Origin: a virus
Reading direction: 5' to 3' (one strand)
Length of the DNA: 64,000 nucleotides
UHGV virus genome: UHGV-0084588
How positions within the stretch are numbered: the first letter of the stretch is position 1; each line of letters opens with the position of its first letter. Of this stretch, positions 1 through 64,000 are shown one piece after another. A program made the position numbers and the translations under genes. The notes under the pieces were generated by a model, which was given only the letters and a program-made list of their open reading frames with translations, was not told the origin of the DNA and did not search any database.

Positions 1-1
1 G

Positions 2-1225
2 GTAAGAACGTTATTGATCCATCGACCCACGTACATTTCTAAATGGTTATTCGACTTAACGGAAGATCCCACCGGACTTCGTGAATCGAAAGAAGACGTC
101 TTGGTTATACAGGGCGTACAAGCGGTCTACGAAGCGCTAGAAATGGGTGAAAGTGGTGAGTTGGATAAACGTGGCATCAAAGTTATTATCGTCTCTACAG
201 TGACGCTACAGCGGTTTTTGAAAGAGTATATCAATACCGCCGCGACTAATCCGGTGAATATCGACGATTTCTATAACACGTTAGGTGTTGGGTTTTTATC
301 GATGGATGAAGTGCATGAACATTTCCACTTGGTGTACATGGCTGGAATTATGTTGAATCCGCCACCCTCTGTTGAAATGTCGGCTACACTCCAACCGGGT
401 GAATCGAAAGCGTTCTTGGCAGAACGGTATAAAGAACGTTTCCCACAAGAGGCACGTATCACCATTCCGATTATTCCTGCGGTACACGTGAAAGCGTTGT
501 ATTACCGGATTGAGAATAAACGGTTTGCGTGGTGGGCATCGAAAATGACCCCGTACAACCACAAACTATTTGAAGGGAAGTTGATTAGCGAAAACCTTCA
601 TCAGTCGTACGCGGATATGGTCTGGGATGTAATAGAACGCACGTATCTGGCAGGGTATCAACCTGGTCAGAAAGTGTTGGTGTTGTTTGCAACTGTCGCG
701 ATGTGCGAGTTCTTTACGGAGTATGTGCGAGAGAAGCTTGCACAATCCGATAAGTTCCACGCTTTGATGGTTGCGAAATATAACGCAGGAGATTCGTATG
801 ACGACTTCATTCAAGCGGATTTCTCTATTTCAACACCAGGGAAAGCGGGTACTGCGGTTGACAAACCGGGGTTGGTTCACATGTACATTACCACCCCTGT
901 GGAAGACCAGCAGTTAAACCGTCAGATGGCCGGACGCCCACGTAAGATCCTCCACAACGACTGGGGTGAACTCGATCCCGTTGTGTGGTTATTCCATTCT
1001 TACTCGATACCGAAGCATTGTAATTACTTGAATGCGCGTCAAAAATCACTGAGTGATTCTGTGTTGTCGTTTAAGATAGCCACCTCACCGTATATTGTAA
1101 GGAAAGCTGATGTTACTACCGCCGCAGCCAACAGAGCCAACCGCGCCGTATGCCGGTCTGAACTTAGCAAGTTTTCTCGAAAAAGTTTTAAAGGCGTATC
1201 CCGACGTTTTAGACGTCGTAAATAA
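2..1225 (+). CDS. SF2 helicase-like protein, 5-prime partial (runs off window start)
   Basis: Frame open from window edge; DEVH (helicase motif II-like) followed by SAT (motif III-like) and a QxxGRxR-like motif; no Walker A inside window, so tentative. Confidence 0.4.
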   Translation, partial: VRTLLIHRPTYISKWLFDLTEDPTGLRESKEDVLVIQGVQAVYEALEMGESGELDKRGIKVIIVSTVTLQRFLKEYINTAATNPVNIDDFYNTLGVGFLSMDEVHEHFHLVYMAGIMLNPPPSVEMSATLQPGESKAFLAERYKERFPQEARITIPIIPAVHVKALYYRIENKRFAWWASKMTPYNHKLFEGKLISENLHQSYADMVWDVIERTYLAGYQPGQKVLVLFATVAMCEFFTEYVREKLAQSDKFHALMVAKYNAGDSYDDFIQADFSISTPGKAGTAVDKPGLVHMYITTPVEDQQLNRQMAGRPRKILHNDWGELDPVVWLFHSYSIPKHCNYLNARQKSLSDSVLSFKIATSPYIVRKADVTTAAANRANRAVCRSELSKFSRKSFKGVSRRFRRRK

Positions 1226-1493
1226 ACTCTGCACTGATCCTGTAATGGGTGGCGCATTTCACTATTACATGGTGAATGAACACTTCGCAGGAATGCAGAT
1301 TTTCCAACGTGGTAAATGTTATTACATCACACGTAACTCCAGTATTCGTAATACCTCGTCTTATGAATTGTACAGCTGGGTTCTGTGGTCTGAAAACCCC
1401 GCAGGTAACGTAGACCAAAACCCGAAAGTGGCTTATCGGTTATACTCCGAGAAATGGCACAGTTGGGTAACCGTTCCTCATGATAACGGTTAA
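1110..1493 (+). CDS. hypothetical protein
   Basis: 127-aa ORF with AAGGA SD about 7 nt before ATG; overlaps last 116 nt of upstream frame; terminator hairpin follows at 1506-1537. Confidence 0.55.
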   Translation: MLLPPQPTEPTAPYAGLNLASFLEKVLKAYPDVLDVVNKLCTDPVMGGAFHYYMVNEHFAGMQIFQRGKCYYITRNSSIRNTSSYELYSWVLWSENPAGNVDQNPKVAYRLYSEKWHSWVTVPHDNG

Positions 1494-1505
1494 AAAGAAC
1501 AGAAC

Positions 1506-1537
1506 GGGTGTATAATGTGTACACCCTTTCTTTTTTT
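1506..1537 (+). terminator. rho-independent terminator
   Basis: Stem gggtgta/tacaccc followed by tttctttttttg. Confidence 0.7.
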
Positions 1538-1555
1538 GCTAAAGGAATATAAAAA

Positions 1556-2128
1556 ATGTCACGTCGTAAAAAGAAACCCGCTTATAACCCACGTGCTCTG
1601 GCGAAGAAAACCCTTCGTGAAAGCGTGAAGAACGTGTATAAACTGGTCATTCTGTTCGAAGACCAAATGAAAATTTTGGCTGAGCGTATCGACAAAGAAC
1701 GCGAGATTCTGGACGCGCTGCAAGAACCAGAATATAAAGAATTTGCCATTAACGCGTTAGATGAAGCGAAAGCGGCTTTCGTGGGTCTGATGGCAGAGGG
1801 GAAAGAAAAGCTGGGTGCCAAATTGATTGCGATCGATGAAGTGGCAACCAAAACCAAAACGATGTTGGAAAGCACGAATTGGTCCAACGTCAAAGAGCAA
1901 TATGAACTGGATACTTTGCTGGTGACTAACCTGGAAACTGATGCGATGTTCCTGGGTAAAGATATCCAGGGTGCCGCGATTGAGATCTTGTCACTGTACA
2001 ATAGTCGCGCCGATTTCGTAAAACGTGCAATGCAGCAAGGTAGCACGTTCGCTGAAGCGTACGAACTTCTACAGCAGGCCGAGCAGGCTGTAAAACAACC
2101 AGACACCGTCGTTGAAGCAGAGGGTTAA
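1556..2128 (+). CDS. hypothetical protein, basic N-terminus, codon-optimised
   Basis: 190-aa ORF; AAAGGAA SD; CGT/CTG/AAC-rich codon choice suggests high expression; starts right after a terminator. Confidence 0.75.
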   Translation: MSRRKKKPAYNPRALAKKTLRESVKNVYKLVILFEDQMKILAERIDKEREILDALQEPEYKEFAINALDEAKAAFVGLMAEGKEKLGAKLIAIDEVATKTKTMLESTNWSNVKEQYELDTLLVTNLETDAMFLGKDIQGAAIEILSLYNSRADFVKRAMQQGSTFAEAYELLQQAEQAVKQPDTVVEAEG

Positions 2129-2131
2129 TTA

Positions 2132-4090
2132 ATGTCAGATACTTTAGACCAACGCCCAGGCAATGGGCGTCGTCGGGCTCAGGAAGACGCACCTCATGTC
2201 GTCGTGCCCGAGGTTGACTTGTCTACGATGTCCGCCGACGATGGGATTATGGCAATCAAGCGCAGTAATCCCCAATTTTCATTCGCTCAAGCAGAAGAGA
2301 TGTATCACAATCTCGTAAAAGCGAAACCTGCTGAAGAACCCGTTCTACCTAAACCGGTTTATGAAGAAGAACCTGCTCCGGTAGTGACAATTACCGAGCC
2401 TGAACCCGTTGTCGTTGAGCCAGTTATTCAGCAAACTGGTGCTGCCCCTGCCGCACACAAACCTGAGCCTGCGGTAGAAAAGAAAGTCGAAGAACCTTAC
2501 GTTCCTCAGGCGATTGAAGGTTCGCAGATTGCCGCTGATCACGAACCTGAAGCGTCACCGGCAGTGAAAGAACAACCGGCTGAACACCATGTGAATTTCG
2601 GTACGCAAGCACCGCACGAAGAGATCAGTGAATTGCCCGAAGACGACCCAGGTCGGGTTCTGACAGAGTTCAATACACTGATTGGTTTACGTGAAGACCC
2701 TAATCTCATCGGTAGCGAGCTGAAGAAATTCTTTTCCAGCGTTCCGCGTGGTAATGACGGTCGACTCCTGTTTAAATCGGAAGAACAGCGTGACCTGTAC
2801 GAGCGTTTGTATCGTGCATTGAACATGATGCCGCCGCGTTTACAAAACCAACAGCAAGCGTTCGATGGTGCATTGTCTCGTGAAGATACCGCCTGGGAAC
2901 AGCGTGTGCAGTTGCCGGGAATGTCTAAGCCGGTCGGCTTCATTACACCGCGTAACAGCCAGCACACTGGTGCTATTGCGGCACTTCGTCGTCGCCGTAA
3001 ATCAGGTATCCCTAACTGGGTATGGCTACCCGCAACAGGCATCTTTGTAGGTTTCCGTGCACCATTAGAACGCGAAATCTGCGATTTTGATATTCAGCTG
3101 ACCCTGGAAACTGCAAAAATCGGTATGCAGACTTACGGCCTGATGTTATCCGCGTCTTCAGGTATCTATTTAAGCCATATGGTTGAATTTGCGTTACGCT
3201 TCGTCACCGACTGCACGTTGGATTGCGAAGGGAACGACATGAAGACCGTGCTGTTGGATACTATCGATCTTGCGGATTATTGGCTGTTGCTGATTGGCGT
3301 GATGCAAGCGAAATATCCGGGTGGTTTGCCGTGGACGTTAATCTGTGGTCATGAGGGTTGCGGCTATCAGGAAGATATTCGCCTGAACCTGGCCCGTTGT
3401 ATCCGCATGGGTACGTCACTTTACACAGATATGCAGCGTAGCCTGTGGGCCCAGCAGCGTGGTAAAGAAGACGTTACGATCAGTCGTTTGGAACAACGTA
3501 AGTTTGTTGAAGAACATCTGAAAGATCCGTCTGCGACATTCGTAAGCGACGGCATTACCGTTAAATTCGGTCGTTCGACGTTAGGCAAGTTCTTTGACAA
3601 TACGGAACGTTGGGTCGAAGAGAACAACACCGCGTCCACATCTGCGTTGGCTGAGAAAGGTACCGAACGCGAGCGTGAAGATCATCTCCGTCTCATTACC
3701 GAAGCACGTCGCCTAACACGTTATGCGTATATGGTGGAATCCATTACAGTAACTGAAGAAGTTGTGCAGGACGATGAAGTTCGTGAGGTAAGCACCACAG
3801 AAACGGATACCGATAAGATTATCCAGATTCTGGAGGAGCTGTCTTCCGATCGTCATTATGTGTATGAGTTTGAGGCGGCTGCGGCGAACTATAACGAACG
3901 TAGTCGTTTGGCGGTGTTCGGATATATGGGACAGAAATGTCCGTCGTGCGGCAAAACGCATGAAGGCGAGAAAGAAGGCACTTACCGTGGTATCGTGACG
4001 ATCTCACCGGACCGCGTTTTTTTCGAGCTATCTCGAGTGGTGTCCGAGATTCAGCGGTATCTGAGGGATCAATACGCCGTTATTGGCTAG
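2132..4090 (+). CDS. hypothetical protein with Pro/Glu-rich linker and C-terminal CxxC
   Basis: 652-aa ORF; about 150-aa low-complexity P/E/V/A-rich segment then globular part ending with CPSCGK motif. Confidence 0.75.
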   Translation: MSDTLDQRPGNGRRRAQEDAPHVVVPEVDLSTMSADDGIMAIKRSNPQFSFAQAEEMYHNLVKAKPAEEPVLPKPVYEEEPAPVVTITEPEPVVVEPVIQQTGAAPAAHKPEPAVEKKVEEPYVPQAIEGSQIAADHEPEASPAVKEQPAEHHVNFGTQAPHEEISELPEDDPGRVLTEFNTLIGLREDPNLIGSELKKFFSSVPRGNDGRLLFKSEEQRDLYERLYRALNMMPPRLQNQQQAFDGALSREDTAWEQRVQLPGMSKPVGFITPRNSQHTGAIAALRRRRKSGIPNWVWLPATGIFVGFRAPLEREICDFDIQLTLETAKIGMQTYGLMLSASSGIYLSHMVEFALRFVTDCTLDCEGNDMKTVLLDTIDLADYWLLLIGVMQAKYPGGLPWTLICGHEGCGYQEDIRLNLARCIRMGTSLYTDMQRSLWAQQRGKEDVTISRLEQRKFVEEHLKDPSATFVSDGITVKFGRSTLGKFFDNTERWVEENNTASTSALAEKGTEREREDHLRLITEARRLTRYAYMVESITVTEEVVQDDEVREVSTTETDTDKIIQILEELSSDRHYVYEFEAAAANYNERSRLAVFGYMGQKCPSCGKTHEGEKEGTYRGIVTISPDRVFFELSRVVSEIQRYLRDQYAVIG

Positions 4091-4206
4091 ACCCGAACGA
4101 GATTCCTTCGGATCACGTCATTAATACGCTTAAGCTTGATACCACCTCACTGTTCAAACAACGTAGCACGCGCCCGATAACTTATCAGGAAGCCCACGAT
4201 GAGCTT

Positions 4207-4512
4207 TTGGGTGCGTACGATTTATCGGTCGGACTAGATACCGGGACGAGACATGTTGGCTTATCAGATTTCGAAAACCCCGAATATGGGAGTTTGTATG
4301 AAATCTGGATGGAAGTGTATCTGCGCGAGCAGATAGGTGAGCATTTCAGAATGACCTTCGACGAGTGGTTAAATCGACCACGGTGGGAGATTTTGATGAT
4401 GCTCCGTGTGCTTAATCGTCGTAAAGCTGCGATTAAGAAAGTCATGAGTGACGTTACTGCCGGTGATCCAGAGCTACAAGGTTTGGAGAAAGAACTTAAG
4501 CTGAAAAATTAA
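4207..4512 (+). CDS. hypothetical protein (start uncertain)
   Basis: ORF begins at TTG 4207, first internal ATG further downstream; terminator 4519-4557 directly follows the stop, supporting a real gene. Confidence 0.45.
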   Translation: MGAYDLSVGLDTGTRHVGLSDFENPEYGSLYEIWMEVYLREQIGEHFRMTFDEWLNRPRWEILMMLRVLNRRKAAIKKVMSDVTAGDPELQGLEKELKLKN

Positions 4513-4518
4513 GTATAA

Positions 4519-4557
4519 GGGAGTCGTAAAGACTCCCTTAGCTTTTTCTTTTTTTTT
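4519..4557 (+). terminator. rho-independent terminator
   Basis: Stem gggagtc/gactccc, loop gtaaa, long T-run. Confidence 0.75.
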
Positions 4558-4593
4558 CGCTTTTGGTATGAACCCCTTGTATTGGAAAAGGCT

Positions 4594-5448
4594 ATGATTG
4601 ACATTTATACCGATTACGCCGCCGTTCTTACCGTCAATCGTGCGGAAGAACGTGCTGCGCCTTTCCTGGACTTAGTAACGCTGTGCATGGATTACGGTTA
4701 CGATGTTGCGTTAAGCGATGTGTATTGGCAACCGTCGTCTGATCCTGCCGACGAAACCGTAAGACTGGAAGGGATTATTGTAAAATGCGCAGTGGCGTTA
4801 GGTAACCGTTTAGGCGTTGCTTTAAACCCACAAGAAGTTTTCCGTAAACCGAAAGAGACCGTACGTATTCTAGACGGCATTACGTCTAAATTCGAAGAGT
4901 TCGAAGACACCGATACGTTATACGGTCTTGTGATGTCTGGAGAAACGCCAGAGTTTATCCTGGAAAGTATCTGCCGTTACGTGTACGGTGACGATAATAT
5001 CCATTTTGAAGATTTGGTCATTCGTGTTTCACCCCGTGTAATGACAGTGATGCGTAATTATCTCTCAGCTATGGTTGTGGATGAGCAACTCGCTGTAGGT
5101 AACGATGTACGTCTGACGCGTATTGCAGAATACTTGCGTCTTTATCCGCAAAATCCCTCTGCGTTCGTATTCTTAAACTTACCTGAAGATCCTGATTTGA
5201 CGGTTGTCCAACAATCGTTAGTCTTTGACGTCGAGGATTACAGCGAAACAGAATTGCTCGAGATGTATACGGTAGGACTTTCGATTATCGATAACGATGA
5301 CTTCGATGACGCGTATGCTGATCTTTCGACGAACTTAGAGAAACTTAATAATGATGGGTTACAACCCATTACTGTTTTACAACCTGCTTTAAAAAGCCTA
5401 CGGGTGATTTATCGGGTTGAGGAGGCAGAGCACGATGACGAGGTTTGA
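4594..5448 (+). CDS. hypothetical protein
   Basis: 285-aa ORF from first ATG (track ORF starts at TTG 4582); follows terminator; co-directional array. Confidence 0.65.
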   Translation: MIDIYTDYAAVLTVNRAEERAAPFLDLVTLCMDYGYDVALSDVYWQPSSDPADETVRLEGIIVKCAVALGNRLGVALNPQEVFRKPKETVRILDGITSKFEEFEDTDTLYGLVMSGETPEFILESICRYVYGDDNIHFEDLVIRVSPRVMTVMRNYLSAMVVDEQLAVGNDVRLTRIAEYLRLYPQNPSAFVFLNLPEDPDLTVVQQSLVFDVEDYSETELLEMYTVGLSIIDNDDFDDAYADLSTNLEKLNNDGLQPITVLQPALKSLRVIYRVEEAEHDDEV

Positions 5449-6736
5449 GTTCTTAGTAGCGGCATGTAAAGCCGAAGCATGGCGTCGCTTGGTTTGGCGC
5501 ATTGCTATCTTTAACATGTCGGTGTTTCCAACTGGGCGTGAAGAACCCGAAGCGTTTGATATTACGTACATTGACGGCTTACCGCATTATTACGCTGTAG
5601 AAGACGGCAAGGGCAGTTGGGAACCGATTACCGACGGTGTAAAGGATCAGGAGCTGTTTATCCCTGAAGAACAGTTCGAACTCCGTCCCGACGACTATCC
5701 CGGTCTAGAAGGTCCTATCCCCACGACAGTAGGGCGATACGTTTTTAACTGGATTGTTATCTGGTATGCTTTTGGTACACGTTTACCTTATCTGGCGATT
5801 TCACAAAACCCGTTGGAATACCGCAAAGAGATGCATCGGCGCTGTTTAGACCATGAATCCGATGAGCCAGAAAACGAAGGTGCGATTCGTCCGAGTATGA
5901 TTGAACGCTTTGTAAGCGGCTTACACGAACTCGCTCCTCTCACGTCAGGTATTGCACCAACCGGTACGTTACGAAGCCTTACGGTGCATCCTGATGCGTA
6001 TAAAATTCGCGATGCGTTGCTGTTGAAGCATAAGGATGAATTAGACGATCCTGCCGTTATCGTTAAGATTGAAAAAGCGTTGGATGAGTTAGACAAAGAG
6101 TGGTTGTCAGGTGACCAATCTATTGAGTTTTATAACTCGCCGAAATCACGGATGCGTCGTCGTAAATTAATGTTGATGTACGGTATTGAGTCGTCTTTTC
6201 AGGAAGGGGGACATTACACGCTCATTCCGAACGCGTTAGTTGAAGTTGATAAGGCGGGGATGGAAAACCTGGTTGCGAAATTCAACTCTATCCGTGAAGG
6301 TTCATTCTCTCGTGGTGCAGAAACAGCGAAAGGGGGTGAGCAGGTACGTATTATCCAGATGATTTTCCAGAACCATCGAATCGTCCCTGGTGACTGTGGA
6401 ACGAAACTAACGTATCCGGTTGTGATTACCGAAGATAACGTAAAACGTTACGTTGGGATGAATGCGATGGTTAATGGTAAACTGACGCCACTGACTGAGG
6501 AATATTTAAAGCAGCAGTTAGGTAAGGTGGTGCGGTTACGCCGACCCATCTTATGTCAGTATGGCCACATCGACACCTGCACAGCGTGTTCGTCAGCGAA
6601 TAAAGGGGAAGAACCTCGTGCAATCGCTGCGGATATATCCTCGGCGTTCTCTAACGTTATGTCCGTGGCAATGGCCGCGATGCACGGTAAAGAGACTGTG
6701 GTACACGAATTTAATCCATCGATCCACATTACGTAA
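5435..6736 (+). CDS. hypothetical protein
   Basis: ATG at 5435 preceded by GAGGAGG SD; overlaps upstream stop by 14 nt; 434 aa. Confidence 0.7.
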   Translation: MTRFEFLVAACKAEAWRRLVWRIAIFNMSVFPTGREEPEAFDITYIDGLPHYYAVEDGKGSWEPITDGVKDQELFIPEEQFELRPDDYPGLEGPIPTTVGRYVFNWIVIWYAFGTRLPYLAISQNPLEYRKEMHRRCLDHESDEPENEGAIRPSMIERFVSGLHELAPLTSGIAPTGTLRSLTVHPDAYKIRDALLLKHKDELDDPAVIVKIEKALDELDKEWLSGDQSIEFYNSPKSRMRRRKLMLMYGIESSFQEGGHYTLIPNALVEVDKAGMENLVAKFNSIREGSFSRGAETAKGGEQVRIIQMIFQNHRIVPGDCGTKLTYPVVITEDNVKRYVGMNAMVNGKLTPLTEEYLKQQLGKVVRLRRPILCQYGHIDTCTACSSANKGEEPRAIAADISSAFSNVMSVAMAAMHGKETVVHEFNPSIHIT

Positions 6737-6749
6737 GGATTATTAGCCA

Positions 6750-7259
6750 ATGGCAACTAAAGATATTACGACACAAGACGAGCGTACGTCAGCTGTAAGA
6801 CGTGCTGAGGAAAATACGGTAAATTACAGCCAAGATGACGCGTACCAGGTGCGACTTATTGCTACTCAGCTCGATGAGGCTGGCGCGGCAATTAGCCAAA
6901 ATAAACCGAAAGATACTCCAGAAGCTGACGATGCTTTCCGTAAGCTGCATCAATCGTTCCGTTCGTTATTTGAACTACGCGGTCAGGCGTTCATTGATGC
7001 TTTCAACGTGTTCGTTGAAGCTGCAATTAAACACAAGCGCGGTATCTTCTACTATCCGAATGTAAACTACCATTTAGATTGGTTTTACGATTCCGCCGAA
7101 CGTGAAACATACGTCGTGTTCATCAATATGTTAGTACGTTTCGCAAATTCCCAGGATAAAGCAAATTTCGCTCAGCGTGACAACGTTGGACGTTTGGTAC
7201 AACGTGTGACCGATCCAGAGCTGCAACACTTACTGGCTTACTGCTTCAACGCGGCATAA
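6750..7259 (+). CDS. hypothetical protein
   Basis: 169-aa ORF; terminator 7268-7308 follows. Confidence 0.65.
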   Translation: MATKDITTQDERTSAVRRAEENTVNYSQDDAYQVRLIATQLDEAGAAISQNKPKDTPEADDAFRKLHQSFRSLFELRGQAFIDAFNVFVEAAIKHKRGIFYYPNVNYHLDWFYDSAERETYVVFINMLVRFANSQDKANFAQRDNVGRLVQRVTDPELQHLLAYCFNAA

Positions 7260-7267
7260 AAGTATTA

Positions 7268-7308
7268 CCCTACTCCCATCGGGAGTAGGGTAACGTTTAT
7301 TTTTTTTT
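7268..7308 (+). terminator. rho-independent terminator (repeat family A)
   Basis: Stem ccctactccc/gggagtaggg then ttatttttttttac; lies between convergent genes. Confidence 0.75.
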
Positions 7309-9088
7309 ACTTTGCGGCTTTGATGTATTCAAAAGGATCGGTAATTGCTTCTCCTTGTCGACGTAGAAAGGCTTCTAAGACGTCGTTTTTATCGGGTAAT
7401 AGGAAGAAATCTGTCGCGATCTCCATTGCGTTAACGCGACCTGCAGTAAGGTTAATACCGACGCGACGCCGTACTTCTTCAGGAACACCGTGAATGCTTA
7501 ATAACTCGATTAACGTCGTCTCACGAGACTGGTTCATCATGTTTGTTGCGGATGGGTATGCCTGGGTTAAGTCAGCATCTGCGGTTTGACCACGGAAAGC
7601 CGTGTAGAAATCATCAACCTCCTTGATGATGTTTCGTAGGCCATTCTCTGCGTTCATACACGCGGTCAATGTAACAATCCAACCGTCTGTCCCAATGACT
7701 TCATTGTCAAAATCGTTACGCATCGCGCTACCCACACAGCCGATAACCAGACCTTGTTCGTAGAGGTAGTACGTGTACGCAATACAGATTCGCTTCGGCA
7801 GTGAAGGGAAGATATCGTACATCGAATAACCTGCCAACACTGAAATAGCAGAAGACAGATCGTTCGTCTTTTTATCAAGCAGAACAATCATCAGGTTATC
7901 GAAGATGTTATAAACGCAGTATTCTAACGGGAAATCTTTCTGTGCCTTTAAGTGCCATTCCAATTTTTCCTCGTAGGGTAAATCCGGTAAGTCTAACTTG
8001 TTTAAACCCAACTCGGTTTCCAGTATCGCGTTAAGTTTGTAAGAAGGACGTTGCCCTTCGTGTACACGCAATGAACGGAATAGACACATCGCATCTACAC
8101 AGTAGAATGACGCCGTACAATAAAGAATGTGCCACTGCTGTGAAGGTGCTTTTGTTAGTGACTTTGATTCCGTTTTCTTCGATGCTTCGTCTTTCTTAAA
8201 GTAGACACGACGGTACTGTTTCGGCACGTCTGGATGACAGAAGACGTCTTCCGGTGGAATGCCCGCTGCTTCTAAAGCTTCTAACATACGTGAAATATCG
8301 AACTCGTGGTTCCATGCGACAAGTAAGTCAGGGAGACGAGGGTGAATTTCCTCAAACATCCGTTGAATACAACAGCCCGAATTGAGACATTCGTAAACGA
8401 AGATTTTGTAACCGTCGATAACGTTTTTGTATTTAACGATAGGATTGTCGTTCTCGTCTTTTCCACGAAAAGCGATTTTAGAAAGCAATTCCTGAGCACG
8501 ATTGACGAGTCGCGCTTCAAAGTTTTCGCGTCCGCAGCGTGTGACGTAGTCTTTCGTAGCAAAGAAATGAATCTCGTCGTCTAAAACAAAACTCATAATC
8601 CAGGGGTCTCGAGATTTGTCTTCTTCTCGAGTTTCCACGTCGTATACACAGATGCGGTTGGGTGAAACAGCATTAGGCCATTTACGCATGTACTTTTCTT
8701 TAATCCAGCTCGTAATGGGCAAATCGGCCCAGTAAACAAACGGTGAAGTACAAACTTGGCGGAGTGGTTTCTTTTTGTCGGGAAAACGAATCCCCAAACC
8801 CATCTGTATGGTTGAGGACATCATTACATCCGTTGTTAAATATTCCTGACACTTACTACGTTCCTCGTATTCCTTCTTTTCCTTGTGGTTACGATGTTGT
8901 GGTAAAGTAATGTAGATGGGACGTTTCAGATTTTCACGCATGACAATTCGTGGGATATATCTGCCATCTTTAGTATGGACGACCTCCTTTATGAGCACGA
9001 AGTCGTTTTCTTTCTGCTGATCGGTTGCGTAAGAAACAAACTTGCACTCCTTGGCAATAACGTCTTCCGGTGCGTAATAGTTATTCAT
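7307..9088 (-). CDS. DEDDy 3-5 exonuclease, family-B DNA polymerase exonuclease-domain-like
   Basis: Ordered motifs VYDVETRE (Exo I, DxE), AWNHEFD (Exo II, NxxFD), YNIFD (Exo III, YxxxD); no YGDTDS polymerase motif seen; start set at internal ATG 9088 to avoid overlap with divergent gene. Confidence 0.55.
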   Translation of the reverse strand: MNNYYAPEDVIAKECKFVSYATDQQKENDFVLIKEVVHTKDGRYIPRIVMRENLKRPIYITLPQHRNHKEKKEYEERSKCQEYLTTDVMMSSTIQMGLGIRFPDKKKPLRQVCTSPFVYWADLPITSWIKEKYMRKWPNAVSPNRICVYDVETREEDKSRDPWIMSFVLDDEIHFFATKDYVTRCGRENFEARLVNRAQELLSKIAFRGKDENDNPIVKYKNVIDGYKIFVYECLNSGCCIQRMFEEIHPRLPDLLVAWNHEFDISRMLEALEAAGIPPEDVFCHPDVPKQYRRVYFKKDEASKKTESKSLTKAPSQQWHILYCTASFYCVDAMCLFRSLRVHEGQRPSYKLNAILETELGLNKLDLPDLPYEEKLEWHLKAQKDFPLEYCVYNIFDNLMIVLLDKKTNDLSSAISVLAGYSMYDIFPSLPKRICIAYTYYLYEQGLVIGCVGSAMRNDFDNEVIGTDGWIVTLTACMNAENGLRNIIKEVDDFYTAFRGQTADADLTQAYPSATNMMNQSRETTLIELLSIHGVPEEVRRRVGINLTAGRVNAMEIATDFFLLPDKNDVLEAFLRRQGEAITDPFEYIKAAK

Positions 9089-9159
9089 GATTTCACTCTC
9101 AAATCTAGCGGCTGCTATACTGATTTGTGGGTAATGTAATTTCTCAAAAGGAAACACAA

Positions 9160-10494
9160 ATGGGATATTGGCAAAATCACATTGCATCAGTTGCGGATGC
9201 AAAGGTTGTAGCCGCAGAATCGATTAAATTCCAAGACAAAAAGAAGCTGGCAGAATTGGCTGATGTTATTGCTAAGTTTCGTGGGGCAGGCGATTTCAGT
9301 CCTGCGGGCTACGAAAGTGCCGGGGTTTCGGATTGGGTATTTAAGAATATCGGCATTACGATTCACTTTAAGAACGGTGGCGAACTGGGTCTTGCTGACG
9401 TTGCTTTTGCAGGTGTAGAACCACCGAAATTGGATGCAAACAGCCCAATCATCGCATCGATGACTCGTGCACTGTACGCAGGTAACAAAGACCTGGATAT
9501 GTACAGTAAGTTCATCAAAGAAAACGAGTTAAACACAACAATCGATGACAGCAGTGCAAAAATCAGTGGTGACCTGAGCAAAGTGGGTTCTCCGCTTTAC
9601 CTTACCCCGGTGCTGCTGGAAAAACTAAACTTGACCGATTTGGAGATCGCTTCGGTGATTCTTCACGAGGTGGGTCACATCTACTATTATTTCCGTACGC
9701 TGATGCGCACTGTAGTGACTGATTTGCTGGCAGATGCTGCGGCTAACCGCATTATGGAAACGGAAGACCAAACTGTCCGCCTGCGTATCGTTAAAGACGT
9801 GGAAAAGATGCTGAACACGAAAGTGAATCAGCCGGAAACGATTTGTACTGAGTACAAAAAAGAAAACGTCTATATGCACTTAGTCACACAGCTGTTATTA
9901 GATCGTCCGTACATTAGCGGCAGTCAAGGTTTTGCTAACAGGACATGGGAACGTGCTGCGGATGATTTTGCTTCCCGCTTTGGCGGCGCTCCTTATCTGG
10001 CCTCGGCACTGTATAAAATGGAAACCAGCCCGTTCTATTTGCTGCGGAACTCAGCGTATATGAACATGGGTGTCCATTTGACACTAGAGCTTTTCCGCGT
10101 GACCGCACTGATAGTTTCTTCTACGATTCCAATTATTCCAGTGATCTCTGTGACATTCGGAATGATCTTAAATGACCCGGATAACACCATTTACGATCCG
10201 CCGCAGCAGCGTTTTGAGGCGATGCGTCGTACACTCGTTGAAGAACTCAATACGATTAAAGACAAGAATACGAAAGCTGCTAACGAACAACGTAAACGTA
10301 TTCTGGATGGTATTGCGGTTATCGACAAGTTGTTAGAAACGGTAAAAGACAAAGATAATCTGTATCAGTTTATCTGGAATACCTTGACGCCGAAGGGTCG
10401 TCGTTCACGTGCTGCTGTGGACTATCAGCGTGCAATCGGGAAGTACATGTCGAATGACCTTCGTATTGCTTCAGCCATGTTTAATGTCGAATAA
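9160..10494 (+). CDS. putative membrane-associated zinc metallopeptidase (HExxH)
   Basis: HEVGH motif (SVILHEVGHIYY) plus hydrophobic segment VTALIVSSTIPIIPVISVTFGMIL; ATG 9160 with AAAGGAAA SD. Confidence 0.5.
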   Translation: MGYWQNHIASVADAKVVAAESIKFQDKKKLAELADVIAKFRGAGDFSPAGYESAGVSDWVFKNIGITIHFKNGGELGLADVAFAGVEPPKLDANSPIIASMTRALYAGNKDLDMYSKFIKENELNTTIDDSSAKISGDLSKVGSPLYLTPVLLEKLNLTDLEIASVILHEVGHIYYYFRTLMRTVVTDLLADAAANRIMETEDQTVRLRIVKDVEKMLNTKVNQPETICTEYKKENVYMHLVTQLLLDRPYISGSQGFANRTWERAADDFASRFGGAPYLASALYKMETSPFYLLRNSAYMNMGVHLTLELFRVTALIVSSTIPIIPVISVTFGMILNDPDNTIYDPPQQRFEAMRRTLVEELNTIKDKNTKAANEQRKRILDGIAVIDKLLETVKDKDNLYQFIWNTLTPKGRRSRAAVDYQRAIGKYMSNDLRIASAMFNVE

Positions 10495-10508
10495 GTAAAG
10501 GTAAAATC

Positions 10509-10952
10509 ATGACGCATAAAGTTTCTTTAAACTCCTTAGTTCTGGACTTTAAACGTACGAACGAGGGTAAGGGAGTACAGGCACAGCGTGCTCTGACTGG
10601 CCTGGTTGCATTCACACTGGCGTATAACGCCGATATGCCCGATAATGGACCGCTGGGAGCGAATGAGGTAGCACAACTTAAACTTCGTCCGCTGATGAAA
10701 AACGTTGTGTCCGATGTGAATGAACTCTATTGTGTCGACCTGGGCAGCATCGAAGATTTGACCGTTGGGCTATTCTGCAACCGTTACGACAGTGCTTGGG
10801 GCGGTCGTCGCGCTATTGAGAATTTCTCTGTTCGTGAGATTTTCAATGAAGCGCTGGGCGATGATGTATGGGATACCGTTAACCTGTGGCTGGAACGCTT
10901 CATGGAAACGGTGAAATTCTATATGGATGAAACGCGAGGCAAACTGGTATGA
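10509..10952 (+). CDS. hypothetical protein
   Basis: 147-aa ORF, AAAGG SD, tightly packed with neighbours. Confidence 0.6.
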   Translation: MTHKVSLNSLVLDFKRTNEGKGVQAQRALTGLVAFTLAYNADMPDNGPLGANEVAQLKLRPLMKNVVSDVNELYCVDLGSIEDLTVGLFCNRYDSAWGGRRAIENFSVREIFNEALGDDVWDTVNLWLERFMETVKFYMDETRGKLV

Positions 10953-12619
10953 GCATGGAGATGATGGCAAACATTGCGCAACCGCAGTGGAAACTCGATG
11001 AACTTCCTGCGTTATTAGAACAACGTATGGAAGAACGAATCGATTCTGTTAGCCAACTCAATCTCTACATGCAGCGTAATGAAGCAGACCTGATCTACGG
11101 TTCTCGTCTTATCGCACAGATTGAAGCGATTCTGCGTGAAATCCGTAAAGCAGGATTGAACCGTGATGTTGCTGTAGCGACTGAATCTTTGCGTCCTGGC
11201 ACGATCCCGAAGGCTGTACAAAGTGTACTGACGTCGAATTATTCCAAAACACACCAGAAAGAAACGGTGGTGGCGTTAGAGTCTTACGCTAATTTCGGTA
11301 AGATTAGCCTTATCGTGATGGTGATGATGGGGATAATGAAAATCCTCAGTTGGATTATCAGCAACGCTGTTCCTTTTGCGGGCGCTGCGAACATTGACGG
11401 GAACGACTATCGCGAGAAACTGGAAGAGAAGTTGGCCGATGTTCCTTTCACAGAGCGCTTGAAAACTACTGTACTGAAAGAAGTTTATCTGGTACTGTCA
11501 AAAGGTTTGAAAGACAGCGAGTTAAGCAACCTGGAGTTATCTCTTTCACTGGCCGACGATGTTTTCGTGAACATGGAAGCTGAAGAGTTTCTAAATAAAC
11601 TCGCCGCCGCGTTAGGGAAATCGCCGTTTATCGATACGTTTAAGAACCACCTTAAACGACGTCAGAATGAGCTGCAGGTTATTCAGGATCTGCTAGATAC
11701 GCTGCTACGGACGAACATCGGTTACGGTGTATTTGACTTCGGGGTTGCTGAGGAAGTCTATAATGGCTTGCCACCTGATGTGAAACGTGCTGGGGTGAAC
11801 ATTCCGTCAGATATTCAGTTCAACTTAATGAGCACGATTCTTGACAGTTTTGGCGGCGCGCTTCAGGACTTAGACCAGTCGCTGAAAGACATCAAAACTT
11901 ACTACCTGTCAAATAACCCGAAGGTAGGGACGTCGCAAGAGAACCAAGTTGCTGCGGTGCATCTGGTCCGTGCGTTAGGTGAGATCAACGGTCGAATCGA
12001 ATATTCTGCTACGGAGTTCGGTCGACAGAAAGGTAGCCCGGGCCCAATTTTGCGTGTGAAAGACAAGGTTGAGCTTCTCGGTTATACCACACGTGAATTA
12101 GACAACGGTTGGATGATTGCATCAATCGGCGCTAACTCTTTCTTTGGCTCCACAACAAACCTGGAGATGATGCGCCAGGAGTTGAGCTTAAGTAACGGCG
12201 ACTATCGTGAGCTGTTAGCATGTCTGATTACGCTGGCACGTAGTGGTATCTCGGACGGTGTGGCGAATACTGCGCTGGACAAGTATAAGGTGTTGGAAAA
12301 ACGTGTCGATCAGGTTGTAAAAACGCTGAAAGAGATGGCGCGTCAGTCACGTTCTGGTGTTGACACTGAGAAATGGCAGGCGATGGAACAGGCGTTTAAA
12401 GACCAGGTGACGCGAGGGGAAAATTTTAACCTTCACGGTCGTGAATTGACCACGATGATGGTGTTAAACCCTGACCGTAATGTCTGGGATTCTGTTGCGC
12501 ACAGTGCAAACATGATTAACATGTGGTGCAAGGCTGCAGGGTCTATGGCAACGGTGTTGAAACGCGCCAAGTCCAACCCACTTGTAAAAGGCGGGAAGTT
12601 CAATAAATTAGTTGATTAA
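10949..12619 (+). CDS. hypothetical protein with one predicted transmembrane segment
   Basis: 556-aa ORF; ATGA overlap with upstream stop; hydrophobic stretch ISLIVMVMMGIMKILSWIISNAVPFAGAA; terminator follows. Confidence 0.7.
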   Translation: MSMEMMANIAQPQWKLDELPALLEQRMEERIDSVSQLNLYMQRNEADLIYGSRLIAQIEAILREIRKAGLNRDVAVATESLRPGTIPKAVQSVLTSNYSKTHQKETVVALESYANFGKISLIVMVMMGIMKILSWIISNAVPFAGAANIDGNDYREKLEEKLADVPFTERLKTTVLKEVYLVLSKGLKDSELSNLELSLSLADDVFVNMEAEEFLNKLAAALGKSPFIDTFKNHLKRRQNELQVIQDLLDTLLRTNIGYGVFDFGVAEEVYNGLPPDVKRAGVNIPSDIQFNLMSTILDSFGGALQDLDQSLKDIKTYYLSNNPKVGTSQENQVAAVHLVRALGEINGRIEYSATEFGRQKGSPGPILRVKDKVELLGYTTRELDNGWMIASIGANSFFGSTTNLEMMRQELSLSNGDYRELLACLITLARSGISDGVANTALDKYKVLEKRVDQVVKTLKEMARQSRSGVDTEKWQAMEQAFKDQVTRGENFNLHGRELTTMMVLNPDRNVWDSVAHSANMINMWCKAAGSMATVLKRAKSNPLVKGGKFNKLVD

Positions 12620-12628
12620 AAAAGATTA

Positions 12629-12669
12629 CCCTACTCCTCCGGGAGTAGGGTAACTTTTATTATTTTTTC
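12629..12669. terminator. bidirectional terminator (repeat family A)
   Basis: Near-identical hairpin ccctactcc/gggagtaggg; A-run upstream and T-run downstream; between convergent genes. Confidence 0.75.
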
Positions 12670-15624
12670 TTAATCGGCGGTAGTATCGTGGCGGTTATAA
12701 ACAATAACGATATCGTCTTTAAGCCCGATGTCGCCGCTGGCCTCAATGTCCAGCTTTTTACCTATAGTTGCTCTTGATGCTTCTGAGACAACGGTAAAGA
12801 GACGCATGTCTTTATCTGGCCCCATAGCATCGAGTTCAACACCGATAATAGACGCATCGAGGGTTTCACTCAACGCATTACCGATTTCTGTTGCAGAGAT
12901 TGTTAGATGGCTACCCAAGTAATCGTTGATAACCTGAGAAGTTTTCTTACGAATCTGCGTTAAGAGCTCGGTGTTATTGCGGTTAGCAGCTGTTAGGTAA
13001 TAGCGTACTGTGAATTGGTTTTCCGCAGGGACAGGTGTTACTACCCCGTCCTCTGTACGAGCGTCGATATACCCCATTGTTGTAATCGGCACAAAGTAAC
13101 CTTCGGTGCGTTCTAACAACATAGGCTTCAAAGTCGGGAGTATTACCGTGACGTAGTTAACGATGTTTTCGATAACTTCATTCAGATACGATTTTGCAGA
13201 AGGTGTCGTCGCGAATTTATATCGCGCATCGAACACTGCCATCTCACTCCGGAATTTGATAGAACGTGACTTCGCAATTTTCGGATTACCAAACTCGTCT
13301 TTAACTAAGTCGCCTTCACGATGTAGGACGATCTGTTCTCCAGCTTCGTCGAGTTTAGGATCGCCTTTACGATGCTCGTACGTAATCTGAAGTGGTGGAG
13401 TGCGGCCTGCATCGTAAGTATAGATTGGTACACCATTCTCATCGCGTTTAACAACATCGATCTCCCACGTTGCCATCACGTCTTGTTCGTAATACTGGTA
13501 GTTAATGCTGTCAGTAACAGCACGCGCTTTACGCCAGTAGTACGTCATTGCCTTACCCAATTCGATTTTGAAAATTTCATGGGTAATACCAATCGCGTCA
13601 CGTGATGGGGCAGTGATTAACGCATCCATTTCCGCACGTTCGTAATTGCCAGGGTAGTAACCCGTGCAGCCGTAGAACAGGTTGAAATCTGTTGTCAGTG
13701 GTACAGGCGTTTCCGTTGGCGTGCTACTACTAATACGCGTATTCGTTAGTACCAATTCGTCATTACGGTCAACGTCCAGGTTGGTTTCCAGTAGGAACTC
13801 CCATACACGTTCGCTACCCTGCTTACCGACTAACGTACCGTTGATGTACGCTAAAGTATTGTCTGCGTTACGCGGACGGAACGATAGCTGCGCAAAAACT
13901 TGGTCGTCAGTCAGTGCTTGATAAGGTGCCTCCGACTTCGTTACGGTACGCAAAACATAACCGGCTTCGGTCTTTTCGATAGTGTAGTCAGCCGTTACCA
14001 CACTGAGTTCCGTACTTACGTTAGTAGCAATAAAGCGTTTGGAGTTTAACGTCGGTTTATCTAATTGATAAATACGAACGTCGATGGCTTTATTGTTGAT
14101 ATCCACAACGTAATGGAATGGCGTAAAGAGATAACGATTAGCGTTGGCCGCGTTAATCAAATCTTCTTTACGCATGGTTTTTGCTAAGACCGTCATTTCA
14201 GCATCAACCGTCAGGCTGGTGTCGGTGAATCGATAAAGCGTATCAGGAAGAATCGTCAAGCGATTACCGTTAACCTTTACCGTCGGCAGATTAACCAATT
14301 CATTCCAGGAGAAATAGAACGGTGCCGTGATTGTCCCGATGGGAGAACTGACATTGGGAATTGTCGAATCGAGCATCGGTGCCGTTAAGAAGTATGTACG
14401 GCTAGTAACATAGTCGTTTGGTTTCGACAACGTTAGGCCGTAATCGGAAACCGTTGCTTCTAATTGCTTCTCCGTAACAGGGAGTTTTCGTGCACCTACA
14501 GCGTTATTGACCACACGTGTACGCAAGTCTTCGAACGTGAGCTGGCTACGACCACCTGATAACATTTTACCCGCTTTTGCAGCCATCTGTTTGATGGAAA
14601 AACTCTTAATCGGGTTAACGTAGTTTTCGTCGTACTCACCGTTTAAATCACGCAATGTGAACGTGTACTCATCAGACGGATAAGCCGAGATATCGACACT
14701 CAAAGGCCCTAAGGTCGTGTAGATATCCATACGAATTTCGCCACTTACCAAATTCTTCGCCATGTAGATCGAAGGGATGGTACACCGTATAACACCGTCA
14801 CCGACCTGAATCAACGCCGTTGGGGTGTTGGGGTCGTAAACGTCACGACTGTGCGTATGTTGAATTTCAACCCACTTGTTATCGTTGGTTGATTTCATCC
14901 ACACCCTTACGTAGAAAAATTTGTTAGTGTAGTGGCGGGTCATGACAAAGGTATTTTTCCCCGCAACGGTGTCACTTTCGTTCTTCACCGCATACTGCAT
15001 GACGGGGATATGGATTGCCAGCAGTTGTGAAGCCGTGGTGTTAGACGATGTCAATTCCCAGTCCAGTGCATTCGTCGAGACAGGAGAAATAGGTGACTGT
15101 GTTTCGGTAATCCATAGAACCTGAAAAGCTGGGTTTTCATTGGTGCCGTAAGGAAGTACCCTGATTTCAATCGGGTATTGGATGGCGAAGGTGTAACCTG
15201 AAACCGTGAAAATTGTGTCTCGTGGGATAACAACCTTACGCACACCCGCTATTTGCAAAGGGTACGCCTTGGAGATTAAACTGTCAACATCGATTAATAA
15301 CAACAACTCGGTGGTCGAAGGTTGGGCGAACACATCAACATAGTCTACATCGGACATATGTCGGAACAGGTCATCGTACGTTTGCGCCATCGATGGAAAA
15401 GTCTTTGGTACCGATTCTTGCAAACCCATGAGCGTCGCATGACCTAACATTGTCCCCATTTCCGCCAAGTAAACAACAGGGTCTGTTGGGTCACGTAACA
15501 GTATTTGGCCTTCGGCGTCTTCTACATCCAGAAGCTGATTCAAGAGCAGTGTTTGCATCGCTGCCGGATGGTGGGCAAACAACAGTATGTTCTTTGCCAA
15601 AGTATCGTAAGTCGTAGAACTCAT
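12670..15624 (-). CDS. large hypothetical protein (984 aa), possibly virion structural
   Basis: Long uninterrupted ORF on minus strand; size typical of phage structural proteins; no catalytic motif recognised. Confidence 0.7.
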   Translation of the reverse strand: MSSTTYDTLAKNILLFAHHPAAMQTLLLNQLLDVEDAEGQILLRDPTDPVVYLAEMGTMLGHATLMGLQESVPKTFPSMAQTYDDLFRHMSDVDYVDVFAQPSTTELLLLIDVDSLISKAYPLQIAGVRKVVIPRDTIFTVSGYTFAIQYPIEIRVLPYGTNENPAFQVLWITETQSPISPVSTNALDWELTSSNTTASQLLAIHIPVMQYAVKNESDTVAGKNTFVMTRHYTNKFFYVRVWMKSTNDNKWVEIQHTHSRDVYDPNTPTALIQVGDGVIRCTIPSIYMAKNLVSGEIRMDIYTTLGPLSVDISAYPSDEYTFTLRDLNGEYDENYVNPIKSFSIKQMAAKAGKMLSGGRSQLTFEDLRTRVVNNAVGARKLPVTEKQLEATVSDYGLTLSKPNDYVTSRTYFLTAPMLDSTIPNVSSPIGTITAPFYFSWNELVNLPTVKVNGNRLTILPDTLYRFTDTSLTVDAEMTVLAKTMRKEDLINAANANRYLFTPFHYVVDINNKAIDVRIYQLDKPTLNSKRFIATNVSTELSVVTADYTIEKTEAGYVLRTVTKSEAPYQALTDDQVFAQLSFRPRNADNTLAYINGTLVGKQGSERVWEFLLETNLDVDRNDELVLTNTRISSSTPTETPVPLTTDFNLFYGCTGYYPGNYERAEMDALITAPSRDAIGITHEIFKIELGKAMTYYWRKARAVTDSINYQYYEQDVMATWEIDVVKRDENGVPIYTYDAGRTPPLQITYEHRKGDPKLDEAGEQIVLHREGDLVKDEFGNPKIAKSRSIKFRSEMAVFDARYKFATTPSAKSYLNEVIENIVNYVTVILPTLKPMLLERTEGYFVPITTMGYIDARTEDGVVTPVPAENQFTVRYYLTAANRNNTELLTQIRKKTSQVINDYLGSHLTISATEIGNALSETLDASIIGVELDAMGPDKDMRLFTVVSEASRATIGKKLDIEASGDIGLKDDIVIVYNRHDTTAD

Positions 15625-16922
15625 CAGTTATTACCCGTCGGTAGTGAAGCGGCATTAGCGTTATCTAGTAATCCCGCTTTCTTGAGAATATGTTGGTAGT
15701 CTGCTTGGTAAACATACCAGGTAAGTTTGCGTCGTACGGAATCGATGTGTGGATAACCGTAATAGTTGAATAACGGCAGTAGTTGTGGCGCGATGGGCAC
15801 TAATTGATCACTGGCAATCGGGATAAAGTTGCCCGACTGGATAGAACCAGGTTGCGGTAACATATCCGGATTAAAAATGGAGACGGTGCGGTTAAACATT
15901 TCCATGTATAACGGATCGTTAAACCGCGCACCGATAGCTTGCCAGTTAATAGTAATCGTAACGTCATCGTTTAACTGCGGTTTGGAGTTATCAACGTTCG
16001 CCATTTGACCCGCGTTATCGTTCATTGGCCACGCGACACAAATCGTCCAGAAACGGGTGATGTTTCCCAGAGCATCGTAACGCATCCCGTAAATTCGTGA
16101 CTGATAATCGATTCTGCGTTGAATGGAGTTGCGCATCTTCGGACGGAATTTACCCATCTTCACGCCAGACATATACTCTAGCCACACGCCCATCATTTTC
16201 ATTAACGGGTCACCATAAGGGTTGTTTAATGACATGCTGATGGAAAAGCTATTGTTAACTTCGTGGGTAGAGTCAACCATCCCCCATTGTTCACGCATTA
16301 AACCTTCACTTGCCATCCAGTTATCAATCGATTGATCGGGTGCACCACTAAGGCTGATCAGTTGCGTACTGAGTATTGGTATGAACGCTTGTAGATTATC
16401 GAATTTTACTTGAGGCATAAACGGCGTACCTAAGCGATTCTTTCGTCTACCGTTTTCCATAGGTGCGTCTGTAAACCCGAGTTCAAAATCAGGGTCAAGC
16501 GCAGCTAAAATCGAATAATCTATGGAGTCCTTTGGCTGCATTGCCATGTTCGACATTTTACGTGACTTAGCAATGTTGTCGTAGCACAGGTTAAAATCGG
16601 GCCGGGTAATAAAAGTTAGTCCACCATATTCTCGGTTGATTGGCGTGGGGTTAGACGCCATCATATGGTTGAACCCCATGTAGGGGTTGGTCAAACGCTG
16701 CGCAGCAAGACCCAAACCTACAGTAAGACGGATACGATCGTTCCATGCCGTAAGTTCAGTATTAGCGTCGTAAGGCGTCGGAGGGTTAGCATTACTAATC
16801 CGTCCGTCGAAATATCCTGCGACCGAAGGCACCGCGTCCGCGTTATTCGGATTGTGGAGAGAATCGTCGTAGTCAGTATTCGGGTCATACCCCGGATCGT
16901 TCTTATCTGTCTCGTCACTCAT
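15624..16922 (-). CDS. hypothetical protein (432 aa)
   Basis: ORF with GGAG SD 6 nt upstream on minus strand; start abuts divergent gene. Confidence 0.7.
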   Translation of the reverse strand: MSDETDKNDPGYDPNTDYDDSLHNPNNADAVPSVAGYFDGRISNANPPTPYDANTELTAWNDRIRLTVGLGLAAQRLTNPYMGFNHMMASNPTPINREYGGLTFITRPDFNLCYDNIAKSRKMSNMAMQPKDSIDYSILAALDPDFELGFTDAPMENGRRKNRLGTPFMPQVKFDNLQAFIPILSTQLISLSGAPDQSIDNWMASEGLMREQWGMVDSTHEVNNSFSISMSLNNPYGDPLMKMMGVWLEYMSGVKMGKFRPKMRNSIQRRIDYQSRIYGMRYDALGNITRFWTICVAWPMNDNAGQMANVDNSKPQLNDDVTITINWQAIGARFNDPLYMEMFNRTVSIFNPDMLPQPGSIQSGNFIPIASDQLVPIAPQLLPLFNYYGYPHIDSVRRKLTWYVYQADYQHILKKAGLLDNANAASLPTGNN

Positions 16923-16948
16923 CTTTAACTCCGGAGTTCATTAGGAAA

Positions 16949-18055
16949 ATGTTAGAAAAAACGTTTGAGACAAGCGTTGTCTCTTTCCTCTCCAGACTTC
17001 CCATGCTGTTTCGTTCGCGTGCGGAGTCGATGGAGGAATTTAACTCAGTGCTCTATAACGAGCACATTACCTTAGTCGAACAAAGCCTGCTGGGTTTAGA
17101 TTACCTTCCGGGAATTCTGGAGAAAATCCAAATTTTGCTGGCAGGAAACCAATTAACGGCTATCTCACTGTTAACCGGTGTACCGGATGTTGACATTATC
17201 GGTACCCTGGATCAGGTCAGCACACGTCGTAGTGCGCTTGATAACGCAGTCCGCACCGGTTCCCGCTTAGCAGCGCTTGCAGTCGGCGAATCTGCCCGTT
17301 ATGGTTTACCATCATACGATAAAATCGGCATTGCAGTCGGCGAATCTGCCCGACGGGTCGCCCAGGAATCAAAAGGTTCGGTCAGTGGCGGGAAAGGTGA
17401 TCCGATTAAACAGCTTTTCGATCAAGAAGGGTTGTCCAACGGGAAGATGTTCTCAGTAACATTCGAACGTGACGGTAATAAAGTCGAACTCCCAATGCGC
17501 CTACGTTTGGATGTGAAATCCTTACCGACCGAACAAATTGAAACGCTGATTGCGTTCAGTGACCAGACGAAAACATTCTGGGAACGCTGGCTGCGTGCAC
17601 GTGTTGGCGCGTTGAGTTACGTAAAAGACATCGCGTTCTGTAACGACCTGGTAGAAGAATATCGTAAGAACCGTTATCGCGATAAGTCCGGTTATTACCG
17701 TAAGATGATGGAGAAGAAGAACGGTAACTGGTTGTCTGGTTTGCTGTCTCTGGCACCGTCTATCAATAACGCTTCTTCCGTCATGGTGGTCTCTCAAGAC
17801 ACAATCGACGGCTTGACCGCACAGCTAGGTGGCGAATTCGACGATTTCAATATTCGTCAACGTGTATTCAAAGACACCCTGACTGTCTACTATGTTGTTG
17901 TGGACACCACCTGGAATCGTGTCACTATTTATACCCGTGGTCAGAATGGCTCTCAGGAACTCGATAAATCTGACTTTAGTAAATCGAAGTCTGGTAGCGC
18001 CGATGTGAATAAAATCATCGAAGCGTATCGCTCTGGCGCTCAGCCAGTTCTTTAA
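16949..18055 (+). CDS. hypothetical protein
   Basis: 368-aa ORF; contains internal 20-bp direct repeat encoding AVGESAR twice. Confidence 0.7.
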   Translation: MLEKTFETSVVSFLSRLPMLFRSRAESMEEFNSVLYNEHITLVEQSLLGLDYLPGILEKIQILLAGNQLTAISLLTGVPDVDIIGTLDQVSTRRSALDNAVRTGSRLAALAVGESARYGLPSYDKIGIAVGESARRVAQESKGSVSGGKGDPIKQLFDQEGLSNGKMFSVTFERDGNKVELPMRLRLDVKSLPTEQIETLIAFSDQTKTFWERWLRARVGALSYVKDIAFCNDLVEEYRKNRYRDKSGYYRKMMEKKNGNWLSGLLSLAPSINNASSVMVVSQDTIDGLTAQLGGEFDDFNIRQRVFKDTLTVYYVVVDTTWNRVTIYTRGQNGSQELDKSDFSKSKSGSADVNKIIEAYRSGAQPVL

Positions 18056-18065
18056 GGGGTAAGGC

Positions 18066-19001
18066 ATGGCAATCCCGAATATGCTCGCTATGTTGTTGCC
18101 GAGCTTTGAAGCAACAAACTTGAAAAACCAGCTCTCATCAAACTGTGATGCGATTGGTGAACAACTTTTACCGCGTTTCCAGTCTCTGCAAGAGCTGGTA
18201 GCGTCGAAAGAAGGCAAGCCGTTTAAATCGAAAACGGTGCAGGACATGTCGGATGATTTGGTTAAGTACCTGCGGAATTCCGGTCTGGAAGCCAAAGGTC
18301 TCCGTAATCCTTCGATGCTGGAATACATCGTTGCCTCGATGGAAAACACGCTACAATTGCGTTCTTTCTTAGACCAATGTATTACACGTGACATTGGTAA
18401 AGCGTTAGTCACGTCTTCAATGACGTTTAATAAATTAACGGTGCTCAGACTGCTTGACCTGATTGATTTCTTTACAGGCTACAGTGCCACCTTACTTAAC
18501 TACGTAACCGCAGAAGAAATAGCCGCCGTAGAAGGCTCGAATATTGAAGTAAAAGGCGTCGGTCCGAATGACCTTCAATACCTCAATACTCGTTCTATTT
18601 CTTACTGCATTGCTGTCCGTGTGCTGGCAACGCCGCTGAATAAACTGAAAGCGGATTATGCGGAAATTCCTGAAGCGATCTTTAACGACGAAACTTACGG
18701 TGAGTTGGCGCAACAGTTCGGTTCGAGCTCCGTTGACCCACTGGGAATGAGCAGTGTACCGTTCCCAATCTCACTGATACTGCGCGTACGTTTAAATATC
18801 GCTGAACGGCAGATGGATAAGTACGACGAGTGTGTAGAAGCGGCGAAAGCGGCGGAACTGCGTATCTTACTTTACAAAAAGCAAGTCGCAGAAGGTAAGG
18901 GTGATGCCCACATTGAGAAACTGATTGAAATCAGTGAAAAGCATCTGATGGAACTCAAGCACAAGCGTGAGCGTCTTGAAAAGAAATACGGTTTAGCGTA
19001 A
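18066..19001 (+). CDS. hypothetical protein
   Basis: 311-aa ORF 10 nt after upstream stop. Confidence 0.7.
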   Translation: MAIPNMLAMLLPSFEATNLKNQLSSNCDAIGEQLLPRFQSLQELVASKEGKPFKSKTVQDMSDDLVKYLRNSGLEAKGLRNPSMLEYIVASMENTLQLRSFLDQCITRDIGKALVTSSMTFNKLTVLRLLDLIDFFTGYSATLLNYVTAEEIAAVEGSNIEVKGVGPNDLQYLNTRSISYCIAVRVLATPLNKLKADYAEIPEAIFNDETYGELAQQFGSSSVDPLGMSSVPFPISLILRVRLNIAERQMDKYDECVEAAKAAELRILLYKKQVAEGKGDAHIEKLIEISEKHLMELKHKRERLEKKYGLA

Positions 19002-19018
19002 ACCGTTAGGAGAGGCGA

Positions 19019-19579
19019 ATGTTTGAGCACGATAGTCCAGAATTTAATGTTGCTGTAGAGCGCATTAAATCCTACATGTCGATTTTATCGAAAAACCCAA
19101 TCGACACACACGATGACGAAGTTATTCACAAAACGCTGGAAGCCGCCGCCGTTGTTTTACCGTATTTTCGTCTGATGGCTGCGGATTCTTTGCAGCAAGT
19201 ATTATATGACGAATATCCGCAGGTCGGATTTACCTTTAATACGTTTTATAACGAAAGCGTAGCCTTCCTGCTGGATGGTAAGCGACGTAATGTGACGTTA
19301 GGGCAGTGGTCGACTTTGCTGTCGTCGTATATGAACGATGTTCGTAACACGAAGAATGTTGAACAGACGGGTGCATTAGGCTCGCGTCTGTTAGCTGCTG
19401 CGTTTGGTCGCCGAGGTACTGTACGTAATATGGGCTCCGCTCACCAATCCATTGAGTGTAGCAAACGTCTTTTATCTTATGCAGACCATGAACTGCTGGC
19501 ACGCTGGATGACACGCCCGAACGGGTTGTCCGACATGATCTCGTCGTTAGCAGTGTTTTTGAAAATCGCACGTCCCTAA
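19019..19579 (+). CDS. hypothetical protein
   Basis: 186-aa ORF, GGAGAGG SD upstream. Confidence 0.65.
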   Translation: MFEHDSPEFNVAVERIKSYMSILSKNPIDTHDDEVIHKTLEAAAVVLPYFRLMAADSLQQVLYDEYPQVGFTFNTFYNESVAFLLDGKRRNVTLGQWSTLLSSYMNDVRNTKNVEQTGALGSRLLAAAFGRRGTVRNMGSAHQSIECSKRLLSYADHELLARWMTRPNGLSDMISSLAVFLKIARP

Positions 19580-19638
19580 GGGGGCCCCTCATTCTAGGGG
19601 CGTGTAATTGGGTTATATAACCAAAGGAAATAAACGAA

Positions 19639-20910
19639 ATGGCAAATTTCGCAAAAACTCGCGCCGCTCGTGAATCGATGGAAGCGGCCGATGAAGTAAT
19701 CGACGGTATCAGCAACGTTGAACCGGCAGAAGAGAACCTGGACGTCCAACTTGCGGACGTTGCATCTATCGACGGTCAGCTCGATCAGCTGGAAACCGAC
19801 GGTGAAACCCTGGCTGCCGATACCGAGCGTACTGAAGACGCTATCGAACAGGCGGAAGAAGCCGTTGCTAACGGTGAAGAAATGCCGGAAGAAGCGGTTG
19901 CCCTGCACGAAGTGGCACAGGAATCCATCGCACGTCGTTGGTGCCTGGAACGTACTAAACTGGCTCGCGAATCCTATCGTCGTGGTCGTGGTATGACTGC
20001 TGCTGCCCAGGAAGGTTGGAAAGAAACCCTGAAAGATCTTTACGATCGTTTCATTCAGTTCTGTAAAGAAGTGATTGCGAAGATCAAAGACCTGAAACTG
20101 AAATATTTCAACGTCGGTAAGACTGCACAGAAACGTGCGAAGAAATATCAGGAAATGCTGCGTAAGCTGGGCAAACAGAAGAAAGATGAGATCTCCGGTG
20201 GCTTTATCACCAAGCTGTCCATCGAAGGTAAATTCGATGCTGCTGGCTCCATCGCTATTGCGAAAGAAGTTACCGCTGGTAAAGCTAAAGGTTCCATCAG
20301 TGTTCTGGAAAAACAAGCTGGCGAAGCTGTAACTGCTGTTGCCAAAGGTGACGATGACGCATTCAAAGCGATGCGTGGCGATCAGCCGGTAGAACTGTTT
20401 GGTAAAGCTGCGTCTAAACTGCGCTCTCTGCCGAACTTTGAAAAAGGTGATGCGTCTAAACTGCTGGCTCTGCCGGGTAACGCATACGTCCAGGCTGGTA
20501 CTAAAGAACTGGCTGGCGGCCACAAGTTCACCGCAATTGCATTCATGAGCACTGGCGACGCTTCTGACGATAAAGACGTGAAAACTCCGTCTGTTTCTGA
20601 AATGGCTGGTGCTGCTTCTGCTCTGGAAGCGATCGGTAAAGGCTTCGAAGCTGTACTGAAAGATTTCCGTGCTTATGACGCCGAAATCGTGAAGCTGCAA
20701 CAGGCTGCTGAGAAAGCTGCTAACGCGCTGAACAACGAAAAAGACGAAAGCAAATGGGATGGCCTGCGTAACGCACGTCAAGCTGCTGATTGGTCTGTTA
20801 AGAACTACCAGACCCTGAACCGCGCCGTTAGCTATGTTGCTAACACCGTTATTAGCGGTCTGAACGGCTACCTGGGTGCTGGTATCGGTGCTTACGAAAA
20901 GTCTAAATAA
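19639..20910 (+). CDS. abundant phage protein, paralog A (possible high-copy head or internal protein)
   Basis: 423 aa; codon-optimised; acidic N-terminal ~95 aa ending at conserved VAQES; paralogous to next gene (shared N-terminus, KLGKQKKDEISGGFI core, C-terminus LNGYLGAGIGAYEKSK). Confidence 0.8.
   Translation: MANFAKTRAARESMEAADEVIDGISNVEPAEENLDVQLADVASIDGQLDQLETDGETLAADTERTEDAIEQAEEAVANGEEMPEEAVALHEVAQESIARRWCLERTKLARESYRRGRGMTAAAQEGWKETLKDLYDRFIQFCKEVIAKIKDLKLKYFNVGKTAQKRAKKYQEMLRKLGKQKKDEISGGFITKLSIEGKFDAAGSIAIAKEVTAGKAKGSISVLEKQAGEAVTAVAKGDDDAFKAMRGDQPVELFGKAASKLRSLPNFEKGDASKLLALPGNAYVQAGTKELAGGHKFTAIAFMSTGDASDDKDVKTPSVSEMAGAASALEAIGKGFEAVLKDFRAYDAEIVKLQQAAEKAANALNNEKDESKWDGLRNARQAADWSVKNYQTLNRAVSYVANTVISGLNGYLGAGIGAYEKSK
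20161..20195 (+). repeat. 35-bp block identical between tandem paralogs (copy in paralog A)
   Basis: cgtaagctgggcaaacagaagaaagatgagatctc also at 21557-21591. Confidence 0.8.
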
Positions 20911-20955
20911 TAATTTAGATTCGTAGTTCCGTACAGTTCTTGAAATAAATCATCA

Positions 20956-20974
20956 GGGGAACAACGCGTTCCCC
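20956..20974 (+). promoter_or_regulatory. hairpin without T-run between tandem paralogs
   Basis: ggggaac-aacgc-gttcccc, same stem family as terminators 24801 and 58445 but no U-tract; 18 nt before paralog B start. Confidence 0.4.
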
Positions 20975-20992
20975 TTAGAGGAAAAGCTTAAA

Positions 20993-22258
20993 ATGGCGAA
21001 TTTCTACAAAAACAAAATTGCTCGTGAGTCTATGGAGTCTACCGCTACTGTAGTTCCAGACGGCATCGAACTGCCAGCAGAATCCGTAGAAGGTACTCTG
21101 GCCGATATCGAGCATGACACCAAACCGATCGAAGCCCTGGACGCTGACGCTGAACTGCTGGCAGAAGACGGCGACGAAACTGACGCTCAGCTGGATGTTC
21201 TGGATGAAGCTCAGGCCGCTGCTGACGGTGAAGGTGCTGGCGAAGACGGCGAAGACCCGATGGACGCCGAAGAAGATATGCCGGACGACGCTGCGACCGC
21301 GCTGGACGTTGCTCAGGAATCTATCCGTTCTCGTTGGAACTTCGAACACCGTTCTTCTGTTGCTCACGAATCTTACGGTTCTCGTAACCGTCGCCAGGTG
21401 GCTCGTGAATCCCTGTGGGAAGACATTAAAGCCTTCCTGGGCCGTATTCTCGATTGGCTGAAAGAACAAGGCCGTAAACTGAAAGATCGCTGGCTGAAAT
21501 TCCACAACCAGGGTAAATCTATCCAGGCGCGTGCTAAGAAATACGATGAAGTTATTCGTAAGCTGGGCAAACAGAAGAAAGATGAGATCTCTGGTGGCTT
21601 CATCAAGTCTCTGTCTATCGATGGCAAGTTCGTCGGTGATAATATTCCGAAACTGAAAGGTATCCTTAACCAGGTTTCCACATTCTATAGCGCTAAGATG
21701 CCTGCCATGGCCTCTAAAGCTGCTGAAGTGGTTTCCGATGTTACCAAAGGTAACGGTGTTAAAGTTGAAAAACTGAAAGCCGACTTTACCGAACTGTCCA
21801 AACAAGACAGTCTCCAAAACTTCAAACTCGGTAACATGGCAGTGAAAACCGAGTATGACAACGAAGGCGGCTTCAGCTCCACTTTTGTTGAAGCTGAAAA
21901 TAGCGTTGAAACTAGCGTGAAAACTCCGTCTGTTGGCGAACTGGCTAAAATCAATGCTCTCTTCAACGAAGTGGGTAAACAGATCGAGAAGAACGTTCAG
22001 GATTATCGTAAAGTCGAAAGCGCGCGGAAAACTTTTGAAGATAATATCGATAAGCTCCTGAAAGAAGTCGATAAAGTTAAGATCGACGAAAAACCGGAAC
22101 TGACCGAAGGTGTACGTGCTGCCCGTCGTTTCATCACCAGCGTTAACCAGGGCCTGTCTCTGGGTGAGAAGGTTATTGCTTCTACTCAGAAACACCTGGC
22201 CGGTGGTCTGAACGGCTACCTGAGTGCTGGTATCGGCGCTTACGAAAAATCTAAATAA
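20993..22258 (+). CDS. abundant phage protein, paralog B
   Basis: 421 aa; same architecture as paralog A, 35-nt identical DNA block and near-identical last 51 nt; strong terminator follows. Confidence 0.8.
   Translation: MANFYKNKIARESMESTATVVPDGIELPAESVEGTLADIEHDTKPIEALDADAELLAEDGDETDAQLDVLDEAQAAADGEGAGEDGEDPMDAEEDMPDDAATALDVAQESIRSRWNFEHRSSVAHESYGSRNRRQVARESLWEDIKAFLGRILDWLKEQGRKLKDRWLKFHNQGKSIQARAKKYDEVIRKLGKQKKDEISGGFIKSLSIDGKFVGDNIPKLKGILNQVSTFYSAKMPAMASKAAEVVSDVTKGNGVKVEKLKADFTELSKQDSLQNFKLGNMAVKTEYDNEGGFSSTFVEAENSVETSVKTPSVGELAKINALFNEVGKQIEKNVQDYRKVESARKTFEDNIDKLLKEVDKVKIDEKPELTEGVRAARRFITSVNQGLSLGEKVIASTQKHLAGGLNGYLSAGIGAYEKSK
21557..21591 (+). repeat. 35-bp block identical between tandem paralogs (copy in paralog B)
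   Basis: Identical to 20161-20195; last 51 nt of both genes also near-identical. Confidence 0.8.
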
Positions 22259-22276
22259 TCTCTGATTGTTTAGTAA

Positions 22277-22322
22277 GAGAACCACCCTGTAATGGGGTGG
22301 TTCTCTCTTTTCTTTTTTTTTT
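22277..22322 (+). terminator. strong rho-independent terminator
   Basis: 11-bp stem gagaaccaccc/gggtggttctc followed by tcttttcttttttttttt. Confidence 0.8.
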
Positions 22323-22339
22323 CGATTAAAAACAATTTC

Positions 22340-22378
22340 AGATATATATTACCTAGGTGAGATTACACAGTAATCTCT
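22340..22378 (+). promoter_or_regulatory. phage early-promoter-like element with downstream hairpin, copy 1
   Basis: AGATATATattacctagGTGAGA; contains TATATTAC; stem gagattac/gtaatctc; 35 nt upstream of CDS 22413; follows a terminator. Confidence 0.55.
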
Positions 22379-22412
22379 TTACGACTTGTTTATTACGTTT
22401 AGGAGAAATATC

Positions 22413-23054
22413 ATGAGCCGCATTAATTTAACTGATTTCGTTGATGGTGTTGTGTCTATGGAGAAAGGCACCGTTACGATGGTGGCACCGAATAGTAAAG
22501 TTGTTATTTTAAATCCGGTAGAACTGATTTCTATTTCTACCTGGTTGCGTTTACTTTCTGATAAGAAACCTAAAGACCAAGCGAAGGGCGGGTTGTTAGT
22601 AGGTCCACGCGAGTTTGTTTTCAAAGACATAACCCAAGATAAACTGGACAGTATTGCTAAAGAACTGAACGGCAAGCATAAAACCCGCGACATCGGGAGT
22701 ACCGAACATGACGGTGTAACGTACCATGCATTTCTTGATAGTCACGTAGCATTGCGTGAAAAAGAAAATGGGGTGTACGAATCAGTTTGTTTCTTTCATT
22801 TAATCGCACCAACAGAAAACGATGCTGTGTATGGCACTGTTGAAAAATCGGCGGAAGCTGTTATGGAAACGGTGTCAGAACTTGTAGAAGGGATGAAAAG
22901 AATCCCACGTGTGTTGAAGGTTACTGATGGTGCTATCGATTGTTTTAAATTATTGCCCTTAATAGCTAGTAAAGAATACGAAGTTGAGAACACGTTTGGG
23001 CTATTCGAAATTAGTCTTTCGGAAGCAGTTGTTACTTTCTTCGAAGCTTTATAA
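22413..23054 (+). CDS. hypothetical protein (putative early gene)
   Basis: ATG 22413 with AGGAG SD; preceded by conserved promoter-like element 22340-22378; terminator after stop. Confidence 0.7.
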   Translation: MSRINLTDFVDGVVSMEKGTVTMVAPNSKVVILNPVELISISTWLRLLSDKKPKDQAKGGLLVGPREFVFKDITQDKLDSIAKELNGKHKTRDIGSTEHDGVTYHAFLDSHVALREKENGVYESVCFFHLIAPTENDAVYGTVEKSAEAVMETVSELVEGMKRIPRVLKVTDGAIDCFKLLPLIASKEYEVENTFGLFEISLSEAVVTFFEAL

Positions 23055-23058
23055 TCAG

Positions 23059-23087
23059 AAAGCCCTCCGTAGAGGGCTTTATTTTTT
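23059..23087 (+). terminator. rho-independent terminator
   Basis: Stem aaagccctc/gagggcttt then attttttc. Confidence 0.75.
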
Positions 23088-23107
23088 CGACCTTTAGGAG
23101 AATAGAA

Positions 23108-23659
23108 ATGAACAAATTTAATATCTTAGACGCTGAAGTCGTATCTGAAACCAGCCTACAGCAGGAAATTTTCCGCATTCAGTTTGGCGATAAAACCCTT
23201 ATCGTCCCACGACCGGTAATGATTGGACTGGCTATTTTTATTAACTGCGCGCATTGTAATGGTTCTCAACTTTCCACGCTCACTTACGGCAATTACGAAT
23301 TCTATATTCCAGAGCACCTGGAATATAATCGTTTCATCGCTTTACGTCCGTTCTACAAGTTTATGTTAGACGCAGGTTATTCTACACTGACGAAAACATA
23401 CATTCGTGATTATTCGAAGCTGGAAACGTTCTATCGTCGTCGTAGTTATCGTGTTCCTGAGCCTATTGACGGTTTTCAAACCCGTGTTGTATTACTTAAA
23501 CCGCTAGAAAAAGAACTGGCTTGCTATAAACTTGATATTGAGCAGAAGTTACTGCGTGAGGATTTGTTGAATTTATACAACCAACTTTCAGTTGTACCGA
23601 AAGCCACAGTAGAAAACATTCTACCTGATTACGGAATTAGACAATATCAGGAAGGTTAA
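23108..23659 (+). CDS. hypothetical protein
   Basis: 183-aa ORF with TAGGAG SD. Confidence 0.65.
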   Translation: MNKFNILDAEVVSETSLQQEIFRIQFGDKTLIVPRPVMIGLAIFINCAHCNGSQLSTLTYGNYEFYIPEHLEYNRFIALRPFYKFMLDAGYSTLTKTYIRDYSKLETFYRRRSYRVPEPIDGFQTRVVLLKPLEKELACYKLDIEQKLLREDLLNLYNQLSVVPKATVENILPDYGIRQYQEG

Positions 23660-23660
23660 A

Positions 23661-23966
23661 ATGAAACTCAAAGCCGATGCGATATGTGTTGTTAAGTTGC
23701 CGGAAAGTAATGTGGTGTACTGCGTAAAACGGCTGGACATCCGATTACTGATACCGAGACTTAATGAACCTGGTTGGAATGGGGATTTGATGATTCCACT
23801 GATCAGACCACTTCCTACGAACGATGGTAATATAACGCATTTGCACATGGAAGCCAAAGGGCGGTACATCACCGTTTACCATTTGGCCGATCAGTACAAA
23901 ACGAGTCGGTATACCCGAAGGGATTTTATACGGCATTTAAGGGGCTCACTGGAGATAGAGAAATGA
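23661..23966 (+). CDS. hypothetical protein
   Basis: 101-aa ORF, stop overlaps DHFR start (ATGA). Confidence 0.55.
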   Translation: MKLKADAICVVKLPESNVVYCVKRLDIRLLIPRLNEPGWNGDLMIPLIRPLPTNDGNITHLHMEAKGRYITVYHLADQYKTSRYTRRDFIRHLRGSLEIEK

Positions 23967-24499
23967 CAATTACAGTTTCGATGATAGCTGCTGCTGGGTT
24001 GAATAACGAAATTGGGAAAGACAATAAACTACCGTGGCGTATTCCCGACGACTTAAAGAATTTTAAGGCACTTACATCAGGTAAAGTTATCGTGATGGGA
24101 AGCAAGACATGGGAATCGTTAGGGTATAAACCCCTACCCAATCGTCACCACGTTGTGTTAACGAGAAGACCTGGTGGTGTGCCAGAAATCGATGGGGTGC
24201 TTAACCTTAAGGGTGAAATGGGTTCGATTATTGAATTCCTCAAAACCGAGGTTGAGAAAAAGGGTTATCCTAAGGAAATCTTTATTATCGGTGGCGCAGA
24301 AATTTACCATCAGGCGTTACCTTACGTGGATAAGATTTACTTGTCACGTGTGGAGGTTAAAGTTGATGGTGCAGATGCGTTCTTTCCTGAAATCGATCGT
24401 AGCAAGTTTGGACTGGTTTATAACTTAACACACGCTTCCAAACCGGATAGCGATGTTCCACGTTGGCATTATCAGATTTGGAAAAGAGATGGGCACTGA
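23963..24499 (+). CDS. folA: dihydrofolate reductase
   Basis: Motifs in canonical order: MIAAAGLNNEIG..LPW, VIVMGSKTWESL, PLPNRHHVVLTR, IIGGAEIY, LPYVDKIYLSRV; 178 aa. Confidence 0.9.
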   Translation: MTITVSMIAAAGLNNEIGKDNKLPWRIPDDLKNFKALTSGKVIVMGSKTWESLGYKPLPNRHHVVLTRRPGGVPEIDGVLNLKGEMGSIIEFLKTEVEKKGYPKEIFIIGGAEIYHQALPYVDKIYLSRVEVKVDGADAFFPEIDRSKFGLVYNLTHASKPDSDVPRWHYQIWKRDGH

Positions 24500-24785
24500 G
24501 TTTGCAACCTTAGAAAAGCTCTTTTTAGGTAGCGTTGCGAAAAGGAAAATAGCGCGCTTCTCTTGGTATCCTTCCCCTGCAAAACACGCGTTCATACGTC
24601 GTTTACATCAAGAGAAAAGTGTCAGGCTGGTCTTGATAGTGTTGTTCGAAAACAGCCGTGGGTTGTTGATTAACAACCACCGTTTTGCGGCAGAGATTTG
24701 GGCAACCACATCTGGGGGCGAGGAAGCGTCTGTTGGCTTCGCTAACGACGAGATTATCTTTGAAGGTATACCTTATCTGTTATAG
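24489..24785 (+). CDS. hypothetical protein (short, doubtful start)
   Basis: 99-aa ORF from ATG overlapping DHFR end; terminator 24801-24832 begins 16 nt after its stop. Confidence 0.45.
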   Translation: MGTEFATLEKLFLGSVAKRKIARFSWYPSPAKHAFIRRLHQEKSVRLVLIVLFENSRGLLINNHRFAAEIWATTSGGEEASVGFANDEIIFEGIPYLL

Positions 24786-24800
24786 GTAGTTTAAACGTAA

Positions 24801-24832
24801 AAGGGGACTTCGGTTCCCTTTTATTTTTTTTT
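24801..24832 (+). terminator. rho-independent terminator (repeat family B)
   Basis: ggggac-ttcg-gttccc hairpin plus ttttattttttttt. Confidence 0.75.
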
Positions 24833-24874
24833 CATTTCGCGCCTGTGATATGACTATAACGAAGGAACAAGCCA

Positions 24875-26383
24875 ATGCAACAGTATTTTGAAATTCCGTC
24901 GTTAGACGCGACCATTCGCAAACCAATAATCGATGGTGTTATACAACGTGTACTTAATGAGTCTGGTATCGATACAGCAGCGGTTGTTTTCCTCGATGAA
25001 TTCAATAGCGCCCATCAACCAGATTCCACGTTAGGTGACGGTACTGATGTAGAGTACAGTTCACCTGAAAAGGTTTACGTTGAAGTAGAAGAAGAACGCG
25101 ATGAGTGGGCAAGAATCAACCGTCAGGTTGGTCAGCAGGCTGAACCGTACTTCTTTGAGAACCATGTCGATCAGGTACGCGCCTGGCCCGTTAGAACGAT
25201 GTATAACGTAACAGTAACGTTACGACGTACCAGTGCCTCACGTGATGAGTTATTGCGCTGGACGAACCGTTTAGACTCGTTAGTGGACATGGGTCGTTAT
25301 TCGACCATGACGGAGTCAGAAGCGTTCTATTATATCCCTAAACCTGCTTTAAAATTGTTGAATGCCTGCTACGTTGCTGCGGGAACGCGAGTACCAACGT
25401 TTGGCGATTTTAAAGCCTATTTGAAAGCGTATTTTACGCCCGATGTATTTCGCGCAGCTAATGTTGCTGGCGGTCAGGAAACCATTGCGGTACGTTACGC
25501 ACCTACGCGTTTAGAAACGGTATATGATGTTCAAACACCGGCCTGGGATAAAGATGAAAACCGCTGGGAAGCAACGTTCGTTATCCGTTTCTCTTATCAG
25601 CGTCCTGAGGAGATTGTGGTTTCGTATCCGTATATCATCAATCAGACACCACTGCCTGATGAATATTGGCCGGAGATAGATCCTCCGTGGGTATCTAACG
25701 AGGAGTTAGTTTACCGCCATCCTCAGCAACGCAATCTGGATTCGACCTGGTGGATTAACGAAACTCGTCAGTATATTCGTCTCCCGTATTTGTTATCCCC
25801 CACGGAACAGTTCCATCGTACACACTCTCCGCTTAAAGATAAACTCTTACCGATTTTTGGTACAGATGTTGTTTTTGAACCGGACAACATGTTATCGCCG
25901 AAGGTGATGTCTACGGAAGATTTACCCTACGAGTGGAACGAAGCGTTGCTGCCGTATATCGAACATTGTCGTGCGATAGACCCGACAGGACAGACGGGCG
26001 TATTCCGTGTCGAGCTGTTCGAAGAGGGACAGATTATCGAACCGCGTTTCTACCATTGGGAAGGAAATACGTTTTCGCTTAAAGGTCGTGACCTGAAAGT
26101 AAATAAGGGTTATTACTTAACCGAATCGGTTATGTTTGACTGGCGTGGAATGAACCTCTGGCCATTACAGTTATATCCGCAGGCAGCGAAAGTGTTAATT
26201 GAATGGTTGTTCCCGAAATGGGACGTTCCTGATTGGTGGTGGGATAAGCCGGTGTTACCGCCGAGTGTTATCGATGACATTAATAAACTGATTCCGAACG
26301 TAGAAGCCCGTGTGTTACTGACGATGCTGAACTCGACCATTATTACCATGCGAGGAACAGAGAATGCTCAAAGCGAAGCGTGA
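24875..26383 (+). CDS. hypothetical protein (502 aa)
   Basis: Long ORF after terminator; no motif recognised. Confidence 0.7.
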   Translation: MQQYFEIPSLDATIRKPIIDGVIQRVLNESGIDTAAVVFLDEFNSAHQPDSTLGDGTDVEYSSPEKVYVEVEEERDEWARINRQVGQQAEPYFFENHVDQVRAWPVRTMYNVTVTLRRTSASRDELLRWTNRLDSLVDMGRYSTMTESEAFYYIPKPALKLLNACYVAAGTRVPTFGDFKAYLKAYFTPDVFRAANVAGGQETIAVRYAPTRLETVYDVQTPAWDKDENRWEATFVIRFSYQRPEEIVVSYPYIINQTPLPDEYWPEIDPPWVSNEELVYRHPQQRNLDSTWWINETRQYIRLPYLLSPTEQFHRTHSPLKDKLLPIFGTDVVFEPDNMLSPKVMSTEDLPYEWNEALLPYIEHCRAIDPTGQTGVFRVELFEEGQIIEPRFYHWEGNTFSLKGRDLKVNKGYYLTESVMFDWRGMNLWPLQLYPQAAKVLIEWLFPKWDVPDWWWDKPVLPPSVIDDINKLIPNVEARVLLTMLNSTIITMRGTENAQSEA

Positions 26384-27734
26384 TAAACCGTCTTCTTTCG
26401 AACCGGTGGAACGCCCGATACCTGAGTTGAATAAACCGCAAGACGGCGTGAAGGAAACCACGAACGTGGTGACACAGCCGACCCGTACAACGGTGACGGA
26501 TTTAGAGCGTATACCGAAGCAGTACCTGATGAAATACCTGGAAGGGTCTTCCTGGACTGTTGATTTCTTTAACTTCTTGAAAGGACGTAACGACGCGAAG
26601 AAATTCTTCGATTCGAAGGTGCTTACGCCTGACCAACAAGTAGAGAAAATCATCGGGTTAGAATTGCGTGTCACTACACCGTTAGATCGTTCTCAGGACA
26701 CAACAAACAAAACGTTCACCATGTCCGGTGCCGCAACAATGGCGAACTCGGTGATTCCCAATGAAGGGTGTTTTTTCGTTGCCCCGATTGGAGACGGACG
26801 GTTTGCGTTGTTCAACGTCACTAACGTCGTGCGGATGTCCAATAACAAAATTGCAACGTATAACATCGAGTATACATTGCTGTTTGAAGTTGATCCGGGC
26901 GTTGCAGAAACCATTCGTCGCTGTACGGTTCGTGAGTATTATTACGTTTCTGAACGTGCCTGGACGGGCGGTGATACGTTACTGACACCGAAAGAATACC
27001 GTGCGTTTTTGAAAGTTGTTGATGCTATTGCGGATATTGAACAGACTTACGTAAAACGGTTTTACGATGGGGAAACGGCAACGTTGCTTTTCCCCCACGA
27101 TCGTCACAGCGATGGGTTGCGTAGTCGCGCGTATTACGATGTGTTCTTGGCACAGTTTGTACGCTCTGTAGGCTTACGGACCGTCGGTAAAGATATTCAA
27201 ATCTACCCGCACCCACCAATGCGTGTGGAAGATATTGAAACGGTCTGGACAGCATTGTTAAATCAATCGCCAACGTTCTTAGCGGATTACAAACGTGATT
27301 CCAGTGTCTGGCAGGTAAAAACCTTCCGCACGATGCAGCATCGGAATTCTGTGACCTGGTCATTAATTTCGGATACCCGATTCTTTACCGATGAATTAAA
27401 ACCGGGTTATGGGATGGCACAACGTTTTCCTGGACAGTGGCCGAAGTGGACGGAGTTTGAACCGGTTGAAGTGGAGAACTATCGGGGTAACGAAGGCGAA
27501 TCGATCCCTGCGTTTTTACCGCTGACCTACAAGCCGTATTTGTTAAGCCCAACGTTTTACGAGGGCTCGTACAGTTCGTTATTAGAATACGGTTTATATC
27601 TCTATCTGAATAAGCGACCACTGTCGACGGTAATTGCGTTGCGGTTGTTTGAAGAAGTTTACCGTTTGCCGAAGGATGCGCAATTCTATTACATCCCGAT
27701 GGTGTATTTGTTGTTACGGTATGCGAGGGATTAA
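26364..27734 (+). CDS. hypothetical protein (456 aa)
   Basis: Long ORF overlapping upstream end by 20 nt. Confidence 0.7.
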   Translation: MLKAKRDKPSSFEPVERPIPELNKPQDGVKETTNVVTQPTRTTVTDLERIPKQYLMKYLEGSSWTVDFFNFLKGRNDAKKFFDSKVLTPDQQVEKIIGLELRVTTPLDRSQDTTNKTFTMSGAATMANSVIPNEGCFFVAPIGDGRFALFNVTNVVRMSNNKIATYNIEYTLLFEVDPGVAETIRRCTVREYYYVSERAWTGGDTLLTPKEYRAFLKVVDAIADIEQTYVKRFYDGETATLLFPHDRHSDGLRSRAYYDVFLAQFVRSVGLRTVGKDIQIYPHPPMRVEDIETVWTALLNQSPTFLADYKRDSSVWQVKTFRTMQHRNSVTWSLISDTRFFTDELKPGYGMAQRFPGQWPKWTEFEPVEVENYRGNEGESIPAFLPLTYKPYLLSPTFYEGSYSSLLEYGLYLYLNKRPLSTVIALRLFEEVYRLPKDAQFYYIPMVYLLLRYARD

Positions 27735-27735
27735 C

Positions 27736-28275
27736 GTGGCTGAAAAACGTAGCGCAGCATTTATGCTGTTTCACAAGTGGGTAGGATGGCGTGTTCCTGA
27801 ATGGACGACGATTTCAACGTATATGTCTCAGGAACATGGGTTGTTCTTACCGGAAGACGAGAAAAAAGCACGCGCGATACTGCTAAATAAAAAGACCGTA
27901 TACATGCGACCTTTCGAAGTTGCGGTTTATGCAGAAACGGGTGCGGCATTAGACGTCCACGACCCACATGACGGGATTATCGTGTACGGGTATATCATGG
28001 AGCACTTAGCCGATTGGCTAAACTACATGCAGACCCCACACTTAACAACACGTAAAGTCCCTATGGAGGGCTTACGTCAGTTTAATGCGTTAGCGCGTAA
28101 ACTGTTCCCGGTAGCGAACCGTTACGGTTACTTTAAGAAACCTGAAGTAACCATGGTGGTTTCCGTACAAGCGTTATTTGGCGAAGTCCGATTGGAAACA
28201 GAACGGCATCAGTTCAACGATACGATTATGCACCGTATTGAACAGATATACCGTAGACGTGGAGGAATTCTGTAA
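27736..28275 (+). CDS. hypothetical protein
   Basis: GTG 27736 with GAGGGA SD 5 nt upstream (alternative ATG 27763); track ORF extends further upstream without SD. Confidence 0.55.
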   Translation: MAEKRSAAFMLFHKWVGWRVPEWTTISTYMSQEHGLFLPEDEKKARAILLNKKTVYMRPFEVAVYAETGAALDVHDPHDGIIVYGYIMEHLADWLNYMQTPHLTTRKVPMEGLRQFNALARKLFPVANRYGYFKKPEVTMVVSVQALFGEVRLETERHQFNDTIMHRIEQIYRRRGGIL

Positions 28276-29594
28276 TGTCGTTTGGTCGGTTACAGAACAT
28301 AGCAAACGTGCACATTGCACAAGCGGCGGGATTACCGGCCATCGACTACGTACCCCTTATTACAGTTCGTGGGGTGACGATCGACGTTTACAAAACCATG
28401 TCGATAATCCATGCCAGTAATTTCGCTCAGGATTTAACGACTATCACACATCTCAGTGTGGTAATTCCACTGAGCCAGCAACGTATTCTTACGTCGTCGG
28501 CAGAAGGGGATTTATCAGTTAAAATCCTGATGCGGACAATGAACAAGAAAACCATTGCTCAACTGAACTACCGAGGAATCGTGGTTAACAATCACGATCC
28601 CGATATGGAATCGCCCACGATGTTCTTGGGTGAGTCTGACCAAAAAGGGTTGGGCGTGGTGACGTTGGAACTGATGGACGAATCGATGTGGTTCCTTCGC
28701 TGTCGGCAGGTAGGAGGGATTTACCACGAAACAGACGGATTAAGTGTCGTTCGTGCATTGCTTGCTGATACGTTACCTACTGGGGATGCACCAGAAGGTC
28801 AGTTGGTTGGTGTGGAATACGAGGAAGAAGAACAACAGCCTTATCGTGACATTTTGATTCCCGATTCGCAAAGTTTTCTTTCGGTTTTCGATTTCATTCA
28901 GAACCGTTACGGTGTGTATAGCCAAGGATTAGGTGTCTTCTTGTATAAACACCGTTGGCATATCTTTCAACCGTGGGATTCTAAGAAATTCTCTACGGCG
29001 AAAAAGAAACTGGTGGTAATTAACCTTCCAAGAGAGAAAGTTGCCTATTTAGATAAAACGTGCCACATTGCAGGTGACGTCATTTATCTGATTTGTGGTG
29101 GCGATGTTCACACCTTCGAAGACAAAGACGCCCTTGCGCTAAATCAGGGAACGGGTTACCGCGTGGGTTCAATCCGTGCCTTAGATGGACGTGCAAGTTC
29201 TTTCTCTCCAGGCGATGTTTCGGCAACGACGTCAGATTCGTTTGTTTCAGCAGCAGACCCTACACAGTACCCTGGTGGTGTTGTTAATGCGCCTATTGAT
29301 CCAAACGAGCACTTCAGCGACACGGATAAGCCCCGTCGTTCTAAGTTGGCTGCCGCCAGAGGGACACTGACCGCAACGACCTGGAACCGTTCAGCGTATG
29401 GCTTATTGCAGCCGGGTATGGCAGTAAAATATCTGTATGCGAATAATTACGGTGTATACACTCGTTATGGGACGTTGGTTGGTGAAGTTTTCCAAGCTGC
29501 TGTTGATGGCGGTTCGATGGCGTCCCCACAATTCAATACCATTAGTCAATTGACGTTGTGGTTGACTAATGAAAAATTTACAACCGCTACGTAA
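28275..29594 (+). CDS. hypothetical protein (439 aa)
   Basis: ATG overlaps upstream stop (TAATG). Confidence 0.7.
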   Translation: MSFGRLQNIANVHIAQAAGLPAIDYVPLITVRGVTIDVYKTMSIIHASNFAQDLTTITHLSVVIPLSQQRILTSSAEGDLSVKILMRTMNKKTIAQLNYRGIVVNNHDPDMESPTMFLGESDQKGLGVVTLELMDESMWFLRCRQVGGIYHETDGLSVVRALLADTLPTGDAPEGQLVGVEYEEEEQQPYRDILIPDSQSFLSVFDFIQNRYGVYSQGLGVFLYKHRWHIFQPWDSKKFSTAKKKLVVINLPREKVAYLDKTCHIAGDVIYLICGGDVHTFEDKDALALNQGTGYRVGSIRALDGRASSFSPGDVSATTSDSFVSAADPTQYPGGVVNAPIDPNEHFSDTDKPRRSKLAAARGTLTATTWNRSAYGLLQPGMAVKYLYANNYGVYTRYGTLVGEVFQAAVDGGSMASPQFNTISQLTLWLTNEKFTTAT

Positions 29595-29626
29595 ATTATG
29601 TTGTCCGTAACCTAAAGGATTTGTTA

Positions 29627-30427
29627 ATGAGTAATCTACTTACTTTCAGAATGTCTGGCCAAACGTTAATCCAAATCGACAAGTTCGAAGAAGAGAATTT
29701 TTCGAAACCGTCGAAGTTGTTAGAACGTTGCCTTAATGTTATTCCTGGTGGCGAACAACGCCAGTTGGATTACATCATGGCGTCCAGTGCTGACAAAACG
29801 ATTTCTGTTATTTATACCGTAGACGGTGTACAGAATTGTCGCTTATTACCAATCGAAGAAAAAGGGACGTTAGGTCACTTGTTGTTCCTGCACGCGATCA
29901 CAACTGCTGTGGTGTCTGGTGCTTTAGAAGCGCAATACGGCTTTGCTTATTGTTACTTCTATGCTCAGAAATTGGCTGCAGCGGTTACCCCAGGGCAACA
30001 GGAAACCTATCCTCAGTATATTGAACGTATTCTCCCTTCACACTTTAGTGAGTCGGAAGACTATGACTTCAATGCGTTTCGTTTTACCGTAGTGGGTGAA
30101 GCCCGCGATCCTGAATACACAACAGCGGTTCGTGCGGTGGTGCGCTATTCTGTGATTTCTACAGACAGCGGTACATCAAATAACTTTAATGAAGTGTACC
30201 CGGTCTTGCAGTTAGGTCCTTATGTGACTTTCAACAGCTACGTACCATTCAGTTGCCAGCTTGTGGGTCCGCAGGATAACGATTCTATTCTCCCTGTTGC
30301 GGAAGAAAAGTCATTGTTTATTCGCGAATCTGTAGAAGCTATTAGCGATAAGCGCTTTATGATTTCTTCGAAGACGGGCATTAGCGATCCTGAAATCGCT
30401 GTAATGGATAAGATGCAAGGTCTGTAA
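29627..30427 (+). CDS. hypothetical protein
   Basis: ATG 29627 with AAGGA SD; terminator-like hairpin 30434-30470 after stop. Confidence 0.7.
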   Translation: MSNLLTFRMSGQTLIQIDKFEEENFSKPSKLLERCLNVIPGGEQRQLDYIMASSADKTISVIYTVDGVQNCRLLPIEEKGTLGHLLFLHAITTAVVSGALEAQYGFAYCYFYAQKLAAAVTPGQQETYPQYIERILPSHFSESEDYDFNAFRFTVVGEARDPEYTTAVRAVVRYSVISTDSGTSNNFNEVYPVLQLGPYVTFNSYVPFSCQLVGPQDNDSILPVAEEKSLFIRESVEAISDKRFMISSKTGISDPEIAVMDKMQGL

Positions 30428-30433
30428 AAACTT

Positions 30434-30470
30434 CCCGTTACCTCTGTGGGTAACGGGAATACCTTTTATT
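30434..30470 (+). terminator. terminator-like hairpin (weak T-run)
   Basis: Stem cccgttacc/ggtaacggg then aataccttttattt. Confidence 0.45.
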
Positions 30471-30593
30471 TATCGCTAAACGCCACGCAGAAGTCATTTC
30501 ACCATTAAGGCGACTAATTACCCTTTAAAAAGAAAATCGCGTTAGAATGCGTTTTAGAGCGTTCTAGAGGGTATATGGATTCAAAAAGATTTC

Positions 30594-30632
30594 AGATATA
30601 TATTACCTAGGTGAGAGTTTACGTAATACTCA
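30594..30632 (+). promoter_or_regulatory. phage early-promoter-like element, copy 2
   Basis: Identical 23-nt core to copy 1, followed by imperfect hairpin; upstream of small lipoprotein gene. Confidence 0.55.
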
Positions 30633-30662
30633 TTTATCGAATACCTAATTAGGAGTTATATC

Positions 30663-30806
30663 ATGATTTCTGTAAAACACAAAAAAGCTATCTTCGCTGT
30701 TGTTATCGCTGTTGTTCTGGGTTGCCTGTACCTGGACATCGACAAAGGCTACGACACTTGCATCGACAACGGTAATTCCGTTGCACAGTGCACTGGTCGT
30801 GGTTAA
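30663..30806 (+). CDS. small putative lipoprotein (47 aa), absent from the ORF track
   Basis: Hand translation MISVKHKKAIFAVVIAVVLGCLYLDIDKGYDTCIDNGNSVAQCTGRG; AGGAG SD; basic n-region, hydrophobic core, lipobox-like VLGC; optimised codons; flanked by promoter element and terminator. Confidence 0.6.
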   Translation: MISVKHKKAIFAVVIAVVLGCLYLDIDKGYDTCIDNGNSVAQCTGRG

Positions 30807-30811
30807 TGTAT

Positions 30812-30844
30812 AAGGCACCTTCGGGTGCCCTTAATTTTTTTATT
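30812..30844 (+). terminator. rho-independent terminator
   Basis: ggcacc-ttcg-ggtgcc then cttaatttttttatt; right after small lipoprotein ORF. Confidence 0.75.
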
Positions 30845-30860
30845 AATTGGAGCATAAAAG

Positions 30861-31676
30861 ATGATTACTATTAAAGATTATTTTCCGCGTGGGCTGAGCA
30901 ATGAAAACTTCGTTCCAACTGAAGACATTGCCATCGTTGCAGAGTCTAACGATAAGTCTTTTAAACTCTACTTGAGTACAGCAGCAGGAAAATCTACTCT
31001 TATCCTTCGTGAACCTGAAGTGATAAGCATCTGCTCGTTTGGGGGCGGTGTAGAAGGAACGATTAACTGGTTGAAATCCAGAATGCATCGTTTACTTATC
31101 GTGAATACCGATCCTACGATTCGATTACAGCAATTGAAATCGTTGAATGAAGTTATCGTCGGATTATTGGAACACGAAACGTTCGGTAGTGCTGAGATTG
31201 CGGAAGCGATTAAATCTGTAGAACTGATCGAGTGGAGTGATATCGAATACGAACGTGCTGCGTTATTCGCAATGTACGGTGACGATAATCCCGTTGTGTT
31301 TGCACAAACGTTGGATAATGTTACCGTGACGGCGCGCGTATTGTTCGGCTTGCAACGTGTTGAGTTTGAACTGAAACACGTTTATGTAAGTAATACTCCA
31401 GAGATGGTGGAAACGTTGACTCGTGCGTTCGCTTACCCGTTAGACGGAGAATGGGAACAGCAGATTAATGAAGCGTTAGGCGCAATGCTGTTCTTAGCAG
31501 GCACACTAAGGAAAGAAGAGAAATTAGAAGGTCGTGTCTACCCAGAATACGATTTTGTTTGTGAAGAATGTGGAGCACAGTATCAAATACGTGTTCCTTT
31601 AACCGGCCTGACAATCCCGAAAGCCAACGTGGAATGTAAAGAATGTGGCCATGTTCAATACGTAGCGACTAAATAA
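30861..31676 (+). CDS. hypothetical protein with C-terminal zinc-ribbon (CxxC..CxxC)
   Basis: 271-aa ORF; C-terminus FVCEECGAQ...ECKECGH; terminator follows. Confidence 0.7.
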   Translation: MITIKDYFPRGLSNENFVPTEDIAIVAESNDKSFKLYLSTAAGKSTLILREPEVISICSFGGGVEGTINWLKSRMHRLLIVNTDPTIRLQQLKSLNEVIVGLLEHETFGSAEIAEAIKSVELIEWSDIEYERAALFAMYGDDNPVVFAQTLDNVTVTARVLFGLQRVEFELKHVYVSNTPEMVETLTRAFAYPLDGEWEQQINEALGAMLFLAGTLRKEEKLEGRVYPEYDFVCEECGAQYQIRVPLTGLTIPKANVECKECGHVQYVATK

Positions 31677-31682
31677 AAGCAA

Positions 31683-31726
31683 CCCCTAATCCCGAAAAGG
31701 ATTAGGGGTACACTTTATTTATTTTC
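31683..31726 (+). terminator. rho-independent terminator
   Basis: 10-bp stem cccctaatcc/ggattagggg then tacactttatttattttc. Confidence 0.7.
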
Positions 31727-31756
31727 GCAAATTTCACTGAAAAGAGGAGTGAACAC

Positions 31757-31883
31757 TACTAACTAATAAAGGAGGGGCTGTTCCAGCAGCCCCTCCTCCT
31801 CGCTTTAACTTTTCGAAAGAGAAGTTAAAGCAGTAGGGACTGTATAGGCAGTCCCTACTTAGGCGGCTAACGAACTGTTAGCC
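31757..31883 (+). repeat. stem-loop module cluster 1 (four consecutive hairpins)
   Basis: TACTAACTAATAAAGG leader, then H1 ggaggggctg/cagcccctcc, H2 ctttaacttttc-gaaa-gagaagttaaag, H3 gtagggactg/cagtccctac, H4 ggctaac/gttagcc; precedes micro-ORF 31914. Confidence 0.6.
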
Positions 31884-31913
31884 TAACATTAAGACACTAA
31901 GTGAGGTATCAAA

Positions 31914-32099
31914 ATGCCTGATTTACGTAAGGAAGTTTTAAAGCAAACGAAATTATCACAGCTTAGGGAAAGTGAGTTCAAGGCACACATAAACGACTAT
32001 GTCATGCGTGGCCTGATTACTGTCCCTGGACCACAACCCAGTCGTGGGACTGTGAAGCGTAAAGCTTCGTACAGTAACCTGCCGAGATGGTGGTCGTAG
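31914..32099 (+). CDS. small hypothetical protein (61 aa), micro-ORF paralog 1
   Basis: GTGAGG SD; shares F22, D/E28-Y29-V30, G33-L34, P38 at identical positions with ORF 32256-32417; flanked by repeated stem-loops. Confidence 0.45.
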   Translation: MPDLRKEVLKQTKLSQLRESEFKAHINDYVMRGLITVPGPQPSRGTVKRKASYSNLPRWWS

Positions 32100-32108
32100 G
32101 TATAATAA

Positions 32109-32196
32109 AAAGGGGTGCACCACCACCCCTTTTCATAGCTTTAACTTTTCCAAAGAGAAGTTAAAGCAGCAGAGACTGGCGGAACAGTCTCTGCTG
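32109..32196 (+). repeat. stem-loop module cluster 2 (three hairpins)
   Basis: H1 aaaggggtg/caccccttt, H2 identical arms to cluster 1 with caaa loop, H3 cagcagagactg/cagtctctgctg (different sequence, same position and shape). Confidence 0.6.
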
Positions 32197-32255
32197 TACG
32201 GTGTCAACACATAAAGTTGTTGACGTTTTTACAACATTACGAAAGGTAATGAAAA

Positions 32256-32417
32256 ATGAACGAATATCAAATACAGATGTTCAATACCGCGATGCGAAAT
32301 CGTGAAAAACAAATTCAGTTTAACCAACGCATGGACGAATATGTTCGTCTCGGCCTCGTTGCGGCACCGAAAACGGTTAACAACCACAATGTTCAGCAAC
32401 CATCTCTAAGGAGATAA
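32256..32417 (+). CDS. small hypothetical protein (53 aa), micro-ORF paralog 2
   Basis: Hand-translated MNEYQIQMFNTAMRNREKQIQFNQRMDEYVRLGLVAAPKTVNNHNVQQPSLRR; AAAGG SD; paralogous to 31914-32099. Confidence 0.4.
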   Translation: MNEYQIQMFNTAMRNREKQIQFNQRMDEYVRLGLVAAPKTVNNHNVQQPSLRR

Positions 32418-32419
32418 GT

Positions 32420-32454
32420 TACTAACTAATAAAGGGGGTGGTGACAACACCCCC
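32420..32454 (+). repeat. stem-loop module cluster 3 (partial)
   Basis: Same 16-nt leader TACTAACTAATAAAGG followed by hairpin gggggtg/caccccc, directly after stop of micro-ORF 32256-32417. Confidence 0.5.
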
Positions 32455-32558
32455 TACTTAGTTCGGTAGTTGTTTTCCGTTCATAATTAATAGCCTTCTG
32501 TTTTTTTTGCTTTTCGAGACGCATAAGGGGTTATAGGGGGAGCCGAAGCTCCCCAGAC

Positions 32559-34121
32559 TCAAAAGAGTTCGTCACCCATGCCGCCGGTAAATACGTTAAT
32601 CGACGAGGCTGTTACAGTTTCTTCTTTATCACAATCCCATGGCAAAATGCCAACATCACGGAAAGGTATTACAGTATAATGATAAGCTTCTTTGGTATCA
32701 ATAATGGTACGGTGTTTACCGCGTTGTACTTCTAAATAGCTGTGACCGTTGACGACACGTTTGTTAAAATACATCTCACCGTCAGCTTCGTTGTCTAAGC
32801 TAGAGCAGTTGTCGTAAAGACCACGACCAGGTAAGTTCTTACAGAAACTCGCTGGGTCGAGTGCTTTTAATTTTTTGCCTTCTGGTGAGATTTGGTGTGG
32901 TGCTAACAGGAAACCACGATTACGTACCACTTGGATGTTTCGTGCGATACGATAAATTTCTTTAATGTCGCTACCCGCAATGCCGTTACCGTGCCCTGCT
33001 TTGCTGATAGTACCGAAATAGTCTCCGCGTATTCCAGCTACATGATAACCTCGACGTTTTAAATCTAAAATCAAATCATTTAAATAGTGAATTTTAAAAT
33101 CGGAGTTTGTGTGTTTTTGGAAAATATACTCCCAACCGTTCGCCCGCATTTTACTACAGAGGTAGTCTGACATTTGTGCATTATGTGACGCTTTTTCTTC
33201 GTCAGTTGCGGTTTCTGGCGCAACCATTACCGGGGCTGTACCTTCAAAGTGTCCGTAAAGTGCCTGATACGCGTAAGCCAAGTTAACATCCAATTCGTTT
33301 TCTAAACTTAAATCTAGAATAACCGGTTGTAGATCACCTTTAACATTCGCCATCACCTTTTCTGGGGTGTTGAAAACAGGAATGCTAATAGAGAGCAATA
33401 AACTGAATAATGACTTACAGTTAAAGGGGAGAGCAGGCATCAGCCAGAGTTCTTCGGTGATCCCTTTGTTACAACCGAGCATCTGGTTAATTGCTTTCCA
33501 ACCTGTACGCAACCCGTTCCCTGCCGCTTTCTTACTGATAGAGTCGAAAACGTGTACGAAAGGTGCTTTATTGTCAGTAATCAATTCCCCTACCAGAGAA
33601 GGAATCTTATTATGAGAGCGTTCACTGAACGTGGATAAGGTATCCTTAAGGTCGTTGAGCGCCGTTTGTAAATCAACGCGCGTTTCGGTACCGTTCAGTG
33701 CGCCTAACGTACGACCCAATTTTTGTTTCAGTTGTACGCCTTGAATAGCTTGACGTAACTGAAAGTAGTATTGTGCTACTTGGCGATTAAGATGCTCGAT
33801 GCGTGCTTCTGGTTCTTCTGGAATATCATCTTCCAGGAATTTGGTAATCGTATCGTATAGAGGACGTATTTGCGTAGTGGCCAGTTTCAAACGTTTCATG
33901 ACGTTTGTGTGGTCGTAAGGCATACCGCCGTCTATGATGGATGTGATGATATCCTTGATTTCGACGAGGGCGGCACGTTCGTCACCTTCCTCTGCGTAAT
34001 CAGGAAGCTTAGCCTCTAACAGCACTTTTCTTATGATGTCGTGGTCCTTTTCAGGATCGGTCAGAAGACTTTCAGCGTATAATGTGGCTAAGGCGGTTAT
34101 CAACATCATTTTGTTATTCAT
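32559..34121 (-). CDS. hypothetical protein (520 aa)
   Basis: Long minus-strand ORF with AAGGA SD; hydrophobic N-terminal segment; no catalytic motif recognised. Confidence 0.7.
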   Translation of the reverse strand: MNNKMMLITALATLYAESLLTDPEKDHDIIRKVLLEAKLPDYAEEGDERAALVEIKDIITSIIDGGMPYDHTNVMKRLKLATTQIRPLYDTITKFLEDDIPEEPEARIEHLNRQVAQYYFQLRQAIQGVQLKQKLGRTLGALNGTETRVDLQTALNDLKDTLSTFSERSHNKIPSLVGELITDNKAPFVHVFDSISKKAAGNGLRTGWKAINQMLGCNKGITEELWLMPALPFNCKSLFSLLLSISIPVFNTPEKVMANVKGDLQPVILDLSLENELDVNLAYAYQALYGHFEGTAPVMVAPETATDEEKASHNAQMSDYLCSKMRANGWEYIFQKHTNSDFKIHYLNDLILDLKRRGYHVAGIRGDYFGTISKAGHGNGIAGSDIKEIYRIARNIQVVRNRGFLLAPHQISPEGKKLKALDPASFCKNLPGRGLYDNCSSLDNEADGEMYFNKRVVNGHSYLEVQRGKHRTIIDTKEAYHYTVIPFRDVGILPWDCDKEETVTASSINVFTGGMGDELF

Positions 34122-34134
34122 GGAGCATCCTTAA

Positions 34135-34659
34135 ATGCAAATTCGTTTTAGTCCACCGTGGGAAGTTCAACCTAACATAGATAAAGGCGCTGCCGTTAAA
34201 AGTATAGAATTGCTCCAGGCAGGGTTCTTTAACTGGTTATATGACTGTCCGAATGGTTTCAGTTCTATCATCTTACCTGAAGTAAGTCGTTCTGCTATTT
34301 ATAAAGCACTGATGGCTCCGCCTGTGCTTCCAGGTAAATATTATGATCAGGTGTTACGTCTGGTCGAATCAGGCGAAAAGGTTTCCCTTGACGATTTATA
34401 TGGGGAAACAATTCCTTGTCGCGTACGTTGGGTGTTTACTCAACGTGGTGATACGATTGTGGCGTCATTTGCAGAAGCAAAGTCCGGTTCGGGTTTTTCT
34501 TCGGGTGAAGACCACGCTGCGAAAAAGATGTTCTGCGCAGAACTTTTTAAATATATGCGTACCAAGACTCGCGTCGTGGATGACTGCTTCAGTACCTCAA
34601 CGCAGTTTGCCGCTAACGAAGTGCTGACGCAATTATACGCATGTCATTTATCTCATTAA
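34135..34659 (+). CDS. hypothetical protein
   Basis: 174-aa ORF immediately upstream of putative capsid gene. Confidence 0.65.
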   Translation: MQIRFSPPWEVQPNIDKGAAVKSIELLQAGFFNWLYDCPNGFSSIILPEVSRSAIYKALMAPPVLPGKYYDQVLRLVESGEKVSLDDLYGETIPCRVRWVFTQRGDTIVASFAEAKSGSGFSSGEDHAAKKMFCAELFKYMRTKTRVVDDCFSTSTQFAANEVLTQLYACHLSH

Positions 34660-34671
34660 GGTATTAAACAA

Positions 34672-36966
34672 ATGAAAGATACCCGAATCTCTAATCTGGA
34701 GAAACTCGTACAAGCTGGTAACTCGCTGGTACAAAGCGTCATTAGTAACAACAGTGCTGGCGAAATGTGGAACACCATCGTTGCTGGTGAATCTGTACGT
34801 AGCAACACGAAAGTTTTTGGTACCCTGCGTGACGACGCTGCACAGCACTACGCAAACGCGTTTGCTGGCGGTAAGAAAATGTCCCACGCTGCGGAAGTTG
34901 CTTCTGCAATGATTCTGGGTGCTGCTGGTCACGGTATGGACCTGCAAGAAAAAGTAGCGCAAGAATACGCTAAACCAGAATTCCATAGCCGTTTTAACCT
35001 GGACGTTGCGATTCCTGGTTCCCAAGCTGGTAACGGCGACTGGGGCAAAGAGCGTATGGTTGTCGCTCAGGAATACTACACCAACAAAGACTACGACAAA
35101 AACCTGGGTCTGACCTGGACGCTGAACGTACGTGCTCTGGAAACTCAGTCTCGTTTCGCTGAGACTCTGTTCCCGACCATTACCGTTGACACCAACGATG
35201 TTGGTATTACCGTACGTACCAAAGTGACCACCGTTTCTCGCGGTGTAATGAACGCACTGCTGAGCAAAGACGTTGTTGAAGATCATCGTCGTCCGCTGCA
35301 CAACGCACTGACCGACCACACCGTTCTCCAGGACGAAGCGATCAACATCGTTCCTTACGTAATGGAAACCGGTGAAAACGCTGAATACTTCGTAAGCGAA
35401 GATCTGGTGCCGAACGAATCTGTTCGCCTGGGCCGTGTACCTCCGTACCCGACTAACTACCTGAGCTTTGCTAAAGACACTCTGAACCTGTTCCAGCTGT
35501 CTGCGCATCCGGGTATCGTTCAGGAAGGTTACGACGAAACTGATGAAATCGCACCGGGTTGTGCTCTGGGCAGCCTGCTGATTTCTGTACGTAAACCGAC
35601 CGAAGAAGCGAAAGCAGGTAAGTTCATCAAACTGCACGTTCGTGACATGCAGTTCGCAACCTTCCAGCGTCCTGCTGAAGGTGATGGCCGTGAGCTGGTA
35701 CTGCAATTCCGTCGTACTGCGTTCTCTCTGAACGCGAAAACTACCGACTGGACTGGTGCGGCTATTCCGGCACTGCAAGCGCTGGGTCAGAACTCTTACA
35801 CCCTGCGTTATGTGATCACCATCAACATGTCTCTGTTCACTACCGGTCAGTTCGGTGGTAAAGTTGACATCGCTGGTCACAAACTGGAAATCGAAGGTCT
35901 GTACGACGCTACCGGTAACAAAGTTGATACCAAATCTGGTACCGGCAAAGTTATCCTGGACGGTCTGAAACTTGAACTGATGGGCTGGCGCTTCGATGGT
36001 ACTCGTACCAACGAAAACCGTCGTACCCAGGGTCTGCTGCTTGACCCAATCTGGGAACAAGAAAACTACAAACTGCAATACGGTTCTCCGATTCTGACCA
36101 AGTCTCCGGTTGGCGTTGAATACGACGACACCGAACGTCTGGACGACCTGATTTCCGCAGTTAACATCCGTAACGAACAGCTGGCTATCACTCAGACGCT
36201 GTCTTACACCGAAGCGGTACGTAACGCTGCTGCAAGCATGATCACTCCGTGGGACAAACCGGCCATTCGTGGTCTGGGCCGTCACTGGGTTGCTCCGTGG
36301 TTCAAAGAGTCTGACTACAACGTTGATGAAGTTGTACAGTCCCTGGATACCAAAGATGCACTGATCAACGCTCGTCAGGGCCTGGTACAGCGTATCGGTA
36401 ATCAGGTAACTCAGGCTATCCAGGAATCTCGCTTCATTCCTGCGCTGCGTCTGTACACCGCCGATCCGGACATTCTGCCGAAAGTTGTTATTGCAACTGA
36501 CGAACCGACTGCATCTATGCTGCTGCTGGTACAGGGCGACCAACGTCTGCTGGGCGATCGCTACGAATACGAAGTGATCACCACCAACGATGACCGCTGG
36601 CGTATCTACAACGCAGCTGACGGTTCCTGGACTCGTCGTCTGCAATGGTTCCTGAAAGTTCCGACTGCGGACGATGGTTCCTACAACGTGCTGAACTGGG
36701 GTAACCACTTCTGGTCTCCGATCATGGTTACTAACATCAACATTCAGCGTAACGGCTCTACCTCTAAAGAGCTGGCCGTACAGCCGCGCAACGCACACAT
36801 CTGCCACTGCCCGATCACTGGTCTGATCTGGGTTAAAGGCATCACCAAACTGGTTGAAGAAAAACTGGCTTACAATGTTTCTGTTGAACAGAACGGTCAG
36901 AAGCAAACCGACGGTGGTGTAGCAGGTAACGTTGCTGGCGATGGCAAAGCTGCTGCTGGTAAGTAA
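34672..36966 (+). CDS. putative major capsid protein (764 aa)
   Basis: Strongly optimised codons imply very high expression; size fits ~750-aa capsid proteins of phiKZ-like phages; AQE motifs at aa 96-98 and 132-134; strong terminator after stop; tail sheath or shell protein not excluded. Confidence 0.5.
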   Translation: MKDTRISNLEKLVQAGNSLVQSVISNNSAGEMWNTIVAGESVRSNTKVFGTLRDDAAQHYANAFAGGKKMSHAAEVASAMILGAAGHGMDLQEKVAQEYAKPEFHSRFNLDVAIPGSQAGNGDWGKERMVVAQEYYTNKDYDKNLGLTWTLNVRALETQSRFAETLFPTITVDTNDVGITVRTKVTTVSRGVMNALLSKDVVEDHRRPLHNALTDHTVLQDEAINIVPYVMETGENAEYFVSEDLVPNESVRLGRVPPYPTNYLSFAKDTLNLFQLSAHPGIVQEGYDETDEIAPGCALGSLLISVRKPTEEAKAGKFIKLHVRDMQFATFQRPAEGDGRELVLQFRRTAFSLNAKTTDWTGAAIPALQALGQNSYTLRYVITINMSLFTTGQFGGKVDIAGHKLEIEGLYDATGNKVDTKSGTGKVILDGLKLELMGWRFDGTRTNENRRTQGLLLDPIWEQENYKLQYGSPILTKSPVGVEYDDTERLDDLISAVNIRNEQLAITQTLSYTEAVRNAAASMITPWDKPAIRGLGRHWVAPWFKESDYNVDEVVQSLDTKDALINARQGLVQRIGNQVTQAIQESRFIPALRLYTADPDILPKVVIATDEPTASMLLLVQGDQRLLGDRYEYEVITTNDDRWRIYNAADGSWTRRLQWFLKVPTADDGSYNVLNWGNHFWSPIMVTNINIQRNGSTSKELAVQPRNAHICHCPITGLIWVKGITKLVEEKLAYNVSVEQNGQKQTDGGVAGNVAGDGKAAAGK

Positions 36967-36981
36967 TCTTGCTTAAAAAGA

Positions 36982-37026
36982 GTCTAAGCCCTTCGGGGCT
37001 TAGACCTTTTATTTTTTTTTCTTTCT
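36982..37026 (+). terminator. strong rho-independent terminator after putative capsid gene
   Basis: gtctaagccc-ttcg-gggcttagac followed by cttttatttttttttc. Confidence 0.8.
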
Positions 37027-37149
37027 ATTATTTTTTGGATAGATATTATTAAAGGGAGACAGTCAGTTGGTTTTAAAGGAGTATGTATGGAAAAAATACA
37101 GTTTAAACTAAAGATATGTATCATCATTAAAATTTAGCTTGGGTCACCC

Positions 37150-38160
37150 ATGAAACGTCTTGATATTGATGTGGTGCCCAGTATCTCTGAACGCTCGTTG
37201 TATCAAACGTCAGGATTGAGGAAACTTGTTACGTTTGAAAATAACACTGGCGTACCTATTCACGTCACTGAAACCAGTGGCGGTAGCTTTATTTTAAATG
37301 CTTCGAAAAACCCCGCTGATGAGCATGGGGTTATCGTTTACGTAACGTATCAATCGTACGGAAGATGCGCGAATCTCAATGGGTTTGCTGAGCTGATGCC
37401 GGGAAAACATTTTTCTCGCTTTTGCGACCAATTGAAAGAAAAAGGGGAGGTAACGTTAGAGTATGCAGTAAACGATGTTGGCGCGTTGCTGCGAGGAGAT
37501 TTGGTTGTACTAAAGCAATTAGGGTTTGCTTTCTCAACAACACCTATACGCTTAGATAGTAAACCCCCAACTATGCGCCCTGGAGGTGAGCGCACTGAAT
37601 TTACATTGGGTGTTGTTGTTGTGCAGCGCTACGATGAGCCCGACAATTATCGGTGGCTACGTTTCTACGGTACGAAAATGAAAATCGAACCAATAACGTC
37701 ACGCTATTATGATCCGGGTGTTTACATGATAATAGGAGGTGGTACGAGGGTGGAAGGGAGTCGTATGATTCATTTTGAATTCGACGACATTACTTCACCG
37801 TTTAGATTATTTAAGGATGAGGCATCGGCGGACGCGTTTCGATGGCAAGAAGCAGTTCCCGGTCTTTATGAGATTAAGCAGCGTTTAGAGGAGCAGTACA
37901 AAGAAAAATTAGAAAGCTTGGATTCGGCAAAAGACAAGCTAGAATTGGAACACAAGAAACAACTACAGAGTATGGCTTTAGAAAAGGAGCGATTGACTTT
38001 AGCATTCAAACAACAGGAATTGGAAGCGAAGTCGCGGGCTGAGGCGCGTAAAGAATTCTACGAGACGCGTTCTTACATTCGTAAGGACGGCTCAGACCTA
38101 TTTAAATCTGTCCCTGCGTATTTGGCGGCGGGTGTCGCATTTATAGGGATGCTAACGTAA
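37150..38160 (+). CDS. hypothetical protein with coiled-coil and C-terminal membrane anchor
   Basis: 336 aa; E/K/L-rich heptad-like region near C-terminus then hydrophobic tail VPAYLAAGVAFIGMLT. Confidence 0.65.
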   Translation: MKRLDIDVVPSISERSLYQTSGLRKLVTFENNTGVPIHVTETSGGSFILNASKNPADEHGVIVYVTYQSYGRCANLNGFAELMPGKHFSRFCDQLKEKGEVTLEYAVNDVGALLRGDLVVLKQLGFAFSTTPIRLDSKPPTMRPGGERTEFTLGVVVVQRYDEPDNYRWLRFYGTKMKIEPITSRYYDPGVYMIIGGGTRVEGSRMIHFEFDDITSPFRLFKDEASADAFRWQEAVPGLYEIKQRLEEQYKEKLESLDSAKDKLELEHKKQLQSMALEKERLTLAFKQQELEAKSRAEARKEFYETRSYIRKDGSDLFKSVPAYLAAGVAFIGMLT

Positions 38161-38170
38161 GGAGCATGGC

Positions 38171-39946
38171 GTGTTTAAAGATGCAATCAAAAAGCTTAAA
38201 GAGAGTGGTAAAATAGTACCCTTTAACCGTGCGATTGCGGAAGGAGTCGGTTATACGCAAGCCAAAGATGGTATTCATGATCGCGTTCATCGAATCTTGA
38301 AACGTGAGCTAGATTACCATCCTGTAGAGAACCCTCGTGTTCCTGAAGGCTTGGCCGTGTTGGGTGTTCGTTTAATGTCGCCGTTCGAAACTTTTATCTA
38401 TAAGTTGTCTCGCTCAGAGAGCAGCAGAATGGATAAGCGTCGCGGGGTGATGTCTATCGCGAATACCGATGCGTATATGGTCATGTCGTCGTTCCGTATT
38501 CCTGGAGACTCAAGACCAATCTCAAGACCGATTAACTTGCCATTCATTCGTCGTGGTGGGTTGATGAACTATTACGGGACAACGTACCACGTTGCACCTG
38601 TTATTCATCAGCCGGGTATCTGTCGTGAGCATGGCGGGGTGTTTGTTAATTTTGACTTTAAACGTAAAGCGTCATTAAAATTCTGTAAGCATCCAGTACG
38701 TATTTTAGTGAATGGGAAGAAAGAAGAGTTGTTCTTGCCCGGAACAAACAATTTGTTTAAAGCCAAAAACGCCACACATCCTGACACGGACGAAAAACCG
38801 TTAATGTACTGGTTATTCGGACGTTATGGATTTAAGGAAGCCATCAAACGTTATACTGGCGTGGATGTGGAGATATATCCTGCATTCAAAGTACCTGAAA
38901 TCGATCTCGATAAAAAAGTAGTAATCGGTTCAGGTGAGCCTAAACATAATCGGTCGATTATGTACGTAGTGACGGTTCCTGCAGAGGCTTTACCGAATCT
39001 CGATAAAGCAGGATGGGATCAAAACGAGCACTTATTACTCGTGGCGATTTCTGCATTCTTTAAAGCAGCGCACTATTATTGCGGAAAGCAAGCGATTAAA
39101 AACGGCAACGTTGTTCCTTTACCGCCGTTGTTTACCGCTATTAACGAACTTGCAATGGAGGACGATGTTCTAAACCTGAATTCCTCCGCAATTTGGCGGG
39201 AGATTTTGGGGAGAAGTATTGTTGGACTTAAACCGTCTGATATTGAACTGGCACACAGCATGACGAAACACTATACGGAGTGTGAACGCTACGTTAACTC
39301 AACATTCCGTGGCGAGTTAATGATGTCAGATCCCGATATCCCAGACGATATGGATATGTTTGATTTCTTCTGGTACGCGACGAAGTTGATGGTGAGAACG
39401 CGCCTCACGAAACAAGGCGATATTCCGTCAATGTATGGAAAACGTCTGACCGTAACAGATTACCTGTTATTAGGTGAGCGTGGCTTTACACCTACCATTG
39501 CTGCGATTCGTTTTCACTTGGGACAAACGGAGAATAGAACACCGGAGTCTTGTGCGAACATGATACGCAGTGCGTTGAATAAAGACATTGTAACCAGCCT
39601 GGTATTGCGCAACATTACCGGTAACGGCGGTGTAAGTTATTTCAACGCTTCTACAGAGTCTATGGTGCTGGGGGTTTCAACCCATGCTATCAGCCAGACA
39701 GAAACAGAATCAAAACGTAGCAGCAAGGGCGGTAAGACGGTTAACCTTAACGACCGGACAAAACATGCCTCTGCATCTCATCTGGAATGTGGTAACGTGT
39801 ATTACATTCCGAAATCATCACCGTTCAAATCGGGCATTCTCAATCCGTATATGAAGACGAATACCCAACTGGTGATGGTGCGTAATCCAAAACTCAACGA
39901 CTTGATCCAAGCAACTGAAGAAGACATTGCGAAGATTGGCCGTTAA
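38171..39946 (+). CDS. hypothetical protein (591 aa)
   Basis: Long ORF 10 nt after upstream stop. Confidence 0.7.
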   Translation: MFKDAIKKLKESGKIVPFNRAIAEGVGYTQAKDGIHDRVHRILKRELDYHPVENPRVPEGLAVLGVRLMSPFETFIYKLSRSESSRMDKRRGVMSIANTDAYMVMSSFRIPGDSRPISRPINLPFIRRGGLMNYYGTTYHVAPVIHQPGICREHGGVFVNFDFKRKASLKFCKHPVRILVNGKKEELFLPGTNNLFKAKNATHPDTDEKPLMYWLFGRYGFKEAIKRYTGVDVEIYPAFKVPEIDLDKKVVIGSGEPKHNRSIMYVVTVPAEALPNLDKAGWDQNEHLLLVAISAFFKAAHYYCGKQAIKNGNVVPLPPLFTAINELAMEDDVLNLNSSAIWREILGRSIVGLKPSDIELAHSMTKHYTECERYVNSTFRGELMMSDPDIPDDMDMFDFFWYATKLMVRTRLTKQGDIPSMYGKRLTVTDYLLLGERGFTPTIAAIRFHLGQTENRTPESCANMIRSALNKDIVTSLVLRNITGNGGVSYFNASTESMVLGVSTHAISQTETESKRSSKGGKTVNLNDRTKHASASHLECGNVYYIPKSSPFKSGILNPYMKTNTQLVMVRNPKLNDLIQATEEDIAKIGR

Positions 39947-39985
39947 CGAATTAAATTATAGAAAAGACGTAACAGGAGTATAATA

Positions 39986-41638
39986 ATGGCAACTGTCAAT
40001 AAAGACGTAATTCGTAATCACATCTATAGCACAATCTCTAGTGGCCGCGACGAACTTTTATCATACCTTTGTAATCAAGCACGTGCTGCCGGATTGAATG
40101 ACGACAAATACATGGATAATGCCGTTACCGTCGCCACGTGGTTTGTATACAACCGTCGTCCAGATAACGAAACTGCATCGGCGATTCTGGCAACATTTAA
40201 ATCGACGCTGTATAGTGACTTACTGGGGCGTGGTATGCAGCCATTGGACCCGCGTATTCACAGCCAGCTGGAACAGGAATTCCGTACGGCGAATCAGTAT
40301 GCGGTACAAGCTAAACAGCTTATGGCGCAATCAAACACATTCGGTGGTCCAGCAATGGGCGGGTCGCCGAGCTTAGCGATGCCCGCGTCTGGCTTTCCAG
40401 GCAACGGCTATGGTAGCCCGCAACCAACGCCTGCGGTACAAGGGGGTTCTATCCCAATGTCAACTTACGATCCGCGCACAGCGGCACAGAAGCAAACAGC
40501 GCAACCGCAAGGTAACTTCGGTCAGCCTGCACAACAGCCTGCACAACAACCCGTGCAACAGGCACAGCCACAACCGACTGTTTCGCAGTCTATGGTGGAA
40601 GCTAACAAGCCGCGTGAGCTCGACGAGAAAACCATCGAAGAACTTGTCGAACGTTACAATAAACCTATCATCGACCATTTCCGGGTAGAAATTGTGGAAG
40701 ACTATTTAGATCACGAACTCAGAGAACAGATTAAGAAAAATATTCTTACGCCAAAAGAACTCAACGAACGCATCAAAAATTCACCGTATTCAAGCCACCA
40801 CAATTGGTCTGAAAAGGTTGACGAAATCATCGATAATGAAGACGTCGATTATTGCGTCTATGATGAAGCGGACGTGATGGTGAAAACCGAAAGTGAGTAT
40901 AAATTGTTCCCGATGGTAAGTACGGACTCGAGCAAAACTTACCTTCAAGAATTTTATACTGCCACCCGCCAGGCAATTGATGGTATTGAAGACATTCGCG
41001 ATATTGACGATCCAGAAGAGATGCTGAAGCGTACGATCGATGAGGTGTTCCGCATCCGTAAAATGTCTGAACGCCTACTGCAATATTTCAATACTCAGGC
41101 AGAAGAGCCGGATACACTGAAACAAAGTTGTGTGGAGTTCTGTCAACAGTTTAACGCAACACTCACTGTTTTGGTTCACAACGCGATTGCTGTTGCGACA
41201 AACTACGGTAAAGGTATTCCAGGTACGAAATTTGTGCAATTCGATTGCAACTTAAGCGATCTCGAATATTTCCGTGACACTCTGTTCCCGCGCACTATCG
41301 GTGAAAATGGCGTAACCACGGCTGCGGATTTCTTCCGCGAACTGTGCTTGCTGGTTGCACGTTCTGTTCGTAAGCTGCATTTCCGTCTGAAATCTAACGA
41401 TCGTGCTATTGAAATTTGCCGCGTAACATACACCATTCAACTGCCTGCGGATTATCCGTCTGCGAAAGGACGCAATATCGTAGAGATTTCCTCATTCGGT
41501 AATGCGTTTGAACCTATCGTCGGTATCTATGAAGCAATTAACCAACGCGCACCTGAAGCTATTGTGAAGCTGGCTACGCCGTCGGCATCGTACACGCTGC
41601 TTAGCAATGGTGAAATTACCGCGCCGGTGCGTTACTAA
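39986..41638 (+). CDS. hypothetical protein with Gln/Pro-rich disordered segment
   Basis: 550 aa; low-complexity stretch QPQGNFGQPAQQPAQQPVQQAQPQP around aa 110-200. Confidence 0.7.
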   Translation: MATVNKDVIRNHIYSTISSGRDELLSYLCNQARAAGLNDDKYMDNAVTVATWFVYNRRPDNETASAILATFKSTLYSDLLGRGMQPLDPRIHSQLEQEFRTANQYAVQAKQLMAQSNTFGGPAMGGSPSLAMPASGFPGNGYGSPQPTPAVQGGSIPMSTYDPRTAAQKQTAQPQGNFGQPAQQPAQQPVQQAQPQPTVSQSMVEANKPRELDEKTIEELVERYNKPIIDHFRVEIVEDYLDHELREQIKKNILTPKELNERIKNSPYSSHHNWSEKVDEIIDNEDVDYCVYDEADVMVKTESEYKLFPMVSTDSSKTYLQEFYTATRQAIDGIEDIRDIDDPEEMLKRTIDEVFRIRKMSERLLQYFNTQAEEPDTLKQSCVEFCQQFNATLTVLVHNAIAVATNYGKGIPGTKFVQFDCNLSDLEYFRDTLFPRTIGENGVTTAADFFRELCLLVARSVRKLHFRLKSNDRAIEICRVTYTIQLPADYPSAKGRNIVEISSFGNAFEPIVGIYEAINQRAPEAIVKLATPSASYTLLSNGEITAPVRY

Positions 41639-41682
41639 GGGGCTTCGTGCCCCCTAATCTATAGACACCACAGGACAGTATC

Positions 41683-41931
41683 ATGGCAGCCTATGTTGAT
41701 TATAGTAAAACAAAAATTGAGTTAAAGGAGATTGATACCGCCGCTCGTTTAAAACAACAACTTAATCTGGAGTTATACCAACTCCAAGTTCGGATGCACG
41801 AACGCGAACAGCTCATTGAAAAACGCCCAATTTTCATTGACGAGCGCCAAGTGAAACTGATCACTGCGGAACTGGAGGTAATGGCCGCAGAGAAATTGTT
41901 GTTAGAAGAACGCATTGCCGCTATTGTTTAA
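41683..41931 (+). CDS. small coiled-coil protein
   Basis: 82-aa ORF, helical heptad-like sequence; terminator follows. Confidence 0.55.
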   Translation: MAAYVDYSKTKIELKEIDTAARLKQQLNLELYQLQVRMHEREQLIEKRPIFIDERQVKLITAELEVMAAEKLLLEERIAAIV

Positions 41932-41941
41932 TCGCCCCCAC

Positions 41942-41975
41942 AGGAGAGCTTCGGCTCTCCTCCTTTATTTTTATT
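41942..41975 (+). terminator. rho-independent terminator
   Basis: aggagagc-ttcg-gctctcct then cctttatttttatt. Confidence 0.7.
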
Positions 41976-42019
41976 CCCCAATTTATTATAGCCGCCCACT
42001 ATAGTGAGGGAATGAGGAA

Positions 42020-42319
42020 ATGATTAAATATGTTGTTATTAATGTAAACTACGAACGTAGCCCACGTTTTCGCTTCGAATTACCTGAAACCGAAGCAACC
42101 ATGGAGTTTAATCGCTATTTATTAGAACATTCAAACACCAAAATTAATCACGGTAGATACTGGCTTATCTACTATAATGCCCGTAATGAATTACTGAAAG
42201 CCGTCAAGAAATCAGGTCAGTCGGAGCTGTTAGCGAAACTGATGGCGTACGATAACGATCCCTTAGCAATAGGAGTTATGTTAGACCTTGTTATTAAGAA
42301 AGATGAAATAGCGTGGTGA
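42020..42319 (+). CDS. hypothetical protein
   Basis: 99-aa ORF with GAGG SD; bidirectional terminator downstream. Confidence 0.55.
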   Translation: MIKYVVINVNYERSPRFRFELPETEATMEFNRYLLEHSNTKINHGRYWLIYYNARNELLKAVKKSGQSELLAKLMAYDNDPLAIGVMLDLVIKKDEIAW

Positions 42320-42378
42320 AAAAAGAAAAGCTACTCCGACCCCAGAAGGGTCGGAGTAAGCTCGAATTATTTTTTTTT
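42319..42378. terminator. bidirectional terminator between convergent genes
   Basis: Stem tactccgaccc/gggtcggagta flanked by A-run upstream and atttttttttt downstream. Confidence 0.75.
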
Positions 42379-42383
42379 GCTAT

Positions 42384-45101
42384 TTAGAGGGTTTCATCGG
42401 CGTTGTCGTCTGTACCGGTATCCGTCTCGTCTGTGCCTTCAGCAGAAACGTCTTCTTCCGTTGTCGTATCGGTTTCCGTCGTTTCATCATCAGACATGTC
42501 CAAGTCTTCATCACCGCCCATATCGTCACCTCCTAAGTCCTCATCGCCCCCTAAGCCGCCGTCGTCTTCAGACCCGCCACTGTAGTCACTACCGCCACCG
42601 AAGTTATTGGCGTCCTCAGGATTCAAATCAGCCGCTTTTGCCAAGGTTTCAACTTTACCTGTTGCACGCTTTGCTAACTGAATCAACGTTTTAGATGCTG
42701 ATGCGATTTCATCAGAAATCATCTTGACGTTTTCGCCACGTTTATCTTCGTCGTAGATCAAATCAAACAGATCGGTTTCGATGCCCTGATTGCGTAGCCA
42801 GTTACGCGTATAGAACGATTTAATCATCGTCTTGAGATCATCAGGCTGCATTTCGATACCTTCATTCTGAAGCATATTTGAAATGTCGTCGGTAACAACC
42901 AGATCCGCCAGTTTCTCAATGAACTCATAGCGTTTATCGAACAGATCCGCTTGTGAAGAAGAAGCTGATGTGTCTGGTGGTGGTAAGGTGACTTTCATGC
43001 CATTGATGAACTTCGCCAGATACTCTGACGTTTGCTTGGTCAAGTCTTCACTTGTTACGTTAGGATTTTGATTGCGAATATACTCAACGATAATACGAAT
43101 CAATTCTGCTTGTAACTTAGGAGAGGCTTGCAAACTGTTTGTCACGTAGCGTGTTAACGGCGTAGACAGGATTTCTTGTTTCTTCACGATTTGCTGAGTA
43201 ACCAGCAGTGACTTGGAATAAATCTGCGAAGCAAATTCCAGGTTTTCTGGGGTCAAAACAAGATCCGGGTCTACACACGCGATGTGGCAAGTACGGCGGA
43301 GTAAGTTTTCATCGATTTGCTGATCGGGCACTTTATACTCAGGCGTTGTGTCCGAAACGGACACTTTATGACTGGCGTAGTATTCGTTACCCGTCACGTT
43401 AAATGCAATCCCGGCATTAGCCCCCATTGACCAGGCATCGTTGATATCGCCCCACATCGGTAAACGACGATTATAGGAGTTGAGGATATCCGATTTAACT
43501 TGGTCAACTGTTTTCTGACCGTTCATATCGTCCGGCGATAACTCAATGTCATATTGCATGTGACGCGCTGAGTTCAACACTGAAGAGTTCATTGTTGCGA
43601 ACAACAGCGCCATCCTGACCGTAGAGATGATAAAGGAACGTTCGGTGATAGACACCCCGATACCATCTTCGTTAAAGTCCGTTGCAAAGTAGCATAAGTT
43701 ATTAACCGGGATATAGACAACCTGTGTGTGACGTTTTGCGAGATGACGTGCCAGTAGAATACGACCGAAGGTTTCGGTAATTTTCATGCTGATTTCGGCA
43801 CCACCCAACGCCTGACTTAAAGCGCGGGTAAATTCGTTCTCAGCAATCTCGCTGCAACGTGCGCTTAAACGGTTGGCGATTTCAGGCGTTATACGAGAGG
43901 TATTACCCAAGCCTAAATTAGAGCGGTTGATAATACTGTCTGTCATGCCATCGTTATTAAGGTAGTTCATAAAGTTCGCGTCCCCGTAGAGTGAGGAACG
44001 TGAGTTGATGAAGTTACCCATATCGTCAATAATGGTCAGAAACCCAATAGGGTTACGAACGTCGTCACCAATAACCAACGGGGCGGTAGACTCAGCAGGG
44101 AGTAAGCATTCGAAATAGTCGATCTGGTTGTTTTCATCCATCGAAATAATCGGGATGTTACCATAAAGCTGAGTTTTTGGTGTACTTTTGTACGCTTCGT
44201 TCAGATCACCTAAGTTAATGAAACCTTTTTCAGCCGCATCACGCTGACGATCGTTAAACTGTTGATTAACTTCGTACGGCGCAGCACCTGTCGGTGTGGC
44301 TGGCTTTTCATATGCGGCTTGCTCTAATTGGCCGTAGAGACCAGTACGTGCGTTCTCATGCGCGATTCGACGATAAGCATGGGGCAGTAACGTGATACGT
44401 GGGTTGTCGGTAATCGAGATGTCCATTTCGAACTTATCTGAGAACATCTTATCATGGTTACTGAAATTGATTTTCAGTGATTGTGGTCCTTTAACAGGTC
44501 CACGGACACGGCTCAGAATAGATTCCACACCCACCCGTTGTCCGTCTTCTTGCGCGTTAATTGGGCCGAGAATACCGAGTTGTTCTTCGAAATAGGCGGC
44601 TTGAGAACGACGCATGGATTCGGTAGCGACTTTGGTGTCTAAACCGAATAGCTGGTCAAATCCATTGTCCGAGATTATCATCACTGGACTTGCGCCTTTT
44701 GTTTTTAACGCGTCGTAAATCCACTGATATAATTTCTTAGGTAATTGACGTACGTTATCATGGTAATCGCGCGTTGGCGTCAGTAAGTCATTACGTAAGT
44801 CAATTGGAATGTCTGCGATGTTGTCGTAAATCAACGTGGTGTTGATTAAGTCTTTTGTCGACAGCAAGCTCGAAGTTGCAATGGTAACAATCGTTTCGAG
44901 TTCAGGTAACGCATCAAAGATACGTTCCGCGCTTTTGATAGTACGAATACGCGAACTTACAATTCCTGCAAGTTCTTGACGTGTTGGCGTAGAACCACCC
45001 TCGCTACGCGTACCGCGTTGTTGCTGGGGTGCTGGGCCCGTAGTTTTACGAAGAATTGCAGCTACGGCGGGGTCGCCCGTTAATTTACTAATATCGTCCA
45101 T
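42384..45101 (-). CDS. hypothetical 905-aa protein with acidic C-terminal tail; portal-protein candidate
   Basis: Long minus-strand ORF; last ~90 aa are G/D/E/T-rich; size and position five genes downstream of putative capsid gene fit a jumbo-phage portal, unverified. Confidence 0.4.
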   Translation of the reverse strand: MDDISKLTGDPAVAAILRKTTGPAPQQQRGTRSEGGSTPTRQELAGIVSSRIRTIKSAERIFDALPELETIVTIATSSLLSTKDLINTTLIYDNIADIPIDLRNDLLTPTRDYHDNVRQLPKKLYQWIYDALKTKGASPVMIISDNGFDQLFGLDTKVATESMRRSQAAYFEEQLGILGPINAQEDGQRVGVESILSRVRGPVKGPQSLKINFSNHDKMFSDKFEMDISITDNPRITLLPHAYRRIAHENARTGLYGQLEQAAYEKPATPTGAAPYEVNQQFNDRQRDAAEKGFINLGDLNEAYKSTPKTQLYGNIPIISMDENNQIDYFECLLPAESTAPLVIGDDVRNPIGFLTIIDDMGNFINSRSSLYGDANFMNYLNNDGMTDSIINRSNLGLGNTSRITPEIANRLSARCSEIAENEFTRALSQALGGAEISMKITETFGRILLARHLAKRHTQVVYIPVNNLCYFATDFNEDGIGVSITERSFIISTVRMALLFATMNSSVLNSARHMQYDIELSPDDMNGQKTVDQVKSDILNSYNRRLPMWGDINDAWSMGANAGIAFNVTGNEYYASHKVSVSDTTPEYKVPDQQIDENLLRRTCHIACVDPDLVLTPENLEFASQIYSKSLLVTQQIVKKQEILSTPLTRYVTNSLQASPKLQAELIRIIVEYIRNQNPNVTSEDLTKQTSEYLAKFINGMKVTLPPPDTSASSSQADLFDKRYEFIEKLADLVVTDDISNMLQNEGIEMQPDDLKTMIKSFYTRNWLRNQGIETDLFDLIYDEDKRGENVKMISDEIASASKTLIQLAKRATGKVETLAKAADLNPEDANNFGGGSDYSGGSEDDGGLGGDEDLGGDDMGGDEDLDMSDDETTETDTTTEEDVSAEGTDETDTGTDDNADETL

Positions 45102-45112
45102 TGGGGTCTCCG

Positions 45113-47296
45113 ATGCAGAGATTTAACATATTTCGTGATCAGAACATCGCGTTGGCGAAATCACTGATTATTAAATCAGAATCAATCGCGCAACAGATGA
45201 ATCTGGCAATAACCGAGAACGGCGGTTTCGTTTCCGATAACCGTAGTACGTGGCGATACTACCTGCATTTAGCAGGACAACGTCACGAAATGGATAAACC
45301 CATTTACATAACGTCGCTCGACACGCAAGAGCAGATAGAATTAACGACAGCCAACCTGTCCCGTCATAAAAAGACCTCTAACGTTTTTCGTTCGAATGCT
45401 GAGTATATTGAGGCATTGATCGCAACTTATCCTGAATACGCGATTTATATTCGCGGCGTCTTTACGCCAATCGATTTAAACTACGCGTTACGTGTAGACG
45501 ACTGTTCTATTTTGTACTACGACAGTTCGTTGGTAGAATCACAAGAGACGTCCTTGATTAGCCGTCTGGAGGCGAGAATTCGTGCAGCCCACGTCCGTTA
45601 CATGGCTGAGGGTTGGAAGGTCCACAACGACGCGTTTGTGTTAGCTTTCTATTGCATGTTGTTTCCGCAGCTACCAGGCATAATTGGCTATATTCGTTCT
45701 TCTTTACAGCATACGACAGAAACACACTCTTTCTTCGTTACCGAATTTTTAGCTTCGCATCAGGAACTGCACGAGTTTATGCCGTACCTGACTCAGAAAC
45801 AAAAATTCATTCTTTATCGAAATATTCGATACTGGGAACGTAACTCAGGGAAAGAAGAGATCTTCGATTGGCAAATCGATGCGCTACTGACAGGTTGGGG
45901 AATGCCTGCGGTCGGGTATAATGTTGCGCAGCAGATTCACGAACCGAAAGATAACGATGATAATTCCTTAACACCGTTGCCTATCGGTTATCAGCAATCT
46001 TTAAACTACACAGAGAAAGACTCTGGACGCGATTTGGATATTGTTACTACTACGGACATAATCCAAAAAGAGGTGGGGTTAGCGTATAATAACCCGGCGT
46101 ACGAACCGGAGTATCAAGAAGACCTAGACACACGGCTGAGTCTGACACAGTATCCCAACTTAACGACGAAGCTCGTAGAAGTAACCGCCGTTGACCCAGA
46201 AGCTATTGAGCGTTTTGAATACACACATAACCTCTTTAATGAATGGGTACATTTGGTAGCGAAGGGAAAATACAGCATCTACCACGAGATTCTTAACCCG
46301 ACAAACGGCGACACGTTAAAACTGAGTTCGAAAGAGCTGTTGGCGCTGTTTTTGTACGCGACGTATAAAGGTTACTCCGATGTTGCACTTGAAGAAATCC
46401 CCGTATTTAACGTTTTTGATGTCTTGATTAAACGTTGGGTTTCGTTCGATGAAATGGAACAACATCTTATCCCGAGTTGGGAACACCGTTTCGACGCACT
46501 GATTAACTATTACACCGACACCCACACCGAAGTGGTCGGAACGATTCTCAGTGCCGATGAACTTTACGACACGGTTAATGAAATTATCTTACAGAAACGC
46601 CGTCGTTGGCGTTATAGTCAAAACCGTCGTAAGATTCCCGACCGTGCTGCGGGTTTAATGTTGTTCGATTACCACTATCGCGATTACCGATGCGATTTAA
46701 AGTTAAAGTATCGTAACTACGACGAGTTCTTTAAGACCTTCGGTTTAGACTACACACTGGTCTCCGCAGAAACGTGGCAAGATATCGCAGTCGATGCATT
46801 GAACACCGCAACAAACCTTGAAACGCGTGCAACTATTTCGCAATCTGAAATACAGCGTGCGATGGTCCGATTAATGACCAAGCTTTCGTCGTATACCGTA
46901 CATTTTGCTGCGCGGATGGGGTCAGATTCTTACGACGTTATGGACCCGCTTTGTCCGATCTTAGGGGATATCCCTATGAGTGGGGAGGGTACAGTTACCA
47001 TCATTGAACCTCTCTTAGGCGTACAGTCAGTTACGCGACACCAATACATGACGACGGACAAAGTGCTCCCCGCAGCGCCGGTGATTAAAGAGCTGTCCAT
47101 GCCGCAACACATCAAACTACGGATGAACATTTACATGGGTATCCGTGTGAGAGTGAATCAGCAAGTCGTGGTGGATATTAATGAACCGACCACCGGGGTT
47201 GTTAAGGTCAAGTCTTCACTTGACGACTGGGCGTTAAACGAACAGGTGAAAATTAACGATCTCGAAGGGTTTACGTTAGACCAGCTACCTAAGTGA
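45113..47296 (+). CDS. hypothetical protein (728 aa)
   Basis: Long ORF from ATG 45113; start region overlaps SD of the divergent minus-strand gene; no Walker A seen. Confidence 0.7.
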   Translation: MQRFNIFRDQNIALAKSLIIKSESIAQQMNLAITENGGFVSDNRSTWRYYLHLAGQRHEMDKPIYITSLDTQEQIELTTANLSRHKKTSNVFRSNAEYIEALIATYPEYAIYIRGVFTPIDLNYALRVDDCSILYYDSSLVESQETSLISRLEARIRAAHVRYMAEGWKVHNDAFVLAFYCMLFPQLPGIIGYIRSSLQHTTETHSFFVTEFLASHQELHEFMPYLTQKQKFILYRNIRYWERNSGKEEIFDWQIDALLTGWGMPAVGYNVAQQIHEPKDNDDNSLTPLPIGYQQSLNYTEKDSGRDLDIVTTTDIIQKEVGLAYNNPAYEPEYQEDLDTRLSLTQYPNLTTKLVEVTAVDPEAIERFEYTHNLFNEWVHLVAKGKYSIYHEILNPTNGDTLKLSSKELLALFLYATYKGYSDVALEEIPVFNVFDVLIKRWVSFDEMEQHLIPSWEHRFDALINYYTDTHTEVVGTILSADELYDTVNEIILQKRRRWRYSQNRRKIPDRAAGLMLFDYHYRDYRCDLKLKYRNYDEFFKTFGLDYTLVSAETWQDIAVDALNTATNLETRATISQSEIQRAMVRLMTKLSSYTVHFAARMGSDSYDVMDPLCPILGDIPMSGEGTVTIIEPLLGVQSVTRHQYMTTDKVLPAAPVIKELSMPQHIKLRMNIYMGIRVRVNQQVVVDINEPTTGVVKVKSSLDDWALNEQVKINDLEGFTLDQLPK

Positions 47297-47303
47297 GAAA
47301 ACC

Positions 47304-47831
47304 ATGGCATATCGTGTCGATTTAACGAAAGCACCTAAACAAATTTTAGTAGACCGGATTAACTACGTATTTAGTCTATCCTATACTGCTGATAACATCG
47401 AGTTTAACGCAAACGGCGTTCAACCACTAACTTTAGCAGAACGTCAACGTTACGGGCTAGAATCAAAGGTTGCTGCCGTCTTCCGTAACGGCGTTGTCGG
47501 AAACCAGGAATTCATTTTAACTCGCGTTGATTTGGCAACGTTCCTGGCCGATGAACCGGTGAGTGTACCGAAAGGCGCAGTAACGTCCAGCGAAGAGTTG
47601 GCCGATTATATCGTTGCGCAAACAGGGATTGACCTGCGTGCCGACGACATTATGATTGAGCCGATTTCAGAGGAGCTGGATTCTTATGATGTTCGTCTCG
47701 TCCCGAATCATTTGTCTTTTAAAGGAACGATTCCGGTCGTATTTACTGATTCCACTCCACGCAAATTGGCGTCTCTTGTGACGAAATTGGCGTTGGATGG
47801 GTTCCGCCCAGGAGAATTAATCAATGTCTAA
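47304..47831 (+). CDS. hypothetical protein
   Basis: 175-aa ORF. Confidence 0.65.
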   Translation: MAYRVDLTKAPKQILVDRINYVFSLSYTADNIEFNANGVQPLTLAERQRYGLESKVAAVFRNGVVGNQEFILTRVDLATFLADEPVSVPKGAVTSSEELADYIVAQTGIDLRADDIMIEPISEELDSYDVRLVPNHLSFKGTIPVVFTDSTPRKLASLVTKLALDGFRPGELINV

Positions 47832-48711
47832 TGTCAAAGTTTACGACGGTAAACTCTCGACGGTAACGCTTAATGCGATGCGTTTGGCTACCGCATTAAT
47901 TACCGGTGCTGACGTGCAATACCCACAAAAATCCACACTGAATGAGTTCTATAAACTCATGCAAACACCAGTGCCGGACGGTAAAGCGCGTCCTCATTTG
48001 CAGTACATGGCAATTGGTAACCGTGGCCATATGGTCGACACCTCTGATGTGGTGGCTGACGTTGTGCCTGTAGGTAAAGAGCCCATTGCTTCCGGGATGT
48101 TTTCCCGCGTTCCGTTTGTCCTGCGTACAAAAGACAATGATCTGTCTGACGAACAACGTCGAAACTATGCTTTTCGTACTTTGGAAACGTTTAACAAACG
48201 CGAATACTGGGCGTATTACTTAAAACGCATCGATATGCGCGCTGTAAAAACCACCGATTACGATATCAAGCGTGAGAACGGTGTTGAGACTGTCGAAGAC
48301 TTTGTATACACCGACACGGAGTTAAACCCCGTGCCGAAAGTATTGCCTGATTACGATTACGACGACGATGGCACCGTTGCAATTCCAGACGGACGTTATG
48401 TCGAATCGGGTGCTGACCTGGTTATTCCGTGGACAGACTTCGATGTTCAGGAATATATGAACGTAACGAGCATTATGCGTGGCAGCCCGCGTAGTTCAAT
48501 CATCTCTGAACTGGCACTCTGCTCAGGGTTAGACCAGGTAGCGTCCGGGGACTCTGCAACTGGGTCTAAATTCAGTTATAACGAGGCGATTGGGGTCCAG
48601 GCGCTGTACTATATTTCGATGTTTACCAACCTGGCACAGACGAATGACAAACTGTCTTTGACCATTCGCATCGGACAACCTGCGCCGTTCTTCCTGGGGA
48701 CTGCTAACTGA
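47824..48711 (+). CDS. hypothetical protein
   Basis: 295-aa ORF overlapping neighbours by a few nt. Confidence 0.65.
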   Translation: MSNVKVYDGKLSTVTLNAMRLATALITGADVQYPQKSTLNEFYKLMQTPVPDGKARPHLQYMAIGNRGHMVDTSDVVADVVPVGKEPIASGMFSRVPFVLRTKDNDLSDEQRRNYAFRTLETFNKREYWAYYLKRIDMRAVKTTDYDIKRENGVETVEDFVYTDTELNPVPKVLPDYDYDDDGTVAIPDGRYVESGADLVIPWTDFDVQEYMNVTSIMRGSPRSSIISELALCSGLDQVASGDSATGSKFSYNEAIGVQALYYISMFTNLAQTNDKLSLTIRIGQPAPFFLGTAN

Positions 48712-49355
48712 TGTTGATACCCGAGCCGAGACTTCCAGATAAGATGGTAAGAATCGCGGCAATAGACCCCGGTACGAGCCATCTTGGTATGGCAGTATTG
48801 GATTGGGAATACGGCAGCGATCAAGCCGAAGTGGTTTGGGCTGATACCATGCATGTATTAGACCCAACGCATCCAAATGCGTTCGCAGAGTGTGTCGGTA
48901 AACGTGACGATCGTTTAGTTAAGCTCGAAGCTTGTTACCGTGAATTTCTTCGGATTGCCTGCCCAACTTTCGTTGCAACTGAGACACCGTTCATGCGGAG
49001 AGCAAAACTCTCCGCTTATGAATCTGGCGTCGAACTACAATTAATGTTGCGACGTACTTTGTGGGATATTTACCCGGAGAAAATTTTACACGGCTTCAAT
49101 CCTATCATTGTAAAATCATTCGTTGGGGTGGAGGCGAAGGGGACGGATAAAACCGATATGTTTCGGGCCGTGACCAAACTCTACCGTGAACATGCTTTGT
49201 TTGATATTACAACGTTAGATGAGCACAGCATTGATGCTGTGGCGGTGGGAAATATTTTCGTCAGGGTAAATCTGTTAAACTTAAACAGCTTGCTACCGCC
49301 TAAACAAAAGTCGACCAAGACCTCCAGGCGGAGAAGGCGTCGGAGAAAACGTTAA
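48711..49355 (+). CDS. ruvC: RuvC-like Holliday junction resolvase with poly-Arg C-terminal tail
   Basis: IAAIDPGTSHLGMAVLD (cf RuvC ILGIDPGSRVTGYGVI), FVATETPFM (cf FAIEQVFM), DEHSIDAVAVGN (cf DAADALAIA); ends SRRRRRRRKR; start may be internal ATG 48744. Confidence 0.7.
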   Translation: MLIPEPRLPDKMVRIAAIDPGTSHLGMAVLDWEYGSDQAEVVWADTMHVLDPTHPNAFAECVGKRDDRLVKLEACYREFLRIACPTFVATETPFMRRAKLSAYESGVELQLMLRRTLWDIYPEKILHGFNPIIVKSFVGVEAKGTDKTDMFRAVTKLYREHALFDITTLDEHSIDAVAVGNIFVRVNLLNLNSLLPPKQKSTKTSRRRRRRRKR

Positions 49356-49933
49356 TGGAACCAAGCACACAAGCAATACCCACCGAAATACTTGACTTAC
49401 TGATTCAAGCTGGAAACAGAAAGTTAAGTAAAGAACAGTCTGAACAGTTAACGAAACTCTTGAAAGCGGCGTATGGGGATGAAGTCGATGTTGACGTCAC
49501 CCGTTCGGGAACAAAGATTCTTTCCGATCTACGACCGACGCTAATCGATAATTTAGGCAAAATATCAGAACAATTCCATCAGCAGGCAACCGATGCTGTG
49601 GAATCTCTCGGGGATGAGATTAGCAAAGAAACCATGCTAACCTTGTGGCCGAAATTAGCCGCTCCTCAGAAGTTCATTATTGCCCTCTTGACATTGGCGA
49701 CGGTTATTGTAACCGGATTCTTGGGTTACGACACGCACCAACATTTTCCAGAAGACAGTCTAGACGTTCTGATTGTGACGTTGGTACCGTTCTTTGCATT
49801 GGTTGTTTTTGCGACTTGGCCGATTAAAACGTTGGCTTATAAGTCTCTTGAGATAGCCACAAAAGTTGTTGAGAAGAAGCTTGAGAAATCAGGCCAGCTT
49901 AAGTCGAAGACAGAAAGCCCAGCAACGAAATAA
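49355..49933 (+). CDS. membrane protein (two predicted TM helices)
   Basis: 192 aa; hydrophobic segments FIIALLTLATVIVTGFLGY and LIVTLVPFFALVVFATWPI; terminator follows. Confidence 0.6.
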   Translation: MEPSTQAIPTEILDLLIQAGNRKLSKEQSEQLTKLLKAAYGDEVDVDVTRSGTKILSDLRPTLIDNLGKISEQFHQQATDAVESLGDEISKETMLTLWPKLAAPQKFIIALLTLATVIVTGFLGYDTHQHFPEDSLDVLIVTLVPFFALVVFATWPIKTLAYKSLEIATKVVEKKLEKSGQLKSKTESPATK

Positions 49934-49938
49934 TATTA

Positions 49939-49977
49939 ACCTCTACCTTCGGGTAGAGGTTACTTCTTTTTATTTTT
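49939..49977 (+). terminator. rho-independent terminator
   Basis: aacctctacc-ttcg-ggtagaggtt then acttctttttattttt. Confidence 0.75.
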
Positions 49978-50023
49978 ACAATTTTTAAACATAGTGTGAG
50001 ACTTAAAAGAAGGAGTGTTAATT

Positions 50024-50677
50024 GTGGAACCGTTACGCTTAATGACCAGAACGTTGCTGATACCTATTCAAGAGCTGAAGGTTGGGCCGTTGGTCGCCTC
50101 TAATGGGGAAATTGTTGATTTCGTTAAAGAAGAAAAAATTGTTACGACCGCTTTCCAAGAGACGGTTCATCGCTATTATCATGCAGTACCCTTATCGGGC
50201 AGTTTAGATTGCCCTGGTGTGGAGGGGAGTACATCTGCGTTAATAGTGGAGCACTTAGAAAAGAAAGGGTTTGGAGTTGGGAAGGGGCAGGTTTTTGTAG
50301 ACATCTCTAAACTGAACGAGTATCAGAAAGACCTAACGTTTCAGATAAGAAGATTACTTACCCGCTACGGTCTTTTCTCGATTAATTGTAAGTTCGACGA
50401 CGTTCGGATGTTAGACCACGGTTTTACTACCGCCCTTAAAATCTATCGCGGTAAAAGATACATTCAGTTTGCTTGGTGGGTGCCGACCCTGCGAGGTGAG
50501 AGAAAAACGGTGGAAGGGTTGTACGGTTGGGCTTTATGGAGCGAAGTTCCAGTAACGAAACTCGATGCAATTATTCCACAACATCGAAACGTTCCACTTA
50601 GCAGTTTATTTACTTCTGGTGGGAACACCACGTGGGATGAATTTGTTAAAAATGTTTTATCGATAGGGGAACAATAA
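50024..50677 (+). CDS. hypothetical protein
   Basis: GTG 50024 with AAGGAG SD 8 nt upstream (alternative ATG 50042). Confidence 0.6.
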   Translation: MEPLRLMTRTLLIPIQELKVGPLVASNGEIVDFVKEEKIVTTAFQETVHRYYHAVPLSGSLDCPGVEGSTSALIVEHLEKKGFGVGKGQVFVDISKLNEYQKDLTFQIRRLLTRYGLFSINCKFDDVRMLDHGFTTALKIYRGKRYIQFAWWVPTLRGERKTVEGLYGWALWSEVPVTKLDAIIPQHRNVPLSSLFTSGGNTTWDEFVKNVLSIGEQ

Positions 50678-51153
50678 TGCAACAGCTAGATATCACCGAA
50701 GACAAAATCTCCGCTAAATTTCCTGAATTACGTGAATATGTGAAAGATTTAAATTCGATTCGAGAAACGCCGGTTAGAATCACTTTGGCCGTTGAAGACG
50801 ATATTACACATGGGGTTGCAATCTGGGAACCGGGGAACCTTATTTATCTGGTGGTGGCCGAGGGTTCTCGTCGCAGCGGTGTAGGTTCCTTTTTACTGAA
50901 ATACGTTCAACTCAATTCAGATCGTCAAATGGTGATGTGTCGTGTTCATCCTTCAAACATCGACGGGCTGTGTTTCTTTTCCAAAAAAGGCTTCCAAATA
51001 GACCGATGGTTTATTGCCAGTGACTCCCGTCGGTATTTTCGTATGACGAACAGTAACGTTGATTCGTCATACGCCCCGCCGGAAGAAGGATATTTGGTGG
51101 ATTTTATTGAAAACACCCCCATCTTTCTCTCTGTTGCGGATAAGATTTATTAG
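50677..51153 (+). CDS. GNAT-family N-acetyltransferase-like protein
   Basis: Acetyl-CoA-site-like RRSGVGSFLL and downstream FFSKKGFQ; 158 aa. Confidence 0.6.
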   Translation: MQQLDITEDKISAKFPELREYVKDLNSIRETPVRITLAVEDDITHGVAIWEPGNLIYLVVAEGSRRSGVGSFLLKYVQLNSDRQMVMCRVHPSNIDGLCFFSKKGFQIDRWFIASDSRRYFRMTNSNVDSSYAPPEEGYLVDFIENTPIFLSVADKIY

Positions 51154-51172
51154 AAACAGTTGAGAGCCCAAA

Positions 51173-51649
51173 ATGATTCGTGTCGAATATGAGACGCGGT
51201 GCTTGGAAGGCAATAAAGCAAAAGTGTTACGTTGCGTTGAAGTTATCCCCGCACACGAGGTTGATTTATGTACAGGTCGTGTTCGGGGTGTTCCTGTAAC
51301 GATAATACAGCATAATCCTTGTTCGCAATTTAAAGAGAAGGCAACTCCAGCAGTACGTTCTCGTCGACGAGAGGACTTTTCTGATCTCCGCAAATCTTTT
51401 ACACGGCACTACCGACGCAGTAAATGGAAAGTGCTGGTATTAATTTTAGTGGATGATTTTATTAAAGACCTGGTTTGGGAGGAGGTGCTAAAAGAGCGCG
51501 GTTTTACACCCAAACCTTTCTCGTATCACTGGGAACGTTTCAAAAAGAAATATCGTGAAGCGTTATGGTTTTCGCCTAACACACGGAACATGATTCCGCG
51601 TTTAGAGTCGATGCCATGGCTACGCGATCATCTTGATGAGGTAGACTGA
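51173..51649 (+). CDS. hypothetical protein
   Basis: 158-aa ORF. Confidence 0.6.
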   Translation: MIRVEYETRCLEGNKAKVLRCVEVIPAHEVDLCTGRVRGVPVTIIQHNPCSQFKEKATPAVRSRRREDFSDLRKSFTRHYRRSKWKVLVLILVDDFIKDLVWEEVLKERGFTPKPFSYHWERFKKKYREALWFSPNTRNMIPRLESMPWLRDHLDEVD

Positions 51650-52041
51650 TGAAACGAACTGTCATTACCCTATTTCTAACGTTACTTTCATTTTCCGCGT
51701 TAGCGGAATTTAAACCGCACGATATTAGTCGTTTTGAACCTACGGTGCCAGGCGATAAACCTGTTGTATTTAAACCCACAGACGATCCAGTCGTTGCAGT
51801 TCAAAACGACGAGTTTGCCACGGTAAATTATGGCAAAACCGAACTGTGCCCAGCGGGTGGCTTCTATTTGGTAAATATCAAGCGTCGTACATATCAGTTT
51901 GTTGATCCTGGAAGCTGTTCTGCCAGTGTAAAGGTAACGTTAGAAACTGTACCCTATGCAAATAAAAGTATTAATATTCAACGTTTAACTTTTTATGTTG
52001 GTGATGAGATCACCGCACGCTACCCGTTATACGGGTATTAG
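51649..52041 (+). CDS. secreted/periplasmic protein with signal peptide
   Basis: N-terminus MKRTVITLFLTLLSFSALA then EF (AxA cleavage-like site); 130 aa. Confidence 0.6.
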   Translation: MKRTVITLFLTLLSFSALAEFKPHDISRFEPTVPGDKPVVFKPTDDPVVAVQNDEFATVNYGKTELCPAGGFYLVNIKRRTYQFVDPGSCSASVKVTLETVPYANKSINIQRLTFYVGDEITARYPLYGY

Positions 52042-52064
52042 CGATTAACCCCCGCGGAGTTTGT

Positions 52065-52703
52065 ATGTCTTTTGTAATTGATTTTGAAGTTGGCCATAGA
52101 CAGAACTTACTCAACCTCGTCAGTTACTGTAATAGCGGCAGTGTACGTAAAAAGCTTTCGGCTGAGAAAGTGGATGTTTCTTTAATAGGCGCACCCACAC
52201 CGGAAGGTCGGTATCGGGTAAAGTTAACTAACCGCAACGATATTAACGACGCGGTGATGGTATCTTACACGAAGCTTCAATTGAACGACTTTCTTGATAT
52301 TCCCGGTAAGTATCTGGATTGGTTCGATTTCGAAAACGGCCAACCGAAAAATTACGATAAATGGGCAGAGTCCGCGAAAGCGTCAGTAGAGAAGACGTGT
52401 CAGGATCGTGGTATGGTTTTGTCACGTGCATGGGATACTGGCTCGCAGTGCCATGTTGAGTATGATGAAGATCTCGAGCGCTATGCGGTAATTTACGAAT
52501 GTGATTCGTTTATTTATAGCGCACGAAATCGATTTATTCTACCGCTTCATATTGGGCAAATTATTACGAATAAAACCCTTGACGGACTTAACTACAACAA
52601 CGAACTGAATAAACGTCCTTTAGGGAGTGTAGATGGTGAGTTGGATGTCTGGATGGGCAAAGCGTTACTCGAAACTGTTGTTTTAAGTGGTTTAGAAGAG
52701 TGA
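52065..52703 (+). CDS. hypothetical protein
   Basis: 212-aa ORF; strong terminator follows. Confidence 0.65.
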   Translation: MSFVIDFEVGHRQNLLNLVSYCNSGSVRKKLSAEKVDVSLIGAPTPEGRYRVKLTNRNDINDAVMVSYTKLQLNDFLDIPGKYLDWFDFENGQPKNYDKWAESAKASVEKTCQDRGMVLSRAWDTGSQCHVEYDEDLERYAVIYECDSFIYSARNRFILPLHIGQIITNKTLDGLNYNNELNKRPLGSVDGELDVWMGKALLETVVLSGLEE

Positions 52704-52717
52704 TGACGTTGGCGATA

Positions 52718-52761
52718 GGAGAGAACCTTTTCGGGGTTCTCTCCTGCTTTCTTTTTTTTTC
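52718..52761 (+). terminator. rho-independent terminator
   Basis: Stem ggagagaacc/ggttctctcc then tgctttcttttttttt. Confidence 0.75.
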
Positions 52762-52790
52762 GCTTCACAACTTCAGTATGGAGGTGACAA

Positions 52791-53339
52791 ATGTATAAAA
52801 TTGCTATTATTGGTTCTCGAGAAACGCCCGAAGACACGATGCAAGAAATGTTGGACGTGTTGCAACGTGGATTCAAAATTCTTCGTAATAAACAGCACAA
52901 TATCGAAACCCGATCGGGGGGTTGTTATAAAGGACCAGACCAATTACAGTTTATGTTAGCACGCACTGAACCAGGTCCACACATTTGCTATTTACCTGAC
53001 GATCGTAAGTTGTGGTTACGTAAGTTACATCCGAACGTGGATTTTCGCGTTATCCCTCAAGACATTCGTTATCGTGGGATTGTGGCATCGCTTCACCCTA
53101 ATCCTGATAAGCTATCGGACATAGCTTGGGCACTGCATGGACGAAACTTAAATATTGTGTCAGGTGATTCTTTGGACGACCATGTAGACGCCGTTTATTA
53201 TTACGCCGAACACGATAAAAAGGGAAATCCAAAGGGTGGGACAGCGATGGGTGTCCGTTATGCGCAGTCGCTGAACATCCCTTGCTACTATCATGTTACC
53301 GACGCATCTAAGTGGTTAGAAGACCTACGCTTATTATGA
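52791..53339 (+). CDS. hypothetical protein, possible DprA/SLOG-like Rossmann fold
   Basis: N-terminal KIAIIGSRE resembles the IAxxGSR signature of DprA/Smf and SLOG proteins; weak evidence. Confidence 0.6.
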   Translation: MYKIAIIGSRETPEDTMQEMLDVLQRGFKILRNKQHNIETRSGGCYKGPDQLQFMLARTEPGPHICYLPDDRKLWLRKLHPNVDFRVIPQDIRYRGIVASLHPNPDKLSDIAWALHGRNLNIVSGDSLDDHVDAVYYYAEHDKKGNPKGGTAMGVRYAQSLNIPCYYHVTDASKWLEDLRLL

Positions 53340-53389
53340 AGTTAGTCAGGGCGGGCTTCTCCCCGCTTTAGCTTAAAATGGGGTAAAGG

Positions 53390-54523
53390 ATGTCAACATT
53401 AGATTCCGATTTAGAAGTCCTTTGCGATGACTACGATCGATTGGTCGCGTTAGAATCGCTTAATGTTAAAGACAATTATCCGACGGTTGTCGCTATCCGA
53501 AAACGGTGGGCTTTAGATGATGTCCACGTTGCGCTGGAGTCTGCAGCGATGATGGAACGCGCGCAATTTGTTGCGGACACCGAGCCTTACGCAGGGGTAG
53601 GTAAAGCGGTCGCACGCGCGACAGGCAGAGCGGTTAAAGGAGTTGGACGCGTTGCTGGAAAAGCAGCGGTGGCAGGAGCCAAAGCGTCTGGAAAAGTCGC
53701 AGGTAAACATTCTAAGCAGCTGGCGTTACGTTTTATCGACTTCGCGGAAGCCGCCGGTAAAGAAGTTATTAATGAACTGAAAGAAGCGACGTCCAAAGCA
53801 TCGTCGTTAGAGCGCAAGCTACAGAAGTTAGAAGCACGTTTAAGTTTACTCGGTATCAAGGACACTTTAAAACCGGTTGACTGTGACACGGGAAGTTGGA
53901 CAACCAAAGTTTGTTTAGAAGACAAACCTAACGTAAAAGCATGTATTGAGTTCAGTAAGAACCTGAGCGCAATGGATGCGATGGTCAACGAGTATACCGT
54001 TAAAACACGTACGTTAATCGGTAAGAGCAAGAAAGTTACCGAAAGCGGTTTGGAGAAAGTGGGTCGGTCAACGAACTGGGCGATTAAACGAAGCGCAGGG
54101 CTGTTCGGTATTATCGATCCGTTTAAAACGGTGAAAGCATATCCGTGGCCAGGTAACGTGGTGGTCGTTGAACACGACAGCGGTAAGATTGAGTGGGCGA
54201 TTGCCCGTGACGGTGATTTTGGTCACACGATCAAATCTCTGAACTTGCACGAAATCGGTTCAGCTCTTGATGCTGTTAGAAACATTATCCGGGCGTTACG
54301 TCAGCGTGGTACGAAACGACGTAGCGTTGGGTATACAGGAATTTATGATGAAATTCAACGTATGCGTAAGGAACTTAAGTCGCTTGAAGGGCGGGAGTTA
54401 CGCGACGCTACCGTACGTTATAAAAACGCACTGCGTTTAGAAGATGCGTTTACTACCTCGTTAGTGCGCGTTGCGGAAGGATTACTGGAATGGTGCAGGT
54501 TGTCGCTGATTGAGGTTAAATAA
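53390..54523 (+). CDS. hypothetical protein with Gly/Ala/Lys-rich repeat
   Basis: 377 aa; low-complexity GVGKAVARATGRAVKGVGRVAGKAAVAGAKASGKVAGK. Confidence 0.65.
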   Translation: MSTLDSDLEVLCDDYDRLVALESLNVKDNYPTVVAIRKRWALDDVHVALESAAMMERAQFVADTEPYAGVGKAVARATGRAVKGVGRVAGKAAVAGAKASGKVAGKHSKQLALRFIDFAEAAGKEVINELKEATSKASSLERKLQKLEARLSLLGIKDTLKPVDCDTGSWTTKVCLEDKPNVKACIEFSKNLSAMDAMVNEYTVKTRTLIGKSKKVTESGLEKVGRSTNWAIKRSAGLFGIIDPFKTVKAYPWPGNVVVVEHDSGKIEWAIARDGDFGHTIKSLNLHEIGSALDAVRNIIRALRQRGTKRRSVGYTGIYDEIQRMRKELKSLEGRELRDATVRYKNALRLEDAFTTSLVRVAEGLLEWCRLSLIEVK

Positions 54524-54990
54524 TGCGTATCACTATTATTCTCAAACCCGACAGTAAATACGGAAAGTTATATGGCGACCAGGTACTCAAACTGCACAAC
54601 ATGTTGTTCGCAGAAGAGAAGGTTCGTATTAGTCAGTTAACCGGTCGCGACACGTTCAACCCAATTGAGCACCTAGAAGAGATTTGGCCTCAAGATTATC
54701 TCTGTGCGTGTGCGGTGGACGACAACGAACAACTTTTGGGTTTCATGACGTTTTCAATGGGTTCTTGCTCAAAGGACACATTTGTTTATATTGGGAACTA
54801 CTACGTGATTCCCGAAGCGCGTTCTCAAGGAGTAGGACGTGCGCTTATGGACAAAGTCCGTGAATACGGAAAGTCCAAAGGTTGTGGTTGGATGAGTTTG
54901 GATGTGTTAGACAACAACGTTAAAGCTATCTCCTTGTATGAGAAAATGGGATTCCGTACCGAATGCAGGGAAATGATAAAGGAAATCTAA
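54523..54990 (+). CDS. GNAT-family N-acetyltransferase
   Basis: Motif A RSQGVGRALM and motif B NNVKAISLYEKMGF; 155 aa. Confidence 0.75.
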   Translation: MRITIILKPDSKYGKLYGDQVLKLHNMLFAEEKVRISQLTGRDTFNPIEHLEEIWPQDYLCACAVDDNEQLLGFMTFSMGSCSKDTFVYIGNYYVIPEARSQGVGRALMDKVREYGKSKGCGWMSLDVLDNNVKAISLYEKMGFRTECREMIKEI

Positions 54991-54991
54991 A

Positions 54992-55624
54992 ATGGCTGCA
55001 AGATTCGTACCGTTTCACGACGGGTCTAGATATACTTTTGGTGTAGAGCGTTACGCTGTGGGTTTTCGTCCTGGTTGGCGAGTGGTACGAATCGATAAGG
55101 CGTGTTGGTGTTTACCGACGGGCATTTTTGATTACTTTACACCTGAAGCTTTAACGCGGTTTGTTTCTCTGGGTTCGCCCACCCAACGTGCTGCGTGGGA
55201 AAAGAATATTCGTTGTCGTTATTTAGGTAAAACACGAAACGCCACAGCACGGGCTGTTTATCACGTTGGGAGTCGTTGGTTGCATGTCGAACCGACACAC
55301 CCACGATGTGCAGTGACGCCCTTTAATGGGGAGTATAAAGGTCAGGTATACACAGGGTTGCATTTTGCTTTTCCAGACAACCCCGAACTGAATTACTTTT
55401 TAGCCACCCCGAAGGACGTTACGTTAGCTACGTTCTATAAATACCTTTTGTTCTATCCTGCGTATGTCGTTGCAGAATTTGAACACAAAGCATTTCCTCT
55501 GCCATACGGTAGAGACAGGAGATTAGCAGGATGTTCTATCGAGAACTTCAGCAATACACCGACGCTCTCCGAAAAGCGACCATCGATGCAGACAACAACC
55601 TCAGAGATGTCGTTAGCGCTATAG
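54992..55624 (+). CDS. hypothetical protein
   Basis: 210-aa ORF; last ~30 codons overlap next gene, so true 3-prime end uncertain. Confidence 0.55.
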   Translation: MAARFVPFHDGSRYTFGVERYAVGFRPGWRVVRIDKACWCLPTGIFDYFTPEALTRFVSLGSPTQRAAWEKNIRCRYLGKTRNATARAVYHVGSRWLHVEPTHPRCAVTPFNGEYKGQVYTGLHFAFPDNPELNYFLATPKDVTLATFYKYLLFYPAYVVAEFEHKAFPLPYGRDRRLAGCSIENFSNTPTLSEKRPSMQTTTSEMSLAL

Positions 55625-55902
55625 AACAGTGTTCGGATGTATTGTATGCGGAAACGATTGAATCGCCAACTCACGATGGTGTGAAATCGCTCCAGCTACA
55701 CGTTTGTAGTAAGCACGGTAGTCTGTCGTTAAACTTCCGTGTAGGTTTAGATTATTACATGGTTCGTAAGAGCTATTTAAGTTGTGACGGCGACCTCTAT
55801 CCGGTTGTCTGGAACAACGATTATTCTAAGTTTGTTTATCCGCTTGAAGAACACCGACGCACGGTTTACGAATTTGTGAAAGCTGTTCTTGAGGGGTTCT
55901 AA
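55531..55902 (+). CDS. hypothetical protein
   Basis: 123-aa ORF with AGGAGA SD; overlaps upstream ORF by 94 nt. Confidence 0.5.
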   Translation: MFYRELQQYTDALRKATIDADNNLRDVVSAIEQCSDVLYAETIESPTHDGVKSLQLHVCSKHGSLSLNFRVGLDYYMVRKSYLSCDGDLYPVVWNNDYSKFVYPLEEHRRTVYEFVKAVLEGF

Positions 55903-55916
55903 GAGAGGGCCTTGTA

Positions 55917-56522
55917 ATGTCAGAGATGATTCTCGATTCATTACTATTGATTACAGTATCGTACATCAACAAAACGGGCAAGTTGCCTAAACGTGGCGTT
56001 ACTATCGAACGTGACGGGTTTAAACACCGCTACCCCTTAACGAAAATTTTGGATTTAGCTGCACGTTTAGCCAAGATGCGTCGACCAAATAGCGAAGCGG
56101 CACCGAAATACGTTTTGCTGGTTTTACAACGTGCGATTTCTGAGGTGCGTCGTAAACGCCGCCGCGCCGCGTTTCGATTTTATCCAAACTCGACGCAACA
56201 AGTGGTGGGGGAATATAACGATATGGTTGTTGATCTTCGTGCAGGTCGGAGTAATGTAACCGGGCTGGCGTATAACCGCCTTAAACGCATTCTGGACGAC
56301 AGTGATGCTTTAACCACACCACAGGAGGGGCAAGCGGCTCTAACGCTTCTACGTGGCGCTGAGCTCGTTATTGTAGACACCGCCGTGCAGGCAGCAAGAA
56401 TGCAACATTATCTTGCTAAACAAGGGCTAGTCTTGCTCTGCGTAACATCCGCACAGGCTGCTAACCTTACCACGCCGGAAACGTCGGAAGTGTGGAGTGA
56501 TCCGATTGTTGATCATCAATAA
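55917..56522 (+). CDS. hypothetical protein
   Basis: 201-aa ORF; terminator 56530-56566 follows. Confidence 0.65.
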   Translation: MSEMILDSLLLITVSYINKTGKLPKRGVTIERDGFKHRYPLTKILDLAARLAKMRRPNSEAAPKYVLLVLQRAISEVRRKRRRAAFRFYPNSTQQVVGEYNDMVVDLRAGRSNVTGLAYNRLKRILDDSDALTTPQEGQAALTLLRGAELVIVDTAVQAARMQHYLAKQGLVLLCVTSAQAANLTTPETSEVWSDPIVDHQ

Positions 56523-56529
56523 AACCTTA

Positions 56530-56566
56530 CCCCTACTTAACGGTAGGGGCGGGTTTCTTTTTTATT
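56530..56566 (+). terminator. rho-independent terminator
   Basis: Stem cccctac/gtagggg then cgggtttcttttttatt. Confidence 0.7.
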
Positions 56567-56570
56567 GTAA

Positions 56571-56612
56571 ATTATTACAACTGTTACTCTCATTGTGAGA
56601 GGTTTCACTTAA
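56571..56612 (+). promoter_or_regulatory. degenerate promoter-like element (variant)
   Basis: ATTATTAC then palindrome CTCTCAttgTGAGAG and shared TCACTTAAC; upstream of kinase gene; spacing differs from copies 1-3. Confidence 0.3.
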
Positions 56613-56636
56613 CGTGCGTAAAAAGGTAAAACTATA

Positions 56637-57260
56637 ATGCTTAAGACAGTATCTATTGATGGTCCTGATTTTTCTGGGAAATCAACGTTGTGTAAAATGG
56701 TAAAAGCGATGTTGGAGTCCGCAGGATTAAAAGTGTGTATTCGGAACCATCCGACGTCTGAAACCGAGGCGGGCATTCGTGCACGTAGCTTGGTTGTACA
56801 GTCTGCTTCGAAAACAAAAATTGCTGAAGCAATGTGTGATGATTTCCTTCACACGTTGGACCATGTTGTTGACGAGTACGATGTCGTTATTTTCGATCGC
56901 TTCTGTCCTTCAACGATCGTTTATCAGGGGACAGATGGTAAGGATGTGGTTTTCCAACGTAAACTAACTCGTCATTTCCACACTCCTGACCTTTATGTTT
57001 GGACAGATGTTGATTACCCAACAGCGTTAGCGCGATTTAAGAAACGCGTAGAAGAACAAGGTAAGAATTGGGATGATGAGGTACTTACTGTTAAGTATCT
57101 AAAGGACAACCAATGTTGGGATGGCTTACGCGACCATTATCGTTTCGCACATCACATCTTAACAGAAGGCGGTTGTCTTCACACGTTATTACCGGTAACG
57201 CAGAATGACGATTACCGTTTGAAAGCTGCAGAGATTGTTACGCATATTTTAGCAAACTAA
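56637..57260 (+). CDS. P-loop nucleotide kinase, thymidylate-kinase-like
   Basis: Walker A IDGPDFSGKST (cf EGxDGxGKST) and FDRF (DRx motif); 207 aa; exact substrate not determinable by eye. Confidence 0.6.
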   Translation: MLKTVSIDGPDFSGKSTLCKMVKAMLESAGLKVCIRNHPTSETEAGIRARSLVVQSASKTKIAEAMCDDFLHTLDHVVDEYDVVIFDRFCPSTIVYQGTDGKDVVFQRKLTRHFHTPDLYVWTDVDYPTALARFKKRVEEQGKNWDDEVLTVKYLKDNQCWDGLRDHYRFAHHILTEGGCLHTLLPVTQNDDYRLKAAEIVTHILAN

Positions 57261-57266
57261 CCGCTT

Positions 57267-57306
57267 AGGTACCACCCAACGGTGGTGCCTATATTTTATT
57301 TTTTCT
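57267..57306 (+). terminator. rho-independent terminator
   Basis: Stem aggtaccacc/ggtggtgcct then atattttattttttc; immediately precedes promoter-like element copy 3. Confidence 0.7.
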
Positions 57307-57307
57307 C

Positions 57308-57346
57308 AGATATATATTACTTAAGTGAGAGTTACAATTAACTCTT
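57308..57346 (+). promoter_or_regulatory. phage early-promoter-like element, copy 3
   Basis: AGATATATattacttaaGTGAGA; stem agagtt/aactct; upstream of HTH regulator gene; follows a terminator. Confidence 0.55.
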
Positions 57347-57379
57347 TACACTGAGTTGTTAACCTAAAGGAGTATTACC

Positions 57380-57739
57380 ATGGCTTACAATCACAATTCC
57401 ATCGTTCTGACAAAACGTAAATTCGGTCTTCACTTGTCTTACGTAATTCGTCATTTGACCACGAAAGATATTACTCAGCGTGAGCTTGCCCAGCTTGCGA
57501 AAGTTTCACAACCCGTTATCTCATCTATTAAGAACGATCACTCAGAACGTTTAAGCTTACCGATTATGATGAAAGTTGCTGATGCGATTCGTTTGAAGTA
57601 TCAGATTAGTTTTAATTCCGTTAAGGGTCGTTGCTCAGTAACTGTCCACGTAGAGTCCGCATTGGACTACGTTGCAAACACCTCCATTAAACGCACCACG
57701 AAGAATGTGCGTTTTATCACTAACACCGCAGCACACTAA
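57380..57739 (+). CDS. helix-turn-helix transcriptional regulator (XRE-like)
   Basis: HTH signature ITQRELAQLAKVSQPVISSIKND; preceded by conserved promoter-like element. Confidence 0.65.
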   Translation: MAYNHNSIVLTKRKFGLHLSYVIRHLTTKDITQRELAQLAKVSQPVISSIKNDHSERLSLPIMMKVADAIRLKYQISFNSVKGRCSVTVHVESALDYVANTSIKRTTKNVRFITNTAAH

Positions 57740-57760
57740 TCAACCTGAAGGAGTATTATC

Positions 57761-58432
57761 ATGCCACCGAAAATTGGTAAAACCGTAATTGAAGAAACTG
57801 TAAAGAACGAGACTAAAGCCAACGAAGTTCAACATGCTGCGAAGGTTGAACTTTTACCCTGCGTTAATGAAATACTCGGGGTGAAATTCTTAACTTTTAG
57901 CCCGTATACTGACCTGGTTTTCGATTTTTATCAAGACCAGCCTTTCAACCTATTCACACTTGTCTGCACTTATAATGGCGATGTTCTGGCAGTTGCTCCT
58001 GGTCTTAATAGAGACAAGTTACTTACAGGTACGGTTATTACTGAAATTCTTCTGCGGTTAATGCATAAGTTTGAAGGACCTGAACTTGACAAAATTGCTG
58101 TTAAGTTAGCTGACTTACTAATCAATGCTGTCACCTGGTTGAGTTTTAACCCTTCTATCTATTTCCATTTCAATACAAATATTCTTCACGCCGTAACAGA
58201 CGATGGTAAAAAGTATCGCATCTTAATTAAGGGTGGGGTGCAACAACCTTTGTTCTCTAGACAAAACTGCCATATTAAGTTTTCGCCTGACTTGGTAGAA
58301 GTTTACGGCCAGCGAGTAGCGGCTGGCCACTACGATACCCATCTCAGATTTTTCAATTACCTGTATGAAAAATTAGGGAAAGCTGGCTTGACACCCAATC
58401 TTGCTTTCACAAGTTCTGCCCCTTTTGCGTGA
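57761..58432 (+). CDS. hypothetical protein
   Basis: 223-aa ORF with AAGGAG SD; terminator follows. Confidence 0.65.
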   Translation: MPPKIGKTVIEETVKNETKANEVQHAAKVELLPCVNEILGVKFLTFSPYTDLVFDFYQDQPFNLFTLVCTYNGDVLAVAPGLNRDKLLTGTVITEILLRLMHKFEGPELDKIAVKLADLLINAVTWLSFNPSIYFHFNTNILHAVTDDGKKYRILIKGGVQQPLFSRQNCHIKFSPDLVEVYGQRVAAGHYDTHLRFFNYLYEKLGKAGLTPNLAFTSSAPFA

Positions 58433-58444
58433 TGTTTAATAATT

Positions 58445-58478
58445 GGGGAACTTCGGTTCCCCTTTCTTTTTTGTTTTT
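58445..58478 (+). terminator. rho-independent terminator (repeat family B)
   Basis: ggggaa-cttcg-gttcccc then tttcttttttgttttt. Confidence 0.75.
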
Positions 58479-58526
58479 ACAGCTTTAGCGTATTGTTTTG
58501 AGACGACCTTTTAAGGAGTAATTAAC

Positions 58527-59525
58527 ATGGCTTTTAGGAAGACTATAGAACGTACCGCCACGGATTTAACAGTAGGTCGGTTGGCACGTAGAGATATTCG
58601 CAACCCTCAACTTCAGGCTTGTTTATCGGGTCCTAACGGTGCGGTGATTCGTGAGGCGTTGTGCAATAGTGAACTGAATACGTTCTCTTTACAAAAAGGA
58701 AAAACAATTCAAGGGTTTATCATCACAAAACACATTTACGGCGACCCAACGTTACACTGCTTGTATATGCATGAGATTGTACCGGGTTGTTTGAACAAAC
58801 TGAACCTACTACTGGTACTCGACTATACCGGTTTTACGTACCTTAACCGAATTGCCAGTGGTGTAGAAGAAATCGCTGAGCTTAATGACCTGGGATTTAG
58901 ACACGCCCACTCTACGTACCGTTTAGGCACACGTAAGTTACTGGATGTCGCACTACCAACGAACGTGAAGAACATCTCTGGCGATTTTTATAAAGAGTTA
59001 ACTGCCACACAACGCGAACAGCTTATGTTGCTTTTGGGTACGAGCGTCGTTGAAAACATCAACGCTGACCCTGTGGGCCGCACACGACAAATCATGCCAC
59101 AAGTCGAAACGTTGGTGGAATTAGTACGTCACGTCAACCACCACACCTACGTTTGGATGGACGGCAACGATGTTGTGGGCGTGGTGCAAGTTAAATTGCG
59201 TAATCTTAACGAGTGTGAATTAAAAGCCATTGCGGTGAGTGAAACACACCGGGGGCGTGGTATCGGACGGACTTTGTTATACCGTGCTCTGCAGATTGCA
59301 TCGACAACAGCGGCACCATTGGAGATAGGGTGTTTCAATAACAACCCTGCATTTAGACACCTGGTCGTCGAATTATTTAAATTTCGGCCCTACGATTACG
59401 AATTTGTTTTAGTGCGCGACGATGACGTCGTCAGTTGGGAGCGTCGGAAAAATCGTGTCGAGTTGGTGTTAGGCGACGAAGTGTCATCGTTACAAGGCGG
59501 ATATAATGCGGAAACCAATTATTAA
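58527..59525 (+). CDS. two-domain protein with C-terminal GNAT acetyltransferase domain
   Basis: C-terminal HRGRGIGRTLL motif; 332 aa. Confidence 0.6.
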   Translation: MAFRKTIERTATDLTVGRLARRDIRNPQLQACLSGPNGAVIREALCNSELNTFSLQKGKTIQGFIITKHIYGDPTLHCLYMHEIVPGCLNKLNLLLVLDYTGFTYLNRIASGVEEIAELNDLGFRHAHSTYRLGTRKLLDVALPTNVKNISGDFYKELTATQREQLMLLLGTSVVENINADPVGRTRQIMPQVETLVELVRHVNHHTYVWMDGNDVVGVVQVKLRNLNECELKAIAVSETHRGRGIGRTLLYRALQIASTTAAPLEIGCFNNNPAFRHLVVELFKFRPYDYEFVLVRDDDVVSWERRKNRVELVLGDEVSSLQGGYNAETNY

Positions 59526-60321
59526 GTGGATGGGTGGGAAAACACGTGTTTTAGGGGAATTACAAAAGGTCTTACCTAAACGTACAACCTTTGTAGAACC
59601 GTTTGTGGGTGCAGGGTCTGTTTTCCTAAATACGAACTACAGCCGGTATATTTTATCGGATTCTAACCCTGATTTGATACGCTTACTTTGCGTTGCGCGT
59701 GAACAGCCTGAAGAACTGATCGCTGCGTCGCAGCCGTTGTTCTTAGACGGTAATACCACTGTAAAGTATATGGAGCGTCGTGAGCTGTTTAATAGCGGTA
59801 AAACAATGTCAGAAGTTGAACGGGCAGCGATGTTTTTATACTTAATGCGTCACGGTTATAACGGGATGTGTCGTTATAACGGTAGCGGTGGGTTCAATGT
59901 TCCGTTTGGACGTTACCCGAATGGGGTTTATTATCCGTTAGAAGAAATTCGGGATTGGGCTAAACGTTGCGCAGAAGTCGACTATCTGGAGATTGTTTGT
60001 GAGGACTTTCGTTCCGTATTAGCACGGACGCCTGAGGATGCTGTGATTTATGCTGATCCTCCGTATATTCCGTTATCGGATACCGCGAAACATGCGCAAT
60101 ACCACCGTAAAGAATTCTCACAAACGGATCATCGAGAATTAGCCAAGTTACTACAGCAGCAGGTGGAACGTGGCAACAGTGTCGTGTTGTCAAATGCAGA
60201 CACCCTGCTCACCCGAGAAATTTATTACGGTTTTGAGTGGCGCAGTATTGAGGTCGGTCGCTATATGGGTGCGTCTGGCGCTGCTCGGAAAACGGTGACT
60301 GAATTACTGGGAGTGCTCTAA
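59506..60321 (+). CDS. dam: DNA adenine methyltransferase (Dam-like, N6-adenine)
   Basis: KWMGGK, VEPFVGAGSVFLNT, FLYLMRHGYNGMCRYN..FNVPFGRY, catalytic DPPY, VLSNADTLLTRE; near-collinear with E. coli Dam. Confidence 0.9.
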   Translation: MRKPIIKWMGGKTRVLGELQKVLPKRTTFVEPFVGAGSVFLNTNYSRYILSDSNPDLIRLLCVAREQPEELIAASQPLFLDGNTTVKYMERRELFNSGKTMSEVERAAMFLYLMRHGYNGMCRYNGSGGFNVPFGRYPNGVYYPLEEIRDWAKRCAEVDYLEIVCEDFRSVLARTPEDAVIYADPPYIPLSDTAKHAQYHRKEFSQTDHRELAKLLQQQVERGNSVVLSNADTLLTREIYYGFEWRSIEVGRYMGASGAARKTVTELLGVL

Positions 60322-61094
60322 TGCGCATAGTGGATATTCACGATTATCGTAATGACCATTTAGCAATTGGTGTCGACGGGAAAATGGTTTCACTAACCCG
60401 TGTACGGAAAGGGTTACTGGAAAAGGACGTCATTCGCGAGTCTGAAGATCCGACCTTTATCATTCTTTCGAACACGAATCAGCTACAAGGAATCTTCTCC
60501 GGTCGTGTCGATGGTAAGTTTTTCTACATGTCGGCAATCGTTGTGTTTGCGAAGAAGAAAATTAATTTCGCACAACTCAAACGTTTGTTAAAAGTGGAGA
60601 TGTTTGATGTCACATACCCTGCCAACGACCTAAAACGTCGTGACCAGTTAATGGTGTATTTGGGTATGCAGCCGACGTCTATCGACTATGACCTGACGTT
60701 TACTGAAGAACCTGAAGTTCGCACCGATTTACCTGATGTAGATGATATTGAATCTCTAACGTTAGAAGAAACGTTTACGATCCCTAAGGTGGTTAATGTC
60801 AGTTTAGATACATACTGTCTGGGATTGTTAGCTATTGGGGCTGCTGAAGGGCTGTGCTGTCGTAAAGACGGTAAAGTTGAAGGTATCTTAGTCTATTCGA
60901 AAATCAACGAAAAGACGTTTGCAACCGAAGGTTTCTTTTATAACGACTGTACTTACGGGATTGCGCTCTTGACCACATACTACCGTATTGCGTATTTAAA
61001 GGGTGCAACCGTGCGTCTTACTTTTCCATACTCAGCACCTCCAGCAATGTCTGGTGTTGAGGTAGAAGCATTAACTGGCCATTTTATCTTTTAA
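60321..61094 (+). CDS. hypothetical protein
   Basis: 257-aa ORF, start overlaps dam stop. Confidence 0.65.
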   Translation: MRIVDIHDYRNDHLAIGVDGKMVSLTRVRKGLLEKDVIRESEDPTFIILSNTNQLQGIFSGRVDGKFFYMSAIVVFAKKKINFAQLKRLLKVEMFDVTYPANDLKRRDQLMVYLGMQPTSIDYDLTFTEEPEVRTDLPDVDDIESLTLEETFTIPKVVNVSLDTYCLGLLAIGAAEGLCCRKDGKVEGILVYSKINEKTFATEGFFYNDCTYGIALLTTYYRIAYLKGATVRLTFPYSAPPAMSGVEVEALTGHFIF

Positions 61095-61103
61095 GGACAT
61101 TGA

Positions 61104-61331
61104 ATGGAAATCAAGCGTATTGTAACCAAAGACAAAAAGATTACTTATGTCGCAGGTGATAACGAATTCTCGGCGGTTATTAATGACGAGAACGTGCTGA
61201 TTATCGGTTATCCGGGTAAAGTTATTACCCGCAGTCATCAGCGCGTGATTGACAAGCTTATCGCCAAAGCAAAAGCGCGCGACGGTGTTGGTTCAGTACA
61301 AACCCATACCGGGTTAACGTTGGCTCTCTAG
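61104..61331 (+). CDS. small hypothetical protein
   Basis: 75-aa ORF. Confidence 0.5.
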   Translation: MEIKRIVTKDKKITYVAGDNEFSAVINDENVLIIGYPGKVITRSHQRVIDKLIAKAKARDGVGSVQTHTGLTLAL

Positions 61332-61369
61332 CCAGCAGGTAATATGACCTCTTAACTGGAGACTTAGAG

Positions 61370-61876
61370 ATGAAAGAGACTCTGGATTTTAATCAGCTGG
61401 AGCAGCACGATTTTGATCTCGGTGTTCGCGACTTAGAAACTGACTACGAAACACGTTGTAAAGAATTCTTTAATCGCTACGGGCAATTGATTACCGGGGC
61501 ATCTGAAGACACCGAATTCTCGTTAGACGATTTCGAAAAGATTCTGTCTTGCTTTATCACCGACAGCTTAGCGAAACAGGCATTGCTGGTAGAACAGAAC
61601 CTGCAAATGGTGGAGCCTACAGATGCTCACGCTGTGCTAAAAGAATCCATTATTCCGAACGACGAAATTATGGATGCGGTAGCAGGTATTCGTGGTACGT
61701 TCGACACAGCCGTAGAAGACTATGCCGAACAGCTTCGTGAGTCTGGGCTAACGTTGTGTGCGCCTGCGGGCGAACAGCTACCTTCTGAAGAAGAAACGGA
61801 AGAAGCACGTAATCGCTTAGCGCGTTATGTGATTACTTCTGTGTTAGTAGACGATCGCGAAGAAAACGTACTGTAA
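61370..61876 (+). CDS. acidic hypothetical protein
   Basis: 168 aa, D/E-rich; terminator follows. Confidence 0.65.
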   Translation: MKETLDFNQLEQHDFDLGVRDLETDYETRCKEFFNRYGQLITGASEDTEFSLDDFEKILSCFITDSLAKQALLVEQNLQMVEPTDAHAVLKESIIPNDEIMDAVAGIRGTFDTAVEDYAEQLRESGLTLCAPAGEQLPSEEETEEARNRLARYVITSVLVDDREENVL

Positions 61877-61880
61877 ACCT

Positions 61881-61917
61881 TCCCTCTCTCCGTTTGGAGA
61901 GAGGGAGTATTTATTTT
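61881..61917 (+). terminator. rho-independent terminator (repeat family C)
   Basis: ccctctctcc-gttt-ggagagaggg then agtatttattttt. Confidence 0.7.
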
Positions 61918-61974
61918 TACGCTTTCGCGTCTAATTATGCACACGTAAACAAAATTAATTGAGGAACAGCTTAA

Positions 61975-62292
61975 ATGTGGTTAAGTGCGATTCACCGTGA
62001 TTTACCAAAACAAGAAATGGTATTTACCGTTGGGGAACCAGCAACTGTAGTAGGTGTTGCTAAGTTCGAAAGGGTGGAAGAAGGTCAATTCGTCGTAGTA
62101 GACGACAACGAGAACGAATTCATGTTGTTCCACCCTGAGGTCGATACCTCTGAAATCTGTGAGGGTTCTCTTCTGTTGTCCTGGCAAAACCCTGAAACCG
62201 GTGCATGGATGTGGTGTGTTGCTAAACCGACAAATGAAGCCGGAACCGCATACGTGTTTGGGGAAACTTATGTCGAGCCAAAACCACACTAA
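61975..62292 (+). CDS. hypothetical protein
   Basis: 105-aa ORF with GAGGAA SD. Confidence 0.6.
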   Translation: MWLSAIHRDLPKQEMVFTVGEPATVVGVAKFERVEEGQFVVVDDNENEFMLFHPEVDTSEICEGSLLLSWQNPETGAWMWCVAKPTNEAGTAYVFGETYVEPKPH

Positions 62293-62578
62293 TACCGACG
62301 AAACGAATTTACAGCGCTTGCAACGGGCACTAACTGCACCGCTAGGTGGCGAGATTCACGAACGTTGGGTAATTGCGAGGGTGGTAGAAATTGACTATTC
62401 TCAGGATCAGTTGCTGTTAAATAACTGCTCGTCGAACGTGCCTTTCACGTTACCGCGTGCTGTATTCCGCCTTACCCCCAACGTTGATGAAATACTGACT
62501 ATTGACAGGAAACTTCTATCGATAGAACTTCAGCATTTCCCGCTACCTGGTAAGTCGGTTAATATTGCGCTGTGTTAA
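62270..62578 (+). CDS. hypothetical protein
   Basis: 103-aa ORF from ATG 62270 overlapping upstream end; upstream part of track ORF treated as non-coding. Confidence 0.45.
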   Translation: MSSQNHTNTDETNLQRLQRALTAPLGGEIHERWVIARVVEIDYSQDQLLLNNCSSNVPFTLPRAVFRLTPNVDEILTIDRKLLSIELQHFPLPGKSVNIALC

Positions 62579-62597
62579 TGACAGTCTAAAAAACTTA

Positions 62598-62628
62598 AGA
62601 TATATTTCATCTATGTGAGAATTCTCAC
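62598..62628 (+). promoter_or_regulatory. promoter-like element, copy 4 (variant)
   Basis: AGATATATttcatctatGTGAGA with same N9 spacing; GTGAGAATTCTCAC perfect palindrome; upstream of CDS 62652. Confidence 0.45.
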
Positions 62629-62651
62629 TTAACTAAATGGAGTAATCTAAA

Positions 62652-62921
62652 ATGGCTAAGATTTACATTGTTGAGAAACGTGCGGGTAATGTTCTTTCTT
62701 ATTACGAAGAAGGTAAGCCTGAGAAAATCAAAACACTCAAACTCGACGGGTACGATGTGAAGAGTTTACGTAAGGGTGTGAAGATTACCTTTAAAGGTCT
62801 GGTTCGCGCAGGTAACCTACACATTGTTAAGACTGACGGTACGATGGCTGCGTTAGCACCTGTCAGTGCTGCGAAAACGACAGCAGGTCGTGGCTGCTAC
62901 GGTAGCAGTCGTAAGATTTAA
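62652..62921 (+). CDS. hypothetical protein (putative early gene)
   Basis: 89 aa; preceded by promoter-like element 62598-62628; terminator follows. Confidence 0.6.
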   Translation: MAKIYIVEKRAGNVLSYYEEGKPEKIKTLKLDGYDVKSLRKGVKITFKGLVRAGNLHIVKTDGTMAALAPVSAAKTTAGRGCYGSSRKI

Positions 62922-62928
62922 GCAGTGC

Positions 62929-62967
62929 CCCTCTCTCCGTTTGGAGAGAGGGTACTTTTATTTTTCT
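62929..62967 (+). terminator. rho-independent terminator (repeat family C)
   Basis: Identical hairpin ccctctctcc-gttt-ggagagaggg then tacttttatttttc. Confidence 0.7.
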
Positions 62968-62979
62968 TCGAGGTGTGTG

Positions 62980-63468
62980 ATGACAACGGTATTAGTAACA
63001 AAGGATTACATTTTAGCTGACCGACTTGTGGATTATGGTGGCACGGTTAAAGAATTGCCCAAACTGCACAAACACAAAAACAAGTTTGTTTTCTACACGG
63101 GAGAACGTGTACTGGACACCGAATTTTGGAAAATATCGATTACCGCTGCTATAGAAGAATATTTAGACGAGGATAAACGTCAGAAAGTTGAGCCCTTGCT
63201 TGCAGATCTTTTCGAAAAAGAGCGAATATTCGATCAAATCGTCATTTTTACGGCTAGAGAAACACATTGGTTGACATTAGTGGCAGATAAGTTTAAAACG
63301 TTTGTAATAAATAAAAATGCGGTTTGGGCAACGGGTTCTGGTGGAGGATTTGCGCGGGCTGCTTGGGCAACTGGAATATCAGAAAAGAAAATTATGCCAT
63401 TGGTAGGTTCTATTGATCCGTCTAGCTCGACCACTTACGACTTGTTTTACAGGAAGGGTTTACGATGA
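62980..63468 (+). CDS. hypothetical protein
   Basis: ATG 62980 after terminator; track ORF start 62866 lies inside terminator hairpin. Confidence 0.6.
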   Translation: MTTVLVTKDYILADRLVDYGGTVKELPKLHKHKNKFVFYTGERVLDTEFWKISITAAIEEYLDEDKRQKVEPLLADLFEKERIFDQIVIFTARETHWLTLVADKFKTFVINKNAVWATGSGGGFARAAWATGISEKKIMPLVGSIDPSSSTTYDLFYRKGLR

Positions 63469-63986
63469 AGATAAATGCGGTTTTAATCGGCGATGAAATA
63501 TTCGTGAATACAAAAACACAATATTTGTATTACGAAGGTATTACTGTAATAGACGATTATTACGGTAAATACGGTTGGTGGATTCCGTCCCCTAACTCTT
63601 TACGATTAGAAGATGCATTAACCGCCGAAAAGAACAAATTGGATACCGATTGGACTTATATCAGTTCCGTAATTGACGCCAGTGGCCGAATTAAAGATGT
63701 CTACTGGACTAAGGAGTCAGGTTGGCGCGTTACGCTTCATCAACCCGCACCGGTAAGAGTGCTGTACGATCACTCGGACAGTTCAGAATTAGCGTTTACC
63801 ATTGAGACGCTCTCGCTACGTAAAGATTTAGATAACGTAGGTAAAGGGAAGTGGTCGATTGAGCGTGTAGAGGAGATTCTCAGTCACTTTAAAGCCAACA
63901 ACAAATTTAAACGTTGGTGTACATTACCTGAGCTAGTAGAGGAGTTGAAAAAGCGGGGTTGCAAGCCGCTACCTTTTAATCCGTAG
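63465..63986 (+). CDS. hypothetical protein
   Basis: 173-aa ORF, ATGA overlap with upstream stop. Confidence 0.65.
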   Translation: MKINAVLIGDEIFVNTKTQYLYYEGITVIDDYYGKYGWWIPSPNSLRLEDALTAEKNKLDTDWTYISSVIDASGRIKDVYWTKESGWRVTLHQPAPVRVLYDHSDSSELAFTIETLSLRKDLDNVGKGKWSIERVEEILSHFKANNKFKRWCTLPELVEELKKRGCKPLPFNP

Positions 63987-64000
63987 TCTTTTTTACAACT

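Follow-up and report, generated by a model that had tools for sequence, protein, structure and literature searches.

Publications from about 2008-2012 onwards have dealt with the two-gene DNA polymerase of PhiKZ-like phages. Previous comparative analyses treated the exonuclease as separate or stand-alone and assigned all of the polymerase domains to the polymerase chain (PMC3201878, PMC7824862); in Kazlauskas & Venclovas (2011), the polymerase chain bears both aspartates of the active site (D229 and D398 in phage EL; PMC3201878), and Iyer et al. (2021) considered that the exonuclease chain may be a standalone component of the replication complex (PMC7824862). The SPN3US proteins gp18 and gp44 have also been cited as a split-subunit polymerase (PMC5694885). 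A 2026 preprint now provides the structure, split point, and composite active site of the PhiKZ polymerase, with cryo-EM and mutagenesis showing a B-family polymerase made of gp82 (DNAP-N) and gp50 (DNAP-C) in a 1:1 ratio, with the two chains interdigitated (Basu et al., bioRxiv 2026, PMC13648687). The PhiKZ polymerase is split inside the palm insertion, an inter-subunit element built with DNAP-C from three segments, one of which is DNAP-N 589-638, and the motif A aspartate, D562, is on DNAP-N (PMC13648687). Mutation of this residue (D562A) abolishes polymerisation, a D151A/E153A mutant is without exonuclease activity, and DNAP-C alone is reported to be inactive (PMC13648687). In vitro, the wild-type complex is exonuclease-dominant without Rhc, a protein with an RNase H and a clamp-like domain that shifts the balance from degradation to synthesis (PMC13648687). 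The 1:1 complex, its structure, both activities, and the mutants have all been shown by others, for PhiKZ.

The window analysed here, a stretch of 64,000 nucleotides from the virus genome UHGV-0084588, contains a minus-strand gene at 7307-9088 that, with a probability of roughly 0.93, encodes DNAP-N, the N-terminal subunit of the two-chain replicative family-B polymerase of the chimalliviruses (PhiKZ-like, nucleus-forming jumbo phages). The split-polymerase arrangement is already known, so the biology is ordinary and nothing in it is new. The features of the locus are as follows:

7307-9088, minus strand: open reading frame with an ATG start, 593 codons plus TAA (ORF list and translation), the probable coding sequence of the 593-aa DNAP-N subunit (PHROG 3011, Asesino gp61, PhiKZ gp82, and RB69 Foldseek matches)
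7724-9088, minus strand: N-terminal domain and exonuclease domain, aa 1-455 (AF2 pLDDT, RB69 alignment)
8624-8647, minus strand: Exo I motif VYDVETRE (D150, E152), aa 148-155 (motif read; D150 and E152 invariant in 33/33)
8297-8317, minus strand: Exo II motif AWNHEFD (D264), aa 258-264 (N260 and D264 each kept in 32/33)
7898-7912, minus strand: Exo III motif YNIFD (Y393, D397), aa 393-397 (both residues invariant in 33/33)
7505-7594, minus strand: polymerase motif A region RGQTADADLTQAYPSATNMMNQSRETTLIE, aa 499-528 (33-member conservation, HMMER, hhalign)
7550-7579, minus strand: motif A core DADLTQAYPS, aa 504-513 (T4/RB69 alignment)
7310-7492, minus strand: C-terminal helical segment, aa 533-593 (gp82 alignment, AF2)
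7264-7294, no strand assigned: putative bidirectional terminator-like hairpin, 13-14 bp stem, 3-nt loop, T-runs on both strands (consensus scan)
9089-9159, no strand assigned: 71-bp divergent intergenic region, presumed promoter site of the gene (sequence layout)

The open reading frame given in a preliminary description of this DNA is real and intact, has a length typical of the family, and matches PHROG 3011 'DNA polymerase' over the full length of the protein (E 1e-249). Two BLASTP segments align it to PhiKZ gp82 at 33-34% identity (aa 14-364, 1e-54; aa 360-575, 4e-39), a tblastn search of the window with gp82 returned this locus only, and all five of the catalytic residues quoted for gp82 (D151, E153, D251, D452, and D562; PMC13648687) have aligned counterparts in D150, E152, D264, D397, and D506. 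The two proteins share the same domain order, with an N-terminal domain, the exonuclease, a palm part carrying motif A, and a palm-insertion segment, but differ in length (638 aa in gp82, 593 aa in the window protein) and in the 'little finger' insertion of gp82, which the window protein is missing (gp82 353-414 is unaligned) and which is confined to a subset of the Pseudomonas chimalliviruses (PMC13648687). The window protein also carries a hairpin insert of ~25 aa between Exo I and Exo II, found otherwise only in close relatives. The closest proteins in the phage collection are Asesino gp61 (the best match, 79% identity), SPN3US gp44, and SPLA1a PHROGS00052, all at 75-79% identity over the full length, but nucleotide identity to these relatives is only about 72-75% across the gene, indicating that the phage behind the window is a distinct one. 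A protein with 94% identity is present on a 225-kb contig labelled Escherichia coli. The tblastn matches listed, out of 300 records, all come from jumbo phages 233-249 kb in size; the genera of SPLA1a, Asesino, EL, and PhiKZ (Seoulvirus, Erskinevirus, Elvirus, and Phikzvirus, respectively) are jumbo-phage genera. The protein is unrecognised by Pfam, for which the sole match of the whole protein was a spurious integrin (E 0.17), and a PDB search with the single sequence gave noise alone (CDK7, E above 1), such that a family profile was needed.

The three exonuclease motifs occur in the order in which they were originally read, and the DEDDy site is complete, with D150, E152, D264, Y393, and D397 all present. 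In an alignment of 33 family members, comprising homologues at 29-94% identity, four of these residues are invariant (D150, E152, Y393, and D397) and D264 is retained in all but one. The motifs are far beyond chance based on the PHROG 3011 match together with the Foldseek search of an AF2 model, in which the top matches are RB69 gp43 (E 6e-13; about 470 columns aligned). The model has a pLDDT mostly above 90 for aa 1-455, which correspond to RB69-like N-terminal and exonuclease domains and are predicted to fold confidently without the partner, and is poor for about 456-553. Searching the PDB with the HMMER family profile found the RB69 polymerase as three collinear pieces, motif A included, with the Exo III region aligned to RB69 residues 273-380, and hhalign against T4 gp43 (95% probability, E 4e-8) equated query 229-528 with T4 183-430. 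As in RB69 and T4 gp43, the N-terminal and exonuclease folds are present and Exo I-III and motif A are collinear; the difference is that RB69 and T4 carry the fingers, motif B, motif C, and thumb on one chain, whereas here they belong to a second protein, with a large palm insertion across the break.

The preliminary description reported no palm motif and a protein without an attached polymerase domain. This holds for motifs B and C, as neither KxxxNSxYG nor YGDTDS occurs in the protein or in the six frames of the 64-kb window, and the pattern [YFV][GSAC]DTD[SG] is absent from every frame of the window. Motif A, by contrast, is present, its DxxSLYPS consensus diverged to D506-LTQAYPS within DADLTQAYPS, so that the chain does carry a fragment of the palm. 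The fragment is short, with the protein ending about 80 residues past motif A, and the C-terminal part holds no complete polymerase domain; a complete single-chain family-B polymerase was rejected as the protein contains no DTD and no K...NS.YG (motif scan). The motif A stretch was aligned by HMMER to RB69 residues 406-430 (T4/RB69 'FDLTSLYPS...NISPET'), and D504, D506, Y511, P512, T524, and E528 are invariant in 33/33 family members. On its own the motif A piece scores ~0 bits in HMMER, and its weight comes from collinearity, invariance, and the hhalign alignment only. D506 is predicted to be the catalytic metal-binding aspartate and Y511 the steric-gate tyrosine. Of the two possibilities originally raised, a family-B polymerase split into separate genes is borne out by orthology to PhiKZ gp82, SPN3US gp44, and Asesino gp61, though the break was misplaced: it falls not between exonuclease and polymerase but inside the palm, after motif A, and the chain therefore supplies part of the polymerase active site (D506 and Y511).

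Beyond motif A, aa 533-593 correspond to PhiKZ DNAP-N 589-638 and are aligned by BLASTP to gp82 residues 593-631. When folded alone, aa 531-593 have pLDDT block means of 37-74 (AF2). The C-terminal ~140 residues as a whole are conserved, yet are not predicted to fold alone, and their poor modelling is what would be expected of a piece that folds only with its partner.

The partner family in the relatives is Pfam PF20286 'divDNApol', which carries motifs B and C; its gene lies some 30 kb from that of DNAP-N (30 kb upstream in Asesino). Neither DNAP-C nor an Rhc homologue was found in the 64-kb window by tblastn and motif scan; by analogy with the relatives, both are presumably present in this genome. 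The search of the genome for YGDTDS, suggested at the outset, thus came back empty within the window, and in the relatives the partner family has SDTDS in its place. The invariant positions of the partner comprise motif B (K157...N161..S164 G165), motif C (SDTDS), and the KxY motif, and no conserved acidic residue occurs before position 199 (119 sequences). Alignment of the partner to PolBs starts only at the strand before the fingers, with partner 88-167 aligned to Pol zeta 1021-1099 (HMMER against the PDB) and a match to positions 98-191 of the PF00136 profile; against the single T4 gp43 sequence, the partner family aligned in the KxY region only (hhalign, 2% probability).

These features bear on the best-surviving alternative, that the protein is a stand-alone proofreading exonuclease acting in trans and loosely tied to a catalytically complete polymerase chain, as the assignments of both aspartates to the polymerase chain (PMC3201878) and of a possible standalone role to this protein (PMC7824862) would have it, and as the confident folding of the N-terminal and exonuclease domains without the partner would allow. 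However, the column equivalent to EL D229 is not invariant in the larger family alignment (D in 102, N in 15, and E in 2 of 119 partner sequences) and cannot be an essential metal ligand, so the earlier view that the polymerase chain carries the motif A aspartate no longer stands. As a candidate for the true motif A aspartate the EL D229 equivalent was rejected on the variability of this column and on the PhiKZ structure, which puts motif A on DNAP-N, and the invariant partner residue D288 was rejected as it sits past motif B, in the palm insertion (DNAP-C 221-419, PMC13648687). With D506, Y511, and P512 of the window protein invariant and aligned to the T4/RB69 motif A, the C-terminal ~140 residues conserved but not predicted to fold alone, and an interdigitated PhiKZ heterodimer in which D562A kills polymerisation (PMC13648687), an exonuclease working in trans is very unlikely. 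Stand-alone exonucleases of the DnaQ/epsilon type share the DEDDy catalytic residues and a 3'-5' proofreading role but consist of the exonuclease domain only; membership of the DnaQ-like stand-alone class was rejected because a PolB N-terminal domain, an invariant motif A, and a palm-insertion (inter-subunit) segment are present in addition.

The preliminary description had also entertained an independent proofreading or anti-defence nuclease, and a nuclease for anti-defence or degradation of host DNA, descended from a PolB exonuclease domain, could draw on the gene being a single inverted transcription unit and on the exonuclease-dominant behaviour in vitro of the wild-type PhiKZ complex without Rhc (PMC13648687). 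The distribution of the gene argues against this. This protein was found in 300 phage records (tblastn) and the partner in 304, with counts per genus that agree in seven of the eight largest genera (the exception being Salmonella, with 24 for the partner and 25 for this protein), confirming the co-conservation with a polymerase gene that had been put forward as a check and indicating a gene that travels with its partner rather than one with the patchy occurrence of accessory genes. Further, no PADLOC-type or accessory-gene context was seen among the neighbours, which include a DnaB-like helicase, an RNAP subunit, and conserved unknowns; the inversion is specific to the lineage, as the PhiKZ orthologue is on the strand of its upstream neighbours; polymerase motif A and the palm-insertion segment are retained; and the structure of the PhiKZ complex speaks against a nuclease acting by itself. 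An independent nuclease is therefore hardly credible. Equally far-fetched is decay from a once single-chain polymerase that would have left the exonuclease inactive or motif A as a vestige. Decay could explain a sequence too diverged for Pfam, but no catalytic residue is lost, all of them are invariant or almost invariant among homologues at 29-94% identity, the open reading frame is intact and of family-typical length, and the PhiKZ orthologue is active (PMC13648687).

As DNAP-N of a split polymerase, the chain would provide the N-terminal domain, the complete DEDDy 3'-5' exonuclease, and the first palm strand and helix with motif A, while DNAP-C would supply the fingers (motif B), motif C (SDTDS), the KxY motif, and the thumb. 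The segment aa 533-593 is predicted to interdigitate with the N-terminus and a large internal insertion of DNAP-C. Given a composite polymerase active site, neither chain should polymerise alone, and proofreading and synthesis would be coupled in one heterodimer, as in the single-chain RB69/T4 gp43. The homology, the motif conservation, the fold of aa 1-455, the lack of motifs B and C, and the co-distribution with the partner are results of the present analysis; that the two chains of this phage form a complex and are active, and that the gene has its own transcription signals, is put forward by extension from PhiKZ and the sequence.

PolBs split within the catalytic domain are described for Methanobacterium thermoautotrophicum, group B magroviruses, and cyanophage P-SSP7 (as cited in PMC5434244), and phage MIJ3 has an intein-associated PolB split (PMC6892783). 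In common with this locus, two genes make up one family-B polymerase with a break in the catalytic region, but these are independent events at other positions, whereas the break here is in a lineage-specific palm-insertion domain and the genes are about 30 kb apart in the relatives. An intein-split PolB was rejected for the window gene, with no intein or Hint domain matched in the protein by Pfam at E up to 1.

The gene is, as first described, the sole minus-strand gene between plus-strand neighbours, inverted relative to them in a way that the PhiKZ orthologue, on the same strand as its upstream neighbours, is not. Asesino, SPN3US, and SPLA1a (Erskinevirus / Seoulvirus) have the same neighbourhood and the same single minus-strand orientation. 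The putative hairpin at 7264-7294 lies between the convergent ends of the plus-strand gene at 6750-7259 and the minus-strand gene at 7307-9088. On the other side, the plus-strand neighbour probably starts at ATG 9160, with its match to PHROG 2767 beginning at neighbour aa 12; a promoter scan of 9089-9159 yielded nothing but a weak plus-strand match to a sigma-70-like site. An inverted, monocistronic DNAP-N gene with its own divergent promoter region and a strong putative bidirectional terminator, ~30 kb from DNAP-C (as in the Seoulvirus/Erskinevirus-like phages), might be expressed with different timing or in excess, and free DNAP-N might have a second, polymerase-independent nuclease role, e.g., in the degradation of host or competitor DNA or in primer processing. 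This reading is very unlikely, and it is backed only by how the genes are laid out and by the dominance of exonuclease activity in the PhiKZ core complex in vitro.

For annotation, the correct label of the gene is 'DNA polymerase, N-terminal subunit (exonuclease + motif A)', and annotation as a stand-alone exonuclease is wrong. GenBank labels across the family range from 'hypothetical protein' to 'RNA polymerase beta subunit'.

The preliminary description left two readings for the minus-strand gene at 7307-9088, either a replicative family-B DNA polymerase (PolB) split into separate genes or an independent, possibly anti-defence, nuclease. The first is borne out by orthology to PhiKZ gp82, a polymerase motif A and a co-distributed partner, and the second is unsupported. 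The description was largely right but, having missed motif A, incomplete, and the split polymerase, formed by an N-terminal chain (DNAP-N, encoded here) and a second chain (DNAP-C), is a feature already known.

7307-9088 (-), DNAP-N open reading frame, ATG at 9088, TAA at 7307-7309, 593 codons
aa 148-155, Exo I, VYDVETRE
aa 258-264, Exo II, AWNHEFD
aa 393-397, Exo III, YNIFD
aa 504-513, motif A, DADLTQAYPS, missed in the preliminary description

All three exonuclease strings quoted in that description occur in the protein. In an alignment of 33 homologues, extending down to 29% identity, D150, E152, Y393 and D397 are invariant and W259, N260 and D264 are each kept in 32 of the 33. AlphaFold2, run on this alignment, modelled residues 1-455 with pLDDT mostly >90; the top PDB match of the model is RB69 gp43 (E 6e-13, ~470 aligned columns) and the next is Pol epsilon, confirming the DnaQ-like fold and PolB N-terminal domain. 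An insert of ~25 residues between Exo I and Exo II (window 8402-8482, aa ~203-229), shared by close relatives and missing in distant family members, is predicted with high confidence to be a beta-hairpin.

Downstream of the exonuclease, D504, D506, Y511, P512, T524 and E528 are invariant in all 33 homologues. Among PDB sequences, the alignment profile matches the RB69 polymerase (E 4e-4) as three pieces in collinear order, the last of them aligning 'qtaDaDitqaYPsatvilnvskeTt' to RB69 406-430, and hhalign against T4 gp43 (95% probability, E 4e-8) gives a single continuous alignment of residues 229-528 to T4 183-430, ending in motif A. Together, the invariant residues and these alignments place a PolB motif A in the C-terminal region, with D506 as the metal-binding aspartate and Y511 as the steric-gate tyrosine. 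Nothing of the polymerase follows motif A, and the protein ends ~80 residues later. The earlier statement that palm motifs are missing therefore holds for motifs B and C, as no YGDTDS-like or KxxxNSxYG-like pattern occurs in the protein or in any frame of the window, but not for motif A. The model is poor over most of 456-553 (pLDDT <50 in 456-488, 494-533 and 541-553), as would be expected of a domain fragment needing a partner to fold.

A Pfam search with the protein gave no match, and PHROG 3011 ('DNA polymerase') matches it end to end (E 1e-249). BLASTP aligns it to PhiKZ gp82 at 1e-54 and 4e-39, pairing D150/E152 with D151/E153, D264 with D251, D397 with D452 and D506 with D562, and residues 533-575 of the window protein with gp82 589-631, the palm-insertion segment. 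Residues 353-414 of gp82 have no counterpart in the window protein and closely match the 'little finger' insertion of PhiKZ (350-415), an element confined to some Pseudomonas phages (PMC13648687).

The pairing with gp82 can be read against the cryo-EM structure of PhiKZ gp82 (DNAP-N) and gp50 (DNAP-C) reported at 2.1 Å by Basu et al. (bioRxiv, 1 Oct 2026; PMC13648687), in which the two chains form a stable, interdigitated 1:1 heterodimer of RB69-like architecture, split inside a large 'palm insertion' domain (DNAP-N 589-638, DNAP-C 1-98 and DNAP-C 221-419). DNAP-N contributes the polymerase aspartate of motif A (D562) and DNAP-C that of motif C (D426), and the exonuclease residues are D151, E153, D251 and D452; D562A abolished synthesis, D151A/E153A abolished degradation, and synthesis was strongly raised by Rhc (gp155), a third protein that combines RNase H with a clamp-like domain (PMC13648687). 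The quoted catalytic residues were verified at their stated positions in the fetched gp82 and gp50 sequences. Two genes are involved, as the preliminary description proposed, but the break lies inside the palm and not between exonuclease and polymerase domains.

Kazlauskas & Venclovas 2011 (PMC3201878) were the first to recognise that PhiKZ-like phages have a divergent PolB, with the exonuclease as a separate ORF, and they assigned both active-site aspartates, EL D229 and D398, to the polymerase chain. When EL gp021 (L004:22489-24591, the phage EL record) was added to 118 partner sequences, D398 fell on the invariant motif C aspartate of the 119-sequence alignment, and the D229 column held D in 102, N in 15 and E in 2. 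With Asn or Glu in 17 of the 119, D229 cannot be an essential metal ligand, and its assignment to motif A is superseded by the motif A on the N-terminal subunit. SPN3US gp18 and gp44 were described as a 'split subunit DNA polymerase' by Thomas et al., who cite Cornelissen et al. 2012 for its first identification, in OBP (PMC5694885, PMC5105663), and Iyer et al. 2021 raised the possibility that the exonuclease is a standalone protein within the replication complex (PMC7824862).

A tblastn search of 50,697 phage records found DNAP-N in 300. Every match listed is a jumbo phage (233-249 kb), and the records examined are classified in the jumbo-phage genera Seoulvirus, Erskinevirus, Elvirus and Phikzvirus. 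The best matches were Erwinia phage Asesino gp61 (79%), phiEaH2 and Salmonella phage SPN3US/SPLA1a (75%), and a 94%-identical protein lies on a 225-kb contig labelled Escherichia coli. Gene order is identical in the window, Asesino and SPLA1a (DnaB-like helicase, conserved unknowns, RNA polymerase beta-subunit piece, small protein, inverted polymerase gene); given this order and the DNAP-N homology, the window is from an enterobacterial jumbo phage that is Seoulvirus/Erskinevirus-like. The window begins inside the DnaB-like replicative helicase gene (14-1225 (+), phrog_16), and 5417-6736 (+) encodes a single piece of the beta subunit of the multisubunit phage RNA polymerase (phrog_2962). In GenBank the DNAP-N orthologue is variously labelled 'hypothetical protein', 'T4-like DNA polymerase', 'DNA polymerase II' or even, in the extreme, 'DNA-directed RNA polymerase beta subunit'.

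In Asesino, the orthologue of PhiKZ gp50 (8e-139) lies 30 kb upstream of gp61.

L002:12216-14501 (Asesino record, outside the window), gp35, DNAP-C, 761 aa, labelled 'DNA polymerase'

This protein matches PF20286 'Divergent Family B DNA polymerase' (E 1e-284) and, weakly, PF00136, starting only at profile position 98 of 453. In the DNAP-C family profile, residues 88-167 align to yeast Pol zeta 1021-1099 (pre-fingers strand, fingers and motif B) and the KxY region aligns weakly to T4 703-751. Across 29 to 119 sequences, K157/N161/S164/G165 (motif B), S418-D-T-D-S422 (motif C) and K497/Y499 (KxY) are invariant, and no conserved acidic residue occurs before position 199. As its alignments and invariants start at the pre-fingers strand, DNAP-C begins where the window protein ends, between motif A and the fingers. 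When gp35 was modelled alone, AlphaFold2 gave a structure resembling RB69 (Foldseek E about 8e-4) in which the stretch immediately before motif C has low confidence. DNAP-C was found in 304 phage records versus 300 for DNAP-N, and among the eight largest genera only Salmonella differs (25 DNAP-N versus 24 DNAP-C), the other seven having equal counts (Pseudomonas 81, Erwinia 62, Vibrio 23, Serratia 21, Aeromonas 20, Klebsiella 16, Ralstonia 13). The DNAP-C gene was not found within the 64-kb window and, by synteny, should lie ~20 kb past its left end. DNAP-C also carries an invariant D288-x-x-H291-x-x-x-x-N296 (D288 in 119/119 sequences, H291 and N296 in 29/29) inside the palm-insertion domain of the PhiKZ structure, a domain without known structural relatives; this conservation suggests that it does more than serve as a scaffold.

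Homology, motifs, fold and co-distribution were observed for the window DNAP-N directly; by analogy with PhiKZ, the complex and its activities would be the same in the window phage. DNAP-N would contribute the N-terminal domain, the site for proofreading, the sugar steric gate and one half of the metal site for polymerisation, and DNAP-C would bind dNTPs through motif B, contact the primer terminus through KxY and add both the second metal ligand (motif C) and the thumb, with the C-terminal helices of DNAP-N locking both chains together within the palm insertion. Synthesis and editing would follow the pattern of RB69/T4 gp43, and Rhc would raise the affinity for DNA.

A longer, TTG-started version of the gene (to 9202) was rejected, as it would overlap the neighbouring gene and is supported by 0 homologues, all of which begin near the ATG. 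The gene was correctly described as the only one of its minus-strand block, both flanking genes (6750-7259 and 9127/9160-10494) being on the plus strand. The mechanical ORF call starts the latter at GTG 9127; its PHROG 2767 match begins at aa 12, so the true start is probably ATG 9160, which leaves a divergent intergenic region of 71 bp between it and the DNAP-N gene. The single-gene inversion recurs in Asesino and SPLA1a, whereas PhiKZ gp82 is co-oriented with gp79-81, and it is therefore a lineage-specific rearrangement and no functional hallmark. A hairpin shared with the convergent upstream gene lies 12 nt from the DNAP-N gene end.

7264-7294, perfect 13-14 bp GC-rich stem, TTACCCTACTCCC-ATC-GGGAGTAGGGTAA, with T-runs on both strands

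It looks like a candidate bidirectional intrinsic terminator between two convergent genes. Such phages use multisubunit RNA polymerases of their own for transcription, and recurrence of hairpins at convergent gene ends may be of interest.

Elsewhere in the window, three stop-free, almost full-length antisense ORFs lie opposite head genes, two of which encode paralogous internal head proteins.

19594-20781 (-), 395 aa, opposite internal head protein gene 19639-20910
20975-22285 (-), 436 aa, opposite internal head protein gene 20993-22258
34648-36906 (-), 752 aa, opposite major head protein gene 34672-36966

None of the three has a PHROG match, and such long shadow ORFs, unusual at ~46% GC, probably reflect the strong codon-usage periodicity of highly expressed genes.

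What the first reader, a model, noticed from the sequence alone, without database searches (positions are those of the whole stretch)
9160..10494. HExxH metallopeptidase-like protein with a hydrophobic membrane segment
The ORF carries HEVGH in a context typical of zincin active sites and a ~24-residue hydrophobic stretch further downstream, so a membrane-associated metallopeptidase is plausible. The phiKZ-type head maturation protease is, as far as I recall, a serine protease, so this would be a different activity, possibly directed at host envelope proteins or virion processing. It sits next to a 556-aa protein that also has a single TM segment.
Basis: partly seen in the sequence, partly recalled or inferred. 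Interest (0 to 1): 0.45.

Follow-up and report, generated by a model that had tools for sequence, protein, structure and literature searches.

The report
Head-packaged M48-like metallopeptidase of jumbo phage
This gene encodes a conserved jumbo-phage head protein (the counterpart of SPN3US gp45 and phiKZ gp84) that looks like an intact zinc protease of the M48 type with a greasy, probably membrane-inserting hairpin, and papers on these phages still list it as "function unknown".

Summary
ORF 9160-10494 (+), 444 aa, has a good ribosome-binding site, HEVGH at residues 169-173 and a hydrophobic stretch at about 303-337.

- **Identity:** it is the ortholog of Salmonella phage SPN3US gp45 (71% identity) and phiKZ gp84 (26%, E 2e-20). 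In SPN3US this is a head protein whose 20-residue propeptide is removed by the prohead serine protease. The window protein keeps that site (A-A-E20).
- **Catalytic residues:** the family has about 2,000 representatives at 50% identity. In 163 diverse members H169, E170, G172, H173, E264, D268 and R351 never vary.
- **Hydrophobic stretch:** it is conserved as a property and is modelled as a helix-turn-helix hairpin, not a plain single-span helix.

It is best read as a divergent M48-like metallopeptidase stored in the capsid. Catalysis, membrane insertion, ejection and substrates are untested. A role in cell entry or the early-infection vesicle is speculative.

The parts
9148..9154 (+). Ribosome-binding site AAGGAAA, 7 nt upstream of the ATG at 9160
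   Evidence: Read directly from the sequence.
9160..10494 (+). CDS of 444 aa. Ortholog of SPN3US gp45 and phiKZ gp84, a head-packaged M48-like metallopeptidase (PHROG 2767).
   Evidence: ORF list. PHROG 2767, E 7e-151. 71% identity to SPN3US gp45. 26% identity, E 2e-20, to phiKZ gp84.
9160..9219 (+). N-terminal propeptide, residues 1-20 (MGYWQNHIASVADAKVVAAE), ending in the A-x-E site of the prohead protease
   Evidence: SPN3US gp45 is cleaved at ASE-20 (PMC10052503 Table 2). E20 is present in 160 of 163 family members, with S/A/G at position -2 and [A/S]-I-x-[F/Y/H]-Q after the cut. The segment has low pLDDT in both models.
9664..9678 (+). HEVGH (H169, E170, H173): two zinc ligands and the catalytic base on the active-site helix 160-199
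   Evidence: Invariant H, E, G and H in 163 of 163 members. Aligned to HELGH 335-339 of ZMPSTE24. Helix assignment from the model.
9949..9963 (+). E264-R-A-A-D268: candidate third zinc ligand in the E-x-x-[A/S]-D motif on helix 256-288
   Evidence: E264 and D268 are invariant. Aligned to E415-F-Q-A-D419 of ZMPSTE24.
10066..10170 (+). Hydrophobic helix-turn-helix hairpin, residues 303-337. Candidate membrane-inserting or protein-buried element.
   Evidence: Hydropathy. Helices 303-320 and 325-337 are modelled at pLDDT of about 84-95. The central Pro/Gly turn is present in 94% of members.
10192..10212 (+). Y345-D346-P-P-Q-Q-R351: conserved block just after the hairpin. R351 is invariant; Y345 and D346 are nearly so. 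Its role is unknown; it could be an active-site or transition-state residue.
   Evidence: Conservation counts. The role is inference only.
10201..10488 (+). C-terminal all-helical domain, residues 348-443
10509..10952 (+). Context: downstream 147-aa ORF in the same conserved operon, at the position of SPN3US gp46 and phiKZ gp85 (an inner vertex-complex protein in phiKZ)
   Evidence: PHROG 8529. Synteny in Stratton, phiKZ, SPN3US, RSL2, Yaphecito and PCH45. Role of phiKZ gp85 from PMC11297242. The equivalence is by position, not by demonstrated sequence similarity (one search found no PDB match).
10949..12619 (+). Context: 556-aa ortholog of SPN3US gp47 (essential head protein). It keeps the ATE-79 and ALE-111 sites and has a TM-like stretch at residues 119-137.
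   Evidence: 41% identity to SPN3US gp47. Motifs and hydropathy. PMC5694885.

Best explanation
The ORF encodes a divergent M48-like (gluzincin) zinc metallopeptidase that phiKZ-like jumbo phages package inside the head.

**Anatomy**
- A 20-residue N-terminal propeptide ends in A-A-E20.
- An alpha/beta region has three short strands just before the active-site helix.
- Helix 160-199 carries H169-E170-x-x-H173.
- Helix 256-288 carries the third zinc ligand candidate E264 in an E-x-x-A-D motif.
- A hydrophobic helix-turn-helix hairpin spans 303-337.
- A conserved Y-D-x-P-x-x-R block follows the hairpin.
- A helical C-terminal domain spans 348-443.

**Proposed course**
1. The protein is made with the other head proteins and enters the prohead.
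2. The prohead serine protease cuts it after E20. This is shown for the SPN3US ortholog and inferred here.
3. The protein is then stored in the mature head at tens of copies.
4. Inferred: it is a competent protease with the usual zincin mechanism, in which Zn is held by two His and one Glu and E170 activates water.
5. More weakly inferred: the hairpin lets it sit on or in a membrane, with both flanking domains on the same side. This could happen after ejection into the next host (at the inner membrane or the early-infection vesicle) or during head assembly at the membrane. There it would cut membrane-proximal or unfolded polypeptides, as cellular M48 enzymes do.

The substrate is unknown.
For: - **Identity and virion location**
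  - 71% identity to SPN3US gp45.
  - SPN3US gp45 was found in purified virions and tailless heads, cleaved at ASE-20, at mid-to-low abundance (PMC10052503 Table 2; PMC5694885 Table 1).
  - phiKZ gp84 is annotated as a structural head protein.
- **Catalytic residues under selection**
  - H169, E170, G172, H173, E264, D268 and R351 are invariant in 163 and 150 members that are only 21-37% identical to the query.
- **Sequence link to M48**
  - The family profile hits ZMPSTE24 at E 4.9e-5, with HExxH and E415xxAD aligned.
  - The E336A mutant chain scores lower, at E 0.0041.
  - 39 of 110 members hit Pfam PF01435 at E <= 0.01 (best 2e-5). No other family is hit by more than 2 members.
- **Fold**
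  - AF2 model: pLDDT 89.9, pTM 0.90.
- **Propeptide site**
  - [S/A/G]-x-E|[A/S]-I-x-[F/Y/H]-Q is conserved family-wide.
  - It is kept at the junction of natural fusion proteins.
- **Hairpin**
  - Hydrophobicity is conserved while sequence is not, there is a central Pro/Gly turn, and the median uncharged run is 28 residues.
- **Conserved operon**
  - The gene sits with the gp85- and gp86/gp47-position head genes across distant phages.
Against: - The window protein scores 17.5 bits on Pfam M48, below the gathering score of 20.3. NCBIfam gives nothing.
- No enzymatic activity, zinc content or substrate has been reported for any member.
- All cleavage sites mapped so far in SPN3US and phiKZ heads fit the serine protease motif (PMC10052503, PMC10449902). 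There is therefore no trace of a second protease acting inside the virion.
- Tens of copies per virion is a lot for an enzyme and may point to a structural role.
- I found no report testing ejection of gp45 or gp84 into the host. The studies of injected phiKZ and Goslar proteins that I read do not mention them.
- I could not inspect model coordinates. I cannot say whether the hairpin is exposed or packed against the protein.
Confidence: 0.7

Rival explanations
1. It is a protease that works inside the prohead or capsid and is not ejected. It would be a second maturation or remodelling enzyme acting on head or inner-body proteins. The hydrophobic hairpin would then be a protein-protein interface, for example with the inner vertex complex or with the TM-like helix of gp47, rather than a membrane anchor.
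For: - It is a head protein in SPN3US and phiKZ.
- Its operon partners in phiKZ, gp85 and gp86, sit in the inner vertex-binding complex (PMC11297242).
- Its abundance is of the same order as gp47.
- Some relatives are fused to a module resembling the gp47 propeptide.
Against: - Every cleavage mapped in SPN3US heads follows the A-x-E motif of gp245 (PMC10052503). The phiKZ cleavages follow S/A/G-x-E (PMC10449902).
- The protein was not among those identified in the phiKZ capsid and vertex maps. It is not mentioned in the Goslar vertex-complex description.
- The hairpin sequence varies freely while staying hydrophobic. That pattern is more typical of lipid contact than of a specific protein interface.
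Confidence: 0.17
2. It is a purely structural minor head protein that has kept a zincin-like fold but no longer acts as an enzyme (a pseudo-peptidase).
For: - It is present at tens of copies per virion.
- No activity has been reported.
- Annotators mostly call it a virion structural protein.
Against: All three metal ligands, the catalytic Glu and the Asp of the E-x-x-x-D motif are invariant in 163 members whose overall identity falls to about 21%. Pseudo-enzymes normally lose such residues.
Confidence: 0.08
3. It is a cell-wall peptidase used during entry. It would cut peptidoglycan peptide stems while anchored by hydrophobic segments, as reported for the phage T5 tape-measure protein Pb2.
For: Only the general analogy of a virion protein that combines an HExxH motif with hydrophobic segments. 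The T5 Pb2 comparison rests on my own knowledge and was not checked here.
Against: - The fold and profile matches are to M48 proteases of polypeptides, not to peptidoglycan peptidase families such as M15, M23 or M74.
- The protein is in the head, not the tail.
Confidence: 0.04
4. The HExxH is a chance motif in an unrelated helical protein.
For: Sequence scores to M48 for the single protein are weak.
Against: - The chance expectation is about 0.0045 per protein.
- The motif and the downstream Glu are invariant.
- The profile hit to ZMPSTE24 is significant and has both motifs in register.
Confidence: 0.01

Closest known systems
SPN3US gp45 / phiKZ gp84 / PHROG 2767 (jumbo-phage head protein, function listed as unknown)
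   Same: - Orthologous: 71% identity to SPN3US gp45 and 26% to phiKZ gp84.
- Similar length (444 aa here; 450 aa in SPN3US, 413 aa in phiKZ).
- Same gene neighbourhood: a divergent DNA-polymerase fragment upstream, the gp46/gp85-position and gp47/gp86-position genes downstream, and a convergent gene of about 970 aa.
- Same x-x-E20 propeptide site.
   Different: Nothing of substance. The window phage is a distinct species, with about 75% nucleotide identity to its nearest relatives and no megablast hit for this gene.
Peptidase family M48 (Ste24/ZMPSTE24, HtpX, Oma1, BepA; Pfam PF01435)
   Same: - HExxH on the active-site helix.
- A third ligand Glu in an R-x-x-E-x-x-A-D type motif on a following helix.
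- Top structural matches.
- Association of the catalytic domain with hydrophobic helices.
   Different: - Scores below the Pfam gathering threshold, with about 16-19% identity in the structural alignments.
- Ste24 has a seven-helix membrane barrel and BepA has a TPR domain. This protein has a single short hydrophobic hairpin placed after the third ligand, plus a private C-terminal helical domain.
- It is packaged in a virus capsid and is N-terminally processed by a phage serine protease.
Minigluzincins (proabylysin/projannalysin), minimal soluble models of the M48/M56 catalytic domains
   Different: As I recall, the minigluzincin zymogen is blocked by its own C-terminal tail. Here the removed piece is a 20-residue N-terminal peptide that is modelled with low confidence. 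It more likely serves capsid targeting, as the short T4 capsid-targeting sequences do (a comparison made in PMC5694885).
HExxH (zincin-like) C1 subdomain in the C-terminal domain of the ejected phage N4 virion RNA polymerase
   Same: [quoted passage not shown]
   Different: No detectable sequence relationship was sought or found. In N4 it is a domain of a 3,500-residue polymerase, not a separate protein, and no hydrophobic hairpin is described.

Membership tests
Peptidase M48 (Pfam PF01435; MEROPS clan MA gluzincins) | HExxH with two His zinc ligands and a catalytic Glu on an alpha-helix | tested here: met
   HEVGH at 169-173 lies in helix 160-199. It is invariant in 163 of 163 members and aligns to HELGH of ZMPSTE24.
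Peptidase M48 (Pfam PF01435; MEROPS clan MA gluzincins) | Third zinc ligand is a Glu in a downstream E-x-x-A-D type motif on a separate helix | tested here: met
   E264-R-A-A-D268 lies in helix 256-288. E264 and D268 are invariant. The motif aligns to E415-F-Q-A-D419 of ZMPSTE24. That E415 is the ZMPSTE24 zinc ligand rests on established knowledge of that structure, not on a test here.
Peptidase M48 (Pfam PF01435; MEROPS clan MA gluzincins) | Score at or above the curated Pfam gathering threshold | tested here: not met
   17.5 bits against a cut-off of 20.3, E 0.0038. 39 of 110 relatives reach E <= 0.01, best 2e-5. NCBIfam HtpX only reaches E 0.06.
Peptidase M48 (Pfam PF01435; MEROPS clan MA gluzincins) | Three-dimensional similarity of the catalytic domain to solved M48 structures | tested here: met
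Peptidase M48 (Pfam PF01435; MEROPS clan MA gluzincins) | Zinc-dependent peptidase activity | not testable with these tools
   No biochemical data were found for any family member.
SPN3US gp45 / phiKZ gp84 head-protein family (PHROG 2767) | Full-length sequence similarity to the family profile | tested here: met
   PHROG 2767 at E 7.4e-151, covering residues 1-442 of the protein and 1-439 of 442 profile positions. BLASTP to gp45 and gp84.
SPN3US gp45 / phiKZ gp84 head-protein family (PHROG 2767) | Conserved gene neighbourhood: divergent DNA-polymerase fragment, then this gene, a gene of about 150 aa, a gp47/gp86-position gene, and a convergent gene of about 970 aa | tested here: met
   Window ORFs compared with Stratton, phiKZ, SPN3US, RSL2, Yaphecito and PCH45.
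SPN3US gp45 / phiKZ gp84 head-protein family (PHROG 2767) | N-terminal propeptide ending in [S/A/G]-x-E, removed by the prohead protease, with presence in the head | tested here: inconclusive
   The motif A-A-E20 is present and conserved. Cleavage and head location are shown only for the SPN3US ortholog (PMC10052503), not for this phage.
Integral (bitopic) membrane protein | One hydrophobic helix of about 20 residues that spans the bilayer, with the flanking domains on opposite sides | tested here: inconclusive
   Hydropathy passes the usual threshold (1.96). However, the stretch is modelled as two short helices around a conserved Pro/Gly turn. Conserved residues on both sides (E264 upstream, Y345, D346 and R351 downstream) suggest one globular unit on one side. 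No dedicated topology predictor or model coordinates were available.

The most novel reading that the evidence does not exclude
The gp45/gp84 family may be a virion-delivered, membrane-inserting protease that acts at the entry site of nucleus-forming jumbo phages. It could cut host inner-membrane proteins. It could also cut the phage's own hydrophobic head proteins, such as gp47, as they emerge unfolded from the tail. Either way it would help to build, open or later dismantle the membrane-bound early phage infection (EPI) vesicle. The formation mechanism and protein components of that vesicle are explicitly listed as unknown (PMC12908238).
Probability: 0.15. Interest if true: 0.8.

Novelty: new variant of a known kind. 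Interest (0 to 1): 0.5.

Why it matters
Nucleus-forming jumbo phages carry dozens of head proteins of unknown function. They begin infection inside a membrane vesicle whose origin is unexplained.

This is a second, mechanistically different protease that is universally conserved in these heads. Its catalytic residues are intact, and it has a hydrophobic hairpin. It is therefore a concrete, mutable candidate for an enzyme acting at the membrane during entry or assembly.

In the phiKZ transposon screen this gene (PHIKZ084) had no filtered insertions, although that does not prove it is essential. The gene has tractable orthologs in two genetic systems, SPN3US amber mutants and phiKZ Cas13 selection. 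A single E170A substitution would test the idea.

Practically, the many database entries reading "virion structural protein" could carry a more informative annotation.

Tried and rejected
- **Single-sequence searches.** These were uninformative: PDB phmmer and megablast of the gene against phages.
- **Narrow profile A1 against the PDB.** It gave only E of about 1 to ZMPSTE24. The wider profile A2 was needed.
- **Second homologous-protein search.** The word index returned only close relatives.
- **Neighbours against the PDB.** Searches with the 556-aa and 147-aa neighbours found no phiKZ or Goslar capsid chain. Their equivalence to phiKZ gp86 and gp85 therefore rests on position and on the literature, not on sequence.
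- **NCBIfam.** It gave no usable hit.
- **Literature.**
  - Searches for a described function of gp45/gp84, or for an M48 protease in jumbo-phage virions, found nothing.
  - The PCH45 Tn-seq tables are not held.
- **phiKZ TnSeq.** It shows 0 filtered insertions in PHIKZ084. The same is true of orf85-86, which the authors could still delete, so I do not count this as proof of essentiality.
- **Considered and rejected.**
  - A chance motif.
  - A peptidoglycan peptidase.
  - The GTG start at 9127, which has no ortholog support and overlaps the divergent intergenic region.
Full report
**1. The observation**

The six-frame ORF list shows an ORF from 9127 (GTG) to 10494 on the + strand. The in-frame ATG at 9160 is preceded by AAGGAAA seven bases upstream. 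It yields MGYWQNH..., which aligns from the first residue with every ortholog.

HEVGH occupies residues 169-173 (nt 9664-9678). Given only 6 His and 25 Glu in the protein, the chance expectation of an HExxH is about 0.0045.

The most hydrophobic 19-residue window is 314-332, with a Kyte-Doolittle mean of 1.96, inside a longer uncharged stretch.

It does carry a TM-like stretch at residues 119-137 (mean 2.31).

**2. Where the window comes from, and what the protein is**

The window is a phiKZ-like jumbo phage of the SPN3US / Erwinia EaH2 group. Its nearest records are about 75% identical in DNA. This gene has no megablast match.

At protein level, tblastn finds the gene in 220 phage records, apparently all jumbo phages, of Erwinia, Pseudomonas, Salmonella, Serratia, Ralstonia, Vibrio, Klebsiella and Aeromonas. 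It is usually annotated "virion structural protein". Occasionally it is annotated "M48 family lipoprotein protease", "peptidase" or "beta-barrel assembly-enhancing protease". It belongs to PHROG 2767, function unknown (E 7e-151).

It is 71% identical over its full length to SPN3US gp45. It is 26% identical (E 2e-20) to phiKZ gp84, a "structural head protein".

The gene order is kept in Erwinia phage Stratton, phiKZ/KTN4, SPN3US, Ralstonia RSL2, Serratia Yaphecito and PCH45:
- a DNA-polymerase fragment on the minus strand;
- this gene;
- a gene of about 150 aa;
- the gp47/gp86-position gene;
- a convergent gene of about 970 aa.

Published proteomics show the following for SPN3US gp45:
- It is present in purified virions and in tailless heads.
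- It has a 20-residue N-terminal propeptide removed at ASE-20 by the prohead protease gp245.
- It is of mid-to-low abundance, with spectral count per mass 2.9. For comparison, the 264-copy tail tube scores 6.4 and gp47 scores 1.75-2.2.
- It is listed as "Head, unknown function" (PMC5694885 Table 1; PMC10052503 Table 2).

The window protein has A-A-E at residue 20.

The 556-aa neighbour is the ortholog of SPN3US gp47 (41% identity). That is an essential head protein with a predicted TM helix which its authors proposed to be ejected (PMC5694885). The window copy keeps ATE-79 and ALE-111.

**3. Is it a metallopeptidase?**

*Conservation.* An exhaustive profile search found 2,016 cluster representatives (50% identity clusters) at E <= 0.001, and 1,510 at E <= 1e-10. 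Most listed hits are 400-460 aa and match along the full length. I aligned 163 of them, and separately 150 of them, which fall to about 21% identity with the query. Seven columns were invariant in the 150-member alignment: H169, E170, G172, H173, E264, D268 and R351. In the 163-member alignment, where I checked selected columns, the same seven are invariant. E20, Y345 and D346 are nearly so. Complete retention of two His, the catalytic Glu and a downstream Glu at this divergence argues strongly for a working metal site.

*Sequence relationship.*
- The single protein touches Pfam Peptidase_M48 only at E 0.0038, 17.5 bits against a cut-off of 20.3. The match does cover both motifs (residues 143-287).
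- Scanned one by one, 39 of 110 diverse members hit PF01435 at E <= 0.01 (best 2e-5). No other family is hit by more than two members.
- The 150-sequence profile, searched against all PDB sequences, finds human ZMPSTE24 at E 4.9e-5 and yeast-type Ste24p at 0.0094.
- In that hit, HELGH 335-339 aligns to the family HExGH, and R-R-F-E415-F-Q-A-D419 aligns to R-x-W-E264-x-x-A-D268.
- The deposited E336A mutant chain scores markedly lower, at E 0.0041.
- From established knowledge of that structure, E415 is the third zinc ligand of ZMPSTE24.

*Structure.*
- With the 19-sequence alignment, AlphaFold2 gave pLDDT 72.5.
- With the 150-sequence alignment it gave pLDDT 89.9 and pTM 0.90.
- The model has three short strands (126-129, 134-137, 143-148) immediately before a long helix, 160-199, that carries HEVGH.
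- A second long helix, 256-288, carries E264. This is the standard gluzincin arrangement.
- The remaining hits are short generic helical bundles that match the C-terminal domain.

*Caveats.*
- The Z margin is small.
- NCBIfam gives nothing.

I therefore call it M48-like, a divergent relative of the family, and not a member by curated thresholds.

**4. The hydrophobic segment**

Sequence here is poorly conserved, but hydrophobicity is conserved. 96% of members have a 19-residue mean of at least 1.6 at this position, and in 98% it is the most hydrophobic part of the protein.

The longest uncharged run has a median of 28 residues. 94% of members have Pro or Gly in its central 40%. Pro plus Gly make up 13.9% of the run against 8.1% overall.

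The confident model breaks it into helices 303-320 and 325-337. Invariant or near-invariant residues lie on both sides: E264 and D268 before it, and Y345, D346 and R351 just after it.

Together this fits a helical hairpin whose two ends stay on the same side. That could be a monotopic or re-entrant membrane anchor, or a protein-buried element. It fits less well with a single bilayer-spanning helix that would separate the catalytic domain from the C-terminal domain. I could not inspect coordinates or run a topology predictor, so this remains inference.

**5. The propeptide**

The signature [S/A/G]-x-E | [A/S]-I-x-[F/Y/H]-Q is conserved across the family. It matches the specificity of the phiKZ-type prohead serine protease: S/A/G-x-E (PMC10449902), and A-x-E in SPN3US (PMC10052503).

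Eight of the 150 best representatives are long fusion proteins of 804-1452 aa. Seven carry the peptidase module at the C-terminal end, and each of those junctions has a Glu followed by the conserved [S/A/G]-[I/V]-x-[F/H] start of the peptidase module (the upstream S/A/G fits in only some); the eighth has the module and the same signature at its own N-terminus.

In two fusions, the upstream part resembles the propeptide region of the gp47 family:
- P0077 residues 392-498 against window gp47-like residues 52-160: 32% identity, E 1e-8.
- Matches to PHROG 8131 at E 1.5e-6 (P0077) and 1e-4 (P0109).

This suggests that release of the peptidase module by the prohead protease is a general feature. It also links the family functionally to gp47.

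The 20 residues are modelled with low confidence. A capsid-targeting role, like the short T4 targeting sequences that the SPN3US authors compare it with, seems more likely than an active-site-blocking prosegment. I cannot exclude the latter.

**6. How it most likely works**

*Shown, here or in the literature for orthologs:*
- Head location.
- Cleavage after E20.
- Invariant HExxH...E...D.
- M48-like fold.
- Conserved hydrophobic hairpin.
- Conserved operon with head genes that in phiKZ encode inner vertex-complex proteins.

*Inferred:* the protein binds zinc and hydrolyses peptide bonds by the usual zincin mechanism.

*More weakly inferred:* the hairpin mediates membrane association. Cellular M48 enzymes (HtpX, Oma1, Ste24, BepA) act on membrane-associated, misassembled or translocating polypeptides; this is established knowledge. 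A capsid offers no membrane. The membrane encounter would therefore be one of two things:
- the next host's inner membrane or the EPI vesicle after ejection;
- the producing cell's membrane during prohead assembly.

No study I could find tests injection of gp45 or gp84. The phiKZ and Goslar injection studies I read do not mention them.

In the phiKZ transposon screen, PHIKZ084 has 0 filtered insertions in 1,242 bp. The neighbours 085-087 also have 0, and the authors could delete orf85-86. Essentiality of 084 is therefore suggested but not shown.

**7. Rivals**

- **An in-capsid protease that is never ejected.** It fits the location and the operon. However, all cleavages mapped in SPN3US and phiKZ heads fit the serine-protease motif.
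- **A structural pseudo-peptidase.** It fits the copy number but not the invariant catalytic residues.
- **A peptidoglycan peptidase, or a chance motif.** The evidence in section 3 contradicts both.

**8. Novelty and verdict**

The protein family is catalogued. A few GenBank annotators have already attached M48-type labels to it. The bare observation is therefore not new to databases.

I found no paper that discusses it as a protease. The primary SPN3US literature lists it as unknown as late as 2023.

Relative to known M48 enzymes it is a distinct variant. It falls below family thresholds. Its hydrophobic hairpin lies after the third ligand. It has a private C-terminal domain. It is matured by a viral serine protease and stored inside a capsid. 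I rate it "new variant of a known kind", with interest 0.5.

The most novel reading not excluded is a role at the membrane during entry or EPI-vesicle formation. I put its probability at about 0.15. It would matter considerably, because the components of that vesicle are an open question (PMC12908238).

Noticed in passing
window 10949-12619 (+): The 556-aa ORF is the ortholog of the SPN3US essential head protein gp47 (41% identity). It keeps both published prohead-protease sites (ATE-79, ALE-111). It has a TM-like stretch at residues 119-137, directly after the maturation site.
   Followed up: partly
proteins P0077, P0109, P0063, P0067, P0107, P0120, P0133, P0088 (metagenomic relatives): These are natural fusion proteins of 804-1452 aa in which the peptidase module follows (or in one case precedes) other material. 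The junctions have a Glu followed by the conserved start of the peptidase module. In P0077 and P0109 the upstream part resembles the gp47 propeptide region (E 1e-8 pairwise; PHROG 8131 at E 1.5e-6 and 1e-4). Several upstream parts have their own TM-like stretches.
   Followed up: partly
window 7307-9202 (-): The ORF finder starts the DNA-polymerase fragment (PHROG 3011) at TTG 9202. The family match begins at residue 41 and there is a Met at residue 39. The real start is therefore probably near 9088. That leaves a divergent intergenic region of about 70 bp (9089-9159) shared with the peptidase gene, as between SPN3US gp44 and gp45.
   Followed up: partly
window 5417-6736 (+): This ORF matches the PHROG 'RNA polymerase beta subunit' family (E 5e-169) and corresponds by position to SPN3US gp42, a subunit of the virion-packaged RNA polymerase. 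Another ejected head component is thus encoded just upstream of this head-gene cluster.
   Followed up: no
window 12670-15624 (-): This convergent 984-aa ORF (PHROG 3248, unknown function) corresponds by position to phiKZ gp87 and SPN3US gp48. It is annotated variously as 'virion structural protein' and, in Serratia phage Yaphecito, 'putative baseplate wedge protein'.
   Followed up: no
phiKZ record, PHIKZ084-087 (supplement files 2 and 3 of PMC12676376): In the phiKZ transposon screen all four genes 084-087 have zero filtered insertions, although low-read insertions exist in the unfiltered table. The authors nevertheless obtained deletions of orf85-86. The insertion-free block therefore needs another explanation, such as polar or antisense effects on the convergent orf87.
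   Followed up: partly
proteins P0029-P0035 (Salmonella phages SPFM1, 5, 7-10, 12, 15, 20): The gp45 gene models of several SPFM phage records align to the query over only 5-11% of its length at high identity, and one (P0030) matches the family profile in 20 short stretches. They look frameshifted or garbled in those records. Other SPFM records, such as SPFM17 and SPFM2, carry an intact copy.
   Followed up: no
PMC13434306 (phage N4): The C-terminal domain of the ejected N4 virion RNA polymerase is reported to contain a conserved HExxH (zincin-like) subdomain. HExxH modules on capsid-stored, ejected proteins may be a recurring theme in phages that inject their own RNA polymerase.
   Followed up: no

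Follow-up and report, generated by a model that had tools for sequence, protein, structure and literature searches.

The window analysed here, 64,000 nucleotides of the virus genome UHGV-0084588, carries two adjacent paralogous genes on the plus strand, exactly the open reading frames that had been predicted: gene A (19639–20910, 423 aa) and gene B (20993–22258, 421 aa). All features described below lie on this same strand. Both products begin with the shared N-terminus MANF..ARESME noted earlier, and BLASTP aligns them with 36% identity (E=2e-56). Screening against Pfam and PHROG returned only PF12699 (“phiKZ-like internal head proteins”; 247.6 bits for A and 195.7 bits for B, where the cutoff is 27) and the jumbo-phage internal-head PHROGs 2497, 6807 and 8282, with matches to phrog_2497, ‘internal head protein’, at E=1e-147 for A and E=7e-120 for B.

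Protein A displays 69–73% amino acid identity with SPN3US gp53 and Asesino gp70, and the genes are syntenic. The order of the gp50, gp51 and gp52 homologs followed by A and B is that of SPN3US gp50–gp54 and Asesino gp67–gp71, and is also the phiKZ order. The pair therefore occupies the position typical of PF12699 genes, within the head-gene cluster and downstream of gp89, gp90 and gp91 homologs, the gp52 homolog upstream of A giving a weak match to PF25618 (PhiKZ_gp91). The same tandem pair was found in all 62 enterobacterial relatives inspected (62/62). The phage is very likely an SPN3US-like (Seoul-like) chimallivirus jumbo phage, with A and B as the orthologs of gp53 and gp54, a tandem pair of PF12699 internal head/ejection protein precursors processed by protease at AxE motifs. 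It is one of the “persistent Seoul-like” jumbo phages described in the literature from enterobacterial isolate assemblies.

In SPN3US, gp53 and gp54 have been established experimentally as abundant head-internal precursors with acidic propeptides, cut at AxE by a phiKZ-type prohead protease (PMC5694885, PMC7411985, PMC10052503). This S80 protease, gp245, cuts after AxE; the recombinant enzyme cleaves gp53 in vitro, and the propeptides stay intact in protease mutants. Mass spectrometry (MS) has mapped cuts at ARE-12, AQE-95 and AQE-125 of gp53 and at AQE-124 and ARE-137 of gp54 (Table 2, PMC10052503), giving gp53 a propeptide of 125 residues and maturation peptides of (E)GWKETLKDLFER for gp53 and (E)SLWDDIK for gp54. 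The original prediction, a pair of high-copy internal head proteins made as precursors with acidic propeptides, is hence supported and correct, but was already known from this close relative. No S80 protease gene was found within the 64-kb window; the sister genome NZ_CP134650.1 (91% identical) encodes one that is 80.9% identical to gp245.

The alignment to phiKZ- and SPN3US-type head proteins that had been proposed matches A and B to gp53 and gp54 site for site. The MS-mapped positions have counterparts at ARE-12, AQE-95 and AQE-125 of A and at AHE-126 and ARE-139 of B (equivalent to gp54 AQE-124 and ARE-137), the two maturation peptides recur as AAQE|GWKETLKDLYDR in A and VARE|SLWEDIK in B, and four AxE sites are kept in both paralogs across 11 genomes. 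From these correspondences we infer cuts after E12, E95, E111 and E125 of A, and after E12, E109, E126 and E139 of B. In A, a basic N-terminal peptide (residues 1–12; 19639–19674) would end at cut 1, AARE|S, which corresponds to the MS-mapped gp53 ARE-12 and aligns with SLE-13|S14 of phiKZ gp93; the ARES motif is invariant among all A and B orthologs aligned. The acidic segment (residues 13–95; 19675–19923; pI 4.05) ends at VAQE|S, the predicted cut 2, and is followed by a basic linker (residues 96–125; 19924–20013) with predicted cut 3 at LARE-111|S and the predicted maturation cut 4 at AAQE-125|GWKETLK(DL). The B propeptide (residues 1–139; 20993–21409) has four predicted cuts, at IARE-12|S (after nt 21028, by alignment), VAQE-109|S (after nt 21319, where the acidic segment stops), VAHE-126|S (after nt 21370) and the maturation site VARE-139|SLWEDIK (after nt 21409), the last two aligned with the MS-mapped sites of gp54.

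As predicted, the acidic segments end at VAQES. They carry net charges of −26 (A 13–95) and −33 (B 13–109) with one K/R each, stop exactly at the AQE of residues 93–95 (A) and 107–109 (B), and are followed by basic sequence. VAQES is almost invariant in the 22 orthologs aligned and is the best-conserved AxE site of the family. Since the gp53 AQE-95 cut has been mapped by MS, VAQE|S is by homology a genuine cut site, which bears out its earlier recognition as an AxE-type motif for a prohead protease. The equivalent cut has been observed in gp53 (A-type) only, not in gp54, and site 3 of B is AHE, a P2 histidine being absent among the mapped sites. In the AlphaFold model of A, E95, E111 and E125 sit within predicted helices rather than loops.

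The acidic fragment (A 13–95, B 13–109) could conceivably be retained as a structural strap linking adjacent capsomers along the inside of the capsid, as phiKZ gp93 14–84 is, in which case VAQE|S would mark the C-terminus of a functional polypeptide. The phiKZ capsid structure resolves gp93 residues 14–84 on the inner surface, and HHalign, at 95% probability, pairs ARE-12|S13 with SLE-13|S14 and VAQE-95|S with GME-119|S of gp93, so that the first part of the A acidic segment aligns with the capsid-bound fragment. This alignment is, however, heavily gapped in the acidic region, and the comparison draws on a single distant homolog. Unusually many gp53 propeptide peptides have been detected by MS in mature SPN3US heads, although the SPN3US authors generally expect propeptides to exit the head and such a strap is seen in no capsid map of an SPN3US-type phage. 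Likewise, the propeptides are more constrained than the mature bodies (dN/dS 0.03–0.10), yet nucleotide identity between A and B in the acidic segment is low (42–55%) and additional AxE motifs lie inside it. On balance, retention as a strap seems possible but somewhat unlikely.

Each capsid of SPN3US contains >600 copies each of gp53 and gp54, which are about equally abundant (spectral count per mass of 21.0 vs 20.2). The expected codon optimisation of both genes was strongly confirmed: the major capsid protein gene, A and B are the top three of the 54 window genes, with Fop of 0.87, 0.84 and 0.80, respectively, and Nc of 31–36, while the remaining 51 genes have Fop ≤0.63 and Nc ≥41. Ranks 2 and 3, after the capsid gene, serve only as a proxy for the copy number of A and B. 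The capsid gene itself (34672–36966) is the most codon-biased gene of the window, and its product contains both AQE motifs reported earlier, at residues 96–98 and 132–134. The second of these forms the predicted maturation cut VVAQE-134|YYTNKD, which aligns with the mapped ATE-130|YYTNKD of SPN3US gp75.

The A–B unit is closed by an intrinsic terminator (22276–22324) that consists of a hairpin at 22276–22306, with a stem of 13–14 bp, and a long T-run. The element is strong (z=−4.87; equally stable shuffles 0/200) and is in place downstream of B in 11/11 genomes, with stems that differ. Upstream of A, just past the stop of the gp52-like gene, lies a hairpin GCCCCT-loop-AGGGGC (19584–19601), whose stem is invariant and whose loop is variable across 11 genomes; it has no T-run and its stability alone is not significant (z=−0.8). 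The suggestion of flanking terminators therefore holds for the canonical downstream element but not for the upstream one; among the details of the original observation that were checked, this was the only one to need correcting. A scan for sigma-70 promoters gave fewer sites than in shuffles, as expected because the phage uses its own RNA polymerases.

Between the genes, the hairpin without a T-run that had been described was confirmed as a stem-loop AGGGGAAC-AACGC-GTTCCCCT (20955–20975) with an 8-bp stem, which ends 1 nt before the ribosome-binding site of gene B, TAGAGGA (20976–20982), itself 10 nt before the ATG. The core AGAGGA is invariant in 11/11 genomes. TAGAGGA was also considered as a window-wide recurring signal and rejected, with 5 matches against 3.7 expected. 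A stem-loop occupies the same place in 11 diverse and 4 sister genomes (15/15), and the stems differ in sequence with compensatory changes at nearly every pair. We accept this hairpin because of its covariation and not its thermodynamics, as its stability alone is unremarkable (z=−1.6, not significant). Conservation and covariation of a stem-loop between the two genes would suit a partial transcription terminator controlling the ratio of A to B. However, the absence of a T-run, the unremarkable stability and the approximately equimolar gp53 and gp54 of SPN3US make this role rather improbable, and the constant abutment of the stem on the ribosome-binding site fits an element of mRNA processing, stability or translation at least equally well.

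The identical DNA blocks reported between the two genes were both found. A 35-nt block, located in a predicted β-hairpin of the A model, occurs in A (20161–20195) and in B (21557–21591), encoding RKLGKQKKDEIS in each, and 51/54 of the last nucleotides of the two genes match. The blocks encode the most conserved residues, and 65% of the codons for the same amino acid are identical between A and B anyway, as would be expected if purifying selection and a codon preference common to both strongly expressed genes had kept them alike without gene conversion. Strictly concerted sites were considered as proof of conversion, but between the window and the E. coli sister genome there are only 2, roughly as many as chance would give, and a scan-corrected run test gave p=0.059. 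The case for conversion consequently rests on polarised tracts, because these two tests are only suggestive.

Such tracts are present at three places. At the N-terminus, the first 47 nt of gene B in the sister genome L020 are exactly those of gene A, while its 5′UTR remains B-type; other B alleles differ there from A at 11–13 positions (12 in the window and in the sister genomes Ec and El). In addition, near-identical B alleles (97–100%) differ in the N-terminus that they carry. In the central block, KQKKDEIS is uniform in 55/55 B alleles, whereas the A alleles are divided into 7 with the B-type and 8 with other sequence, the A alleles of the sister genomes L020 and L021 keeping an A-type sequence that differs from the block. 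The longest in-register identical run was 24 nt in 110 between-genome comparisons of A with B, against the 35 nt of the window, a length beyond chance. The 35-nt block was probably copied from B (donor) into A (recipient); the opposite direction, A to B, had been considered and was reversed by the sister genomes. At the C-terminus, the tract GGC TAC CTG AGT GCT GGT ATC GGC of window gene B (22214–22237) carries A-type bases at several clustered sites where three sister B alleles read GGy TAT ATC TCx GCA GGT ATy GCy. The tract seems to stem from a conversion from A to B that is particular to the window lineage. The odd copy had at first been taken to be the C-terminus of B in the E. coli sister, but a third sister allele identified window B as the converted one. 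This converted form is found in 12/55 B alleles, one of which matches A completely.

Taken together, the comparison of alleles supports, as a new result, an origin of the shared blocks in short gene-conversion tracts that run in both directions and involve the N-terminus, the central block and the C-terminal tail. Selection without conversion is very improbable given the A-type first 47 nt of L020 gene B next to a B-type 5′UTR, the differing N-termini of near-identical B alleles, the split among A alleles at the central block, the clustered shift of the window B C-terminus and the length of the 35-nt run. Among the full-length proteins retrieved, no A/B deletion chimeras of the kind left by unequal crossover were found. 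Of the two outcomes once proposed for the identical blocks, conversion is hence supported by the sister-genome tracts, and deletion is not.

The mature proteins are predicted to begin at G126 of A and S140 of B, leaving 298 residues of A (126–423; 20014–20907; 32.1 kDa) and 282 residues of B (140–421; 21410–22255; 31.3 kDa), both of pI 9.4. Judged by the alignments, VAQE|S is an internal cut that closes the acidic segment and not the maturation cut, with two further predicted cuts downstream. The narrower reading, with a propeptide formed by the acidic segment alone and mature proteins starting at S96 (A) and S110 (B), would account for the exact end of that segment, the exceptional conservation of the site and the mapped gp53 AQE-95 cut, but is scarcely credible, as the gel-resolved mature species of SPN3US start further downstream (gp53 E125|G, 57 spectra; gp54 E137|S) and the downstream maturation peptides are conserved in A and B.

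An AlphaFold model of the full-length 423-aa A precursor (pLDDT 84.8, pTM 0.83) shows long helices and a small β domain, in keeping with the elongated, α-helix-rich fold of PF12699. Foldseek against BFVD gave 105 matches with E≤0.001 and TM up to 0.82, all to jumbo-phage internal or virion proteins, and no fold match for the A model was found among solved structures. The top PDB matches, to ClyA-type pore-forming-toxin and TolC-like folds, had E≥0.1 and TM≤0.3 and were dismissed as noise. Against three sister genomes, dN was 0.08–0.26 for mature B and 0.013–0.10 for mature A (dN/dS 0.15–0.29), making mature B the faster-evolving part of the pair. An apparent hypervariability of B, as counted by 90% clusters, was partly an artefact and has been superseded by dN/dS on real loci; the count was misleading because many ‘clusters’ are ≥99% identical to window B.

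The closest known system is the SPN3US pair gp53/gp54 (‘paralog family A’, high-abundance ejection proteins; 425/419 aa), whose A-type member is 69% identical to that of the window and which shares with A and B the MANFxKxxxARES N-terminus, acidic propeptide, four AxE sites, maturation peptides, GAYEKSK tail and gene order. The two pairs differ as follows: the first 15 residues are identical between the paralogs in SPN3US but not between A and B, site 3 of the B-type protein is AHE here and AQE in SPN3US, and the central 35-nt block shared by A and B is confined to the window lineage and the Ec and El sisters, unlike SPN3US. In phiKZ, gp93 and its paralogs gp92–97, gp162 and gp163 (inner body/internal head, PF12699) have the same Pfam family and fold, although the homology requires a profile search (E=2e-8) because sequence identity is very low. 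The gp93 group resembles A and B in its position after the gp89–gp91 homologs, a first cut 12–13 residues from the N-terminus, multiple S80-protease cuts and high copy number; it differs in having at least six paralogs in an array where the window has two, in a cut motif of S/A/G-x-E rather than strictly A-x-E, and in copy numbers of ∼100–200 compared with >600 for the SPN3US type. Escherichia coli phage Goslar likewise packages high-copy PF12699 proteins in its head, gp58 and gp53, the former being delivered by injection to the early infection vesicle (Goslar preprint). Goslar has one dominant member (∼2150 copies) and minor ones, in contrast to the equimolar SPN3US-type pair. The internal proteins of T4 (IPI–III) are non-homologous and resemble A and B in function only; the prohead protease removes from them a short N-terminal peptide after a small-x-Glu motif. 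The basic mature T4 proteins are packaged with the DNA and then ejected. Pfam and PHROG scans found no family shared between the T4 proteins and A/B, and the T4 propeptides, of 10–20 residues, lack the long acidic segment and the multi-site trimming.

In SPN3US, gp53 and gp54 are expressed late and at very high levels and assemble together with the major capsid protein. Before processing, they make up most of an inner T=1 protein shell within the capsid (PMC7552025). By analogy, A and B would each be cut four times after A-x-E by the S80 prohead protease, yielding a basic N-terminal peptide of 12 residues, a very acidic fragment of 83 (A) or 97 (B) residues, two small basic peptides and, as the mature product, a basic protein of ∼32 or ∼31 kDa. 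To judge from relatives, the N-terminal peptide may act like a capsid-targeting sequence, and the acidic segment may mask the basic body until the DNA is packaged, and may persist as an inner-surface strap in the manner of the gp93 fragment. The mature proteins would stay inside the head with the DNA and may be injected together with it, a fate reported for the PF12699 members in phiKZ and Goslar. Selection on shared modules, together with recurrent short-tract gene conversion, would preserve the stretches where the DNA of the two genes is identical.

A broader interpretation joins these observations into a mosaic, which we offer tentatively and hold to be plausible but short of probable. The N-terminal targeting and cleavage peptide of 12–15 residues, the central KLGKQKKDEISGGF β-hairpin and the C-terminal GLNGY..GAYEKSK tail would be homogenised by two-way conversion in tracts of ∼25–47 nt, and mature B would diversify 2- to 6-fold faster than mature A and be swapped between otherwise near-identical phages. 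The homogenised modules could then serve as surfaces that dock a partner common to both proteins, be it core, protease or capsid, with the injected B body under host-driven diversification and the acidic fragment perhaps a retained strap.

No non-shell proteins are more abundant in chimallivirus heads than those of PF12699, whose role has been termed “a key unsolved mystery” by a 2026 structural study. The A–B locus is no new kind of system. It indicates that the SPN3US processing map would hold at every site in the widespread “persistent” Seoul-like phages of Salmonella, Shigella and E. coli isolates, in which the A and B genes are still labelled hypothetical. The alternation of converted modules with a fast-diverging mature B points to the residues in which a targeting signal, a shared interface and any host-facing surface may be sought.

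The two adjacent plus-strand genes, A (19639-20910, 423 aa) and B (20993-22258, 421 aa), have the coordinates and lengths of the original prediction and are paralogous, with 36% identity in BLASTP (E = 2e-56). The shared features claimed for them are all present: the N-terminus MANF..ARESME, a 35-nt block identical in both genes (20161-20195 and 21557-21591; product RKLGKQKKDEIS) and a near-identical tail, 51 of the final 54 nt being the same. Likewise, the acidic segments proposed to stop at VAQES carry net charges of -26 (A, residues 13-95) and -33 (B, residues 13-109), contain one basic residue each and end exactly at AQE (residues 93-95 in A, 107-109 in B); the 30 residues after each AQE are basic in both proteins. 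The expected codon optimisation was strikingly evident among the 54 window genes compared, the capsid gene (34672-36966, plus strand), A and B standing apart with Fop values of 0.87, 0.84 and 0.80 and Nc of 31-36, against Fop never above 0.63 and Nc never below 41 in the remaining genes. Long minus-strand ORFs (19594-20781, 20975-22285 and 34648-36906; 395, 436 and 752 aa) face exactly these three most codon-biased genes; rather than real genes, they are in all likelihood a side effect of a codon choice that keeps antisense stops out.

The window belongs to a jumbo phage whose relatives include SPN3US of Salmonella and Asesino of Erwinia (~76% nucleotide identity), and the phage collection searched contained no nearer record. 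A and B each hit PHROG 2497 'internal head protein' (A, E = 1e-147; B, E = 7e-120) and Pfam PF12699 phiKZ_IP (248 and 196 bits, respectively; cutoff 27). Gene order is kept with SPN3US gp50-gp54 and Asesino gp67-gp71, and likewise with phiKZ (gp89-gp91, then a paralog array gp92-gp97); the tandem pair is present in 62 of 62 enterobacterial relatives. Together, the family matches, the gene order and the presence of the pair in all these relatives identify A and B as the orthologs of SPN3US gp53 and gp54, in line with the suggested pair of high-copy head or internal proteins. A weak third PF12699 member (53390-54523, plus strand, 377 aa; 33 bits against the cutoff of 27) has neither the MANF..ARES N-terminus nor an acidic segment; it keeps a 'IRKRWALDDVHVALES' module like the linker between cut sites 2 and 3 (described below) and has two VALE↓S motifs (arrows mark cut positions, mapped or presumed).

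[quoted passage not shown] The T=1 inner shell seen in protease-deficient capsids is mostly gp53/gp54 and is remodelled at maturation (PMC7552025). Prohead protease gp245 cuts both proteins after A-x-E; the propeptides are kept in protease mutants, and gp53 is cut in vitro by recombinant gp245 (PMC7411985). The mapped cuts are ARE-12, AQE-95 and AQE-125 in gp53 and AQE-124 and ARE-137 in gp54, the last of each series being the maturation site (PMC10052503 Table 2), with maturation peptides (E)GWKETLKDLFER and (E)SLWDDIK, respectively.

An alignment of A and B from 11 genomes with a single Vibrio homolog revealed four AxE sites kept in both paralogs: site 1, ARE↓S (E12 in both); site 2, VAQE↓S (A E95, B E109); site 3, A(R/Q/H)E↓SY (A E111, B E126); and site 4, the maturation cut, AAQE↓GWKE in A (E125) and VARE↓SLW in B (E139). 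The proposed acidic-propeptide precursors cut at AxE thus agree with the SPN3US cuts observed by mass spectrometry. Because mass spectrometry has detected every site class in one or both SPN3US paralogs, VAQE↓S is predicted by homology to be a real cut, the counterpart of gp53 AQE-95, as originally proposed; however, it would close the acidic segment and not the propeptide, which runs on to site 4. Predicted mature A starts at G126 (298 aa, 32.1 kDa, pI 9.4) and predicted mature B at S140 (282 aa, 31.3 kDa, pI 9.4). The AQE motifs noted in the capsid protein (residues 96-98 and 132-134) are present, and the second, VVAQE-134↓YYTNKD, aligns with the mapped gp75 site ATE-130↓YYTNKD. The protease gene lies beyond the window; in a sister genome of 91% identity there is a gene for an S80 protease that shares 81% identity with gp245. 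In the gp50 homolog (16949-18055, plus strand), RVAQE↓S aligns with KVATE↓S of SPN3US gp50 and is likely the maturation site; near its N-terminus the protein has 'SRAESME', like the ARESME of A and B. For SPN3US gp50 itself, ATE-127 is listed in PMC10052503, but the stated 15.8 kDa propeptide fits RefSeq residue 145.

The AlphaFold model of full-length A (63-sequence alignment) was confident (pLDDT 84.8, pTM 0.83), with a small beta domain and long helices that include 34-77, in the acidic segment, and 119-175, spanning the maturation site. In this model, residues 176-190 (the central conserved block) make up a beta-hairpin, and residues 419-421 (the conserved C-terminal tail) are in a strand. 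A structure search of the PDB gave no significant match, and among viral predicted structures all 105 matches at E<=0.001 were jumbo-phage internal head or virion proteins. In the 2024 phiKZ capsid, residues 14-84 of the homolog gp93, starting directly after the first protease cut, are kept on the inner surface as an S-shaped strap joining hexamers (PMC11297242). HHalign against gp93 (95% probability, E = 2e-8) pairs ARE-12↓S13 with SLE-13↓S14 and VAQE-95↓S with GME-119↓S, which maps the strap onto the first part of the acidic segment. This mapping, together with the unusually many gp53 propeptide peptides that the SPN3US authors report in mature heads, raises the tentative and rather doubtful prospect that the acidic fragment bounded by VAQE↓S may be a product, not waste. 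A 2026 Goslar structure preprint describes PF12699 proteins at thousands of copies per virion, injected into the early infection vesicle, and calls the role of the internal proteins 'a key unsolved mystery'.

The predicted flanking terminators were half right, since a strong one follows B (22276-22306 plus T-run, z=-4.9) but upstream of A (19584-19601, z=-0.8) there is just a hairpin lacking the T-run. The intergenic hairpin (20955-20975, 8-bp stem) also has no T-run. Across 11 diverse genomes its perfect 7-10 bp stem ends 0-1 nt ahead of AGAGGA, an invariant ribosome-binding site 7-10 nt from the B ATG, and the stem-loop occupies the same place in four of four sister genomes. Stem sequences vary, with compensatory changes at nearly every pair, which, at a fixed position, shows the structure to be conserved; taken by itself, the stability of the hairpin does not stand out (z=-1.6). 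An attenuator is less favoured, given the missing T-run and the roughly equimolar gp53:gp54 of SPN3US (PMC5694885), and the hairpin is preferred as a candidate element of mRNA processing, stability or translation. In the hairpin upstream of A (19570-19606), a single 3' arm, AGGGGCGTG, can pair with either of two 5' arms, GCCCCT or CACGTCCCT, the second of which overlaps the stop codon of the gp52-like gene; except for a variable loop, the hairpin sequence hardly changes among the 11 genomes, and a conserved GGTTATA(TA)ACC palindrome follows ~20 nt before the ATG.

Directly past the terminator of B lies CAGATATATATTACCT (22339-22354), which includes TATATTAC, probably the phiKZ early-promoter consensus. 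The element is conserved or nearly so in relatives, the Machinavirus group having CAGATAGATATTACCT. Homology with the 91% sister genomes is lost directly after B: a 213-222-aa ORF (22386-23054) is replaced by one of 58-59 aa in the E. coli and Enterobacter sisters and sister genome L021 (L013 4914-5090; L021 5420-5599), and in the E. coli sister and sister genome L020 the two small genes that come next retain just 54-79% identity. These differences place the start of a hypervariable early-gene region right after B.

Along the codon alignment, A-B identity within genomes exceeds that between genomes at few places only: the first 15 codons (0.81 vs 0.68; 0 of 20,000 permutations as extreme) and the C-terminal tail (0.75 vs 0.69; p=1.5e-4), these p-values being optimistic because the genomes are phylogenetically related; more weakly, the site 2-3 region; and, in the window genome alone, the central block. 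The 35-nt run is longer than any run in the 110 between-genome pairs (24 nt at most), and its synonymous signal is modest (12 of 13 codons identical vs a 65% background; scan-corrected p 0.059). Close sister genomes settled the question of conversion and gave its direction. The first 47 nt of B in L020 are exactly A sequence behind a 5'UTR that is still B-type, against 11-13 mismatches to A over this stretch in other B alleles (12 in the window, E. coli and Enterobacter alleles), which points to A-to-B conversion. Every one of the 55 B alleles encodes KQKKDEIS, so the central block sequence is most probably native to B; among 15 A alleles just 7 have it (others have KQDKDNIS, KQEKDKVS and the like), consistent with B-to-A conversion. 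One codon of the block is GAG in both window copies and GAA in both copies of the E. coli and Enterobacter sisters. At the C-terminus there are several clustered positions at which the B alleles of three sisters are alike but window B has the bases of A, again indicative of A-to-B conversion. B alleles 97-100% identical overall carry differing N-termini, so that the events are recent and recurrent. Hence the suggestion that identical blocks drive conversion is backed by polarised tracts; large A/B chimeras, the expected trace of deletion through unequal crossover, were not found among the full-length proteins retrieved.

Compared with L013, L020 and L021, mature B (21410-22255) evolves two- to six-fold faster than mature A (20014-20907), with dN of 0.08-0.26 vs 0.013-0.10 and dN/dS up to 0.29; in the propeptides of A and B, by contrast, dN/dS is 0.03-0.10, a mark of tight constraint. 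Between L021 and the window, the flanking gp51- and gp52-like genes are almost the same (dS 0.07-0.12) yet A and B are not (dS 0.44-0.75), which suggests that the A-B cassette has been exchanged between phages.

Proteins identical to A, B and the capsid protein turn up in assemblies of Shigella, Salmonella, E. coli and Enterobacter isolates, on contigs ~222-227 kb long where A and B are annotated as 'hypothetical proteins', and the phage is found in metagenome assemblies too. This pattern is already published for persistent Seoul-like jumbo phages (bioRxiv 10.1101/2024.12.31.630880). Relatives with 91% identity have been deposited as circular, non-mobilizable 'plasmids' (NZ_CP173450.1, locus L013; NZ_CP134650.1, locus L014). 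A second publication reportedly deals with these persistent phages as well. The finding is thus a correct rediscovery, from sequence only, of a known system already characterised by experiment, here in a group member that is itself uncharacterised. What is added is modest: a refined cut map, the covariation of the hairpin and the mosaic of gene conversion.
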